From Paecilomyces variotii (taxonomy: Eukaryota): a DNA stretch of 64,000 nucleotides. Below are positions 1 to 64,000 of this stretch, one piece after another. Each line of letters opens with the position of its first letter. The first letter of the stretch is position 1. A program made the translations under genes and the position numbers. The stretch lies in the NCBI GenBank assembly GCA_004022145.1, contig RCNU01000002.1; one strand, written 5' to 3'. The notes under the pieces are model-generated. The model was not told where the DNA came from and made no database searches. It worked only from the letters and a program-made list of their open reading frames with translations.

Positions 1-3000
1 GTGGCTCCCGGTACCGTATGTGACACGTCTGCGGTATGTATGTATCTACCGGCCGCCAGGGGAGCGTAAGGGACGAAGAGTGTGAGTTAATGAGGTATCT
101 ACTCTCTCTACCTCCAGCTGCTCCCAGCCTGCGTGGCTCAGGCCACTCTGTTACAGGGTCCAGACGATCTTGTGAGTTAATAATTAGTTACGCTATATAA
201 TAATACTTGTGACCAAGCAGAGGGTTTCTGGCCCCTCAAGCTCGAGTAAGCAACAGGAAAGCAGAAGGACAAGTTATCTACAATATAATAATTAGTCCAA
301 CTGCAGTGCTGATGGTGCTGAATGCCTGATGCTGAATGCCGCAAGTAAGATGCGGAGCCTGCACAATCAGGTCACACCACAGGCAGGCTGGCAGACCTGA
401 CAGCTTCAGGTGTGCGGCACCCAGAAATGGTCTTCCATGTGTACGCAGCACACTGGACCTTTTGGGTCCTGGACTAGAGTAAAGCTGCAGTGCTTGCCAT
501 CCTTCACGGTAGACTACAGCTGCTCACAAATCTCGCGAATTATCAGCAGCGGGATGAGGAGGAAGCTCCCGGAATGGCTAAGACGGGATGTGTCGAGTCT
601 CGACAAGAGCAATTCGCGTGCAAGTGATCTCCCAAACACTACTCGAAACAGCACAGGTACGATTGCGTACCGCCTCTGTATCAGACCCTGGCGGCCCGTA
701 TCCATACACACAGTGGACCCGTTTTATTACACCATATTGTAACCACCGCTGCTCCGTCTCAGACGGCACTAGGCTGAATACATAATCATCAGTAATAAAT
801 AATAAATAATAATATACCGACAGCGAGGCCGTTAACGGGAGCAGGGATTCCCGCTGCATGCCTCGCGAATAAAGTCGCTTATCTATCCTGGAACATTGCT
901 TGTGATTATCTGCTTCGACATGGGAGTCAACACAGCAACATATGGTACAGGCAACAATATCAGATAACTAAGCAGGCACCGGTCCAGATGGTCTATCAGC
1001 CCCTCGTCCTTCTGTCGTTGATATCCTTGGCGATCAGCCTACCAGAGCGCGTGATGCTCCATTCCTGGCTGTCTCTGATACCGGATATGTGGGATGTGAT
1101 GACCCCGCGCCAGTGAAAACAATCATTGATTTCTCTATTTTTGCCTAAGCTAAGAAGCACTTCCAGATGGCCGAGAGGAACTTATTTCTCGACCGCCGTC
1201 ATGGTGGCGAATTGGCGTCGTCTCGTTGCCGGGGACCTCGGACACTGTTATGCTTATTATTTATGTTGATGGTGATGTTTGTGGCAACAAGCTCCCCGGG
1301 ATCGTCTGAGACTCTGAGATGAGCGACGCGCCACTTTTTGCAGCTTCTGACCTTCACACAACTCTCGTTTATCCATGCCCAACCTCTTCGCGACAGCGCC
1401 AGCAGCTGGTTGATGACCGGTCAGCGGATAATGCGCGAGTAACCATCTGATAGTCTCCGACAAAGCGCCCGTTTAATTGATATCAATATAAGTGGAAGGT
1501 TGCGCGCGCTCTTTCATGCTACTCGCGTTTTGTCTTGCTCTCATTTATGGGCGAAAAGGTCTACCCGGGATGGCACGAAATAGTGCCTCCTGTCCGGGGT
1601 TGTGTGTCCGTTCCTGGGCCGAGCCGTAATCTTACCTTGGGCAGCATCGCAGAACAAGGAAAAGCGTACGACAAAGAGGGCTAAAAGACAAGATGATCGG
1701 AGCGCGACCCATGGAAGCTGTTCACTCTGTGCCTGGCCTAAGACGATTGGGTAGATCCTAACGTGGATTCCGGATCCGTTCCCGACGGAAGACATTATTG
1801 GGTTCCTATCCCATTCTCTGGGTCTTTTCTTCACGGTCCGTCGTCGGGGAATGCGGATCTCCACAATATCAGGAACCGACTTGGTCTCTCAGATAGTGAA
1901 AACGGTTGGGCCAATTCGGACGGCCCGGTCGAAGTCGAGGGAAGTTTAAGGATCGTTAGGACTCGTTAGGACCCTCCGACCCAGGAATAGGGGCGCTAGA
2001 GTACGACTTCCTCGAGGGAGCGGTGATAGAGCCCATTGAACCTCCACTTAACCAGGCAGACCGCCTGTTATCAGACCATATCTTGTCTATCTGATCCCGA
2101 TGCCCCTCCATGAGTCCATCGTTTCTATGAATCAATCCGGAAAGGTTAGCATATGCAGGTGAGTCGCTTTCCGTGCAAGCGAGCTGCAATGCCACAGCGG
2201 TGGAACGGACGGGAGCGCGAGATTAGCAATCAGACTCATGTGGATCAGCGGCCGTCTCACCCATGGAAGGTTCGTAGAAGCGTTAGAAGGACTTAAAAAG
2301 TTGATCTCCACTCAATCTGGATTCTGAGGAGCATTCTAGTACGGAGGTCTGCACTATTACGTGGAAGATAATGCTGGAGACCGTTGAAATATGCCGCTTT
2401 TTGATCAAAGGGCCGCGGGGATAGAAGCCGTATCTCTCTCTACCGAGCCGCTAGCTCGAGACTACGTAGAACGTGGGAGTCTTACCGGCGTTACATTCGA
2501 GACCAGGCATCAAGTCCTCGAACCCGAGGAGCTTAAGGGGAGCAGCCATTGCCAACCTCATATATCCAGCAGCTCCCGAAAAGGCTAGCAGCTAATAGTA
2601 CCGTCATGAGGGGTCGAGCCTTTCTAAGGCCATCATAGACTGCGATAGACAGATATCTCACGCATTTCTACTCCCTATGGTTCCAAGTCTGCCAGTCTTC
2701 GTTTGCTGGTAATTGACAAATATGTCCTAAAGCTATTGATAAATCAAGAGATGGATTGCGATGTTGATATGTTCACCTCATCTCTTTTATCTCTACACGG
2801 AACCAAATCCATATTTCTATCTAATAATATCGTACATCCTACTCGAATCATGAAGTGAATCTGAACACAGTTGCTAAGCATTATTGGAGCAGATTCCTAT
2901 ATATTGCACCTTCCTTCTTTCCCTCGCTGGGTATTTTTGGCCTGTGGGAATAGTTATATCATGTCCGTGGGAGACGTCACTTCGCTATATCAAACCAACG

Positions 3001-3603
3001 TCCCCAATATGACTGCACCCTGGATTTCTTCTAGGACCATAGACGTCTAATGACTGAACAGTCTCGTTTGATCTGCTGTTTCTGTTTGGAAGATCGAGGG
3101 ATACTATATCATCGACTGGTTCTGCTGTCGATACGTTGGTCATATCGTTTTGCGGGTGATTGGTTATACACAAAGCAGTCTTAATTGTGATGGACACCTG
3201 TTGAATGACAATGTTCAATTTCTATTCATAGCTAATCCAGGCACATGTCATGCTCTGTACACTCAGAACCAGATCCCCATGGATTGTATCATCCACCAAG
3301 GCGGTCTGCAATTGGTCACGGGTACCTGCAGCAAGTGTTATAAGAGTTTCGATAGGCATCCATATGCCACTATTCACCGCTGCAGCTCATAAAGACAACG
3401 GGAATCGCCTGATTCACGGCACTTCTGTTGCTAGGGATATCTTTCACTGGACCTCCTCTGATGTCCCTCTCTGTCTCTGTCATCAGAGGCTCACCATCTT
3501 ACTCTCTTGAGTATCCTCTGAGCCAACCTGTCCGTCTCATCTCTCTCCTTGTCAATCAAGTCCTCTCTCATTGAAGAATCACAAGCCACGGTCCCTAGCA
3601 ACC

Positions 3604-4797
3604 ATGCCTCCCTTGCGTAGCGTGTACGCGGGTGGCTATAATGAAGGGATCAGGAGACAGTAAGTGGCTCTTATGTCTATCAACTCGCCCCTGTTGGGTT
3701 TGATATCTGACATCGGTCCAGGCTTGACAACATCGTGCTTCCTGATAAGTAAGAATCAATAACCTCTGCTCATGGTCACTGCTAATCAATGATATCAGGG
3801 TTAAGTGCGAGACATGTAAGAAAATTCGCATGCAGAGTGCCTTTTCCAAGAGGCAGCTGGACGTCCTGCGTAACGCCATGGTCCAGCTGGGTGCTACTGC
3901 CCTCAGTGGACCTGGATATGCGAAGTGTCGTACCTGTGTTGGAAACCAGACGGTCGAGATGACCTGTTCGAGCTGCGACAAAGTGAAGGGTCTTGACGAG
4001 TTTGCGAAGGCCCAGCGCCACAACCCCGATACTGCAGTATTGTGCCCTTTATCGACTATCCTTTTGGTCCCAAGGGTCAACTAACCCAGAACTTCAACAG
4101 AGATGCCTCAACTGTGTCCAGAATCATCTCGAAGCCGAACCAGTCCTTGAAGAGACTAGACTTCGCAAGGAAAACGACATCGAGTCTACCACTGGAACTG
4201 TGAGTGGTCGATGTCAAAGGAATACAATGAGTGACTAACTGTTCTGCCCTTCAGAGCCAGTACGACGATGGCACCACCCGCAGGTCCTTCAGAGACTTTA
4301 GCGTCGGAGATGAAGACTCCATTTTCAACTATGCTCCCAGTGTTGCCTTCACGGAAGACGAGGACGATGCTTCTGTGGGTGGAGGTGTTTGGGTCGAACC
4401 CGAACGCCAGGACGATAACTCCAATGCCAACGATGGACGTCCTTTCACCGCTTATGACTCCAAGGGCATTCCCCATCGCCGCATGGGCTCCCAGCCCCAG
4501 GCCGCCAAACCCGGCTTTCCCAGAGGAGGCAACTCTGGTGGTATTGCGACAACCGAGAGTGGTGATTTCCATGCTCCCAGGGCTCGTCCGCAGCAGAAGA
4601 AGTCTCGTGGCTTTGCGAAGATCTCGGTATTTCATGCTCTTCCCAGTATATTCGACGTGTAGCTCTCTGCTAACACACTCAAGGGTCCGCGCTTCAAACC
4701 TGGTGAAGCTCCCACCATGCGTATTCCCGAATCCAATGGCAAGATGATCGCGGAGAGCGACGATGAGGAAGGCCTTGACCCTCAGGACTACCTCTGA
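3604..4797 (+). CDS. Stc1-domain (LIM-like double zinc finger) protein, multi-exon
   Basis: ATG at 3604 (MPPLRSVYAGGY). Short GT-AG introns join CETC..SAFSKRQL..CRTC..VEMTCSSCDKVK..FAKAQR..RCLNCV, giving four CxxC pairs with Stc1-domain spacing. Acidic tail ends at TGA 4795-4797. Confidence 0.8.
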
Positions 4798-6093
4798 GCT
4801 TTTGGTCCATGGACCTCGCTACTGTTATTGCGGTTAGGGGGAAGGAGATACAGGTGAAATTACACCATCTCTGCGACTTTCGTCCATTTTACGGTTTCGA
4901 GATATATTACAATACTCGAGTAAAATAACATCCCGTTTTCAGTCTCAAAACTTCCATAAATAATATATCGAAGGGGCAGTACCATCCCATATATGCAGAT
5001 GGGGAGTGTGTTGCTATTAATAGCCCGCGGGTTCCGTAGAGTGGCGCGCACACAGGATGTCTACCATATCTAGAGTAAAGGTACCTCGAAGTGTACTTAG
5101 ACTAAGTACTAATTAATCACTGTCGCCTCCCCTTCTCTGCTGTCAAACGCGTGGAGTGAATCCGGCCCACGGAACCGCCCGAAGAACCAGAATCCATGGC
5201 ATGTTGCCGCCACCGTCCCATGGAAAACCATCAGGACGATCAGATTCCCCATGTCCAGTTCCCATGGGTATGACGACCTATAATTATTTATTACATACTT
5301 CATTCACGCATATGAGACATAATATCTAGGTTGCGGCAGCAGCGGTAAAAAAATGTCTCTGAATGCAATGCTCTATGAAGTATGTCCTTCATTGCAGGGC
5401 GCAAATCGGCATGCTTCTGTGGGCTCGGCAACCCGTCTACTCGTCAATGTGCCAGAGCGGGGTTCCCCATAGACGACCTCGCGGACCGATATTTTCAGGT
5501 GAAGCTGGAGAAGGACGTCAAGGGTACGGGATCAAACCAAAAAATAAAAGTCAATGGTGGCTAGCTAGAGCGATCATCCTGTAAACGACTGGAGAATATC
5601 AACAAGAGCCCGCGATGATCATGACGCTGCACAGCGGATGGCGAGTTACCGTCGCGCTGTCCCTCCGCAAGTGACGTCGGTTATCGACGATGGCGTTTGC
5701 ACCCTATCAGAGCCCCATCGAACTGTCCTCTTGTTCTTCGTGGATCTTCGTGCATGTATAGCCAAAAAAAAAAAAATCACCACCGTCGATATCTTCTATT
5801 TCATTCTCTTGTGCCGTCTGCCCTCGAGGATATTATTGTCAGCCTGAACCAGAGCGCCTGAACGCCATTGCTCACACTCCCGTCCTCCGGGACATTCTGA
5901 CCCCTCCTTTCCGCCTGTATCAGTCACCTGCGCGGCAGCAGCTTTTCGTCCGTGACTTTGTTGCCTAAAGGATTTGTCCCCTTCGTCAGAAGATCTATCT
6001 GGTGTCTTCGTGTTTTCTCAGAGTTACAAACGAGATTCGACGTGCTTTTACTGGGTTTCTGGAGCAGGCAAATGCGCTGAACTGCCGCTCCTC

Positions 6094-8252
6094 ATGGCGT
6101 ACCATGACGGTGATTATCGCAGCCCCTCTGTAGGCCCCTACGAGCAGAGGACCTCCAGCGACGACCTCACTGGCTCGGACTCTCGTCGACATTCTGGCTA
6201 CGCAACTCCATATCCCTCCCATTATACGGGAGATCGGATGAACATGCCAGAACCACGAGCACCATCACCTCATCCTTCGTCCTCCTATCAACAGAAGTCT
6301 CACGGTTATCAACAGTATGGTGATCAAGATGGATATGGGCATCAGCAGCAACAGGGTGGGATCAATGATGCGATCCATTCAGCATTCTACAAGACGCATC
6401 CATCGAACTACCTCAGTCCACAAGTCCTGAATCAGATCACCGATCAGGTTCTTCAGCAGCTGAAGAATACCGGCCTATACAGCACCCAGGAACAGCAGGG
6501 GTCCAGACAAAGCTCGAGTCCACAACCGGCGGGACGTGCAGAGTCATCTCATTCGGCGGCATCGATCCATGACGAAAAACACAATGCCAATTCGCCTCCT
6601 TCTCCTCGTAGGTCCCCTCGTGGGTACCCTTCACCAAAACCACAGACGAGATACCCTCCACCACCTTCTTCCGAGAGAAAGGAATCGCCTTCGACCCAGA
6701 CAAGTGACACTCAGAAAGAGTCCCGGCCTAAGGCACCTTCGAGAGCACCTACCGTTGAGGAGTTGACGACGTTGGAGAAGATATGGGACAAGTTATTCGA
6801 GGACGGCAAGCCCACAAAGAGGCTGGGCCAGTTCCTCCGAGGAATAGCTGTTCATCTGGTAAGTTTCTAGTGGAGTTCTGGTACCTTTGTTTTCGGTATG
6901 CTCCGAGGTCTAACACATACATAGATCGAAGAGTACCCACCTGGTAACACTATCGTTGCCCTTCCCGATAAGCTACAGAAGTTCTATGAAGATACAAAAG
7001 TCGCATCAGACCCTTACCCATGGCATGGTTAGTTCCCTTTGCTTTCGTCCGGATCACTCTTCCTCATACTAACTGCGGATAATTAGATATCTTTGATGAC
7101 AACACCTCGTCGATCTCTAGACTCTACAGAGCCATCGAGGCAGAGCACCATCTTGTTCAAGGGAAGCTGGACGAGAGACCTGATATCCCCGGCTTGACTC
7201 CGCGCGGATTTGAGCGTTGGGCTAGTCTGATGATCTTGGCACATCCTGAGAGGGAATTTGAGCGGCTTCAGAAGGCACTGTTGGCTATGCCCATCAGCAA
7301 CCCCGATAACAGGAAGGAGAGATTCCCCAAGGAAATCCCGAGACGATTGTTTCCAGAGGCCCCGGATCTTGCTGTGAGAGAAAAGCTAGACAAGGCCATT
7401 ATGACGCATTGCGGTGTGCCTCTGCCCCCCATCACAGAGGAAGAGCGATCTAAGGCAGCGGCGTCTCATCGTCGTACTGCTTCTAAAGAAAAGACCACTG
7501 CTGGCTCTTCCTCCACTACGACTACTACTGCAGAGCCTGCCCACTCGCATACAGAACGTGGTCGCCCATTGCAAACCGCACAAGCTTCTGCTGTCACTGA
7601 TGATGAGGACGAAGGGGTGCCAGCGCGACCAATTGAACGCGAGAGGAAGCCATATGCTGCCCAGCCAGGTGGAGGTAAGGTCTATGGTGATTCTCCGCCG
7701 CCCAGACACTCCCACGCAGAGTCATTCTCGTCCGGTACGAGACCAAAAGAATATGTCTTCGCACCGACGTCTACATCGGGGCAGAGACCATACAGCAACT
7801 ACGCCCAGGATCCGACTTACCCTCGTACTGGAGCGGAACCTGGACTATATCCTCCAACCTCGAGATATAGCCGCAGCCGCAGTCCCTCATTTGGCGCAGG
7901 TGGATCTAGTTATAGACATTCAGACGGCAACCTCTCCTCTAGTAACGGCGGCCATGGAGGATATTCAGGCAATGGTCCTTATTCTGCCTCGGCTACGTCT
8001 GCCTTCCCGGACGATGTGTTCGACGACGCCCATACTCGCCGCTATCATTACGATCGTGGTACGGAGGACGGAAGGACCTACGACACTCTCCGGGACCGGG
8101 AAAGAGATCGAGTGCGCGAAAATCCAAAGTACCACGGTTATCCTGCTCATGGAAACTGGAGCAGTGACGAGGACTACTACCGTGGGATGCTAGGTGGTCA
8201 AGGAGGTGGCCCAGTTGAAGGTGGTTCTTATAAGACCTACACATACAGATGA
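6094..8252 (+). CDS. Conserved fungal hypothetical protein (central TTLEKIW..PTKRLGQFLRG..PGLTPRGFERW..ERFPKEIPRRLFP domain, DUF7514-like), 3 exons
   Basis: ORFs 5974-6870 and 7194-8252 are joined through introns at about 6859-6924 and 7028-7087. First ATG at 6094. Low-complexity flanks surround a conserved-looking core. Confidence 0.75.
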
Positions 8253-8677
8253 TTTTCCTTTACGGGTCCGGATATGTGTATGTTCCCGTATGTTTTGAAG
8301 TCATGGTTCTGTACATGCATATATATTCTTTCCTTTCTGGACAACTAGGAGTTTTCGGCATATACGACGTTTGCTTGGAACTCTACCCCTTCCATCGAAT
8401 CTTCAGAGATGGATGCCTTATTCAAGGTCCCTTGTCTATATCCTTCTTTCATTGTATAACTTCTATTGTTTGTATAACGATGATACGCGTTTGTTCAGAA
8501 GTTTAGCATATCTGTACGTAACCATTAGCGCTAGCTATCCATGATTGGCTTCTTGTTTTATTGCTAGTCACGGATACCTCATGACGTCTCATTTTTATAT
8601 ACATTTATTGAAGCAGTTGGTCTTTTTGCCTCGATCTAACTCTGTCCTCTTTTTCTCCACGCTTTCCTATACTTTCT

Positions 8678-9628
8678 TCACTGCCTCGCGACTTCTCCTT
8701 GCAGCTTCTCGTCCATTTCCCACTCCTTACGGATCCGCATCCGATCTCTCTCTTCCCTTTTGGCCGCCTTTCTTCTCTTCTGCTCCAGCCGCTTTTTGGC
8801 TCGAATGATCCGATCCTCTTCTTCGTCGGCCTCTCGGCGCAGCTGATCCACCTCCTCTGGCTCCAGAGTCCACGGAACTGAAAGCACATCGACCAAGTAG
8901 CGAGACTGCTCATCCCAGAAACGCATTTCGGCGTTCGTATCCCGGAGCAAGGTGAACCGCTCAAGTTGCACCTGAACCGTGGAGCGGAAGGTGGAGAGCG
9001 TGCCCTTCACTTTGAACACGACGCCAGGCACCAGGTCTGTGATATCAATACGATCCTTGGCCTGCGACGATATATGCCGCGTTTCAGCCTCTGGCAAAGA
9101 ACCTGACGGGTCAGAATCCGGGCCTGCAGCGCGGGTTGCCGTCGCATTCTCGGAAACACGGTCACCTGGACGAGGCGAGGTAGCCTTAGAGACTACAATC
9201 TCGACAGTTTCGCCGCTACCATCGTCGAGGATCAAGACAGTGCGCCAGGCGTACTCGGTCCTGGCGACGATGACCCCAGCTAAGCAGACGAACTGTATGG
9301 GGTGATTGTAATAAAAGAAGATATTTTGGCCTTGGTGATTGTTAGCTTTGCATGAAGAATTCGAAGCAATGACGATTCTCCAACCCACCAGCGACCTCAG
9401 CCGAGAGAGAAAAGAAACAAAAAAAAACAATGTATCCTCTTTCATAGACACGAAAAGTAAAACGATTTAAAAGAGAGAAAAAAACCAACCTTCAAACCCC
9501 GATCTAGTCTTCAATCGATGCACATCCGTCACTGCCATCTTCACCCAAGTGAAATGCGTAGGTGAGGCCTTGTAGCAGAATGCAGGATAGAAAGTGAGTC
9601 CCACAGCATCGTCATCAGCAGCAGCCAT
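8678..9628 (-). CDS. stn1: CST complex subunit Stn1-like OB-fold protein, 2 exons
   Basis: Exon 1 reads MAAADDDAVGLTFYPAFCYKASPTHFTWVKM. Exon 2 reads QNIFFYYNHPIQFVCLAGVIV..ILDDGSG..FKVKGTLSTFR..E..FW, matching the Stn1/RPA32 OB-fold pattern. Confidence 0.8.
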
Positions 9629-9784
9629 GGGCTCATTTTTCCCTTCTTGCTAAATCCTATCTTCTCTCGGTGGAGGCTTGGACGAATGGTTAAAAAAGAA
9701 ATCTCCTCGAGGATTTTCTTTTTTTTTTCGTTTTTAACACGAATTTCTACTCCATTAACACCGAGAGACGATAATCCTGAAGAA

Positions 9785-9884
9785 TTCGCGTTGCTTTTTT
9801 CTCTATCATAAGAGAGGTCCTCTTAGGACAGAGATCCCGCAATATGATTGATTGATTGAGTTAACTATTACTTAGGAGACGCGT
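9785..9884. promoter_or_regulatory. MCB-like elements upstream of stn1
   Basis: ACGCGT at 9879-9884 and TTCGCGT at 9785-9791, 160-260 bp upstream of the ATG. Consistent with MBF-type G1/S control, but short motifs can occur by chance. Confidence 0.35.
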
Positions 9885-10426
9885 CGAGAGAATCACGATA
9901 GGGAGGAACGACATCACGTGATGTGGTGCTGCCTGCAGTGGGACTTGGAAAGCTATGACTCGCGCACTAATTAGCTTGGGTTAAGGTAATAATAGTGAGA
10001 TCTTTCCTGCATTTTGGAGGTTGTGTTGTTAAAGCTACTGTTGGATTTATTGGTGTTGGTTTGGATTTGTGTTGTATGTACATGTACCTTGTGTGGAGAT
10101 CTGTGTAACGGTGTTGATGAGTATATTATCAGGACTTTTTTTTTTCTTCTTCTTTTCTCTCTCTTTTTTTCTCGAAGATCCTTTCGAATTTACGGGGCTA
10201 TGTTTAACCGCGATGTGTTATTATTGCTGAATCAATTGAGATAAATCTTTATATTCTACATCCGACACCTCACCGCAACTCCTCAAACAATGCTAAGATC
10301 GGTCATAACTCCAGTACTTTGCTCGAGTATATGCGCTGGCCGTCGAAGAAAAGACATCGCATACTCTCGTACCGCTCAGTAAACAGATACAGTATACGTC
10401 ACGCTCGGACCCTATGACTGGACTCC

Positions 10427-11134
10427 TCAACCCATCATCCTCTTCTTCGGATTCCTCGGCATCTGTTCCTGCCTTTGTCTCTCTTCCGGAGAGATATCAT
10501 CCACGTTCGTCTCATTTACCGTACCACCCGTAGCTTCTCTCATCTCCTCATCTCTCTTCTCATGCCCGGCCGTCGCGACAGCTAGGATCTCTTTCTCCAT
10601 GCCTTCGATATGTTGCCAGGTGATCCCCGCCTCCGTCAGCTTCTTACACCCTTCTGATTCCCCGACGAATATGCCTGGCTCCTTGACGCCGAAGTAAACC
10701 TTGTCTATACCCTTATGGCCGCCTTGTCTGGTTTGAATAATCCTCTCCACGCATGGCAGGTTCCCTGATAGTCGTCGCCCGCAGGGTTCCATGGTCACGT
10801 ACATGATCAGTTTCTTGTCGGGTTCTTCTGGGAGGACTTCGTAGACTCGTTCGTCGGGGACTGAGTGGACGGCAGCGTAGTTGGAGAGGCAACATTGCTC
10901 GGCATGCGTGTTGCCTGCCAGCTCGAGGGTGTAGCCAGTCGAGAGGATCCGGTCATTGACCGTCGTGTCGGGTTCATTGGCAGGGCGCTGGACGAGGATT
11001 GCACCGACGCGGAAGTTTGTCGGACGAGGAGGAGACTTCTCTGCTAGTGAGAGACATCGTCGTAAGTAGGCAAGATGAGATGGTGATGATGATGATGATG
11101 CGGGGGCGGGGTTTGCGGTAGGTTGAGAAGTCAT
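10427..11134 (-). CDS. DRAP deaminase (riboflavin synthesis, RIB2-type cytidine-deaminase fold), single exon
   Basis: Zinc motifs HAEQCC and TMEPC..RLSGNLPC, plus FRVGAIL, STGYTLELAGNT and VYFGVKEP. Confidence 0.85.
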   Translation of the reverse strand: MTSQPTANPAPASSSSSPSHLAYLRRCLSLAEKSPPRPTNFRVGAILVQRPANEPDTTVNDRILSTGYTLELAGNTHAEQCCLSNYAAVHSVPDERVYEVLPEEPDKKLIMYVTMEPCGRRLSGNLPCVERIIQTRQGGHKGIDKVYFGVKEPGIFVGESEGCKKLTEAGITWQHIEGMEKEILAVATAGHEKRDEEMREATGGTVNETNVDDISPEERQRQEQMPRNPKKRMMG

Positions 11135-11576
11135 TGTGGTAATCTTCTTGAAGGTACGAGGGGTATATTAAGATCTTTGATTTATTTCATATATGGTCAT
11201 GCCTGTTCAATTTAAATTGTCCGTAGGCCTTGCGTATAGTGAGAAGAAATTAGACCTGCAACAGAGGTGACAGTTCCATATGAAGCTCGATCCTCTGCCC
11301 GGTGGAGCCCGAGTGAAGCTAGTCAGATACTTATGACGGCAGAGTGCGGAGCGGGAGATCTTCCGTGGTCGCGTCGCCGTCCGCGTTCCACTTAATGCGT
11401 GTTTGCGCCAGACAAGGCCCAGACCTGACAAACGACCAGATCAAATTACTACATCTCAGTTTGAATTCTGCTGTCCTGGCTGTCCTCTTCTCGGTTGCAA
11501 TTATCCAGCATCAATTTGAGTCTATCGAGGACTTGTGCCCACTTATTTCAGGTCAACCTCAATCCCAGCTGAAGCC

Positions 11577-12539
11577 ATGTCGCGCGACGAAGAGCTTACC
11601 GAGGATCCCCCTTCGTCCATCAACCCCTACGAAGTTCTTGGGGTAGAAGAAAAAGCCACGGCGGATGAGATCAAGTCAGCATACAGAAAGAAAGCTCTAA
11701 GACATCATCCTGGTATGTTCTTACCCCATCGAAAGTCTACAGCAAATGCAACTGGAGTGTGAGACTGACCGTTATTAGACAAGGCGCAAGCAGACCAGAA
11801 AGATGAAGCGAACAAGAAGTTCCAAGAAATCGCCTTTGCATATGCTATCCTGTCAGATGAGCGACGACGCCGGCGGTATGACCTGACGGGCAATACGTCC
11901 GAGACGCTCGACCTAGAGGACGATGACTTCAACTGGATGGAATTCTACCGCGAGCAGTTTTCGAGCATGGTCGACAGTAGCGCGATAGAGAAGATCAAGA
12001 AAGAATACCAGGGCTCTGACCAGGAGAGGCAGGATTTACTTGCCGCTTTCGAGAGGCACAAGGGCAATATGGACCTTGTCTATGAGACTGTCATGTTGAG
12101 CAGCATCTTGGATGATGATGAGCGGTTTCGCCGTATCATCGACGATGCAATTCAGAAGAAAGAAGTGACAGCCTGGGACGAATATGTGAATGAATCGAAA
12201 GTGACGCGGGATCGAAGGCTAGAAAACGCACGCAAAGAAGCCGCGGAGGCCGAAGAGTTGGCCAAGGACCTAGGCGTGGAGGATAAACTCAGTGGAAAGG
12301 GACGTGGAAAGGGCAAGAAGAAGAAGGCGACCAAAGCAGATGATAACGAACTCGCAGCCCTGATTCAGCAGCGACAGCAGAGCCGGGCTGCAAACTTCTT
12401 TGATGACTTGGAAGCCAAATACGCTCAACCCAAGAAGGGCTCGGGAAAGAGCAAGAAGCGCCGCGCAGATGAACCACCGGAAGAAGCATTTGCGGCAGTT
12501 GGAGCTCGAAAAGGCTCAAAGAAGAAGGCCAAGGCCTGA
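11577..12539 (+). CDS. DnaJ-domain protein, DNAJC9-like
   Basis: NPYEVLGV..IKSAYRKKALRHHP|DK: the HPD motif is split by an intron at about 11713-11778. Followed by FQEIAFAYAILSD..RRRYD, YQGSDQE and a C-terminal FFDDLEAKY. Confidence 0.9.
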
Positions 12540-13383
12540 TCTCTGTGTCACTGCCAGATGGACGAATGATTAGTTCCCATCGTATTCTTATAAGACGCTT
12601 GTTACTCTCAATTGATGTGAATCTTTTAGCACAGGAGTTTGGGATTTTTACTGCTGGGTGGATTATCTTGGCAGTTAATGTTTATGCCCTGTTTCGTTGA
12701 TGATTCGGTGGATTGGGAAACAGATCCTGTATCATATCTATTGATATCTCTCAGGTATTCAGTTGGTTACATTTTGTCTTCAAATTGTACGTGAGTTGTT
12801 TTCATAGCCATATGTGCCTCGTGTGGCCATAGAGGTAAGCTCCTTCCAACATAGAGTGGACACATGGTGGTCCGCTACTGCTAGTATTCTCCGTTCTGTA
12901 TCTGCTTTAAAGTCTTGCCTTTGTCCAAACCACAAAGAAAACCCATTGAGATACTATTACTATGCGCAGGAAAATGTCCCCAGCTGTGCAGTAATGGTTA
13001 AACAGTGCCTATCTACTCATGTGGTGGAAAGCATTGTTCCAGTTTCCATTGTATTCTACGATACCATCAAACACTATAGAAGACCCCGTGACGGCCAAGA
13101 AATACGCCCATTGTCCTAATATGCATGTCTCGCCTCTCACTACAGGCTGTGTGGACCTCAGCTTCAAGGAATTATCCCCTTTGCCGAAACCACTGCCATT
13201 TGAACGAACAGACAAATCCCAGCGTGACGGTAACTAGCCAAAAGCCACGCGCTGGTACCCCGAGCATGGTACCAAAGTTCGGACGAATTGCTAACGTAAA
13301 GCTGTCTTTAAATTAGGTCTTTAGAAAATTGAAGCCTTTTATACGTGCAGCTCCGTCATCAGCCATTCAAAACACTCATCACG

Positions 13384-15722
13384 ATGCAATCTCACAGACG
13401 GGATAAAGTGTCTCTGGAGGCGGCACTGGACGAAGAGCGACGTGAGATCTTGGAGCTTTTGGAAGGCCGGAGGTCGTCCAAACAGTCGAGTTCTACGAAA
13501 AAGGATGCCCGTACAACGCCCACCGCCGTCGTGCGAAGCATGCTAGATGTCTCCCCCGATGCCCCGCCTCCGCGTTGTGGCTCAACAACCGCTGGAGCTG
13601 GTGGAACAGCGCTCTCGGGCCGGAGACTATCACTACCTAAACGAAGCTTTAGCGGGGTCCCTTCACCACCGTCTCCGTTGCGAACTTCTCGTTCCGCAAC
13701 TGATTCACCGACAGCTTCCGAAGCTGCCTCGAGCGACACAGCATTGACCCAACGCAGGGCATCTGATGGCACAGACCACATTCCTAGTCCAAGGAGGAAA
13801 GTAATAGGAGACAAGCGGGGATTGGATCTCAGGGACTACAAGTTCGATATGCAATCCAGCATTCCGAACCAGGAGCAATCAAAGCGCGCCTCGCAGGGTG
13901 GTAAGAAGGTTTCCAGCAACAAGGGACTTCACTATCGAAGCTCATTGACAGCTGTGGTGGCGAGGGCTAATCCCACACTTCGAACAGGACCAACTGGGGG
14001 AACAGAGCCTGGCCGACCCAGTTCCAGGCTCTCGACTGTGTCTATTCCGCGGCTGGATAGATCAGCTTCGCCCATCAGTCGTACGCCAAGCCAGAGTTCA
14101 TTAAATCTTGCGCCACCTACCGGGAAGCTTGTTACGGATAATGGGAAGTTGATCGATATGGACCGTGCATACACGCGTCTGTCGGACACTGCGCTGGCGG
14201 GGTCCAGTGGCAGTCTGTCCAACCTTGCGAGGGGCAGCGTGGAATCTGTCAGCGAGGATGGCGACGTGCGTCTAGAGAAGGACTACATTGAAGGCGGGGA
14301 GAATGGTTCCGGAACGATCGACACCAGCGAGGAGGAGATCGACGACACAAGCTCCGGGGAAGATGATCCTGGAACGCATCGGGGAAGGCGTCGTAGCAGG
14401 AAAAAGCTCACAGACTCGTCTACTGCCTCTGAGCACAGTGAAGGAGAGGGGAATGGTGTTGTCGCAGGAAGCGCAGAACCGAAAACTCTCCTTGAGGCGG
14501 CAGAAGAAGAGCGTGAGGGCAGCTGCCAGTATTGGCATAATCACTTTTGCTGACTCTCTCGCAGGCCAGAAGGTTGAATCTGCAAACAAGGACAAATCTC
14601 CTTCGCGTTCGGACTCGTCAAAATCATCAATGAGCGCTGCTGAGAAGTCTTCCTCCAAAAAGGGCGGCGTTCATCCGCGTACTAGTTTCGACTACACAGC
14701 TTCGACTGTCAATACCCCGTACGGATCAGACGATGAAGCAGATCTGTCCGATATTAAACAAGCCCAAAACCTGAGTATTCATCTCTCTACCATCGACACC
14801 TCGGTGCCTAACAGGGCCATTCGCACCGTGATCCGCGGTGACTTCACCCGACTACAGCAAGAAGCGAACGAGGGGAAGCGGCGACAGCGGAAATATTTGG
14901 TGGCAACAGACCTTAGTGATGAATCAGTCTACGCGCTTGAGTGGACAATAGGTACTATTCTTCGAGATGGTGACACACTCTTTGCCGTCTACGCCGTCGA
15001 TGAAGAGGTCGGTACTGGGAAGGATGCAGAACTCGGAGCTGGAGTGCAATCCGTGCAGATCGGAGAGGGGGCAAAAGCGATGCAAGATTCTGCCGCGATT
15101 GTTGGATCCCAGACAGAAAAGACAGCCATCAGCGCAGCCACGTCATTCCTGCCACATGTGCTGGCCGCTCGGCTTGGTACTTCTGAGAGTAGGAGTGGCT
15201 CGGTCGATACACGGGGTCTTTCCAAGGCCGAGCTGGAGCGCATCCATGCTGTCGAAAAGATCTCACAGACGTGCATCAAATTGCTGAGAAAGACAATGCT
15301 TCAGGTCCGTGTGGCCGTAGAGGTCATCCATTGTAAAAGCCCAAAACACATGATTACAGAGGCGGTGAGTCCTTGTTCAGGCACTGTTTTGCTATGGACA
15401 TTCTGGATCCAGCTGACACCTAGTCATTCAGATTGACGGTCTGGAGCCGACGTTAGTCGTCTTGGGCTCTCGAGGCAGAAGTGCTCTGAAGGGGTAAGTG
15501 GCCATACTCCGTACATTCTCTCCTCCCGACGGGTACTGATACATAGTATCATCTAGAGTTCTCTTGGGATCCTTTTCCAACTACCTAGTCGCTAAGTCCT
15601 CCGTCCCGGTGATGGTGGCGCGCAAGAAACTCCGAAAGCACGCCAAATACAAGAACACCCATATCCGTCTTTCGAACAACCTCACCACCCCAAGGAAGCT
15701 TGCCTTTGCCAAGGTTGACTAG
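13384..15722 (+). CDS. Universal stress protein (Usp) domain protein with long disordered N-terminus, 4 exons
   Basis: RKYLVATDLSDESVYALEWTIG and VVLGSRGRSALKG|VLLGSFSNYLVAKSSVPVMV are Usp motifs. Introns at about 14513, 15364 and 15494. TAG at 15720-15722. Confidence 0.88.
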
Positions 15723-16697
15723 GCAACTGTGTGCCTTTGAAGATTCCCTGATTTAATGCAATACCCCACTCTCGATTACGACTGCTTCTCATGCTAACTA
15801 CTGGGAAAGGACTGGGTGACTTTTCAAAGGAGCGATGGGCATGGTTTTCGGCGCTTTCCGGTCATATGTTGAGCTTAGCCAGTTATTCGACGTCTGTCTG
15901 CATGGCACTGCAGATCGCTAGTCATAGCACGTATTTAATATCCAAGAGACATGGTGTGATTGATGAAAGAAGTCCATAACTAGTATTATACTATTATATT
16001 GATAGAATAGTACTCCCTAAGGCACCTCGGAAAGCTCGAAGCCACGTGATTGGGCTGCTTGGGCCTCGGGTTCCTGCCAAGCCGGGAGCTGCGTGTGGGG
16101 AAAAGCAAGCTGAGCAGAAGCTGGGAGAAGTCTCGGATCTGTCTGTCTATCGTCCACAGACGCTTCTCGAGTCTTATCCGTGTGAGACGAGATGTCAGCT
16201 CTTTAAGGATCTTGCTTTTCCCTTACGAGGAGCTCAAACCTCCTGTCTGCTTCCCTAGCACGACATATTCTAGTATCCTCGTCAGACAAGGCTGAGGTGG
16301 GGGCGACGAGCTCTATGTAACGGTGAGAAAGCCGATTGCATGGACTCTTTGCTTGCCTTTTTCGTCTGTCATTCTTGGAATCGGTGCTTGGAGGATATCT
16401 TCTATTGATTCTCATTGATTGCTCTACTGGAAGTGCCATAGTCGATATTGTTATTATGGATATGGTACTAATCACGAACTGGACGAAATATCTATTGAGC
16501 ATCTCAGCCTGGGGTCCAAGCGGTACAGTCTCGTCATTGGAATCGCGTTGCATCCTTCCTTTGAACCACGGGACTCGGAAGTAGAAGTGGGAATCCTTCA
16601 CTTCTCTATCTCATTTCATGTACGAGACTGTACGATAGCATTGATCTGTGGTTCGGACAAGGCTTAGTCCTGGTCGAGTCCCTGCATCTTACGAAAA

Positions 16698-18950
16698 ATG
16701 GTAAACCCAGAGTCAGCGAAAAAGAATTGGATGATGTTCTAACATAGAAGCTAGATAACCCCGTATGCTTACTCGCTGCTCTGCCGATTACTGTCAGTGG
16801 CGCTTGTCCTTTCTGGACTTGTGGACCATGCATTAGGTGGATTTCCACCATCAGCTGCCGATTCGGACATAAAGACCATCCGTTCTCCAGTGGATGGCAA
16901 CATCACAATAAGATACAAGTCACCACCTGTAGGGACATGTATGACTGTGTTCTCCACCCAAAAACAGTACACGGGCTATGTCCACCTCCCACCATTCACC
17001 CTGGCCCCGGTACAGCAGAACTACTCGATAAACACCTTCTTCTGGTTTGTCGAGGCAAGAGAGTCTCCCGAAACGGCTCCCCTAACCATCTACATCAATG
17101 GTGGTCCTGGCAGTAGTAGCATGGTAGGAATGTTCCAGGAGGTGGGACCCTGTGAAGTCGTCGAAATCAGCAAAGACAAGCTGGGTACGCAAGCACGGGA
17201 ATGGGGCTGGGACAGAAGTTCCAATATTCTCTTCATTGATCAGCCGAATCAAGTTGGATTCTCCTATGACAAGCTGACGAACGGCTCTTTGGACCTTTTG
17301 TCGTCAAACTATTCGTTTCCTCCAGCTGATGTTCCGCCAGGGCAGCCTGCGTACACATTCCTGAATGGCACCTTCAGCTCCAATAATCCAGCAAATACTG
17401 CTAATACGACCGCTATCGCAGCACGGGCAGTCTGGCATATGTTGCAAGGGTTTCTGGGCGCCTTCCCGCAGTATAATCCTGGTTTACGTGCGAATGAGAC
17501 TCAGAACGGGCCCGTTGGTATCAACCTGTTTACCGAGAGCTATGGCGGGAAATATGGTCCTGCTTTCGCTGAGTATTGGGAGGAGCAAAACGACAAGTTG
17601 AAAAATGGCACCCTGCCTCAGAATGGGACACTGGAGATCCATCTTGTATCGTTAGGTATCATGCAGGGCTGCATAGACGATCTCGTTCAAGGTCCTTTCT
17701 ACCCGCGATTTGCTTATGAAAATTCCTACGGGATTCAAGCAATTTCTCTTGCGGACCAGCAGGAGGCGGCATCTGCGTTCGTTGCAGAAGGTGGCTGTCA
17801 GCAGCGGATTGAATCCTGTCGGGCTGCAGTGGCGTCCATGGACCCTGAAGGAGATGGCGACAACAGCGTCGCTAACCGGATCTGCGCCGACGCTCAGCAA
17901 TATTGCAATGACAATATCGTGGGATATTACTCCCAGTCTGGACTCAGCGTCTACGATATTTCCCAGGCAGTTTTAGACCCCTTTCCGTCTAATACATACC
18001 TTGAATATCTCAACTCAGAAGCAGTGCAGTCTGCGATTGGTGTGCCTGTGAACTTCACCTCCACAAGCAATGCAGTTGCCACTGCTTTTCAGCAAACAGG
18101 CGACTACGATCGAGGTGGTCAGATCTCCGATTTGGCTTCCCTACTGGAGAGGGGCGTTCGTGTGGCTCTTATTTATGGCGATAGAGACTACATCTGCAAC
18201 TGGGAAGGTGGTGAAGCCATCTCCTTCTCTGTAGCTGCTGCTTTGTCGTCTTATCTGTCGCCTTTTAATCTCGCCGGATACGCACCTATTGTCACGAATA
18301 CAAGCTATGTTGGAGGTGTGGTGAGACAGGTCGCAAACTTCTCCTTTTCCCGCATCTATGATGCAGGGCATCTGATCCCAGCTTACCAACCCGAGACCCT
18401 ATTCACACTATTCACCCGGATTATCCTCGGCTCAGACCTTTCGTCTGGTGAGCCTGTGGACCTGTCTACTTTCCGGACGGATGGCTACGCCAATGCAACC
18501 GCCACCAATACCGCACCCGCGAAGGCCAGTCCGACATGCTATCTGCGCAGCGTGGAGGACACATGTGATAGCACGCAAATAGACATGCTGGAATCCGGTC
18601 ATGGTGTTATCATCAACGGGATCCTATACAAGGAGGAATCCGACTGGAAGTCACCAACGAGTGGCGCCAAAGACAGCGAAGGAGACAGCGAACCTATCGG
18701 TGTCCCAGGCACCGCATCAATTACCATTGGCCCAAGTTCAACGAACGAGCCTAGCAGCGATACAGATCGCGGTTCTCATCACGGCAGCACAACTACGACA
18801 ACACCTGCAACTGGCGTCTTCACCGCAACCAGTACACCATCCATGGTCGGCCAACGAGCAGCAGCCAATTCTATCATCATAAAAATCCCTTCCCGATCGT
18901 ATATATTTCTGATTATGTGGATGTCTTATCTACTCCAGATCATATTGTGA
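16698..18950 (+). CDS. Secreted serine carboxypeptidase (S10), probably GPI-anchored
   Basis: FFWFVEAR, YINGGPGSSS, FIDQPNQVGFSY, FTESYGG (catalytic Ser), GDRDYICN (Asp), YDAGHLIP (His). Ser/Thr-rich stalk and hydrophobic C-terminus. Start inferred from ATG 16698-16700 plus intron 16701-16754. Confidence 0.9.
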
Positions 18951-19592
18951 CCTTGAACCTATCCCTCGCTAGCGTTGCATGGAGAAGCAGAGCGCAAAGG
19001 GACTGGGAAAAGCACAGAATATAAAAGCACAAATAATTGTAGGCAACGAAAGCGTGATTCTTGTACAGCATATGGAGTTATTAATATCATTAATCAATTC
19101 ATCACAAAACAATTCAATTTCTTCTAAAGAAATAAGGGCCTAGGACGGCCAGTCATAAGGTTTTTTTTTTTAAAAAAGTCTTCAAGACTTCAACTATCAA
19201 CTTCTGACCAATACTACAAGATACTGGACAGTCGACAGCTAATAGTCAGCCACTGGGCGGCAATGAGGTCCATGTGTTTCAGGGCAGCACCGAACTTTCT
19301 TATAGAGATTCTTATGCTACAAAAGACAGTGAAAGCAGTTATAGCTCTGATAGATTTAGCTGAGAAATAAACAAAAAGCAGTAAACGGGGAATAATCACA
19401 AATGTATATGCAACATCATGCGCGGGGAGGTGGCCCGCGACCCCGTCAGGGTGTTGTGTCACCTTTTCGCAGAGCCCCTCCCGTTTCCGATACAGCCGGT
19501 CCTTAGCCATCTCTGCATACTTCCTACTCGAATTTTCCGTTACGGAGGGGCGCAGACCCGTTTCACGGATGTCTAGTTTAAGATCCATGCAT

Positions 19593-21625
19593 TTACGCGT
19601 CAATCAAGTTTGCCGACTGCTGCGCGGGCGTCTGCTCCTGCTCGCCAGAGTTGTCCCTGGTATCCTTGCCGGACTTACGGCTTTGACGGGCATAGAACTC
19701 GTCCAAGACCTTCTTGGGGATACGGTTGAGCAGCTCCTTGGGATAGATGCGGAGCAAGTTCCAGGCAAGGTCCAGGGATTCATAAATGGAACGGGATTCG
19801 TAGGGAGACTGGGAAATGAAAGTGCGCTCGAACTTGTCCAGGAACTCGAGAGAGAGCTTGTCTTCGGACGACAGGGCTTCCTCACCAACGACTGCCTTCA
19901 TGGCGGCTATGGAATAGGTCAGATATTGTGACAGTTCAAGATGTAGGAACTCAAAGTCTGGGTACTAACCGGCATCTCGTCCAATGGCGTACTTGGCGTA
20001 CAGTTGGTTGGAGACATCACCGTGATCCTTTCTGGTGTGGCCTTCACCGATTGCAGACTTCATGAGACGTGACAGGGAGGGTAGGACGTTAATCGGGGGG
20101 TAGACACCCTTGTTGTACAACTGACGGTCAACGAAAATCTGACCCTCGGTAATATAGCCAGTCAGGTCAGGAATAGGGTGCGTGATATCTGCGAGTGAGA
20201 ATCAGTATGTTGATCCTGAGACAGGATATAGTTTACATACCATCGTTAGGCATGGTCAAAATAGGGATCTGCGTGATAGAACCATTACGGCCCTCGACAC
20301 GGCCGGCACGTTCGTAGATAGTTGACAAGTCAGTGTACATATAACCGGGGTAACCACGACGACCAGGAACTTCTTCTCTAGCAGCGGAGACTTCACGAAG
20401 AGCGTCACAATAGGCCGAAAGATCGGTCAGGATAACAAGAACGTGCTTCTCAAGCTGGTAGGCATAATATTCGGCGGTGGTCAGAGCAAGACGGGGCGTG
20501 ATAATACGTTCGATACTAGGTAACGGTCAGGATTAGCGTGTCGAATTGAAAATGTCTCATCAGTGAGCCCACTTACGTAGGGTCGTTAGCCAAGTTAAGG
20601 AAAAGAGTGACACGTTCCATACTGCCGTTCTCCTCGAAGTCGCGAGTGAAGAATCGACTAGTCTCCATGTTGACACCCATAGCAGCGAAGACGATGGAGA
20701 AGTTCTCCTCATGACCGTCATGTACATCCTTAGTAGGCTTATTGACCAGACCGGCTTGACGACAGATCTGCGCTGCAATTTCGTTGTGTGGCAGACCTGC
20801 GGCAGAAAAGATAGGGATCTTCTGGCCACGAGCAATGGAGTTCATGGTATCAATAGCAGAGATACCGGTGGAAATCATCTCTTCGGGGTAGACCTAAGCG
20901 CATAGTTAGACAGATCACGTCATATGAAAAAAGAGACCTTGCGGCTTACTCTAGAGTAAGGGTTGATAGGACTACCGTTGATATCCAGATAGTCTTCTGC
21001 CAGCACCTTGGGGCCCTTGTCGATTGCGCGACCTGATCCATCGAACACCCGTCCCAGCATATCTTCAGAGACACCGAGCTTCAAGCTGTGGCCGGTAAAC
21101 TCTACCTTAGTCTGTCGAGTCATCAGTCTCCCTCCTTTCTGTATTGTCACTGTACGCAGAGCCAAATATATCGCACCTTCTTCACATCAATACCAGATGT
21201 GCCCTCAAAGACCTAGCGATCGCTTATGTTAACTATGATATCCACCTAGAGACCAACGCGCAACAACGGTGTGACGTTCGTACCTGGACAACTGCCCTGT
21301 TGCCTGTAACATCGAATAGGTCAGCCTTTAGTAGCCGAAAGATAATCACGTATATCAGCAACTATCCACCTACCTCTAGCTTCCAGAACCTGTCCGGAGC
21401 GCTCTGTGCCGTCGGGCAGTGTCAGGGACACGATCTCATTGTATCTGGGGAACTTGACCTATTTCGGGCAGATAATGATCAGTAATTGAGCTTCAAATGC
21501 ACAGGAACATTATAAAGGTGACGCACATTGTCCAAGATGACCAGTGGACCATTGACACCTCCGATGGTATTGTAGCGGATACGGGGCTTGATGGAGGTCA
21601 TCCGCGGGTCCACGAACTCAGGCAT
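19593..21625 (-). CDS. vma2: V-type H+-ATPase subunit B, multi-exon
   Basis: [85 protein letters not shown] and [10 protein letters not shown] are diagnostic V-ATPase B sequences. Confidence 0.97.
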
Positions 21626-22893
21626 GATGACGACGGCGCTCACCGAACGCGGAGAAGCAGCGCAAGATATGAAATAATGCGATGACGGTGGAGGTTCAGA
21701 GTAGGGTCAGAGGAAGAGCGGAGCGGTGATGGTGGGGAGAGCTGCTCGATTGCCAGAGCAGTCGGGGAATTCAGGTTGAGATAGACACGGGCACCGCCAT
21801 GGTCGATGATGGAGCTCCCGCAGTAGTAGTAGCTGCTTGGCCCGCGGGTCCTACCACTTCTTCACGTGACTTTGACGCGCTTCCATCTAGATAACCTAGT
21901 TAACTACTACGAATCAAACTATTACAATACAACAGCTGTTTCAACTTCTGCTCGTGGGCTCTGTGATGGAGACCACGTTTTGTTCTCTATTGAAGCGCTC
22001 TTGGGAAGAAGATGACTCCAGATGAACGCACGATACTGGGAACTACAACCAGAACATCATGGTCTGCTTCATCCATCTCATTGCTGCCCTGTCTGCCAGT
22101 TCTGGTAGAGAACAGAGGTCTGAAGGAGTTTAACCACCTTGCCGATTTCTATGGTGATCTATCTGTGTTAATACGGTTCAAATCTCAGGTGTATTGGCAA
22201 AAAGCAGGGTGCTCCTGTCATTGTCACTTGATATTCGTCTAGTCGAAGCAGTTGAAGACTGGTCATGTCGCTCCATCGTACGAGGAGCATGTTCATTTCA
22301 TATTCCTTAGTTTCCATCGCATGGGGAACTAGCGATGACGATGATAAGCCCCATTAGATGGCAACTTTCGATATCGAGGCCTTACAGCCTCTACATGTTG
22401 TAACAGCCTCTGAACCCGTCATTGGATGCGAGGTTTACTTTTCAGATATTAACCGATCTATACCAACTGGCATTGCACGATTTACATCTGGGTCCTTTGG
22501 AGGAATTCATTTATAACTACAGCCACCATGCTGATATCGTGATTAGTGGGTGGCCCTCTTTACACCAGTCGCTGGAATGCCTATCCCGATCCGTCATTTA
22601 TCTTCCTGTGGTGGTTGCGGTGCATCTCTGTCTCAATCCATACCTTTGACCGTCTTCTAGTCCCTATATCTATGTTTTCGTTCTGCTGTAAATCTGTGCT
22701 TGGGCTTTCCTCACAGATGCTAGCATATATCCGGCTCGTATATGTGCATACAGCACTCTGTCCACTCGTCGGGCTAGCCACTCAGGTAGGTATCCACATG
22801 ATACGAGCAAAGTCACTGCACCTTGCGGCTATCTTATCATTGCGATTGATATATGGGATAAAAAAATCCAAAGGGCAAAAAGGAATCCACCAA

Positions 22894-22968
22894 CGTCCCT
22901 GGGAAGGCTCGAACTTCCAACCTCTCGATTAACAGTCGAACGCGCTAGACCAATTGCGCCACAGAGAC
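22894..22968 (-). tRNA. tRNA-Asn(GUU), copy 1
   Basis: Reverse complement GTCTCTGTGGCGCAATTGGTCTAGCGCGTTCGACTGTTAATCGAGAGGTTGGAAGTTCGAGCCTTCCCAGGGACG: cloverleaf, A and B boxes, GTT anticodon. Confidence 0.96.
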
Positions 22969-23054
22969 ATGTGATGTTCATTGGTCCGGCATAGGTTTTA
23001 TGTGGTGGCGGACAAAAGCGGAAATAATGAAGTTCAAAAAATCAAAAAAGTAAA

Positions 23055-23129
23055 CGTCCCTGGGAAGGCTCGAACTTCCAACCTCTCGATTAACAGTCGA
23101 ACGCGCTAGACCAATTGCGCCACAGAGAC
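23055..23129 (-). tRNA. tRNA-Asn(GUU), copy 2
   Basis: Identical 75-nt sequence, followed on the minus strand by oligo-T Pol III terminators. Confidence 0.96.
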
Positions 23130-24064
23130 GTATTTGTGTGATCGATCGGCAACTTTAGAGAAATATTAAGCCGATCCATCAAGCGTACTTCCTTAATTAC
23201 TCAATTCGGTTGTTTTGCTGCCGCTTTTGTTTAGAGGATAATAATACCGCAATGTACTACTCCGTAAATGATATCGCTATCGTGAATATACTTATTAGCT
23301 GAAGCTAAAGCTATACCTTTTTGTATTCGCCTCTTTATCTGAATCCTTCTTTCTGGTGCTACCGGCATCTCTTAAGATTTAAAGAGTGCAAGTTACTATT
23401 ACTCGCTGCGATGTGGAAAGCAGTAGTAGTATCTGAGCTCTTTGTAGGTTCTGGGTCATGAATAAGCGACAGATCCTAGTAAGTTCAGGTGATTAACGAA
23501 TTGTAGGAATATCAGTCTAACACTTAGCCTCTATTTTTGCTTCCATGCTCTAAGACTCGACGCGCGCACATACAGCCCTAATAAGGGAGAAGAGGCACGT
23601 GTATATAACTGCACGAGGGAAACCCCAGCTCCTGAGCATACTATGTGATCCTGTGAGACGAGTTACTGGATTGGTTACCCTCTGTTTTTAAACCAGCTAT
23701 TACACCCATTCAGACCGAGTTAACTTGCTCTGATACAAGAAACAGGGAGTCACAGCTCTAGCCTAAAGCTTCGGTACCTCCTCTAGTGTCGATACATGAA
23801 CCCATTGGAAGCTTCTCCGGTTCCTCGTTGTCTTCAACCTTCTTGTCGCGACTAAGGAAAGGTTCCTTGGAAGGTTAACATAGAGGCAGTGAGGTATTTG
23901 CAAGTTTCTCTGGTCTCGAAGATCGCTAGCGCATCTAGAATCGGGTACCTGCGTCATGCCTTATCCAATAACATAGCAACATAGAGAGCTGTTTAAAGAA
24001 TCGAAGTCGTGATAATCATTTTCTCCTTATAAATCAGAGCCTGGAAACACCATACATCAAATAC

Positions 24065-24139
24065 GTCTCTGTGGCGCAATTGGTCTAGCGCGTTCGACTG
24101 TTAATCGAGAGGTTGGAAGTTCGAGCCTTCCCAGGGACG
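24065..24139 (+). tRNA. tRNA-Asn(GUU), copy 3
   Basis: Identical 75-nt sequence with oligo-T runs downstream. Confidence 0.96.
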
Positions 24140-25845
24140 TCATTTCTTTTTTGCTTTTTTTGATTTTTGAACTTCAACTCCACCCGTATCTCCACCGGGA
24201 TGAGAGTGGCCTATACTTAAAGGAATTATTCACACCAGGGTATCTGAAAGAATACCCTACCGAACTAGCCGCCTACGCGCATCTGATGTCTTGTATGGTG
24301 TAGCGTAGACACACGTATTTATATCATTCAGTTGCTGGAAATCGAAAAGCGGCACCGGGACTATATTTACATTGCATGTGCATAATAAACAAGGGCACTT
24401 CACAGTTGTATTTGTTCATCTTAAACTTCTGGGCGCATTATTTTAATGCACCCGGGAAAATGTGATGACATTCGCGAGACACAGTTTAGAAGAATAAGGA
24501 CCTCTAGGCCCATGGAGCTAACAACTATTGAAGAACCAAGAACCAAAATGATGGACGCTACGTAAGTTCTTCGTCTAAGACTATACAGATTCTAGAAGCG
24601 AGAAGCGCACGTGGCTGATATTTCCTCTCAGGCACCAACTCTACGATCACTCTTCGCACCACGGTAGAATCCTGAACTTGTCATTTTTCCTACATGAAAT
24701 GTGCGTGAATAGACACCTATTGATACAATGAAGCCCAGATGATTAGAACACGGAATGTTGAGACGCATCCATTTAACACTCCAAAGGGCCACTCTCTGTC
24801 TTCAGGTCACAGCCTAAGTATATGCTATTTTGACAAAATATCTAACTTGACTTCCATAAATCACAAGGCAACCCCTCGTTTCTAGAGTTTTATCATACAA
24901 AACCATGGAACAGGCTTAACGAATTCACATCGAGGGTATCCGAAGATACACATTGCGAAAAAGTAGATTCCGCCTCCGTCGACCCGTGTCCTAAAGTACC
25001 TCACTGAGCCCTTGCGTATATCTTTTTTACGAGCTTCTCTAGGTGTGCTTTTCGCACTTGATGATATGAGCAAAACAGAATAAACTCCCGGCGGCTTTTA
25101 GTCTCCGGGACCCTGATTTCAAGGTTCCTGCTGTGATATCATCGAGCTATCATCCTCAAGGCTATCGCAGTCCAAGAAGGAACGAAATGTTGCTCTCAGA
25201 GTGATGTTGTTGGAAACCCGCGCCTGTAAGCTACGGCGACTTGACAGCTAGTACGCCGGCTCTCGATTCCATCTCGCCATTTCCCGACCACTACCCGCAC
25301 TATGTCTCCTGTCTAGTATTTTGGAGATCATAACATTCTACTTACCACTTGGTGAGTTACACCGTATCCTTCATGCTTCTCTTGCTGGTGGATACGATGC
25401 CGTCTATCCTGACTAGGAGTGCTTCTCGACAAAAAAGACATCTCAAGATTAAACGGTCCATGTCTGTCTGCTACCTCGTAACATGGGATATGAACGTATG
25501 TGGCCACACCCCTCGCCCCTACCAATTATTGCCCGTCGTCTGGAAGCTCCTATTTCCATGGTTTCACCCCGTCACAATGACCTGTACTGCTCTCTACCAC
25601 TGCCATCTGGCTCATATCATTTAAAAGGAAAAATCCCCTATTGGATACATTCAATGGTTTGAAAATGCGTTCCGATAATCTATGATGGTCAATTTCATCA
25701 TTTCCGGTGTTGCATTGTATACATATATCTCTTCTCGGCCTCAACATCTCAGTTTCCTTGGCGAACAGCATCAAGTTAGGGCCTCTGATACTGTCAATCT
25801 TCCTGTCAGAAACCTCGAAACATCTCAGCGGTATCTCTGGGCAAG

Positions 25846-26631
25846 ATGAATGCTTTTACTCTTCTCGTGGCTCTTGCGGGCTCATCATTCGCCCGTCCGC
25901 AGTTCGCTGCGTCCCCAGTTGGGACTTCTGCTTTGAATACTCACCCTTCTCCATTCAGTGCAGTGCCTCATTCCACCAGCTCTCATACTTCTCTGTCATT
26001 TCACACTACCTTCTCGACCAGCTCGACTTTACACGCCAGTCCTTCCGTCCATGTCTCAGTCCACCCTAGCTCTCCTCACGTGAGTACATCGACTACGGCT
26101 ATTCCCAGACCGACGACTGCTCCAGAAGCCCCTGCTGCTTGCCCCAATCCCTTCAGGGAGACATCATCTCCAGCCCCGGGGGTTTCTCATACTACGCGGG
26201 TGTCATCGAGTTCAGCGCACCCGACAGTCACTGTTACTGTTCCAGCCGCATGTCCGGCAGCTCCCGCTCCTGCAACGATCACAGTGACTGAATGTCCTGC
26301 AGCCAGTGTTCATGCCAGTTCGCCAGTCAGTCACCCGTCTGTTGCTGCGACGAGCCCGCACATTGCCTCGTCCGTCAGTCATCCTGCCAGCGCTCCAAGC
26401 ATTAGTCACACTTCTAGTCATCCTGCGAGTGCTCCAAGCATTAGCCACACTTTCAGTCATCCTACGAGCATTCCGGGCATTGGTCACACTTCCAGCATTC
26501 ATACTACTGCGAGAATATCTACTTCGACGGTGCACGTTGTCCAGGCCACTTCATCCAGCTTCCATGTGTCGCCAACCACCCGGTCGCCCACCGTTTCTCC
26601 AAGGGTTACAGGCTCTCCAACACCCATATAG
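25846..26631 (+). CDS. Secreted Ser/Thr/His/Pro-rich mucin-like protein
   Basis: Signal peptide MNAFTLLVALAGSSFA. 261 aa, low complexity, with TVTVTVP-type segments, PAACP twice and an internal 13-aa repeat. Confidence 0.75.
   Translation: MNAFTLLVALAGSSFARPQFAASPVGTSALNTHPSPFSAVPHSTSSHTSLSFHTTFSTSSTLHASPSVHVSVHPSSPHVSTSTTAIPRPTTAPEAPAACPNPFRETSSPAPGVSHTTRVSSSSAHPTVTVTVPAACPAAPAPATITVTECPAASVHASSPVSHPSVAATSPHIASSVSHPASAPSISHTSSHPASAPSISHTFSHPTSIPGIGHTSSIHTTARISTSTVHVVQATSSSFHVSPTTRSPTVSPRVTGSPTPI
26377..26493 (+). repeat. Intragenic 39-bp tandem repeat x3 (SHPASAPSISHTx)
   Basis: AGTCATCCT-starting units at 26377, 26416 and 26455. Confidence 0.9.
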
Positions 26632-27687
26632 TCTATACATTCTCTACCATGGTGGGAATCGGGCACTGGGCGGCAATACATGTGTTGAGGGGTGGAAGGG
26701 TTTTCACGCACATAATACAGCACATGTTTTCCTTTTCCGGTGTATATCAGCCTTCTCTGCCATGTGAATTGAGTATGTGCATCGTACAAATGTCTTGGGG
26801 CTCTTGGAGCTTTGCGATGGCGCTACCATGTGCTCACCGGATCTCAATGTATCTCGCCTATAGTCCAAAAAAGTATCCTGATGTGATGTATAGCCTTGAA
26901 CTTTTAGGGAGAGCTAAGCAATGATAATGGACTAGTACATCCTCGGTATCATTCTCTGGATTTCTCCCTGTGAATCTACTTCATAGACATTTGCTAATAT
27001 CAGAGTACGAACGCATCTAAACGGAACAGTATTCGTCTATCTGGACCACCTGCTTGGAGATTGCTTGTGTAAGAGGCCTGCCCTTCTAATTGACCCCTAG
27101 CCGGTCTTTTTTGTGTCTGCTAGTGGACCTCTGTCGGCGTACAAAGCAAACGCCAGGTGATCTGTCAATCATCCATTTGTGGCAGATTCTTTGAATCCTA
27201 ATTACGCTGGATTACTACTAGATTACTGGATTATTAGGATCTAGATTCTTTGTATGCTAGCGATAAATATGGGATCAAATCCCCCCTAGACCTAGAGTCA
27301 AGCAAGTAACTCAGATTCTGCTTCCGTGCTGTTTAGGATTCGACAACCTCACTCAAGCGAAAACATGGGGAAACTCCGTCAGGAGCTCCCCACATAGAGT
27401 GTCTGCAATATTATGTACATGGTTAGCCAACCGAACTAGATGCGGGTAAAAATATGTATCACACGAATATATATCTAGCCATACCAATAAACCGCTACAA
27501 CATAGGGTCCCAACCCTAAGAGTCAAACATTGAGAATAGTTACAGCACACATCAGTGGAATAAAAAGGACAATAGTAACTTAACCTGCACAAAACAGATG
27601 TTGGAAGCCCTTATTGTCGACATGATACTGCAAAATTTCTTTAGATTGGTTAATAAGTTAGGTACCCGCCGATCCTTCCATCAAATC

Positions 27688-27762
27688 GTCTCTGTGGCGC
27701 AATTGGTCTAGCGCGTTCGACTGTTAATCGAGAGGTTGGAAGTTCGAGCCTTCCCAGGGACG
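27688..27762 (+). tRNA. tRNA-Asn(GUU), copy 4
   Basis: Identical 75-nt sequence followed by TTTCTTTTTTCTTTTTT. Confidence 0.96.
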
Positions 27763-28239
27763 TTTCTTTTTTCTTTTTTTCTTTTTTCTTTTTTCTTGAT
27801 TTTCTGGTCCGAATACGTCTTAGTGTTAGCTACGGATTTTTTCTTGGCGGGTTATCTACAGAACATCTGAGGGACATCTCTAGAAACATAGTAAACTTGT
27901 CCGGTTGATTCTTTCTACATAGGTACTTTGATTGAAGGGCGCTGTTTTACACCTAGCACCGATCGTCCCCCCTACAAAGCAGCCACAAGGATAAGGGAAT
28001 CAACGCTGTAATTCTTCATGTATCATCGATGACTTCACATGCAGAGTAGACGGTGTTTCCAAACCCCACAAGCATTTCCCGATATAGAAAGCCGTCGGAG
28101 TGGGCAGCCCTACCCTGCTAAGTAGATGTCGGGTTTACCGCAGACTAAACCGTGCAGGTTTTTCTGTGATAGAGACAGCATTTCATCGGCATTCGGATAA
28201 AAATTCCCAATAGAATTTCATTCACGAGTTCGACATTAC

Positions 28240-28509
28240 CCCAACCTTCAGTTGCCGGCTTGTCTACCCGGTCGAGCCCAACTACATTTGCGCCGCACTC
28301 GAGAATAGCCTCGACGAGGGCAAGACCCATTCCGCCCCGTTGCGCCAGTCACTGTGAGATGGTGTGAAATATCGGTATCTAGCATGTAACATTCGAGTTA
28401 AGGATCACCTCACCAAGTATAGTCCCTTCGGAAAAGGGAGAATAGCTCAGATGAAGTGCGCTTTGGGCAATGGGCGCCACTCTCAGAGCAGTCTGTGGGC
28501 AGGTGACAT
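28240..28509 (-). pseudogene. Short-chain dehydrogenase 5' fragment, frameshifted
   Basis: Removing three single-base insertions gives MSPA..ELFSL..TIL|VTGATGGMGLALVEAILECGANVVGLDR (TGxxxGxG) with a canonical intron. No catalytic YxxxK part is found downstream. Confidence 0.7.
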
Positions 28510-29806
28510 GACGGATTCGAATATATTGATTTGTTGAGTGGGATGAGTGAGACCGGATCCCGTCTGTATATATGGAGCGGACTGGTCAACGATATATGTT
28601 TGCGCCGGGCAAGTAAGCAACTTCATATATAGTGAGCCTGTGCTGGTGAAAGAAGCTACCTAGATAATAGCACATGCTGGTTTCTCCGTCATCTTCAATT
28701 AGAACTCCATATTTTGAACGGCTAGAATCATCAGCTGAGATCCAACTCACAAAATGGAAAGAATCCCGCATGGGGCGGACCGACCGTTGCGAGCGGCCCG
28801 CCCGCCAGCCTGCAGTATGAAGCAGCTCCACCAGCCTTTCTTGAATTTTGGGCGCGTGGACCTGCTTAGATGGAGGATGAACTATGTAGTCAGTTCCATT
28901 AGGTGATCAAAGAAGTCAGCGGAGCTTGGAGGCAAAAAGTCTGATGGATTAGAGAGTAAAGAGGAGTAATAGGTCCCGAGGAAGCTTTTGAATGGACTAT
29001 TATCTCCGACCTCAGCACCTACTAATTGCTCCCAGAAACTTCTGATCAATACATCATTACTGGAAAGCTTACGAGGCCCTGTAAATTTTGATGGTGCAAG
29101 GAGGATTCTCCCTGGGATGCTAGCCATTGAAAATGAGCTAGTTAGCCGTAGCTTCACCATCAGCTAGCCAGATATATTACGCGCCAGAGCATACGATTAC
29201 TAGATTATTTGGGTACAATGTAATAATGTTTTATCTCCTGGGGGCTCAGCGTCCCCTTCCTCTTGGGGGTGGGGGGGAGAGAAAAAAAGGAAAGAAGCCC
29301 TAGAGCCGTTTCGACCTCATGAACATTGGTCTGTACCTAACTTAGCCTGAAAAAGATAGAAAAAAACAGTGTCTCACGACCAGGCAAAGCACGTGTCTTC
29401 ATGTGTGGTACACAGTGACCAAAACATACATTCTTCTAACTATGTAAATGCTATTTCTATAATACCGGACACCAAATGCAAACAGTTACTTTTTAGCCCA
29501 GCCACGAGAACACCTACCAGATGCCATCACAACAGACCCATATAATCAAGCAATGCAGAAATACCGAGTTATAAAACTGCAACATCTAATAGAAAAGAAA
29601 AAAAAAGAAAAGAAAAGAAGCAAAGCAGAAGACAAAGTGGAAATCAAGCCCAGCACCCCACAGAGACATTCTAATGCTATTAGATCAGACATTACGTGCA
29701 TAATTCATTCAATAAAGTTGTGTGTATGCATGCGTCGGGGCAAAATGAGCAGAAAATTATGAGAAACACCTGGAACAAGCCAATGAAACACTGCTTTACT
29801 CAGACA

Positions 29807-31443
29807 TTAATAGACAGTCCAAGCTCCGCGCAGGCCGACTTTAAGCAATTTGGCGGCGGTGAAGCAAATCAGACCGGCAAAGTAGCTGCAAGTCGTGAAA
29901 GCGATGAGGCCCCAATACTGACCATCGCAGCGGGAGATGATCTCGCCTGCAATAGGGACACCAGTAAGGGTACTATTTTGTTTCAGTTAGTACTGCAGTT
30001 CCCTTCACATAAAGATTTCAGGGCGATGAAGTCTACTTACCCGAAACTGACAATGGTATATGCCGTCGCATAATATCTGCCATAGTTCTCTGTCTTGCAA
30101 AGCTGTCCGACACAGACAGGAGTCAGACTGATGTTGCTGCCACTAGCGAAGCCGAATATAGCACAATATACGACCAGCAGAGCGACGCTGTTGCCCGCAG
30201 GAAGCCAGAAGCAGGCATTGCACAAAACGCACAGGACGGAGGCAAGGATCATGGCATTGAAACGACCAAGGAAGTCTGCGACGTAACCGGGAAGCCATCT
30301 ACCGAAGAAAGAGCCAGCGTTGAGGATGGCTAGGACCTGGTAGGAAAAGGTAGGCGAGATGTTGTGCGACAGGGCATAGGATGTTATATAACTCAAGGGA
30401 ATGAAAAGGCCCCATTCGACAAAGAAGATACCTGCTGTCGTGAACGTGAAAATGGGATCCCTGAAGATACGGAAATCCGGAAGTATATTCTCCTTTGACG
30501 CTGGTTTCGAGGGCAGTCTGGACTTGACTAGTAGACATGCTGTTCCTACCGTGACCAGACATATCAAGGCCAGGACTCGAGTTGCCCAAGCAAACCCAAC
30601 TTTAGGAAAGAGGTTATCCAACATCAGAGGGAACACAATGCCTCCCACAGAGCCACCAGTAGCGGCCATTCCTGTAGCTAGACCTCGCTTTTCATAAAAG
30701 AAATGCCCGACGGCCGCAAGGCAAGGCGTAAACAACAAGGACGTGCCAATGCCATTGAGGACGCCCAGAACGAGCATGAAATGCCAGTACTGAGTGCAGA
30801 AGCCCACGATGATAAATGAAGCCACGATGCAGATTGAACCAGCAAGGACAAGAAGTCGTGGGCCCTTTGCATCAAAGACTGGACCAATCTGAATTCCGCA
30901 GAAAAAGGTCAGAAATGCATAGACACCAAAGATCCAACCGACTGCACCTTCACTTTCGTCCTTCAGTTGGTGTGTCGAGACATAAGCCTGGAAGGTCCCG
31001 ATAGTATTCATTGGCCCCAGGGAACCCACAAGGCCCATGAAACTGCCAAAGACCACGACCCAAGCCTGCCGTCCTCCTTCTGGATAAGTGTTTCCGTAAG
31101 GGTCAGTCAAAACTCGAGTCGTGGTTTCCATGTGCGAGGACGCATCCGCAATGGTCTCTTCGTCTGAATAATCGCCATCCCCGGACTCAGGCGTGTGGCT
31201 GCCGTCGAATGCAGGTACAGAATGATTCACTGGCCGTTCTTGTGAAGTATACTGCTTCTCATTCGAAGAATCAACTGCATGGCTGGGATTCACCTCTGCG
31301 CTCTGAGAGCCTTCATGGATGAAAGTGTCTGAAGATTTCTCGCGGGGGGACTCTCCATGAGACGAATGATTAGATGCTTGGAAAGAATCATCATTTCTGA
31401 TCTGTGGCCCCGATGAGGTTCCAATGTAAGAATGTGTAGACAT
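29807..31443 (-). CDS. MFS monocarboxylate-porter-family (Mch-like) transporter, 2 exons
   Basis: [48 protein letters not shown]. Last exon [17 protein letters not shown] with stop at 29807-29809. Confidence 0.9.
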
Positions 31444-33885
31444 ATGCCTTGTGCGTAACCTGGTGCCTCCAAAGAAAAAAGACCGGTCCTACACTCTCAG
31501 CCCTTTCTGTTGACCTGCAAATTACGTCGATGCGACTTCAGCTAGAACACTGCAGCATGCAGGAATCAAGACAGTAGTTTATAGTATTGATTTGACGATT
31601 TATCCGATGGAATAACGACAGATCCCCAGATCAGATCTTAAGAAGATGAAGACATACGATGAAAGAGAAATGCGACGAAGACGAACTAAGTAGTTAATAG
31701 TTAGTTAATGGCTAAGTTTTGTCACCGACGGCGGGTTTTCTAGTACCATCTTGTCTATTGCGGGACCATGATGTACGGGGAGGAACTCGTCCTATCATTG
31801 GTTCCCTGCCCGAACGTACCTTGGAGACCGACTTCAACATCGTGGGCGAGCCCGGACTAGTATGAATTTATTATGCTAAATGACCTGGATGGATCAGAAT
31901 TAGGCAAATAATGGAACAGAAAGACTGGCCGAAAAGTTGCTGGCAAAAAGCCTTATTCAAGTCGGGGTAAAATTTAGCGCTAAAAAAGACCAAAGAGGAA
32001 GGTCCACCGCAAGCGCCACCCCCATCGAAGATTCGGTTCCGATCAGATAGTTAACCGCCGGGATGTCGAGTCATGTAAATGATTATTACTGCACAATGTG
32101 TTGGCGGAATGTGTTGCAGGTCTGACTTATGAGTAGCACACTCTAGATACAGATGGCTGCATCGGAAAAGGATTATCATCCATAAGGTAGACCTGCGGAT
32201 TGCGTGCTGACTTTCTCGGTCTTTGGGCATAAGTAGACTGTAAGTAAGCAATCATCCTTGGAAACTTAAGTAAAAGTCGGTGTCAGATCACCTAACCTTA
32301 GTACATACATACAACGGAATCTTCCGACGTTCCACTTCCAAGGGATCCTCGACCAGAGTACAGATCAACACACTGGGCGAAGAAAAAGAGACCGCCAATA
32401 CATCGCAGAGACGACATATGCGAAGATGCAGAGAAATCTCCATTAAAGGGTGGATTCTAACCTCACCGACTATGTAGTATGTACAGTACATACCTACATA
32501 CCTTGATCCCGCAATCCAGTAATCCAAATGTGGAGAAGCAGCAAATCCTGTTTTCATGTACTTACATATTGTGTATCAACACTCCGCACTTTAAAGTCTA
32601 GAGCATGGTAGTTAATTAGGGATTGTGTGTGTGTGTGTAAGACCGGTCACCACAAGCACATGCAACCTCCGAAACATAACCCTCCATCCTGATTCCAGGA
32701 GAGGCTACGCCTCCCTTCATACAGTAGTAAATAATTCAAGAATTATTATTATTAAAAGCTGCACCGCTCATAACTATAACTATAACCTAGAGTGGAAATC
32801 TCCCGGGAACCCCAAGAGTGGGGTCAAGACCAACTAAAGAATAATATGGTACTAGACTAACTCATAGTTACATCGATGATCTGGTTACTTAAGAAAGTGG
32901 AGATCCATTGAGAGAAAAACTCCACCCGGTAATAATATACATAGTAACTACATAGTAGTTACTGTAATGATAATAATACTCGAAGCCCTACGAAACGATT
33001 AGTTAGTTAGTTTCCTCCAGAATCATTGTTCTCACTTGCTAATTCACTTTAACCTAACTAACTATCGAGTCCGTGTATCACCTTATAGATATTACTCTAT
33101 ATAATGTTAGATAATAGTTACTGTAAAATTACAGATTCTGCAATAGCACATAACTACTTTATAGTTATCCGTTGCGCTGATCTAGCCTCATATTGTATGC
33201 ACATTGCACTGTCGATATTGATAAGCACCACACACCGCACACCGCACCTCTGGGCTCTTGAAATAAAGCCCTGGTCGCCGGAGCTAGTCTATCTATACCA
33301 GAAGCGAGGAATCTAATAATACATAACTAAAGTCGTCGTGAGTTATCTGATTGGAGTCTTTGGAGCGCCCTTGGCCCACTAGATGATCGCTTTCTGTTTT
33401 GTTCCTGAACAAGTGCATATTATGAATTATTGTTAGGGTTGGTCTAGGCGGAAGCTAAGATAAGAATGGTATTCTTGTCTTGACGTCTGGATTTGCGTAG
33501 TAGTAGTAGTACTTTATCTTCCAGGGACTGTTTGGATAGTAGATTGATCGTTAAATCATTCCATTTCATACTCCACATCGAGGGTATATATAAGACATCA
33601 ATTATGTACATGTGTATTTTTGTTTCTTCTTCTGTGAAAAATGCAGGACATGCATGCCAGACAGGTATCGGCTCACACTGCTCAAACTAAATACCCAGCA
33701 GTCGATGCATGTAACGATGCCAAGAGTAGCGCTATGCAAAAGAAAAATGGCATCTTGATCACGAATATTCATGCTTAATAAGTAGACTCTTCTTCCAGAG
33801 GGATATCAGACCGAATGCGAGATTCCCAAGACTCGTAGATCAGGCAGATAAGATAAGGAATCTCCCTCTGCGGAAAGATGACGCT

Positions 33886-35973
33886 CTACAGAGATTGCTT
33901 GCCCCGCGTTTCGATAGGCAGCAGACACATGGCCACGAACGCAGCAAGGATAAGACCGCCACTTGCATATATGGGAGAGTTCGGGTTCGCGTTGGAGCCA
34001 TAGATCGCGACAATGGGGGCAAACAGACCGCACAGACGGTTGAAGAAACTGGCGATACCTGTTCCCGTGCCGCGGTTAGGGGCGGGGAAGACTTCCGGAG
34101 TGTAGGCGTACAACACGCCATACATGATGTTCTGGAAGAACGCTTCCAGAGAAGAGCAGACCAGCTGGGAGTTGGAGTCTGTAGAGATCGTAAAACAGAA
34201 GAGGATGACACCTGTAATCACGGTTGAGATCGCCATCGTTCCCTTGCGTCCAATGTACTTGATGTCGACGGTATAGCAACCTAGGATGGAGCCGGGGACG
34301 CCAACAATGGACGTGATAGCATAGTTGCGGTAAACGATGTTTGTTGGCGTAGGAGCACCGCTGCCACCGGAGTTGCTGAGGTACTGGGGCAGGAATGCGT
34401 TGAAGAGAGGATATCCCATGCCGATAGTCGCCCAGCAGAACCACAACAGAACGGTGGTGAACCCGAGTCTCTTGGTCGCGAAGAGGGGACCAATGCGTTC
34501 TCCGGAGAACTTAGACAGGGTTCTTTTAATGATCTCTGCGTATGACAGGACCTGATTGGACGCTTCGTCTGGGTGACCGCCAATCTCATTGAGGATCTCG
34601 TTCGTGAGCCACGTCTTGGTCTTGTTCTTGTAGGCAATGCCGTGAACCGCAGAAACCGCTTCTTCCTGGCGGCCACGAGAGAGAAGGAACTTGGGTGACT
34701 CGAAGAGGTGGAAGAAGAAGAAGCGGCATACGAACATAAAGAAGGTCAGTGAACCAAGGGTATAGGTCAGGTATCTCCAACCCATGTTGTCCTCCTTTCT
34801 GCAGCAAGGGACACCGGAGGTCGTGTGGCATGACGGCAAGTCGGTTGAGCAGGAGTAATTGGGGATAAAAGCCCAAGCCAAGAGACTTGATATCAACTGA
34901 CCGATCGGCCACCAGACGCTAAGCATAGTCAAGAGATTCCCCGAAGCAAAAGGCAGGAATTCCAGGAACAGTGCTCCGTCGACTGGCAAGTTACCACCGA
35001 CACCCAGTCCCATACAAGCGAACATGGCGCAGGCTCTGATTACAGGAGGTCAGCGGTAGTCCCCGGTGACATTTAGGCTTAGCAGATGCAACATACCCTA
35101 TCCACGTAGGACTTCCACCCACTGCGATACCAAAAACGCCGCACATGAACAGGGTCATATTGAAGGCTAGGCGTCGTCCCACCACATCGGACATGATACC
35201 CCAGAAAGACGCTCCGATACAAAGACCCAGAAAGAGGGCACATGTGGTAAAGCGCACGTGCGACTCAGAGACGCCGAACTCGACGGACAGCTGGGTAAGA
35301 GTTAGGGCAACACCCTGCACGTGATCAGTAAGATAGTTCCAACGACGTCCATTACTTCGCGATATGGATGTACCTGTAGCCATAGACTAGATGGTGACTG
35401 AGATTAGCAGCTGGTCGATGCCTGGTTCCATGTAGAAGAAGGCAGAAAAACTCACTTGTCTGCCAGCCAACCGAAACCGCACAGAGCGAAGAGCTCCCAT
35501 TGATATCGGCCCATTCCAATGTCTTGGATGGCCCTGTTGATCACTTTGGACTTTCCTGTACAAGAACATTAGATCCATCATCTACTGGAATATACCACAG
35601 GGTCAAGAGGGGAATAGTCGCGTTGGGATAAGCGCAGGTTGGGACCGCTCCGGAGAGAGAAAAGAAAGGGGCTCAACAGGCGCTACGCGGCATAGAAAGA
35701 CGTACGATCATAGGCACTGTCATGGCCGGACGCCGCGACATCATTTTCCACCTCTGCTCGGAGAGCCTCGATGGTCAATGTGCTAGTCTCGGGGAGTGAT
35801 GCGGCACCATTCTCCTCCGACCCAACCTTGGCCAGCTTATCATCGTCCTTGGCCGGGTTGACATCCTTTTCTGCAGGAGCCAGATCGGGGCGATGACCCT
35901 GGGACAGCGGTATCACCACACCTGGAAAGGTGCGGTAGTTGTCCCTCTGGAAGGGGTTGGTGAAGAAAGGCAT
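33886..35973 (-). CDS. MFS transporter, SV2/SVOP-like sugar-porter relative, multi-exon
   Basis: MPFFTNPFQR start, SDVVGRRLAFN, GVGGNLPVD, ESPKFL, IGRKGT, YAYTPEVFP..RGTG, PIETRGK. Confidence 0.9.
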
Positions 35974-38900
35974 GGCTTCGGTTTTCTTCTGGGGGTTCAC
36001 GGGCGCTGTGGGTAAGACGTCTGCTACCGAAATGTTGGCGCTGGGGCGATCGTGTCTCCTACCGATCCGGGCCGTTCGAAATCGCCAAAATCGTCGATGG
36101 GCTCGTCGATGGGTTCGGCGCTGGGGTGCGAAAATGTAGGCCTTGCGTTGGGGCTAGATCTAAACTTCGTGCCGGGAGGGGTGCAATCCGTCCGTTCGGG
36201 GAATAATCGATCACAATGTTGCTAACAATGTCGCTCTGGGCTGCTTCAGGTTTACCGGAAGTCTATCGGACTGAAGAAGCAGATAAAGGGCGGAGTCGCG
36301 TTGGGATTGTCGAGTTGCTATCACGGAGCTTCTCTAGGAACGCGCGAAGTAGATGGACCAGAACCTTTGTATGCTGCGAGTCTCTGGAAAACCCGAGTAT
36401 TATAGGTATATAGAAAACAGAAATAATCGAAAGAGTAGTAACTAGCTCAGCATTGCGCTGGAGCCGGCTGACAGGGTATATATATGTGATACGGTGCAAG
36501 AATGAATCGGGAACAATTGCTTGATCAACCACTGCAGAAGCAAAGCTGACAGTGATTGTCAAAAGAATCCCGGGGAGGGTATAGATGGACAGGGTAGATG
36601 ACTGTTGAAGAATGTGAGTATCACTGGTGACTGCAGAAGAGGAAAAAAAAAGGACAAATGCGGCGGGAGTTGTCAGATGTATATATGCGAGGGAATGCAG
36701 AGGATCTTTTTTTTTTCTTCTTCTTTTCTCCCAGCCTGGGATGTCATTGGAGCACTGTAACTGCCGTGAGTGTTCGCGTGAATGCTGATCCAAAGAGAGC
36801 CTTCCAGCTTGTGATGGGGCAGGGAAGCTGGGGTAGCCGGACACGGCACCAGTCGGAGAAAGCGACGACGGGCGGAGCTTGACCCAAGGGCGAAAAAAAG
36901 GGCGCCGTCTCTTTCTGCTGTGGAGGTCTCTCTCCATGGAACCGTCTGCGTTCCCTTCCCCGAGGGAAACGGTCGATGGCGGAGAGAAAGGAGAAGCAAG
37001 ACTCAGTGGAATGGTTGTTTCATCAACCGTATCGAATATCCTGATAGAGGCAGAGAGTACAGAAGGGTCGAGCGCGCATCAGATTATTGATTCAGATAGA
37101 TAAGAAATCGCCCGATGGAGAGGGCGAGAGAGACGAAGAACGAATTGTCGTCTCCGAAAGAGGAACCAATGAGAAAAGGAGATACAGATGAGATCGTAGC
37201 GATCTGATTGGGCCAGACCGCCCAGGAGCGACGCGACCGTGGATGACGCCTTAACCAGCCAGAAGCGCCGGATGGGCGGCTGTGGGGAGGGGTTAATTAT
37301 CCTTTAGGGGTGGTCCTTAACTAACGTCCACTAATCTCTAGCGCTTCTCTGCGCGCTGAGGCCCCTACAACTGTCTGTGAGATTGGGCACAAGCCAGCAT
37401 GACAGTGGAAACATGGTCAATTAACTACCATAGTCTAACTGTCTAACTGACTAGATACCCGGCTCTGTGCTCCTCTGCCCTGGCCTAGTGGTAGCCGCTG
37501 ACCAGGTGGCGTTGCGTGGTCGAGGAATCTAGTTATCATCAAGAGAACTCAACTTATCATTATGGATCAAAGACAGCGAGAACCCATACTTTCTTTCTAG
37601 GCAGAAGGTTTCTTCTGGAGGCGTTGGTATTTATTCGAGTCTACTGGCTCATTGATTCCCCAAAACAGCTATCTATCCTGTGCCACGACTGAGCGGTGCA
37701 GTCCGACAGAACAGAAGATCGCAACACCCACGGCCCGCACCGATCCACTGCCCGCAAATTTGCTTTCTGTCGCATCAATCAAGCGAACCAGGAAATAATC
37801 CACGATCAAAAAGAACGCCCAGCCGTCATGGCCCGCCGCGTTCATTTAATTGTATTTGCACTAGAAGCTAATAGATGTCTATCGATGTTGGTGGAGGTTC
37901 ATCTCTCATCCTACCCGAATGCGAGGGCCATAGCATGTCATCGCCCAGAGAAACGCAAAAGGTTACACTGCGACGGTGCACAATGCATCGATCTAGTTAC
38001 TTGGAGGCTGAAGCACGCGAGAACCCTGCTAATAATGATGATGGTATCTACAGTATTGTTTTTTTGCATAAACCTTTTCCTCAGATCAGCGCGCACATCG
38101 GGAAAAATCACGTGGGAAGTCAAGTCATGACGTCCACCAACGGCGGCAACAAGAAAAGCAAAAGAGTAAGAGAGACAGAAGAAGACTAGAAAAAGGCATC
38201 TTTTGGGAAACTAAACTCGTTGCAGGAAAATTTTGTCGTTGCCATCGGTCTCTTGGCATTTCGGCTGTCGTTCCGCATGCGTTCGGCTCCCTGTGGTCCG
38301 AAATATCCAATAATCTTTGTCTCTTACCCTCGCTCGTAGTTGATCGGATGCGCTCAAAGCCTCAAAGTAGCTACTTCGTAGTGTCCGGTAATAATTATTC
38401 CTGGTCAGCCACGTGAACCGGGCGTAGGATATACTCACTCCCTGAGTCGTGGGTCGTAACTGAAGTAATCGAACGATTTAGTTAGCAGTCGAAAGAAGTT
38501 GGCACAACAGCCAGTAGATAGGCTGTCTTTGAGTTTAACTGGTGGAGCTCTGCGCGGTTGATATAAGAGCTCAGAGCACATCGCATTATTATTATTAACT
38601 AACCAGATGGTATGGAGTCTATGGACACGCGAGCATGCGCACTGTCCTCTGCGCTGTTGAAACGCCGGTAAACGGGAAGTATAGATCCAAGCAGTTAGTA
38701 CAGCCTTGCTTTCAGCAGAGTACAGTGACACCCCTGTTCCTGCTCATCAACTCGTCTCTCGCGGCTTACCCTCGGGAAACTCAAGTCATCCCTGCTTAAC
38801 ATCCTACAGCGGAGTCGATGGAGATGATAACAACTCGCTGATAAGAGTCTATTATGCATGTCGAACCCTGCGTCCCTCTGGAGAGGAGAAAGGCATCACC

Positions 38901-40649
38901 TTATCCAACTGGATCCCAGATGAAACAGAATAAATAATAAGGGAAAAAGAAACCTTAGTTAAAAGGATAGAAGATCAGTGCGAGGACTCAGGAGTAATAA
39001 AATAATAACTAAACTGTAGTTACTTACCTGGAGTAGTTAACTATTACCTACCTACATACATTCATCAAAATCTTCCCCGCAAAAATAACAATCTGACACT
39101 TTCTCTCCCCCTTTTTTTTGTTTTAAAAAACAGTAAAGTAGACAATAATATAACAAGAGAGATACACGGCGCAAAAGACTCCAAGGGACTTCTTTTCTCC
39201 AAGCAGTAAAAATAAACACAATCGCACTAACCTGATTCGCGCTATAGAGATTAGCAGCCCTGGAGGGCATTAGCTAGGTACGTAAGGTTGCTTATCATCA
39301 ATCCATTATTATTATTCCCCCCCCCCGCGGAAACTGACGTACGCTCTTATCCCTATCATTATTATCCTTATAAGTATGTAGCCTATAACTACCTTCTTCT
39401 TTTGGCTATCATCATTCCTCTCCTCCTTCCCCACTACCACGTGCTAGGGCTCCATCGCCTACAATTTAGTGGTCTGGTATGACTATTGTGCTTAGGAGAA
39501 GACGAGCTGCTCTGGGCCCAAGCCCTGTATTCCATATCGATTCGAGGATTTCTCAATCGATTCCTTGCTCCTAACTGGCCATGGGGGAAATAGGCAGTCA
39601 CTATTGTAGTGCAGGGCCCGTTTTGTTTGATTGTAAGAGATCGCCGGAGAAGCATTGAATCTGGAACGAAATGCGTGAGCTTTGGGGTTCTGAGGTAATG
39701 ATTACCTTCTAGAGTCAATCAGAAGGGGGTTTGCTGATAGTGCTCTGATCCTCGGAATTGTCGTAGTGTTTCAGGAGACTTCTAAATTGGATGGAAATGA
39801 TGAATCTGTAATAACCTTTTTTTTTTTTTTTTTTAAATAATTGCTAAGTTGTTATATTGTTGAGAGCTTCCTGGGTCTGGCCGCGCACGAGCATTACTCC
39901 ACCAAGACGCAAATTGGTTATCGATCCTTCCATTTTACCTTATGACATCTCAACCTCAAGTGCTTTGCTTATACATTATTGCTATCTATGCTGCACTAAG
40001 ACTACGACAACTACGCTTTTAGGCGTAGTCTAAGGCCAGCACCGTACTATATAGCCTAGTAGCCACCGTATTCTTCTATCTAGTCTACCGCAGAAGGGGA
40101 CAAAATCACGATTATGCAAACCTCGGTGACTAGCCATCGGTGGTATTCTCTGAGAGCTCTATGGAATGAACATTGCATGCTCTGCTTGAAGAAAGAACAA
40201 GGGAAGAAAAAATTAAGATGACATAACATGAAGCGAGCCAATACCCCGTGGAAACCTACAGGCCCGAAACCGGGTACCGCCCACACAGGAGGTGGGTTCT
40301 CTTTTCACCGAACAAGAGCAATTTCATACACAATAGCCTGACGTGTGCTTGTATGCAAATGCGGAATAGGGGAAAAAAAGAAATGAGAACGGTATGACAA
40401 ATTAACACCGCAATAAGACAAGACAGGATATAAGACTGCCGACAATAGCTACCGTAACGCACGTGAACCGATAAAATATGGACAGCAAGGAAAGCGCAAC
40501 ACAACTCCCCACCCTTTCAAAGTGAGTCGACCGGCGATCTCTGAGCCGAAGCACCATCTACCCGACAGACATGCAAGGATGAACAAAAGGAGAAATTGAC
40601 ATTGAGATGGGACCTCCGCAGAGTAGATGGATCAAAGTGGGAAGATGCC

Positions 40650-42866
40650 TTAGACAACCTGGTCCTGTTGCTTCTTACCGCGTCTCTCTAGCAGTGTTGC
40701 ATTGTCTAAGCTCAGTTCGAAAGGCTGTCTTGAATTCCGGGCCACACTTTGTCTTGCAGCTTGTGCTACTGCAGCGCTGTGCTGGCCGTAACCTGCTGGT
40801 TGTTGTCGTGCCTGCTGAGTCCGACCACCAGCCGCCGCTTGTCGGGCCTGCGCAGCAGAACTCGCACCGAGATTCGTCATCCGCAACTTGGTTTCCATGG
40901 CTGCCACATCTCCGGCCTGTTGTGAGGACTTCGGGATCTTCGCTGGAGGGTAGTCGCCATCCTCGGTGTAGTACACGGCTTCATCATCATCATCGTCGTA
41001 GTCTTCATTAAGGGGATTGAGTTGGGAGCTAAACCCAGTCGTAGGGTTTGCACCTCTGTAACCTTGTCGGAAGTTCTTGCGTCGCTTTCCTTCTTCCTCC
41101 TGTCTGTGAACAGCATAACCGACATCGAAGACCTCCCGCAGGTTCAGAGCACCAGGCGATCGGAAGTCCAGTCGACGGTCCGCGACCGGGTCATACAACG
41201 GCGCAGATAGTGGCTCTGCCTTCGCAGCCGCCTTCTGGCTGGCGTCCGCTCCCTTCTGATGAAGAGGAGTTGCCAACGGAGGAGCATCCGACGCAGCATG
41301 GGTCTCCTCGTTCGTCTGCCTGATCCACGGGTGTGCCAGGAACTCCTTGATGGTATACCGCTTGTCCGGGTCGACGGTCAATAGATGTGAAATGAGATCC
41401 TGCGCGGATTTCGAGATATCATCCCACCAAGGCGACAGGAAAGTATACTGGCCACGTGCGACCTTCTCGGTCAGTACTTGGATGCTCTCATCATAGAATG
41501 GAGGGAAACCGCAGAGCAGGGTGTAGAGGACACAGCCAAGAGCCCACATGTCGACACTCTTGGAGTATCGCTCATCCTTGACAATCTCAGGCGCCGTGTA
41601 GCCGACTGTACCGCAAGGAGTCATTGTCTGGCTGTCCCAAATGACCTTGGACAGACCAAAGTCGGCGATCTTGATCTGTCCGATTCCACCGGCACCCACA
41701 CCGGGGATGAATTCGCCCTCGTCAACCTTATCTTCCTCACCCGGCTGCTTGGGCTTGGGGTTTTTGCTCGGCACAAAAGGGATAGGGTAGAACAGGAGAT
41801 TCTCGGGTTTGATGTCCCTAGGAGGAAATTAGCAATGGCGTCTTTTTTTGTTAAACAAAGCAGCTCTTTATTGCTAACCGATGAACCACTCCGGACGTCT
41901 CATGAAGATACTCGATCGCCTTTGCGACTTGTACAATGACGTGACGACTCAGGTCTTCACTAAAGTAGGTCAATCTCACGATCTGGTGGAACAGCTCACC
42001 GCCGGGGCAGAGCTCCAGCACGATGTAATAGTACTGGCGGGATTCTGAGAAGTCGACCAACTTGACGATGTTGGGGTGATCGAGCTGGCGCATTATTTGA
42101 ACCTCTTTGAGAATATTTGCACGCTGTACAGATGGAACCACAGTTAGCTTGAACAGCTACAGATGGACGAGTGAGAATGAGAGAAAAAAGAATCCAGAAC
42201 ACCAGGGTATCCATGTAAGAGAGTGTGTGGGTGCTGTTCGAGAGAGTAGCGCACCTCCGCGGCCTTTGGCTTCTTCCTGAATTCCGGGTGAAGATGAGCC
42301 TCGCCCTATATATCCCCGTGGGAAATGTTGGCGAATGTCCAATTTGATCCAGAATGTAGACGCTGACAGAACAGAACAATCACAGATGGAAGCAGGAGAC
42401 AAGGAAAAGAAAAGCCTCTCCACTGGCAGCTTCATACCTGATTGCTGTTCATTTCAAATTTCCGGACCACCTTGATCGCGACCTCGCCATATTGTCCAGT
42501 GGTATCCTTTGCGCGATACACGTTGCTGAATGCGCCGTCGCCCATCTTCTCCACGAGGATCCAACGTTCCAGACCGGGGTACTTTGGCATTTTCGATCTG
42601 CTCTGCTTTTCCTCCTCGACGATCGCCTGGATTTCAGCCTCCCGATTCCGTGAGCTCCTGGACTGGCCGTCCGACTTCACGGCTTGGCCATTTCCTTTGT
42701 TCTCAATAGCATCCAAGTTGCCAGCCGCGGGCGGATACTGGCCTTGCTGCCGTTGTTGCTGTGCGTGGACAGCCGACACGTCGGTGGTGGGCTCCGCATG
42801 GGGGGTGACCAGGCGAGCCTGTTTCCCATGACGGATAAAGTTCTTCAGGTTCTGTATCGTACTCAT
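40650..42866 (-). CDS. srkA: CAMK-family stress-responsive MAPKAP kinase (Srk1/Rck2/SrkA type), 3 exons
   Basis: MSTIQNLKNFIRHGKQA N-terminus, MGDGAFSNV, VAIKVVRK, HR|DIKPENLL, GGIGQIKIADFGLSK, TPCGTVGYTAPE. Confidence 0.88.
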
Positions 42867-45800
42867 GACCGCGGGTGAGTAATCTGGAAGTACGAGATGC
42901 GAGAAAAGGAAAGGGTATATCAAACACGCGGTAGAGGGGAACCAAACATGAAGCGAAGTCAAAAGAGAAAATGCGCGCAGGGAGTGAGTACAGGTGCAGG
43001 TGTATTTAGGAAATCTAGGAAACAGGGTGATCCAGGGGAGGGACAGTGAGCCTCAATAACCAGGCAGACAGCTACCAAAAGGAGCAGCAATTGGGTGTCC
43101 GGAAAGCTGGGGTGGCCCTTTTTTTTGCGGATGATGACGGTGACGGTCTGACTGATTGCCGCTCCTGCGCTGGTTGGCTAGAGAGAATCGAGACGTTGGA
43201 AGGATGATGTGAAGTCGAAAGTTTCAACCGTTCTTGGCTGAAAAGATTCCAATTCCCTCGTTTCTGGAGCAGACGATGAGACAGCGACAGTGAGATGGGG
43301 GCAAGGTCGCGGGCGTCACTAGCAACCAGGGAGCGGTTTAGGCGGGCCGCCGCACAAGGGACGACGTCAAAGGAGCAGCCGGACACGGCGTCACGAACAA
43401 TGAGTCGCAAGAGCTTGAGTTCGAAAGTATGGTATGGAGAATAGAGACTGGAGAATGGAGAGTAGAAAGTGAAAATCGAGCAATGAGGTCAGTCGGCGGG
43501 GAACGGCGAGAGATAGAGTATCGAGTAGTAGTAGGCTTTGCGGGCGGCGGCCTATGACGACGATGCATCTCTGCGCGGCCGATGTCATTGCGCCAAGCCC
43601 CGTTGCCCCTCGCCGCCAGCCCAGACAATCTCCCTTTTGCTGCTTCCATGGCTCTGGGAGTCCGAAGAATGCTCATCCAGCTGATTGCTTCCCCTCGGAT
43701 AGAACCTTCTGTCCAGATGCCTTCAGCGTCGTCGATGAGAGAGCCGTCTGGTACTCCCCCCGCGAATAGTCTCCCCGGTTGCTTGTCACCAGCAAGGACG
43801 ATGATGGTCTTGTCGTCACCCCCGCCACGGCGATCCCACCCATCTGGTTTTCTATTCAGGTTCACTCCCGAGATTGGCACCGCATCTCTCCTGTTTTTGT
43901 GCAGTTTTCTTACGGCGCGGGGCCCGCTAGAGCTCGAAGCTCCCCCTGTTCTTTGGAGCTACAGGCATTGTCTAGCGTACAAAGGACACACAGGACAAGC
44001 TGCCAACGGTCTCGAACAGAACCCATCCAATGTCATCGGTACTGGCAACCGATATTGACATAGGAATTGCGTATACGGGGCCGTGGGAGATCGAACAGAG
44101 ATCGAACACATAAAGGACAGGGAAAGAAAAGGACGACGGCTGCCTGGGAACGGATGACAAAAGAAGTCAAAAGGATAGTGAGCGTAGCGCAGCATCCCCT
44201 GAAGGGAACCCACGTCCTCGATGTCAAAGGAAGACGAAATGCAGATAGGTTGAAAGCAGGCAATAGCTTAAGAATGAAACAAAACAAAATCGCTTCTTGG
44301 AAAACAAACCGAAAATCATGGTCTTACCTCGAGGACGAGCGGCATCGTCACTAAAAGCTTTTTACTCTCGACGAGGGGTATCTGATGCTGCCAAAAGAGA
44401 ATCTTGCAATGGAAGCGACCGTCGACTAGGCCTGCCAGTCGAGGAGCTTGGCGGTCGAAGATTGCTTTCTTTCTCTTTTTTTTTTCCCTTTCCTTCTCTT
44501 TTTCTGTCTTTTTCTTTCCTGTTTCTTGACACGGATCCGGAAGAAACGCGGTAGTTCTCAGGTCGCCAATAATGGTAGGGGAACACTCCTCGAAGAAGCC
44601 ACGAGGCCAAATCCACAAAACCCCTCCGTCTCTTCGCGATGCAGAGCAGCAGCAATATATCTTTTATAACAGAAGTCCTGGGACGTCTTATCGTCCAAAA
44701 GATGATGATCACCGCAGAGTTCCACTGACGTTCTTGAGGGGGGGCGTGTGGCTGAGAGAGAATAGGATGTGCAGTACAATCGCTTACGGAGCGTCGCTGG
44801 GCAAGACGGGCCGGGCTGCTGGACAAGTGAGAGCGCTAGATTATCGCTGAACGAAAGACCAAAACTCGTTGATGCCCCGGGAAATAATCAGCACGGTTCC
44901 TGTGGGGGGAGACATCGTCATCGTCCAACGATTGCCACATGTTTCTCTCGACTCTCGAGGAACGCCCGCTTGGCGATCTGGACGATCCGTGATTCCGACT
45001 TGCCCGGCTCTGTTCCATGATATCATTACTGGCATGAATAATGAGTCTTTGCTCTACTCTATTCTACAGAATTATCATCGTCGTACTAACTTAACTACTA
45101 CTGTCTGAGTGCTGGTAGTAACTTATCTGCTCTACCACCCCTTCGTGCTCTCTTACGTAGCTAGCAGACTCGACGACATCCCGTCACGCTAAATGGTTGA
45201 TCTGGCTTTCGGCCCTGCCACTCTCCCGAATCTCCAGGGTCTCGAGAGTAACAAAAACCGGCGGGAACCCGTCCATCCATGGTTCTCCTTCAACTATGCT
45301 ACCACAGGTCTGCTTGTTCCTGAGCGACCCGAGGGTTCTTAATAATAACGGCAGCAGAATCTGATGTTCAACTCGATGCAAGATCTGCCACGCACAAGAG
45401 TGATTTAAATAGTTACTCACCTGGACATCGGAGTACCCGAGAATCACTTACCATACGGCTAATAATAATATGGTATGCTGCTCCGTGCGTGATGACCCAA
45501 GGGCGCGTACACACTGCGGGGCTTTGCGGAGGCGTTGACAACTAGCCGCGTCGATTCCAGAGAAACCGTGGTTTTATTCTACTTAATTCTCTTGAAGCGG
45601 TGACCTGTCTGCAATGCAGGCACCGGTATCCCTATCTTGTTACGTTACAGCCCAAGCTGTCCGTGCAGGCTTAGGGTTGGAGATATTGGGTCTGTAGGCA
45701 TTACGGAGAGTTTCTTACTATGGTATGTACCAGTATTTGCACAGTAGTACAGTACATACATACTGGTTCAGACTAAATATATCGCACTGCTCCGTAAATA

Positions 45801-46909
45801 GTTACAATTGTCCGAGCACCCAGCTCAGACAACCCGATAACTAGATTTAGAAGTCTTCGAGAAAATTACTATTGGAGCAAAAAGGGGAAAAAAAAAAGAA
45901 AAACATGATAGACCACTTTTCACGAAAATCAACTGAGATGTAGAGCGAGCCAATCGAGATCCACCGCCAGCTCATCCTCAGGGCGGCTCGCCTCATCACC
46001 TTGCTGTATCCGGTAGATCCCAATCATCCCGAAAAGAAGACAGATCCGGGACTTACCAGTAGCTGGGTTTTCATGCTGGCGCGTTGTGGTTGTAACAGTT
46101 AGTTCGGTCTGCTGCAAGGCAAGCGAAGAGAACGAAACGTCGTGTCCCTGCATCGCGTGTGGTCGTCGCAGAGTTGCAGCTTCGAGTCACTCGACAGGCG
46201 GCTCGTTCCCCTCTCCCTCTCTCTCTCGCCATCCACCGTCTATCTCAACTTGTCGTCTTCATCCTATCTCCATCTCACCTATCTCAACGGGGCTTCAAAA
46301 TATCTGGCGGTAGTAATAGACACTATCGTTGCCTGTCCATCCTGTCGACTATTAAATTCTTCATCGCGTCATCCACTCAAGGATCCCCGAGTCGCTTTCT
46401 CCACCACTCACACGTCTTCTCTTCTGACTGCCGGCTAGCACCGTTTGCTAGACGAATCTTTTGACGAATTCCTGTAATACGTACATTCCGCTTCTGCATT
46501 CGCGCTCTCACCCCCGTGATCTCCAATCCACGACGCCTTCTGGGAAACGCGTCCCACTTTTTAATCTGGCACAGCGGACGGAACCAACCTTACAGGCGTC
46601 GAGACGCCTGGCTGCTCGCATACAGCATAATACTCCTTCGACACGCGACTAACTGGCCTCGAAGGGTCCTGATTGTCAGTAGGGCACTGGTGGACCTTTG
46701 AGAGAGGCTCTGTGCAGCTTCACTTTAGGCGGTGATCTCCTCCTTCGCTCGTTGTCGTTATGCCAGAGCCGTCTCTATGACCGGACGGGACCACCCAGAA
46801 AGAGGTATCCTGTGAAATCGCACATCGCGGACAGAGGTAGGAGTGTTGTCCTTGATCCAATACCATCCATCCGGGGTCTTTTGGCTTCCCACCGATCGAG
46901 ATCTCCGAA

Positions 46910-49615
46910 ATGACCGGGGTTGAGATCGCTGATGTTCCTCCTATGACACCTGCGCCCGAACGGCCGCTTCTGAAGGCTCATAAAGCTCTTCCGCGCAGGC
47001 GAGGCGTTTCCTCTCAAGAAAGTGTTACGCCAATACGAACTCCACCCTCAAACCGAGTCAGCAAGCCGCAGGCAGATACGGCTGTCCCGAGACTACCTCT
47101 GACGCCGCCTGGCCAGCCTGGCGAAGGATATATCAGAAAGCCGTCTGAAGGACGAGATGGCCTGTCACGAACTGAAGGTCAAACGGTCAGAGTTGTGACC
47201 CCGCCTCATCAGAGAATACCTCTGACTCCCGACACAACTCCACCTCGCATAGCGACTCTGTCACAAAAAGCTAGACCCGGAATGCAAATGCTGGCTTCGA
47301 ACTCCTCCAGAGCGGAGTCTTTCAAGACTGCGCTGGAGGGATTCTCCGACGAAGACACGAAACGACCTAACCTCTCGTCCCAATCACTGTTGCGGATGAG
47401 CGAGGAAGAACTGTTGCCAGAAGAGACGATAGGAAGAATTGAGTCTGTACCGCCGTCAGACAGCTCCTCTGGCAAAGCTACCAGCTCAACTTTAAAGCAT
47501 AGCCGCCACGTGGAGCACGCCTCGAGTTTTGGTTCATTCGATGGCGACTGGGTGAATAGACGCGAAGGAGGGACTGCCACATCACATGGAAGCCAAAAAA
47601 CGATCGACCAACGTGGATGCCGTCCAAATGGGAATCCAGCTCAGCAGAATCTGGAGAATGGCGGCATAGATGCCAAAGCGCTGGCGGTGTCTCTTAGTCG
47701 TGAAAAGTGCTTGCGTGACAGAGTACGAGAAACACGCGACGCCCCCGCCAGCCCGTCGATAGAGAAATTTGGGGAAGATATCGGTTGGTTGTCTACGGAA
47801 GACCAAGCATACATAAACGAACGCATTCAGTCTTGGAGGATGTCCAGTGCATCAACTACGTCCACGGTTGAAGCTCTGGTAATTGACTCCCCTCCACGAG
47901 TCAAGCCAGCCCTACGTCACACGGAGAAGAGATCGTCCCTGCGCTCTGCCAGCTCCCCTATGCCGAAGTCTAATCGTACCTCGATGCTTCCGATCGCCGA
48001 CTCGCAGCATCGGCTGGTGCACAAAGCGGCCCGCATAACGAACCACCATCGCTGGAGCACCGCGTCTGATCTATCCGTTCCAGTGAGCGTATCTTCGAAT
48101 GCGATGCGGCAGAAGCAAGAGGTTATCCCGGTAGTCGTTATTCCGGAGAGACGCTCATCCCTGAAATCCTCAGCTTCGACTAGCAGGAATCAGTCTACAG
48201 TCCCTTCACGCGGATCGAGCCGTCGGCCAACCATCGCACAAGATAGTCGAAACGGCTCACTGGATCTGCCACGCCAAAGGCGGCGTAGGAGGTCAGATTC
48301 CACTCCGTCCTCCATTGACTCCAGGGATATAGGAATAAGAGGGCGCGTCTTAAACAGACCCAAAATTCCTCAGCGCAGCTCATCATTGTCCGCTCCTACC
48401 AGCAGGAACACTTCGCGGACCACCTCGCTCACATCAGAAAGCCTGCAGCGCCATACCCTAGCGACTGAGAAGGAGAATCGGAGACAGAAGGCGGAAGACA
48501 ACAAAGAACCCACTGCCAGTGCCACCGTCCCTCCTGATCAGGATCTCAGCGTGGACTTCTCTCGTCGCACGTCTGTTTCGCAAGCAGCCGATGACAGCTC
48601 TGTCCTGCGACGGCCGTCTCTGCCTTACACACAACCGTCGATTCAGTCCTCTTCACCGGGGCCGGTGGAAATCCACGAAGCAACAGCTGTCACTCTATTC
48701 CCCCATAACAACAGGTCGCTGCTACTTGTTGAGCAGAATGTGCAGCCTGAATCCCAAGCTGTTCAAGCGTTGCGCACGTTCCCTACCTATGTCAACACCT
48801 TCGGAAGAGCAGAGACGCCGGAAATGATGCCACCGGGCCTAGCCGACGTGGATTCGCCTCTGAGGAATCCCCGTCCGCCGCCAAAGCCTCCAGTGGTCAA
48901 GATTATTCCACCCACGCCCATGGAAGAAATAGAACGTAGACTTGGCTCTCCGGAGCTCAGCAACGCTCTCGGCCGCCGGTTTCGTCAAGTCAGACGGGCC
49001 TTTACTGTCCGTCGTCTGTCCGAGGTCGGCTCTCCCTTCACTCGGCCTATCTCAATGAGGACTGCCAAGAACCGCAAAGCAGGAAAGGAGATGGATAGTC
49101 GCCTACATCCATTTTGGCGCCCCCGCGGATTTTGGGACGACTTTTCAGATTCTGATGACGAAGACATTGTTGCAGACAATAAGGGTGACAAAGGAGCGAG
49201 CGATATGATTATCAGCAATTCTCTAGGTATGCCTCAGAAGCGGGTGATTTTCGATGGACCTATATCCCTGCCGCGTCGAATGCAGACTGCGGGTCGTGCC
49301 AATGGGACAGGACCTCATGGATCGAGTCGAGTCAGCCTCGCGAGCAGGAGGAGCGTTGGCAGTGGTATCTTCAGACCACGATCGCCTTACAGTTCGCGCC
49401 GTTTGCGTACAATCTCCCTCTTTGGACTCCGGCTCCGATTCATCGGTTTAAGAGAGCTCCAGTGGCGTCTCAAACGTGCGCGCGACCAGCGCGAGCAAGC
49501 TAAATTGGACGAGAGAAGAGAAAAGTTGAAGCAAAGCATTGGCGACAGGGTCTTTGTGGATTCCAGCACTACTACTGGGAATATTGGGAACAGGAGAGCT
49601 ATTACGGCCATATAA
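46910..49615 (+). CDS. Hypothetical 901-aa Ser/Pro/Arg-rich, largely disordered protein
   Basis: Uninterrupted 2.7-kb ORF with motif-like islands (EATAVTLFPHNNRSLLLV, DSPLRNPRPPPKPP, LHPFWRPRGFWDDF) and a C-terminal coiled coil. Confidence 0.8.
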   Translation: MTGVEIADVPPMTPAPERPLLKAHKALPRRRGVSSQESVTPIRTPPSNRVSKPQADTAVPRLPLTPPGQPGEGYIRKPSEGRDGLSRTEGQTVRVVTPPHQRIPLTPDTTPPRIATLSQKARPGMQMLASNSSRAESFKTALEGFSDEDTKRPNLSSQSLLRMSEEELLPEETIGRIESVPPSDSSSGKATSSTLKHSRHVEHASSFGSFDGDWVNRREGGTATSHGSQKTIDQRGCRPNGNPAQQNLENGGIDAKALAVSLSREKCLRDRVRETRDAPASPSIEKFGEDIGWLSTEDQAYINERIQSWRMSSASTTSTVEALVIDSPPRVKPALRHTEKRSSLRSASSPMPKSNRTSMLPIADSQHRLVHKAARITNHHRWSTASDLSVPVSVSSNAMRQKQEVIPVVVIPERRSSLKSSASTSRNQSTVPSRGSSRRPTIAQDSRNGSLDLPRQRRRRRSDSTPSSIDSRDIGIRGRVLNRPKIPQRSSSLSAPTSRNTSRTTSLTSESLQRHTLATEKENRRQKAEDNKEPTASATVPPDQDLSVDFSRRTSVSQAADDSSVLRRPSLPYTQPSIQSSSPGPVEIHEATAVTLFPHNNRSLLLVEQNVQPESQAVQALRTFPTYVNTFGRAETPEMMPPGLADVDSPLRNPRPPPKPPVVKIIPPTPMEEIERRLGSPELSNALGRRFRQVRRAFTVRRLSEVGSPFTRPISMRTAKNRKAGKEMDSRLHPFWRPRGFWDDFSDSDDEDIVADNKGDKGASDMIISNSLGMPQKRVIFDGPISLPRRMQTAGRANGTGPHGSSRVSLASRRSVGSGIFRPRSPYSSRRLRTISLFGLRLRFIGLRELQWRLKRARDQREQAKLDERREKLKQSIGDRVFVDSSTTTGNIGNRRAITAI

Positions 49616-50370
49616 ACCGACCTTCTTTGTCAAGTATTGGTCTGGTACCATGTTTGACGTTCGTTTCTGGTGAATCTCGTTATCCGCCTACTTTTAATAT
49701 CTGTTGGAACTTTTCTCCCCCCCTATTTTTCTCTTTACTTTTTTCCCTCTCGAATTTTCACCTTCACGCTTAAGCAATGAGCCGTTTTACGTGACGGTAT
49801 GATGTTAATGATGGATGCAATTTGCGGAATCTGTATGTTTCGGCTGGTTATTGTGTTTGAAACTGTTGGTTTGGACGGGTTTCCAGATTGGAACCCTGGA
49901 TATTTCCCTGGTACCAGTCTCGACGGAGGATGGGGTCTTTCCCAACCTCCATGCATCAGTGACGGGAATTGTTCATGAGAAACGCGACCGGTTATGACGT
50001 CCAACGTTAGCAAGGATTATGACCAAAGAAAAGAGGAATGATGCTACGATTTACGAGACATATTCTCGAGTGCGGTGTCTTGTCTCTCTGACCGCATAAG
50101 GATTGTCATTTTAGGTTTTGATATGCCTGTCTTTTTTCTGCAAGAATCGCCTTGTATATTATAATTGCGGCATTTTTAACGTGGACTATTCTTTTCACTA
50201 AATTCCAATCTTTCTGGATAGATTACCTACAATATAACCAGCGTCCTGCTAACTAGTAGACATGATGTATTTGCCTCTAAGAGCATCTTACCCCCAAATT
50301 CATGGCATCAGTACAGTATCTAATGCTTCCAATCCAAATCCTGCTCTGCCTATCCTTCCTATGCATCCCG

Positions 50371-50883
50371 CTACCGCCGCCTTCCTGCCCTCCCCGCAAC
50401 AGCCCTCGACCTCCCTCGCACCGCCATCCCTCCATACTCCGCCTCCCGCTCCCGCCTCCTTCGCGCCTCTTCGTCCTCCTCCGCCTCAGTCCCGAGACTC
50501 CTCTCCCTTTCCCCTTCCTCCCGCATCCTAACCCTAGCACGCACATTTTCCAGCGCCATCGGATCCAGAAACGGCTGCGGAGCACGCGAAGAGTCGAATT
50601 CGATAACGATCGGCTCGGGCATATCTCCTACTTTGGACTCGTCGCGGCTAGTAGTACCCGTGCTTGTGTTTGCGTTTGCAGGATCAGAAGAAGGCACAGC
50701 GGACGAGAAAGCTGGTTTCCGAATCTGGATCCCGGCAGGATATGCACTAGGATTGCAGGATGAGGATGATAATGGAATGGGGAGAAGAGTGCGTTTAGAA
50801 GGGATAAGTAGTCGTCGTGGAGATGTGGGTAGATGTGTTTTTTCTGATAAGGGAGAAGGAGAAGGAGAAGAAGAAGAAGGCAT
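50371..50883 (-). CDS. Small hypothetical protein (170 aa)
   Basis: ATG-started ORF with a charged helical C-terminus, flanked by AT-richer sequence. No family recognised and the true start is uncertain. Confidence 0.5.
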   Translation of the reverse strand: MPSSSSPSPSPLSEKTHLPTSPRRLLIPSKRTLLPIPLSSSSCNPSAYPAGIQIRKPAFSSAVPSSDPANANTSTGTTSRDESKVGDMPEPIVIEFDSSRAPQPFLDPMALENVRARVRMREEGERERSLGTEAEEDEEARRRREREAEYGGMAVRGRSRAVAGRAGRRR

Positions 50884-51827
50884 AGTTGGTGATGGGGACT
50901 GGTTGAGTTTAATATTTTTTGTTCTTTCTTTCCCCGGGAGAGTTTTTAACTGATCTGATTGATTAATTGATTCATTAATTAATCAATCGGTATTAACCAT
51001 CGTGCTATGTCGTAAAAGAAGGGACCGACTCGGAAAAGTTGGTCGTCTTTGGTTTTATCCGCTGGCCGAATCTTAGAATTCTTTCCAAGGTCCTTAAGTA
51101 TGCTTTGTGAGGAACCTTTAGCGTTGAAATTGCATGTGGTATATAAAATGGGAAGATTATAATAGTTTAGGTTGATTTACGATAGGGAGAAAGATGGAAG
51201 TGAAATACTATCTATCCATAACCTTAGGTAACTAGTTGTAGTTGAGTTTAGGTCACCTGACGACCGCTTTTGTACTTACTCCAAATATCCGCCAATAACT
51301 GCCATCTTTTTTGTTTTGCTCTTATGGAGGTCGACCTTACTACATAGCTCTCGAAGACCTAAAATGATACAGTTACATTAAAACCAGACAGAGAATAGCC
51401 AGACTACGCAAATATAAATCGTGGAAAAAAAAACATGGCATGACAAATCTCCTGCAAAAGAGGCCAGCTTTGGCTCAGACTCTGAAGGCAAAGATCAAAT
51501 ATAGCTCAGTTTTCCAGAACTAGTGAGTTTTCCACTATTCTCCTCGACCCGGTCAATCACTAAGCGGTGGAACTCTAGGGTAGAAACCTTTCAGCCAAGT
51601 GTCGAGGTCATAGGCTATATGCGCTGGCCCTCTGGCACATCAAAGAGGACCTGCCGGTATTACTGAAACTTGCTACCAGCGACCGCTGATGAGGCACGAA
51701 AGCACAGTTTGTATCGAACACTGGAGGGTTATTCTGGTTTGGTCACATGTTTGGTAGATGTTATGAATTGATTTGCTGAGATGGTTTTCTGGAAAGACAA
51801 CACTACGTAGCTGTAGCTGAATGAAAA

Positions 51828-52680
51828 TCACTGTTGAATAGGATTCCCCCTCATATCTATCGGCATATCTCTTCCTAAGCCGAGACGCTTTGAAATGCGT
51901 CGGTCAATGGGACCGAAATTCGCCTCACGGATTCGACCAAAGTTGTGGCTATACCATTCGACTGCCTGTCCATCCGGACAATTATCAAGGACATCATTGT
52001 CAACCTCTAAGTATCCTGTCATCAGAGATATCCAGGACCTCAGTGTCTCGCCCCACGCAGAAAAAGCTGTCTCTGTTCCTTCATCAATCGCAGACCTGAC
52101 AAAGCTTTCCACTAGCGCCCCTTCCAATGGGTAGTGAAGATTGCCGTAGGTTTTATATCGTTCTGTTGGTGCTAGTTCTCTTCTTTTGCTCGAAGAGGGG
52201 AGAGTATCTTCTTGAAAAAGGTGCGCAAAGGAGTTCGGGAACAAGTAAAGCTGCAAGCTCTTTTCTGCTGGATCACCATCTGGATAATCGAATACTGCAC
52301 AAGACCGATCCAAGCGGTTGTAGCCAGCATTTATTTCCTCCAACATCTGCTGTGGATCTGGATGGTTCTCCATAATTTCCGGAGGAGGGACACGATTTGG
52401 GACACTTCGGCAGAACCCTGCGCTTTCAAGCCTTTCAATGGCGGCTGTGTATTCGTCGTCCTGCACCACGATCATGGGGGCCTACAAGTATAGATGGTTA
52501 GCAGAATCATGACCAGGTTCACGCTTTACTACTAAAGGTACACATTACCCCAACAGCGATAAGAACGCCCAGATACCACATTGCAAGCGCTCCCCAAGGA
52601 GCCACATTGAACGGTTCAAGTGTTTTGCTTAGTCTTATTGAGAGCCTGTCGGGCTCGGTCTGTCTCATGCGCCTAAACAT
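51828..52680 (-). CDS. Hypothetical fungal protein, 2 exons
   Basis: Exon 1 MFRRMRQTEPDRL..WGALAMWYLGV, intron at about 52547-52483, then the 215-aa ORF 51828-52475. Confidence 0.7.
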
Positions 52681-53859
52681 AGCTGTATTGGGCGAACAAA
52701 TTCTGTCTGCTTCGTCTCGAACACGTGCAGCTTTTCAGTGGAACAAGGAATAACTATATGCTAATCAGGCGGAGGTTGGGAGGATGACAGATTGTAAATG
52801 GTTCGCGACGTAGTCTAGACTGGATAAGTAGTATTTAAGAAGGTACCTAGGTAAGTACCTAGATCACCCGCAATGCGCTAGTATTGCCCGGCTACCCTGA
52901 GTTTCAGGATTGTCCGTTCCGATGCTGACCTACAGGTTTAATTCGGAGCCTGACAGTTAATTTTATGCCTTCTTGGATGCGGTACTATATTTTACAATAG
53001 CTTAACAGGAAGAGGAGCCGTTTTCTCCGTTCTGCTTTCCCTGATTATGCTTCTGTATTGCTATTATATTGTCTATGAAATAGTTCTGTTGCACGCGACA
53101 GAAGTGGAAGAAATAATTTCTGTTGTATCGTTCTGAGTGAGAATATAGCAGAGCATCTCTAAGTAGACCCTTTGTCCTTGAGGACCATACATACGTAAAT
53201 ACGTAAACTCCTAGCCATATATTTCCTTCGCAGTGAAGCGTACTGCCTTCGGGCAAGTGGGCAAGTGGGGATTCTCCCTGAACACATGTGCAAGCCTGTT
53301 TTTCTGTTCTTTTCAGGCTAAATACGGACCTACCTTCGTGAGTTCGAAACAGCCCGAGGGCTTCTTTTTTATTTATTTTCCTTTTTTTCCCCTAAGAGAA
53401 AGCAGGGTCCTGAGTCCCTAGGAGATAAAATATTATTATATTGTACCCAAAGAATTAAGGAATTATATGCTCTGGCGCGTAATAATATATATGCCTAGCT
53501 GATAGTAGTTTAGTAAAGGCTTAAAGAAGCGTTATTGATTAATGAGAAGCTATAACTAGCTTATTATAGTCGGTCCACCCTCCCGCCGCAGAAGTAGGAC
53601 CCGAAAATAGCTAAGCAGCTAGATCGAATACTTAAAGCAAGCTTTTTCCCGCTTCCTTTACCTTGTTCCCTGTCTGCACGCGATACAGGCGCCCAGAATC
53701 TATATATATTCGAAGTTGGAACCAAGACCACTTCCAACAAATTCTTCCTCTCACTTATCTCCGACTTCCTCAAGAAATAAACCTTTTTGGGGGGGTTCCG
53801 GGTTAATAAGACAAGCACTCCGTGGCCTGGCGGTCCAAGGAGCATGCCACTGATCCAGG

Positions 53860-54200
53860 ATCAGTGGGCGACCGTGTAGGTCAGGGGGAGGCAGCAGAAC
53901 TGCCCGAGTATGCGGATATTAAGGAGGAACTGCGCGGCGCGCTTGGCGAGCGTAGCGCAGCTCAGGATGTGATAATAGTCAGTCTCCCGTGGGGGTTTAT
54001 CCCAGAGGATTTTGTTACGCTGATCGCTATAACTAGGACAGGTCGTGAGCACGTGGTTAACTATTTGCATACCGGCATCGCAGTGACACCGAGGCTCCGA
54101 GCTGAATCCATGGCGCCGAACGCAGCCCGATCTTGCCGGTTTGCATCAGTGTCGTGGGAAAGGCACTGCGCTCAGGCGGAGTCACGCTACAGGCGAACTA
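53860..54200 (-). mobile_element. Non-LTR retrotransposon (Tad1-like LINE) ORF2 C-terminal relic
   Basis: Frameshifted LMQTGKIGL..RCHCDAGMQIVNHVLTTCPSY..R..W..IL..AKRAAQFLLNIRILGQF, matching the C-terminal CCHC region of fungal LINEs. Confidence 0.8.
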
Positions 54201-55216
54201 AGGCATACAAGATAGAGGATAAAGCATAGAATAGTAAGCAATCTGTAATAGCATAGTAGAGCTGAACTATATAAGCAGAAAGAGTGTGTAGTCTAAATAC
54301 AGGGTGCTGGCGTGCAGCTGTATACTCGGGGCCGGAATAAGTAACTATCGGCCCTATTCGAAGCCTCAGGCATCAATGAGGTCATGGGTTCGCCGTGACA
54401 CTAGGTGTCTGCGAATTTAATCAGACCTTAGAACCGCGAGTGAATTTATTCCCAAATGTGTGTATGGAGACATCTTTTTCGGTAGGTATCTTCTTGTCAT
54501 TAAGAGTGGTACTATGCAGAGAGCCGTTATCCCGAACGTAAACTATCTCCTTGACCAGACGGACCCCAATGCGGGCATAATCCCTTGACATCCTTCGCGA
54601 TTTGAACCAAGCATTGTTATGCGCAGGGCAAGGTTTTTGGAGACACATTTAGAAGACCGTCCGATACTGACGGTGTCTTTGTCCGAGGCAAAGGCCAGGG
54701 ATCGAAAGGGGAGAGTGTCTGGCGAAAGTCTTGTTGTTGTAGGTTATATAGACCCTCTATTCTAACTCAGTTAGAACTGGGCGAAGCTCTTATTTCTCCA
54801 ATCTTTCAATCTGGTATAAGCTAGTTCTTATTTTTTTATATATTTGAGCTTCTAGTATATTGGCAGGCGCTTATATCCTCCGTGTAGTATCTGGAGTCGG
54901 CAGGGATTTTCTCAGTATAGGTTGCCCTCTGGTTTCTTTAGGGGTCTTTTGCACTTCTAGGTGATATTAATAACTTCAATAAAGTAGTCTGGCACTTAGG
55001 GATTATATAGGATTATTATGTTATTATTTGTAGTAGTGTCTTTATAGTTAACTGGACCTCCCCTTAAAAATAGGGGTTGAAGCCTCTTCGATCGGACTCG
55101 GGTCGAAATTTTTAGTATTTGTGCGACCAATAAAACCACTAATTTATGATAGAATTGGACGCTAAAAATTCAATATATTGATAATTAGATCCTGTAGGAT
55201 CGATTGGTCAATTCAC

Positions 55217-55486
55217 GTCTAGTCATATCTAGACTAAAGCAGCCCCACACGATCTATGGTATTCAGGTCTCTCTCTCTCTTGAAGGCAGAGCTCTGATCG
55301 GGATAGAACTTACTGCTAGAGAATAGAAAAGGCCTAAGTCATAATATAAGTAATAGTAAATCGATAGAGCAGAGGATAAATAAATCCTAATAACATAGAA
55401 AATCGAAGGTATTCTTATTAAGATATAGAGAAGATCCAAAAGATCTGCAAAGCCTATAGGTATTTGTTGGAGACCCCCTTCGGTGG
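55217..55486 (-). repeat. Dispersed repeat copy A (RIP-mutated TE end or LTR-like relic)
   Basis: Reverse complement aligns with 57462-57827. Many differences are CA>TA or TG>TA. Confidence 0.85.
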
Positions 55487-55740
55487 GCGCCGCAAACGCT
55501 CCTGCGAGCATGCGCTGCACCTGCTTATCGAACGGATCCACGCTGCCTGGCGGGCTCATAAGCCCGTAGCTTTACTGTTGACCTTAGATGGGGCAGGGGC
55601 CTTTGACAACGTTAATCACGAACGCCTACTTTACAACCTCCGCAAGCAAAGAGTTTTAGAGGAGATTGTCAACTAGATTAGCAGCTTCCTTCGGGACTGC
55701 TATATTATAATTACACTCCAGGAAGGCCCAATACTTGAAC
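55478..55740 (+). mobile_element. Tad1-like LINE reverse-transcriptase fragment
   Basis: FGGRRKRSCEHALHLLIERIHAAW..LLTLDGAGAFDNVNHERLLYNLRK..VN*ISSFL, matching RT motifs 2-3. The conserved Trp codon reads TAG. Confidence 0.88.
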
Positions 55741-56748
55741 GCGAGTACTGCGAGCGTATAGTTTCTATCTAATCGTCGAATGCTAGCGAAGCAATGAAAT
55801 ACAGAGTTGTTTTTTATGCTCCTTCTTAGTAAATAATACTGTTATTATTGAATAGGGGGTAATTGCGCCTTAGGCCAGGCCCTGCTCTATTTAGTACTTG
55901 CCTCTGCAGCAGAGCACCTTCCTATACAGCGCAGCCTCCTCCGTCCTTAGGTCTATTCATAAGGGAGGAAAATCCAACCCCCCCTCCTCCCTTTTCCTAT
56001 TCTTTTACACAACTCATCAGTGGCCATTCCACATTATCCACATTATCCATCTCATGAAGCACTGTTCCTTTTGCATCTTATCAGGAGTTACCGGCCGAAG
56101 GCTGATTTGGGAAAAGTAAGAAACAAAAACTGGAAAGTAAGTGGCTGCATAAAACGAGAGAGCTCCAAAGTTTAGAGTGATGGACGCAAATCCTTGCCCA
56201 ATGATGAAGCTAGTAAAGAACAGGGAGAGTGAACTCACAGCCCGGAAAAGCCCGTGTGTCTCCTTGAGTGACACCTAACTTCCTGATACCTGCAGATGGC
56301 GTCGTCAGCCTGAACAAGAGATTGCCAATGATCTGTTCGTTTTCTGCGGATTTAAAGTTCCCGGTTAGTGCACTGTCTATAACCCCTTGATTGGAAATCA
56401 TTGGCTCACTGTTGATAACTTCGCTAGTCTCACAGTATTCCACATTGGACTACTGGATTCTCGTCGATATTCCACTGAGTTAATGTTTGAAACTAGTTCG
56501 GACGAGCGGGGTGATTGGGAAACCTGGATGGGGTACAGTTCCGGTCCAAGAAGAGCAGCAATAGCAGCAGGTCTATGGTCAGCTGCACAGCGAGATATTA
56601 TCAGGCCACTTAGCAAATACAAGACAATGTTCAGCTCAAGCCTACTTCTGCCACAATTTACTGTAAACGGAACGAGGGTCATTATCCTTATGTACGCAGA
56701 TAAAACAGAAGTAGTACATGAAACAGTCTTATATTACCTACAGTACCT

Positions 56749-56815
56749 GTAGCCACTTTGGCTTCCTCCTCGTTGTCTTGTATAGGAGTAGCCACCTTGG
56801 CTTCCTCCTCGTCGT
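56749..56815. repeat. 39-bp-period tandem duplication (about 1.7 copies)
   Basis: GTAGCCACYTTGGCTTCCTCCTCGTYGT at 56749 and 56788. The minus strand reads EEEAKVAT twice. Confidence 0.85.
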
Positions 56816-57461
56816 AGGTGTCTCACACAGGACCTCCCCTTAAAGTATCCAACACCTCTGAACAGTTGTTCAATTAACTGGCCCTATCCGTATGTCCTAC
56901 CCCGAACTTAGCATGGGTAGTGGGAGCCATCCTGGCTTCTCCCTGCATCTAGCCGTCCATTCTGGATCTTCAGGCAGTGCCTCCTTCAATCTAGGACCAA
57001 GCCTGCAGTGTTCCCCATATTCAAACGTTCTTGGAGGCAACTAGCCTCCCACAGTGTCGGCAGAAGAGACCTTCGCTCCCTGCATCTTATCTCTTCCCAT
57101 CTTTGATCTTCAGGCAATAATAGCTCCTTCGATATCATTGATCTTCAGGCAGAGCGTCCTTCGATCGGAACTAGAGACCCACAGTTGCTCGTACGCGGAC
57201 AGAAACTCCAGGTATTCAAACTCTCGGAGGATAAAGGGATCAATTATTTCGAATTTGTGCGACTGCGAAAATCACCAAAACTAGGTAGACTTGGACGCTG
57301 AAAAATCACTCCATAAGCAAACAAACACCATAGAATAACATAGTAGAATCAAATCAAAGATACGACAAGTCAGTCAGCCTGTAGCTCAGGGGTTTGAACG
57401 AGGGCGACATAACCTGAAGGAAGCGGTAAGAAGCTTGCTTGATTACTAACTACTTAGGAAG

Positions 57462-57827
57462 CCACCGAAGGGGGTCTCCAACAAATATATTAAAGGCAGA
57501 TTTAGTTAGACTTAGATCATATAATACTAGGTTATGTGACTATTTGTTATGTGACCATTTGTTATATGTACCTAGGTACCTAGGCTTTGCAGATCTTTGG
57601 ATCTTCTCTATACCTTAATAAGAGAACCTTCGATCTTCTATATCATTAGGATTCATTTATCCTCTGCTCCATCCATCTACTACTACTTATATCACCTCTT
57701 AGGCCTTTTCGGTTCTCTGGCAGCGAGTTATGTCCTAATCGGAGCTCTGCCTTCGAGAGAAAGAGAGAGAGACCTGAATACTAGCTATAGATCGTGTGGG
57801 GCTGCTTTGGTCTGGGTACGACTAGAC
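57462..57827 (+). repeat. Dispersed repeat copy B (inverted relative to copy A, about 90 bp longer)
   Basis: Shares CCACCGAAGGGGGTCTCCAACAAATA, GGCTTTGCAGATCTTTGGATCTTCTCTATA and ATAGATCGTGTGGGGCTGCTTT with the reverse complement of 55217-55486. Confidence 0.85.
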
Positions 57828-58118
57828 TTCGAATGTCGATCGAAAGGATATTCTTCAAAACTTATGCTGGTTAACCGCTGTCATTATGCCTCGTCGACAC
57901 GCCCTCAAGGTTCGCTGTGAGTGTCAGTGGTTCGATAATGATGATAAGGAGCCAAGTGAACCCTCCGAGGAGCCTCCCACGAAGCCATCCACAAACAGTT
58001 TCTCTATACCCGACGACGATAAAGTGATCAAAATAGTTTATTGTTGGAGACCCCTTCCGGTGGTCCCTGCTGGGCGCAGGTTTCTGAGAAAGGGGGGGTG
58101 ATTACAGTCGATACTCAC

Positions 58119-59266
58119 CTCCATATGGAACTGTCATCTCACTCAGACTTAATCGATAAAACACCCTTCTACCATCATATCTAACGTTATGAATGAATGG
58201 TCACTCCCTCTCGATAATTGAAACCAACACGGAACCGCCATTTCTGCCACTGGACGAGATTCTCATTCGTCACGGTAAAGCTTGCACCTTCAGGTTGCAC
58301 AACATGTAACGGCTTCAGATCCTTTCCGACAGGCTTCTTCAACAGATCAGGAAGATACTCATGTTCCACACAATGCGCCATAGGCGTTTCAGGAGGAGCG
58401 GTTCCATACTTCAGCCCATCTTCCGCTCCGCCAGATGCGAGAGTGTCCATGCGCACGATCTTGTTCTGGAATCTGTCGAGAACCAGCGAAATCGGAAGCG
58501 GAAACGCCATATTGGTTGCTAAGTATCTGGGTGGTTATGCGGTGCGCGAGCGTACAGATAAAGTTGCGAATACTTGGGAGTGTCAAGATCGGAGAACTTG
58601 TCTGAACCGTAGGGCCAAGTATCGCATTGAACCACGACGTCTTCAGGGAGGTGTAGTTTCTTGACAGCCTCTACGACTAAAGGGTCAATTCAGTGCCATA
58701 TCAGCCATTTCTCGCGGGTCACCCCCTGGAGATTGTACATAATTAGCACTGTTCGCTCTTCTTATTCTTATAATTATGATTACTCTGCATGGAGTTACAC
58801 ATGCATAATATCCGACAAGACATGCGAAGCATATGATTAGGAAAGTACCCAAAACAAACCAAAAAAGGAAAAAGGAGAAGCTCACCTATCTATCGGCGAA
58901 TGCTGCCCCTTCGCCGCCTTGAGCACCTCACCCTCAGTATCCGTATCCAAACTCACCACGCTCTCAAAAAAACTCCCTCCCATCTCCAATAGTATAAACT
59001 ACCTCTACCAGACGTGGTACAAACGGTCGCGAACCAACTGGGACGCCTGCGCTCTCCGCGTCCAAGTAAGGCAGTAGTAATGCCTTGGGAGACTCACGGA
59101 GTGAAATGCTCTTGAATCGAATCGAGCATTTTGATCCTCTCTTTTCATGAACAACTCGAGAAATGATACGTGATGCTGTGCGGATTTCGTCCGGGTTGAG
59201 GTTTAGGAGGGGATGGGATCGGGTCGTTGTAGGTGTAGTTGTACTGGTGATATTTGCGGTAGCCAT
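58119..59266 (-). pseudogene. Copper amine oxidase pseudogene, 5' half only
   Basis: HPLLNLNPDEI, RFKSISLRESPK, DTWPYG, NQYAFPLP, LKPLHVVQPEGASF, WQKWRFRVGFNYREG, YRLSLSEMTVPYG. Six frameshifting insertions. The sequence breaks off in an intron at the TE patch, and the TPQ and Cu-binding half is absent from the window. Confidence 0.88.
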
Positions 59267-60263
59267 GGTATTCTATGCTGCGGGGGATGTGCGTAGGAAG
59301 GGCTGCTCTTCGAAAATGTGCCCTTTATATATCTGCAATTCCCACATCCCACGCAAGCACCCAGAATAGCAAACTGGATAGCTCATCAATCAGATAGGAC
59401 GATATGTCCGATACGGCCTGTTGTGCCTATCAGAACTGCGATTGTTAGGCAGCGGGGTTCGGGGAAACGAGATAAGCAGAACAAACCCGCATCGACCTGC
59501 CCAGATGGATTGCTGACTATTGCATTCTCAAGACCTTTCCGCCATGATGGTTTGGGGCTTTCAGTATGAGTGGATTGATTCAGAGGCCGGCATTGACATT
59601 CAAATAAATCCCTGAGCATCAAGCCATACTTTCCCAGATGACCACCCGTTACGTTATCAAACTTCATCCGGGACTAAGACGATACCATTCCAGGATACTG
59701 GCATGAATCCCCAAGTGAGACGCTCTACAATGTTATTTACATAGGACAGATAATCATGGCTCTCAGACGTGGAGAATACGTTATAGTTGAAGTTATGACA
59801 CTCTGGAAATATTCCCTGCTTTCTACAACCCCGGATCTCGGCTCTGAGAGCACTATTCTGGTTATATTGAAGAGAAGTTATTTATTATTGGCTGCATCTA
59901 TAACAGATGGTATGGGGGAGTCCTGCCAAAGCCGACGGAGGGCCTCATCCATACTGGTATATCATTGCGCACATATCCTGGCCACATAATACATAATCGG
60001 CACAAAATAGATCAAAAAAGATAACATGACAAGAAACGGTCGTGGATATGTGATCAGAGACTGAATTTATACACGTCAATCATCAGAGGTAAAACAAAAA
60101 AGAAACTTCCGGACGCCTTCGCTCTCTCAAACCTCAGAAAGCAGGTTCAGAGTTGATGGACCTAACTGGCACAATATACAGAAATCGAGAAGCGCAGGCG
60201 GGCTGCAAACGGCCACCCATCAGAAAACTGGTGTATTATGGAGGAACGCCGGTCGCCCTGTTT

Positions 60264-62923
60264 TTATGCAATGCCCTGGGTTTCAAGGCCCTGCACTGCG
60301 TTGTACGAGTAAGGGAAGTCGACTAGCCCATCGAGAAGCCAGTTGAGAGGGTCAAAGACTTCGTAATTAGGCTCCATAAAATTGCTCGGCAGGCCAGAAA
60401 CACCGCCGTTGGCAGGTGTCATCCCGAGGCCGGCTGATGGCATGGAGGGGGCTGGAGCCAGACTGGGATCACCACCACCAACAGCAGGAGTCGACGAGTT
60501 TCGTCCTGGAGCAGTGGAGGATGTTGCTGAATTATCCGCACTGGAGTCTGGGTTGGTCGGATTCTTGAGATAGGCTGTATAAATTGTTAGAAAAAAGAAC
60601 ACACAACACTACGTTTTCAGGCAGTACACTTGATCGTACCTTCGATATTTCTTCCCCTTGTCTGTGCATCTTCTCTCCATCTCCACACTGAATCATACAC
60701 GAGCGACATGCTCATGCGGCAGCGCACCCTCAGCTGCAAAGAATCATCAATTTCGGCGTTACTGCCCGTAGGTCGCTGGCTAGGAGTTCCGCCAAGTCTC
60801 CACATTTGGGCAAGCACTTCAGCGAGCCGTTCCGGAAGATCGTTGTTAGAGACAGAGATAGCTCGAATGGCCCAGATGGTCCTGTTGAATAGATTTCTGC
60901 TGTACTCCAGATCGATGTGTGCCGCAAAAAAGCTCTTGCACAGTTTGAGAAGGGTGAAACCAGCAGCCAACATCATCTGATATATGTAATAAGGGGTATA
61001 AGAGAGCACTGGGCCGACATGGGTCTCAAGATTCAAAGCAGCTTCCAGAAATGCCGTCGTCGCGCTATGTAGAGACAGAAGACCTTCCCGGTAGTCTTTA
61101 GCTGTCGGGTTATCGAAAAAGGCAGACAGATGCAGATGTAGATTGGAGGCGCGCAAGTAGAGTTCAGTTATCGCTTGTAAAGTCAGATCCCGTACTCGCC
61201 ACAAAGAATTGTGTTGACAAGTCTTACCGTCATTATCAGATCTAAGCTCATCTTCCAGATCGTCAAAGTCTCTGGACAGGAGAGAGACGACTGCAGACCG
61301 TTCACTGTCACTAGAGAGGCCAACTGGATCCCGTCGGTTGTTGTACAGCGCTTTTGTGATCTTATCGCAGAAATTCTCGATATCAAGCCTAGACCTGATG
61401 TCGCTGGGAAGCTTGAAATTGGGATCAGCGGATTCACCACTGGACAGAGTCCAGTCATACAACGTCGAAGGAGGTTGCCCGTAGCCAGTAGCAACCCTGG
61501 AAGAAAGCAGGTCAACACCCGTAAAATAATGCCGCAGGAGAACAAGGAGACATACCTCTGTGCGACAATGTTGCAGACGGCCCAGGTTCTCACTTTGTCT
61601 CTCAGTTCTTCCTCCATGAGTTCGATGCGGAACTTGCTGAAATCCTGGGTGTGTGAAGGCCGATGGAGACCAAGCTGCATTGCAACCTGCATCATCATTC
61701 CGCAAAGCATGAATGTAGGGTCGGTTGAGGTGCTGCTTGTGGGAAAAGGCCATGTGCAGAGTAGGCACAGAGGCTTAACCACATGGTAGCTCTGTGGGAT
61801 GTCCGCTAGAGTACTCCAGACCAGTCTTGTGACCGGAGCAGCAAGTGAGTTTAGAAGATGAGAATCCGTTTGGTAACGACGGGCCCCGACACTTATGATT
61901 GTCCAGAAAAGCAATGGTGACGTGGAGTAATAGTCGTCCGGGGACTGGTCTCTGTCAAGGAATGGCAGAAACGGATGATAAAAGGTGAAGAATCTATACA
62001 CAGTTAGCTGTTATGCAAGACGCCAAAATCAGGGCAAAGGAAAATCCATACAGATTGAACAACTCGGTCACCCTCTCTGGAGCCACCATAACATCTTCAA
62101 TTCGCTTAAATTGATGGCCACCGTTCCTCATATAACTCGAAGAACCATCAAAGCCTGACCGCAAGTCCAGCAGTGATGCGACGGCCTCGTGTGAACCCAT
62201 GTATTGGTCTGCGGACATTCCCGACGAGCCCTGGTAGACTCCGGCTGCACTGCTTATGGGCGTCGAAATGGACGGTGTCTCTTGCTTTGTCGGTGTCAGT
62301 TGCGGCTGCTGTTGATTCATGGACGCAGCAGCAGCAGCGGCGGCGGCGGCATTGGCGTTTGCAACCTGCTTCCTCAGCTCGATGATCTCCCGCTCCATTT
62401 CCGCATTGCGGCTGCGTTTGCCTATCCGCTTGAAGTTCGACTCGATTTTGCACTCGAGCTTGAGACGGCGACACCGAGAGCACGTCGTGAAGGGATCCTG
62501 AACGACATCGCACCGGAGCTGTGACCATGACCAATCAGTTAGCAACGCTGTTCGCAACTAAATGCTCTTCCTCTGCATCCAGACTATCCCGTCCAACGAT
62601 AGCCAGATCCATTCTGCGCTCACCTTCTGCTGTCGACACTCATTGCAGGCCCGTTTCACTGGCTGCCTCCTCTTATCCTCTTGTCCATCATGGTCTTCTA
62701 TATCGTCTGTACTCCCCGGGGAGCTATCGATCCCAGCCACCGAGACATTGCGCTTTTTCGCCTGTGGCAGACCCGATGACACCCCAGCAGTAGGAGAATG
62801 GCCAACCGTCCCTCTTATCGGACTGACTACTGCAGACGCATTGTTGTTCCTGTTCGGCCCCAGGACTTCCCCTTTCACCCCTCCACCTCCGATTCCGCTC
62901 GAGGAGCCCGCGAGAGACGCCAC
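60264..62923 (-). CDS. leuB: Leu3/LeuB-type Zn(II)2Cys6 transcription factor, 6 coding exons; start codon inferred (GTG)
   Basis: VKRACNECRQQK|LRCD..CSRCRRLKLECKIESNFKRIGKRSRN resembles the yeast Leu3 cluster (CVECRQQK). Middle homology region, RMSMSLVYDSVWRWR, and acidic DPLNWLLDG tail. The symbol is assigned from recalled similarity. Confidence 0.75.
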
Positions 62924-63118
62924 GCTGGGTAAGCTGTGAAACACGCAATGGCTAGAGCTCGGACGAGAAAAAAAAGATCAGCCGATCGGCCACGGACGAG
63001 CAAGAGGCCCAATTCGGTCCAGTCGCGGCGCAGTGAGAGCTATCTGGTATAGCTTACTCTGGACGATAAATTTATTTTCCTTTTTTTTTTTCCCTTCTCT
63101 CTTAGACTTGATGCCGAA

Positions 63119-63273
63119 TGACTCGTTCTGGACCAAAGTCGGCGCCCCTCGACGATAGATGAGTAACCGGGGCCGAGTGGGGGTTGCGCTTTCCGATCTC
63201 GCTCGCCGTTTTCTGTCAGGTGACTCAGCCGCACGTGAGACTTGATGAGTCATCTATCTCCTATCTCACGTGA
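63119..63273. promoter_or_regulatory. Cluster of Gcn4/CpcA-type sites and E-boxes upstream of the LeuB-like gene
   Basis: ATGAGTCAT 63245-63253, TGACTCA 63221-63227, TGAGTAA 63160-63166, TGACTC 63119-63124, CACGTG 63232-63237, TCACGTGA 63266-63273. Confidence 0.65.
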
Positions 63274-64000
63274 TGCAAGTTATCTATCACGTTCTCCGCA
63301 GAGCCTCACTCAATAGTTATTAATAGCCCCGCAGATCCCCATGACCCAATGACGCAGGACTGCAGATTGACTATATCATTGCTTACTGCAACACTGCCTC
63401 ATCTCGCCTCGCACGGCTGAATAGATACGGTTGCGACATTAGTACCTACTTATCAATTGCTTCTACTCTCTCTACAACTCTTCTGTGTGACTAAGTCTCT
63501 ACTTGTGAATAACCAGGTTAGAAGACAACGTGTCGTGGATGGATAGGTACATAGAGAATACGACAGATATTATTGAACTGGTCTCGTGCTATTTTAAAAC
63601 CGCGGAGCGTTGGGGGCCATTATTTGGTTGCTTTTTAGTCTCTAATCACCAGGCGCAGGGCTCAGAGCCTCAACATGCTCTACCCCTCGTTTTTCCAGCC
63701 TCATAAGGCGTGCTAGTCAGCCTTGATAGTTGAACTTTACATGCACCCCGAACTCATGCATATAAAGGCAGACATGGGTACTGCCAAGCTTGGAGTAAAT
63801 AGATAATAACAGAGTCATATTAAAGACTTACATGAGCCTCTGAACCGTCCCTTTCGTTATTGATTTTGTCTCACAGCAAAGATTGGGCACTTTCGGCCGC
63901 TTATCTCAAGGATCAAGTTGTGCTTTCTCGACAGATCCTTGCTTGCGAGTATCATCAAGGAGCAGAAAATTGATGATCTGATCTTCCAACTGAGATGGAA

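Follow-up and report, generated by a model that had tools for sequence, protein, structure and literature searches.

A CUG or GUG codon as the probable start of full-length LeuB in Paecilomyces variotii and much of the Eurotiomycetes

Where does translation of a zinc-cluster regulator begin when no in-frame AUG precedes its DNA-binding domain? This question is raised by a Zn2Cys6 transcription factor encoded on the minus strand (60264-62923) of the window, by which we mean the whole 64,000-nucleotide stretch of Paecilomyces variotii DNA under analysis. An earlier sequence-only reading proposed that this LeuB-like protein needs a near-cognate start, GUG 62923. Conservation and RNA contigs support the proposal well, and far beyond this genome. 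We consider it very probable that scanning ribosomes begin full-length LeuB at GUG 62923, and that a CUG or GUG start is used across much of the Eurotiomycetes.

By protein matches and a quick tree, the gene is a leuB/LEU3 orthologue, corresponding to LeuB of A. nidulans and A. fumigatus and to Leu3 of S. cerevisiae, and the name LeuB given to it before is right. With exons 4-5 as query, 560 matches were found, and among the 120 listed many are named Leu3. The A. nidulans entry AN4486, 'protein leuB', sits in the cluster of P0058, a 71%-identical match, and the window protein falls in the Eurotiales clade (quick tree only); the nearest other copy in its own genome is 41-43% identical. From residue SPGSTDD onward, the protein equals the P. 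variotii record P0122. Its six-Cys cluster and Fungal_trans middle domain are represented by PF00172 and PF04082, both above cut-off on the 93%-identical match P0002. In the RNA contigs, which omit rare splice forms and give no transcription start site, five introns are joined in all three spliced runs (X2, X4 and X8, from three studies); the fourth run is unspliced throughout and hence uninformative on introns. The gene is organized as follows:

62624..62923, minus strand: coding part of exon 1, with 92 Met-less codons to Cys1 and then the first cluster half; unspliced in X2, X4 and X8
62519..62623, minus strand: intron 1, inside the zinc cluster; joined in 3/3 spliced runs
62450..62647, minus strand: Zn2Cys6 cluster, Cys93-Cys123, interrupted by intron 1 (PF00172 on P0002)
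62396..62398, minus strand: Met141, the first in-frame ATG, located past the cluster; the +1 ORF beginning at 62406 overlaps it
62052..62518, minus strand: exon 2, with the second cluster half and Met141 (RNA contigs, spliced frame)
61556..61993, minus strand: exon 3, Fungal_trans domain region (RNA contigs, spliced frame, Pfam)
61228..61496, minus strand: exon 4 (RNA contigs, spliced frame)
60640..61173, minus strand: exon 5 (RNA contigs, spliced frame)
60264..60574, minus strand: exon 6, to the TAA stop (RNA contigs, spliced frame)

Numbered from GTG 62923, the spliced frame gives a protein of 772 residues with the cluster cysteines at positions 93, 96, 103, 113, 116 and 123. Met141 (62398) is its first methionine, and the earlier observation that the first in-frame ATG lies behind all six cysteines holds on the spliced mRNA. 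The Met-less open frame ahead of the cluster, put at about 90 codons, counts 92 before Cys1, and a sequence scan bore out that the minus strand is free of ATG from 63250 to 62842. The chance of finding none in these 409 nt is 0.038 under a dinucleotide Markov model and 0.002 under base shuffling. Three features of this 5' region concern the start:

62921..62923, minus strand: GTG, putative start codon of full-length LeuB (772 aa), with C-4, A-3, G+4 and C+5; homologues carry CTG or GTG at the matching position
62952..63057, minus strand: proposed 5'UTR intron; GT..AG present in the sequence, splicing not seen in the contigs of 3/3 spliced runs
62978..63253, minus strand: AUG ORF of 91 codons that shares the gene's frame and ends at TGA 62980-62978; not conserved, no Pfam match

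The GTG reads CCCAGC-GTG-G, as had been stated, and no other in-frame near-cognate codon within the 330 nt leading up to the cluster combines A-3 with G+4; from the GTG the frame runs into the coding body without a stop. Four of four runs show no base difference at 62923, including one from a strain with five other substitutions in the same contig, and the GTG stands. Sequencing error at this position was rejected on the same grounds, as was RNA editing to AUG, for which no differing base was seen in the contigs, the only material used.

The 5'UTR intron that had been placed at 63057-62952 did not survive comparison with the transcripts: it is not joined in the X2, X4 and X8 contigs, which are unbroken from 62624 to 63091 (X4, X8) or 63274 (X2). 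As the spliced contigs, which come from three studies, span this region without a break, no upstream exon contributes an AUG. A donor at 63057 bringing ATG 63253 into frame was also dropped, being out of frame with all three nearby acceptors. X4 and X8 both stop at 63091, but since this is the edge of an A-run (63081-63091), it points to a 5' end only weakly at best.

ATG 63253 itself had been considered as a start that might join in frame if the A-run were miscalled. It is in the gene's frame already, unspliced, which had been missed, and it is cut off by TGA 62980-62978. Translation could thus begin there only with readthrough of the TGA, or if an A-run error hid a continuous frame. The shared frame and the length of the X2 contig, which reaches 63274, speak for such a start, but X2 matches the A-run bases, so that a miscall was rejected, and has the same stop; run X1, from a strain that lacks one base at 63092, breaks the frame, and X4 and X8 end at the A-run. 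Homologues moreover carry stops 6-51 codons upstream, at varying places, as well as non-triplet upstream indels. We regard a start at ATG 63253 as extremely improbable.

For comparison we used 35 metagenome loci, all retrieved by exact matching of a single degenerate pattern to the peptide that opens the cluster; leaving out seven near-duplicates gave 28 distinct loci, and leaving out L015 and L026 (under 75 nt upstream) gave 26. Placed by protein matches and a quick tree, 19 loci lie among or beside the Eurotiomycetes: seven Eurotiales, one dermatophyte, seven Chaetothyriales, and L003, L007, L008 and L014, which are placed less firmly (L012 and L014 by protein match alone). Both approaches assign L004, L010, L013, L025, L028 and L033 to the Chaetothyriales, not the Dothideomycetes. 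The remaining seven (L001, L017, L020-22, L030 and L034) are distant AUG-starting homologues, about 40% identical and at best possible orthologues, five of which form a long-branch group in the quick tree.

By a criterion preset in the sequence-only reading, 17/19 Eurotiomycete-like loci, the window excluded, have a CTG or GTG that lies in frame and is flanked by A-3 and G+4; the other two frames gave 2 and 1 such loci, and the seven distant homologues 1, 1 and 1 across the three frames. The misses are the dermatophyte L016, which has an AUG start and no motif, and L031, where the CTG is out of frame through what looks like a deletion. A stricter motif, CA-NN-[CG]TG-G[CT], is in frame in 18/27 loci against 0.81 expected, but it was defined after viewing the loci, and the preset test is the fairer one. 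In the window and the 18 motif loci, a set selected by the motif, the codon is CTG in 11 and GTG in 8, with C-4, A-3 and G+4 in 19/19 and C+5 in 18. Across these sequences, the residue switches between Leu and Val while the near-cognate nature of the codon persists, and in the eight Eurotiales sequences the codons fall in one alignment column. Leu or Val in A. nidulans, A. fumigatus and the Onygenales (except one dermatophyte) was taken from protein records only. Orthologues had been expected to keep a GTG and to lack an ATG: an in-frame GTG or CTG is kept, whereas an AUG before the cluster is absent only in part of the loci.

The three paralogues in the window's own genome have an in-frame AUG and are without the motif. 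Outside the Eurotiomycetes, 22/24 annotated relatives (automatic annotations) have a Met 67-86 residues before Cys1, a range like that of the near-cognate codon, which lies 61-97 codons ahead of Cys1. The matching distance suggests an ancestor with AUG at this place.

Judged from the alignments, the coding boundary at the near-cognate codon is sharp. Pairwise gaps, counted over pairs that are not independent, are triplets in 119/119 cases after the codon versus 23/84 before it among the eight Eurotiales sequences, in 43/43 versus 35/81 among the Chaetothyriales, and in 12/12 versus 2/28 among four further loci. In the Eurotiales sequences, identity by codon position is 0.69/0.67/0.50 in the first 35 codons and 0.35/0.38/0.46 upstream, and third positions are the most variable only downstream of the codon.

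The public P. variotii models are of two incompatible types, and the RNA contigs contradict both. P0122 begins at the +1 AUG 62841 and splices into frame by way of the following intron:

62724..62827, minus strand: intron implied by P0122; absent from the RNA contigs

The second type starts at an ATG inside intron 1 and is not in the contigs either. Among models with long N-termini from Aspergillus, Penicillium, Talaromyces, Thermomyces and Elaphomyces, the upstream parts diverge and agreement sets in at [LV]-A-[SA]; at the protein level, V-A-A-L follows unrelated N-termini in 5/10 Onygenales models. LeuB records of A. nidulans have 727-731 aa, and the A. fumigatus study PMC6221358 uses a model of 920 aa, with a cluster Cys at 240; neither fits a start at the conserved Leu or Val.

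Several gene predictors treat the conserved CAG immediately preceding the codon as a splice acceptor and take the AUG from an upstream exon. An AG stands at -3/-2 in 10/19 loci, the abrupt change at the codon in P0134, P0008, P0148 and P0072 is splice-like, and a rare splice form would drop out of contigs. However, the AG is at -2/-1 in 6/19 loci and missing in 3/19, so that the frame is not kept, and a CTRAY branch motif within 40 nt occurs in 0/19. The explanation fails because the AG holds neither place nor frame and has no branch motif before it. Spliced contigs from the three studies are unbroken over the site, the 148 nt upstream in L018, itself a spliced contig, are ATG-free, and predicted upstream exons vary even within one species (P0134, P0144, P0145). 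An acceptor at the CAG is therefore highly improbable.

Loss of the AUG in this lineage, with only a finger-less protein or none at all being made, would be in line with the public models P0128, P0067 and P0059, in which the cluster is missing wholly or by half. We give it next to no chance: the frame and the six cysteines are intact, the gene is expressed and spliced, the P0122 protein is carried by 14 P. variotii contigs, and the same arrangement is found in five other loci.

The reach of the non-AUG start differs among lineages. In the window and in L003, L007, L008, L014 and L018, the open frame leading to the cluster contains no in-frame AUG. In six Aspergillaceae-like loci an in-frame AUG does occur after the near-cognate codon and ahead of the cluster, but the near-cognate codon and the coding signature are both preserved. 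All six intact Chaetothyriales loci have in-frame AUGs 90-516 nt upstream of the CTG or GTG, in open frame and at no common position, and none between that codon and the cluster; these upstream AUGs suggest that the codon may be internal or secondary there. For P. lecythidis and 'P. variotii No. 5' the annotation begins with a Met located 30 residues ahead of Cys1, a position occupied by ATC 62731 in the window. On these comparisons, the non-AUG start is not the sole possible start everywhere.

It is conceivable that the conserved codon is one minor start among several, and that initiation is divided among a number of weaker near-cognate codons (ATC 62893, GTG 62878, CTG 62863, ATC 62731) or falls to the in-frame AUG in other lineages. 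There are 18 in-frame near-cognate codons ahead of the cluster, ATC 62731 is Met in close relatives, and other lineages have usable AUGs. Against this, A-3 and G+4 combine at 62923 only and the coding signature starts exactly there, whereas the 62731 position varies between L, I, M and F among orthologues and the codons beyond 62841 follow an AUG in good context. Such spread initiation seems very unlikely to us, and we retain GUG 62923 as the probable main start in this genome.

Behind this start, the out-of-frame AUGs reported at 62841, 62748 and 62691 are present; with 62688 and three more they number seven, all in the +1 frame. Two features belong to the first of them:

62827..62841, minus strand: first +1 AUG ORF, 4 codons, A-3 (sequence; Eurotiales comparison)
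62815..62817, minus strand: TAA in the +1 frame; Penicillium-like loci have an overlapping uORF stop and in-frame AUG at this site, while the in-frame codon here is AGA, not ATG (alignment)

A +1 AUG with A-3 lies at +73..+85 in 8/8 Eurotiales sequences. The stop of its ORF overlaps the annotated in-frame AUG in four of the five loci having that AUG (TAATG in L005, L009 and L029; ATGA in L012), and in L002 the ORF extends past it. In the window and L011 the TAA is retained, and an Arg codon stands where the other loci have the AUG. The +1 AUG arises from an Asn-Ala codon pair, and T precedes G in 54% (32/59) of such cases in downstream coding DNA; with this background, its presence in 8/8 related loci is only modest evidence. 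Such AUGs are commoner in the N-terminal stretch (81/105 versus 32/59 NAY-G pairs downstream, Fisher p 0.003), and 5/6 Ile/Val/Leu codons at the +1 stop are of the rare NTA type (background 11%); because the loci are related, both excesses are modest. Leucine sensing by Leu-rich +1 peptides was dropped as an idea, their Leu following from main-frame Ala codons. The layout differs from uORF control of the GCN4/CPC-1 type in that the conserved AUG sits downstream of the start, not upstream; upstream, the closest ATG is found anywhere from -90 to -521, and its position is not shared between loci.

A finger-less isoform starting at Met141, earlier thought possible, is disfavoured. Seven +1 AUGs lie ahead of this codon, and the ORF of the last, from 62406, overlaps it, which makes such an isoform unlikely. 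Met141 lies within an RSRNAEMERE stretch and is retained as an internal residue in AUG-starting relatives.

The scanning model of initiation is established, and CUG and GUG are described as the most efficient near-cognate starts (PMC5666671). While the sequence, the splicing pattern, the conservation and the coding signature are observed, initiation at the GUG, its efficiency and the trap role of the +1 AUG are what we infer. The optimal context (C-4, A-3, G+4, C+5) would compensate for the weak GUG codon. Ribosomes passing the GUG would reach an out-of-frame AUG 82 nt on, and then six more before Met141, and would yield short peptides and hardly any finger-less protein. With bypassing ribosomes trapped in this way, LeuB output would equal the share of ribosomes accepting the GUG, and the DNA-binding regulator would be kept scarce. 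The LeuB level may, as had been suggested, be set translationally, and this share may vary with nutrients or with eIF1/eIF5 stringency. In this genome and at five homologous loci, CUG or GUG would be the sole start ahead of the cluster; in Aspergillus- and Penicillium-like loci it would add an unannotated extension of about 32-37 codons, the annotated AUG being overlapped by the out-of-frame ORF. A conserved hairpin downstream of the start codon, which is frequent at non-AUG starts though not essential, was not found (z below -2 in 1/17 loci; 0.06 in the window).

LeuB and Leu3 of A. fumigatus and yeast bind CCGN4CGG and respond to alpha-isopropylmalate, and their control is described as post-translational (PMC6221358). 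One decamer upstream of the gene is one base off this consensus and may be an autoregulatory site:

63193..63202, minus strand: GCG-N4-CGG decamer, candidate autoregulatory site (consensus from PMC6221358)

A [GC]CG-R-N3-CGG decamer, a pattern defined post hoc, occurs within 300 nt upstream of the start in 21/27 loci, with 2.1 expected from shuffling. Five Aspergillus/Penicillium-like loci, L031 and the three paralogues have none in this interval.

We speculate further, and tentatively, since we think it rather unlikely as a whole, that in the Eurotiomycetes a CUG or GUG has replaced the AUG, with an out-of-frame AUG trap maintained behind it, and that the LeuB level reads initiation stringency or nutrient state. 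In Aspergillus and Penicillium, where the trap ORF ends on the annotated AUG, the CUG form would be the main LeuB and the AUG form a switchable short isoform; the upstream near-consensus LeuB site would close a feedback loop.

If the CUG/GUG start is true, public models are wrong in many genomes, with invented exons, a false intron or a lost zinc cluster, and residue numbering in the literature and expression constructs rest on unmapped N-termini. The accepted start of a well-studied protein would shift, and the amount of LeuB may stay low or adjustable. LeuB would be a third amino-acid/nitrogen regulator of these fungi reliant on near-cognate initiation. In Aspergillus it ties leucine synthesis, nitrogen metabolism and iron uptake together (PMC6221358). 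Should the trap also act as a readout, the control of leucine, nitrogen and iron would gain a translational layer, alongside AreB and CpcA.

As judged from these loci, the non-AUG start of LeuB is very probably real, and it is conserved. To our knowledge, sole non-AUG starts that decide the presence of a transcription factor's DNA-binding domain are rare. The LeuB case is apparently unreported: we found no report of a non-AUG start in LeuB or Leu3 in the open-access literature searched, and the term 'start codon' is absent from the main text of the LeuB papers PMC6221358 and PMC8262921. Among the cases found in the literature searched, none is a zinc-cluster factor. A sole non-AUG start is described for Podospora IDI-4 (CUG, proposed) and for mammalian DAP5/eIF4G2 (GUG) and TEAD1 (AUU), and in mammalian C/EBP-beta a near-cognate start is followed by an out-of-frame AUG ORF, as in LeuB (PMC5487733, PMC5666671); the protein families of all four differ from that of LeuB. 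N. crassa CPC-1 is, like LeuB, an amino-acid regulator with conserved near-cognate codons in an A-3 and G+4 context, the codon varying by branch; unlike LeuB, it has a main AUG and two regulatory uORFs, and several near-cognate codons add an extension (PMC5487733). A. nidulans AreB-gamma is, in turn, a transcription factor of Aspergillus whose N-terminal extension starts at a highly conserved GUG, but there the extension, of 116 aa, is optional and comes on top of an AUG isoform (PMC6494665), whereas the LeuB gene of this genome has no AUG start from which the DNA-binding domain would be included.

Public models of leuB orthologues disagree at the N-terminus (P0002/P0122, P0128, P0067, P0059, P0158, P0134 and P0144/P0145), with faults that include a false intron, an intronic ATG, absence of the Zn2Cys6 cluster and unrelated upstream exons. 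Such inconsistent N-terminal models could flag other non-AUG genes.

Observations on the N-terminal frame concern three homologous loci that have a CTG where the window has the inferred GTG start of LeuB. In L031, which is Eurotiomycete-like, the CTG frame is off by one base ahead of the cluster, ~90 nt past the CTG, and the KRN stretch is absent; judged from the sequence, this would be either an assembly error or a broken copy. In the Knufia/Exophiala-like loci L010 and L013, the frame is open upstream of the CTG for 107 and 215 codons, respectively, and the encoded peptides are alike. L010 lacks introns over the stretch examined. A longer, AUG-initiated form of LeuB is possible in this lineage. 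The P. variotii genome also encodes a Leu3-like paralogue (L040), in which the first half of the cluster is near-identical and the AUG starts are ordinary:

G000:C1:137072-139206: L040, 41-43% identical

Three further features lie in or near leuB:

63193-63202, minus strand: conserved GCG-N4-CGG decamer, upstream of the leuB start
62319-62363, minus strand: poly-alanine tract, C-terminal side of the cluster
61174-61227, minus strand: intron 4, 54 nt, in frame and stop-free

The decamer, one base off the LeuB binding consensus in the window, has counterparts of the same kind in 20 homologous loci, including distant AUG-starting homologues. It may mediate autoregulation of leuB, or act as an RNA element. 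Because intron 4 is in frame and without stop, its retention would add 18 residues; spliced RNA contigs show its removal in all three runs. The length of the poly-alanine tract differs between the P. variotii records P0122, P0128 and P0125.

Two features flank leuB:

63335-63900: separate RNA contig starting just upstream of leuB (7172 nt in run X2, 786 nt in X4)
59272 downwards, minus strand: next gene downstream, start near 59266

The RNA contig is probably a neighbouring transcript, possibly divergent, with the intergenic region common to leuB. The N-terminus of the downstream gene, HPL..L...EI, appears similar to that of copper amine oxidases.
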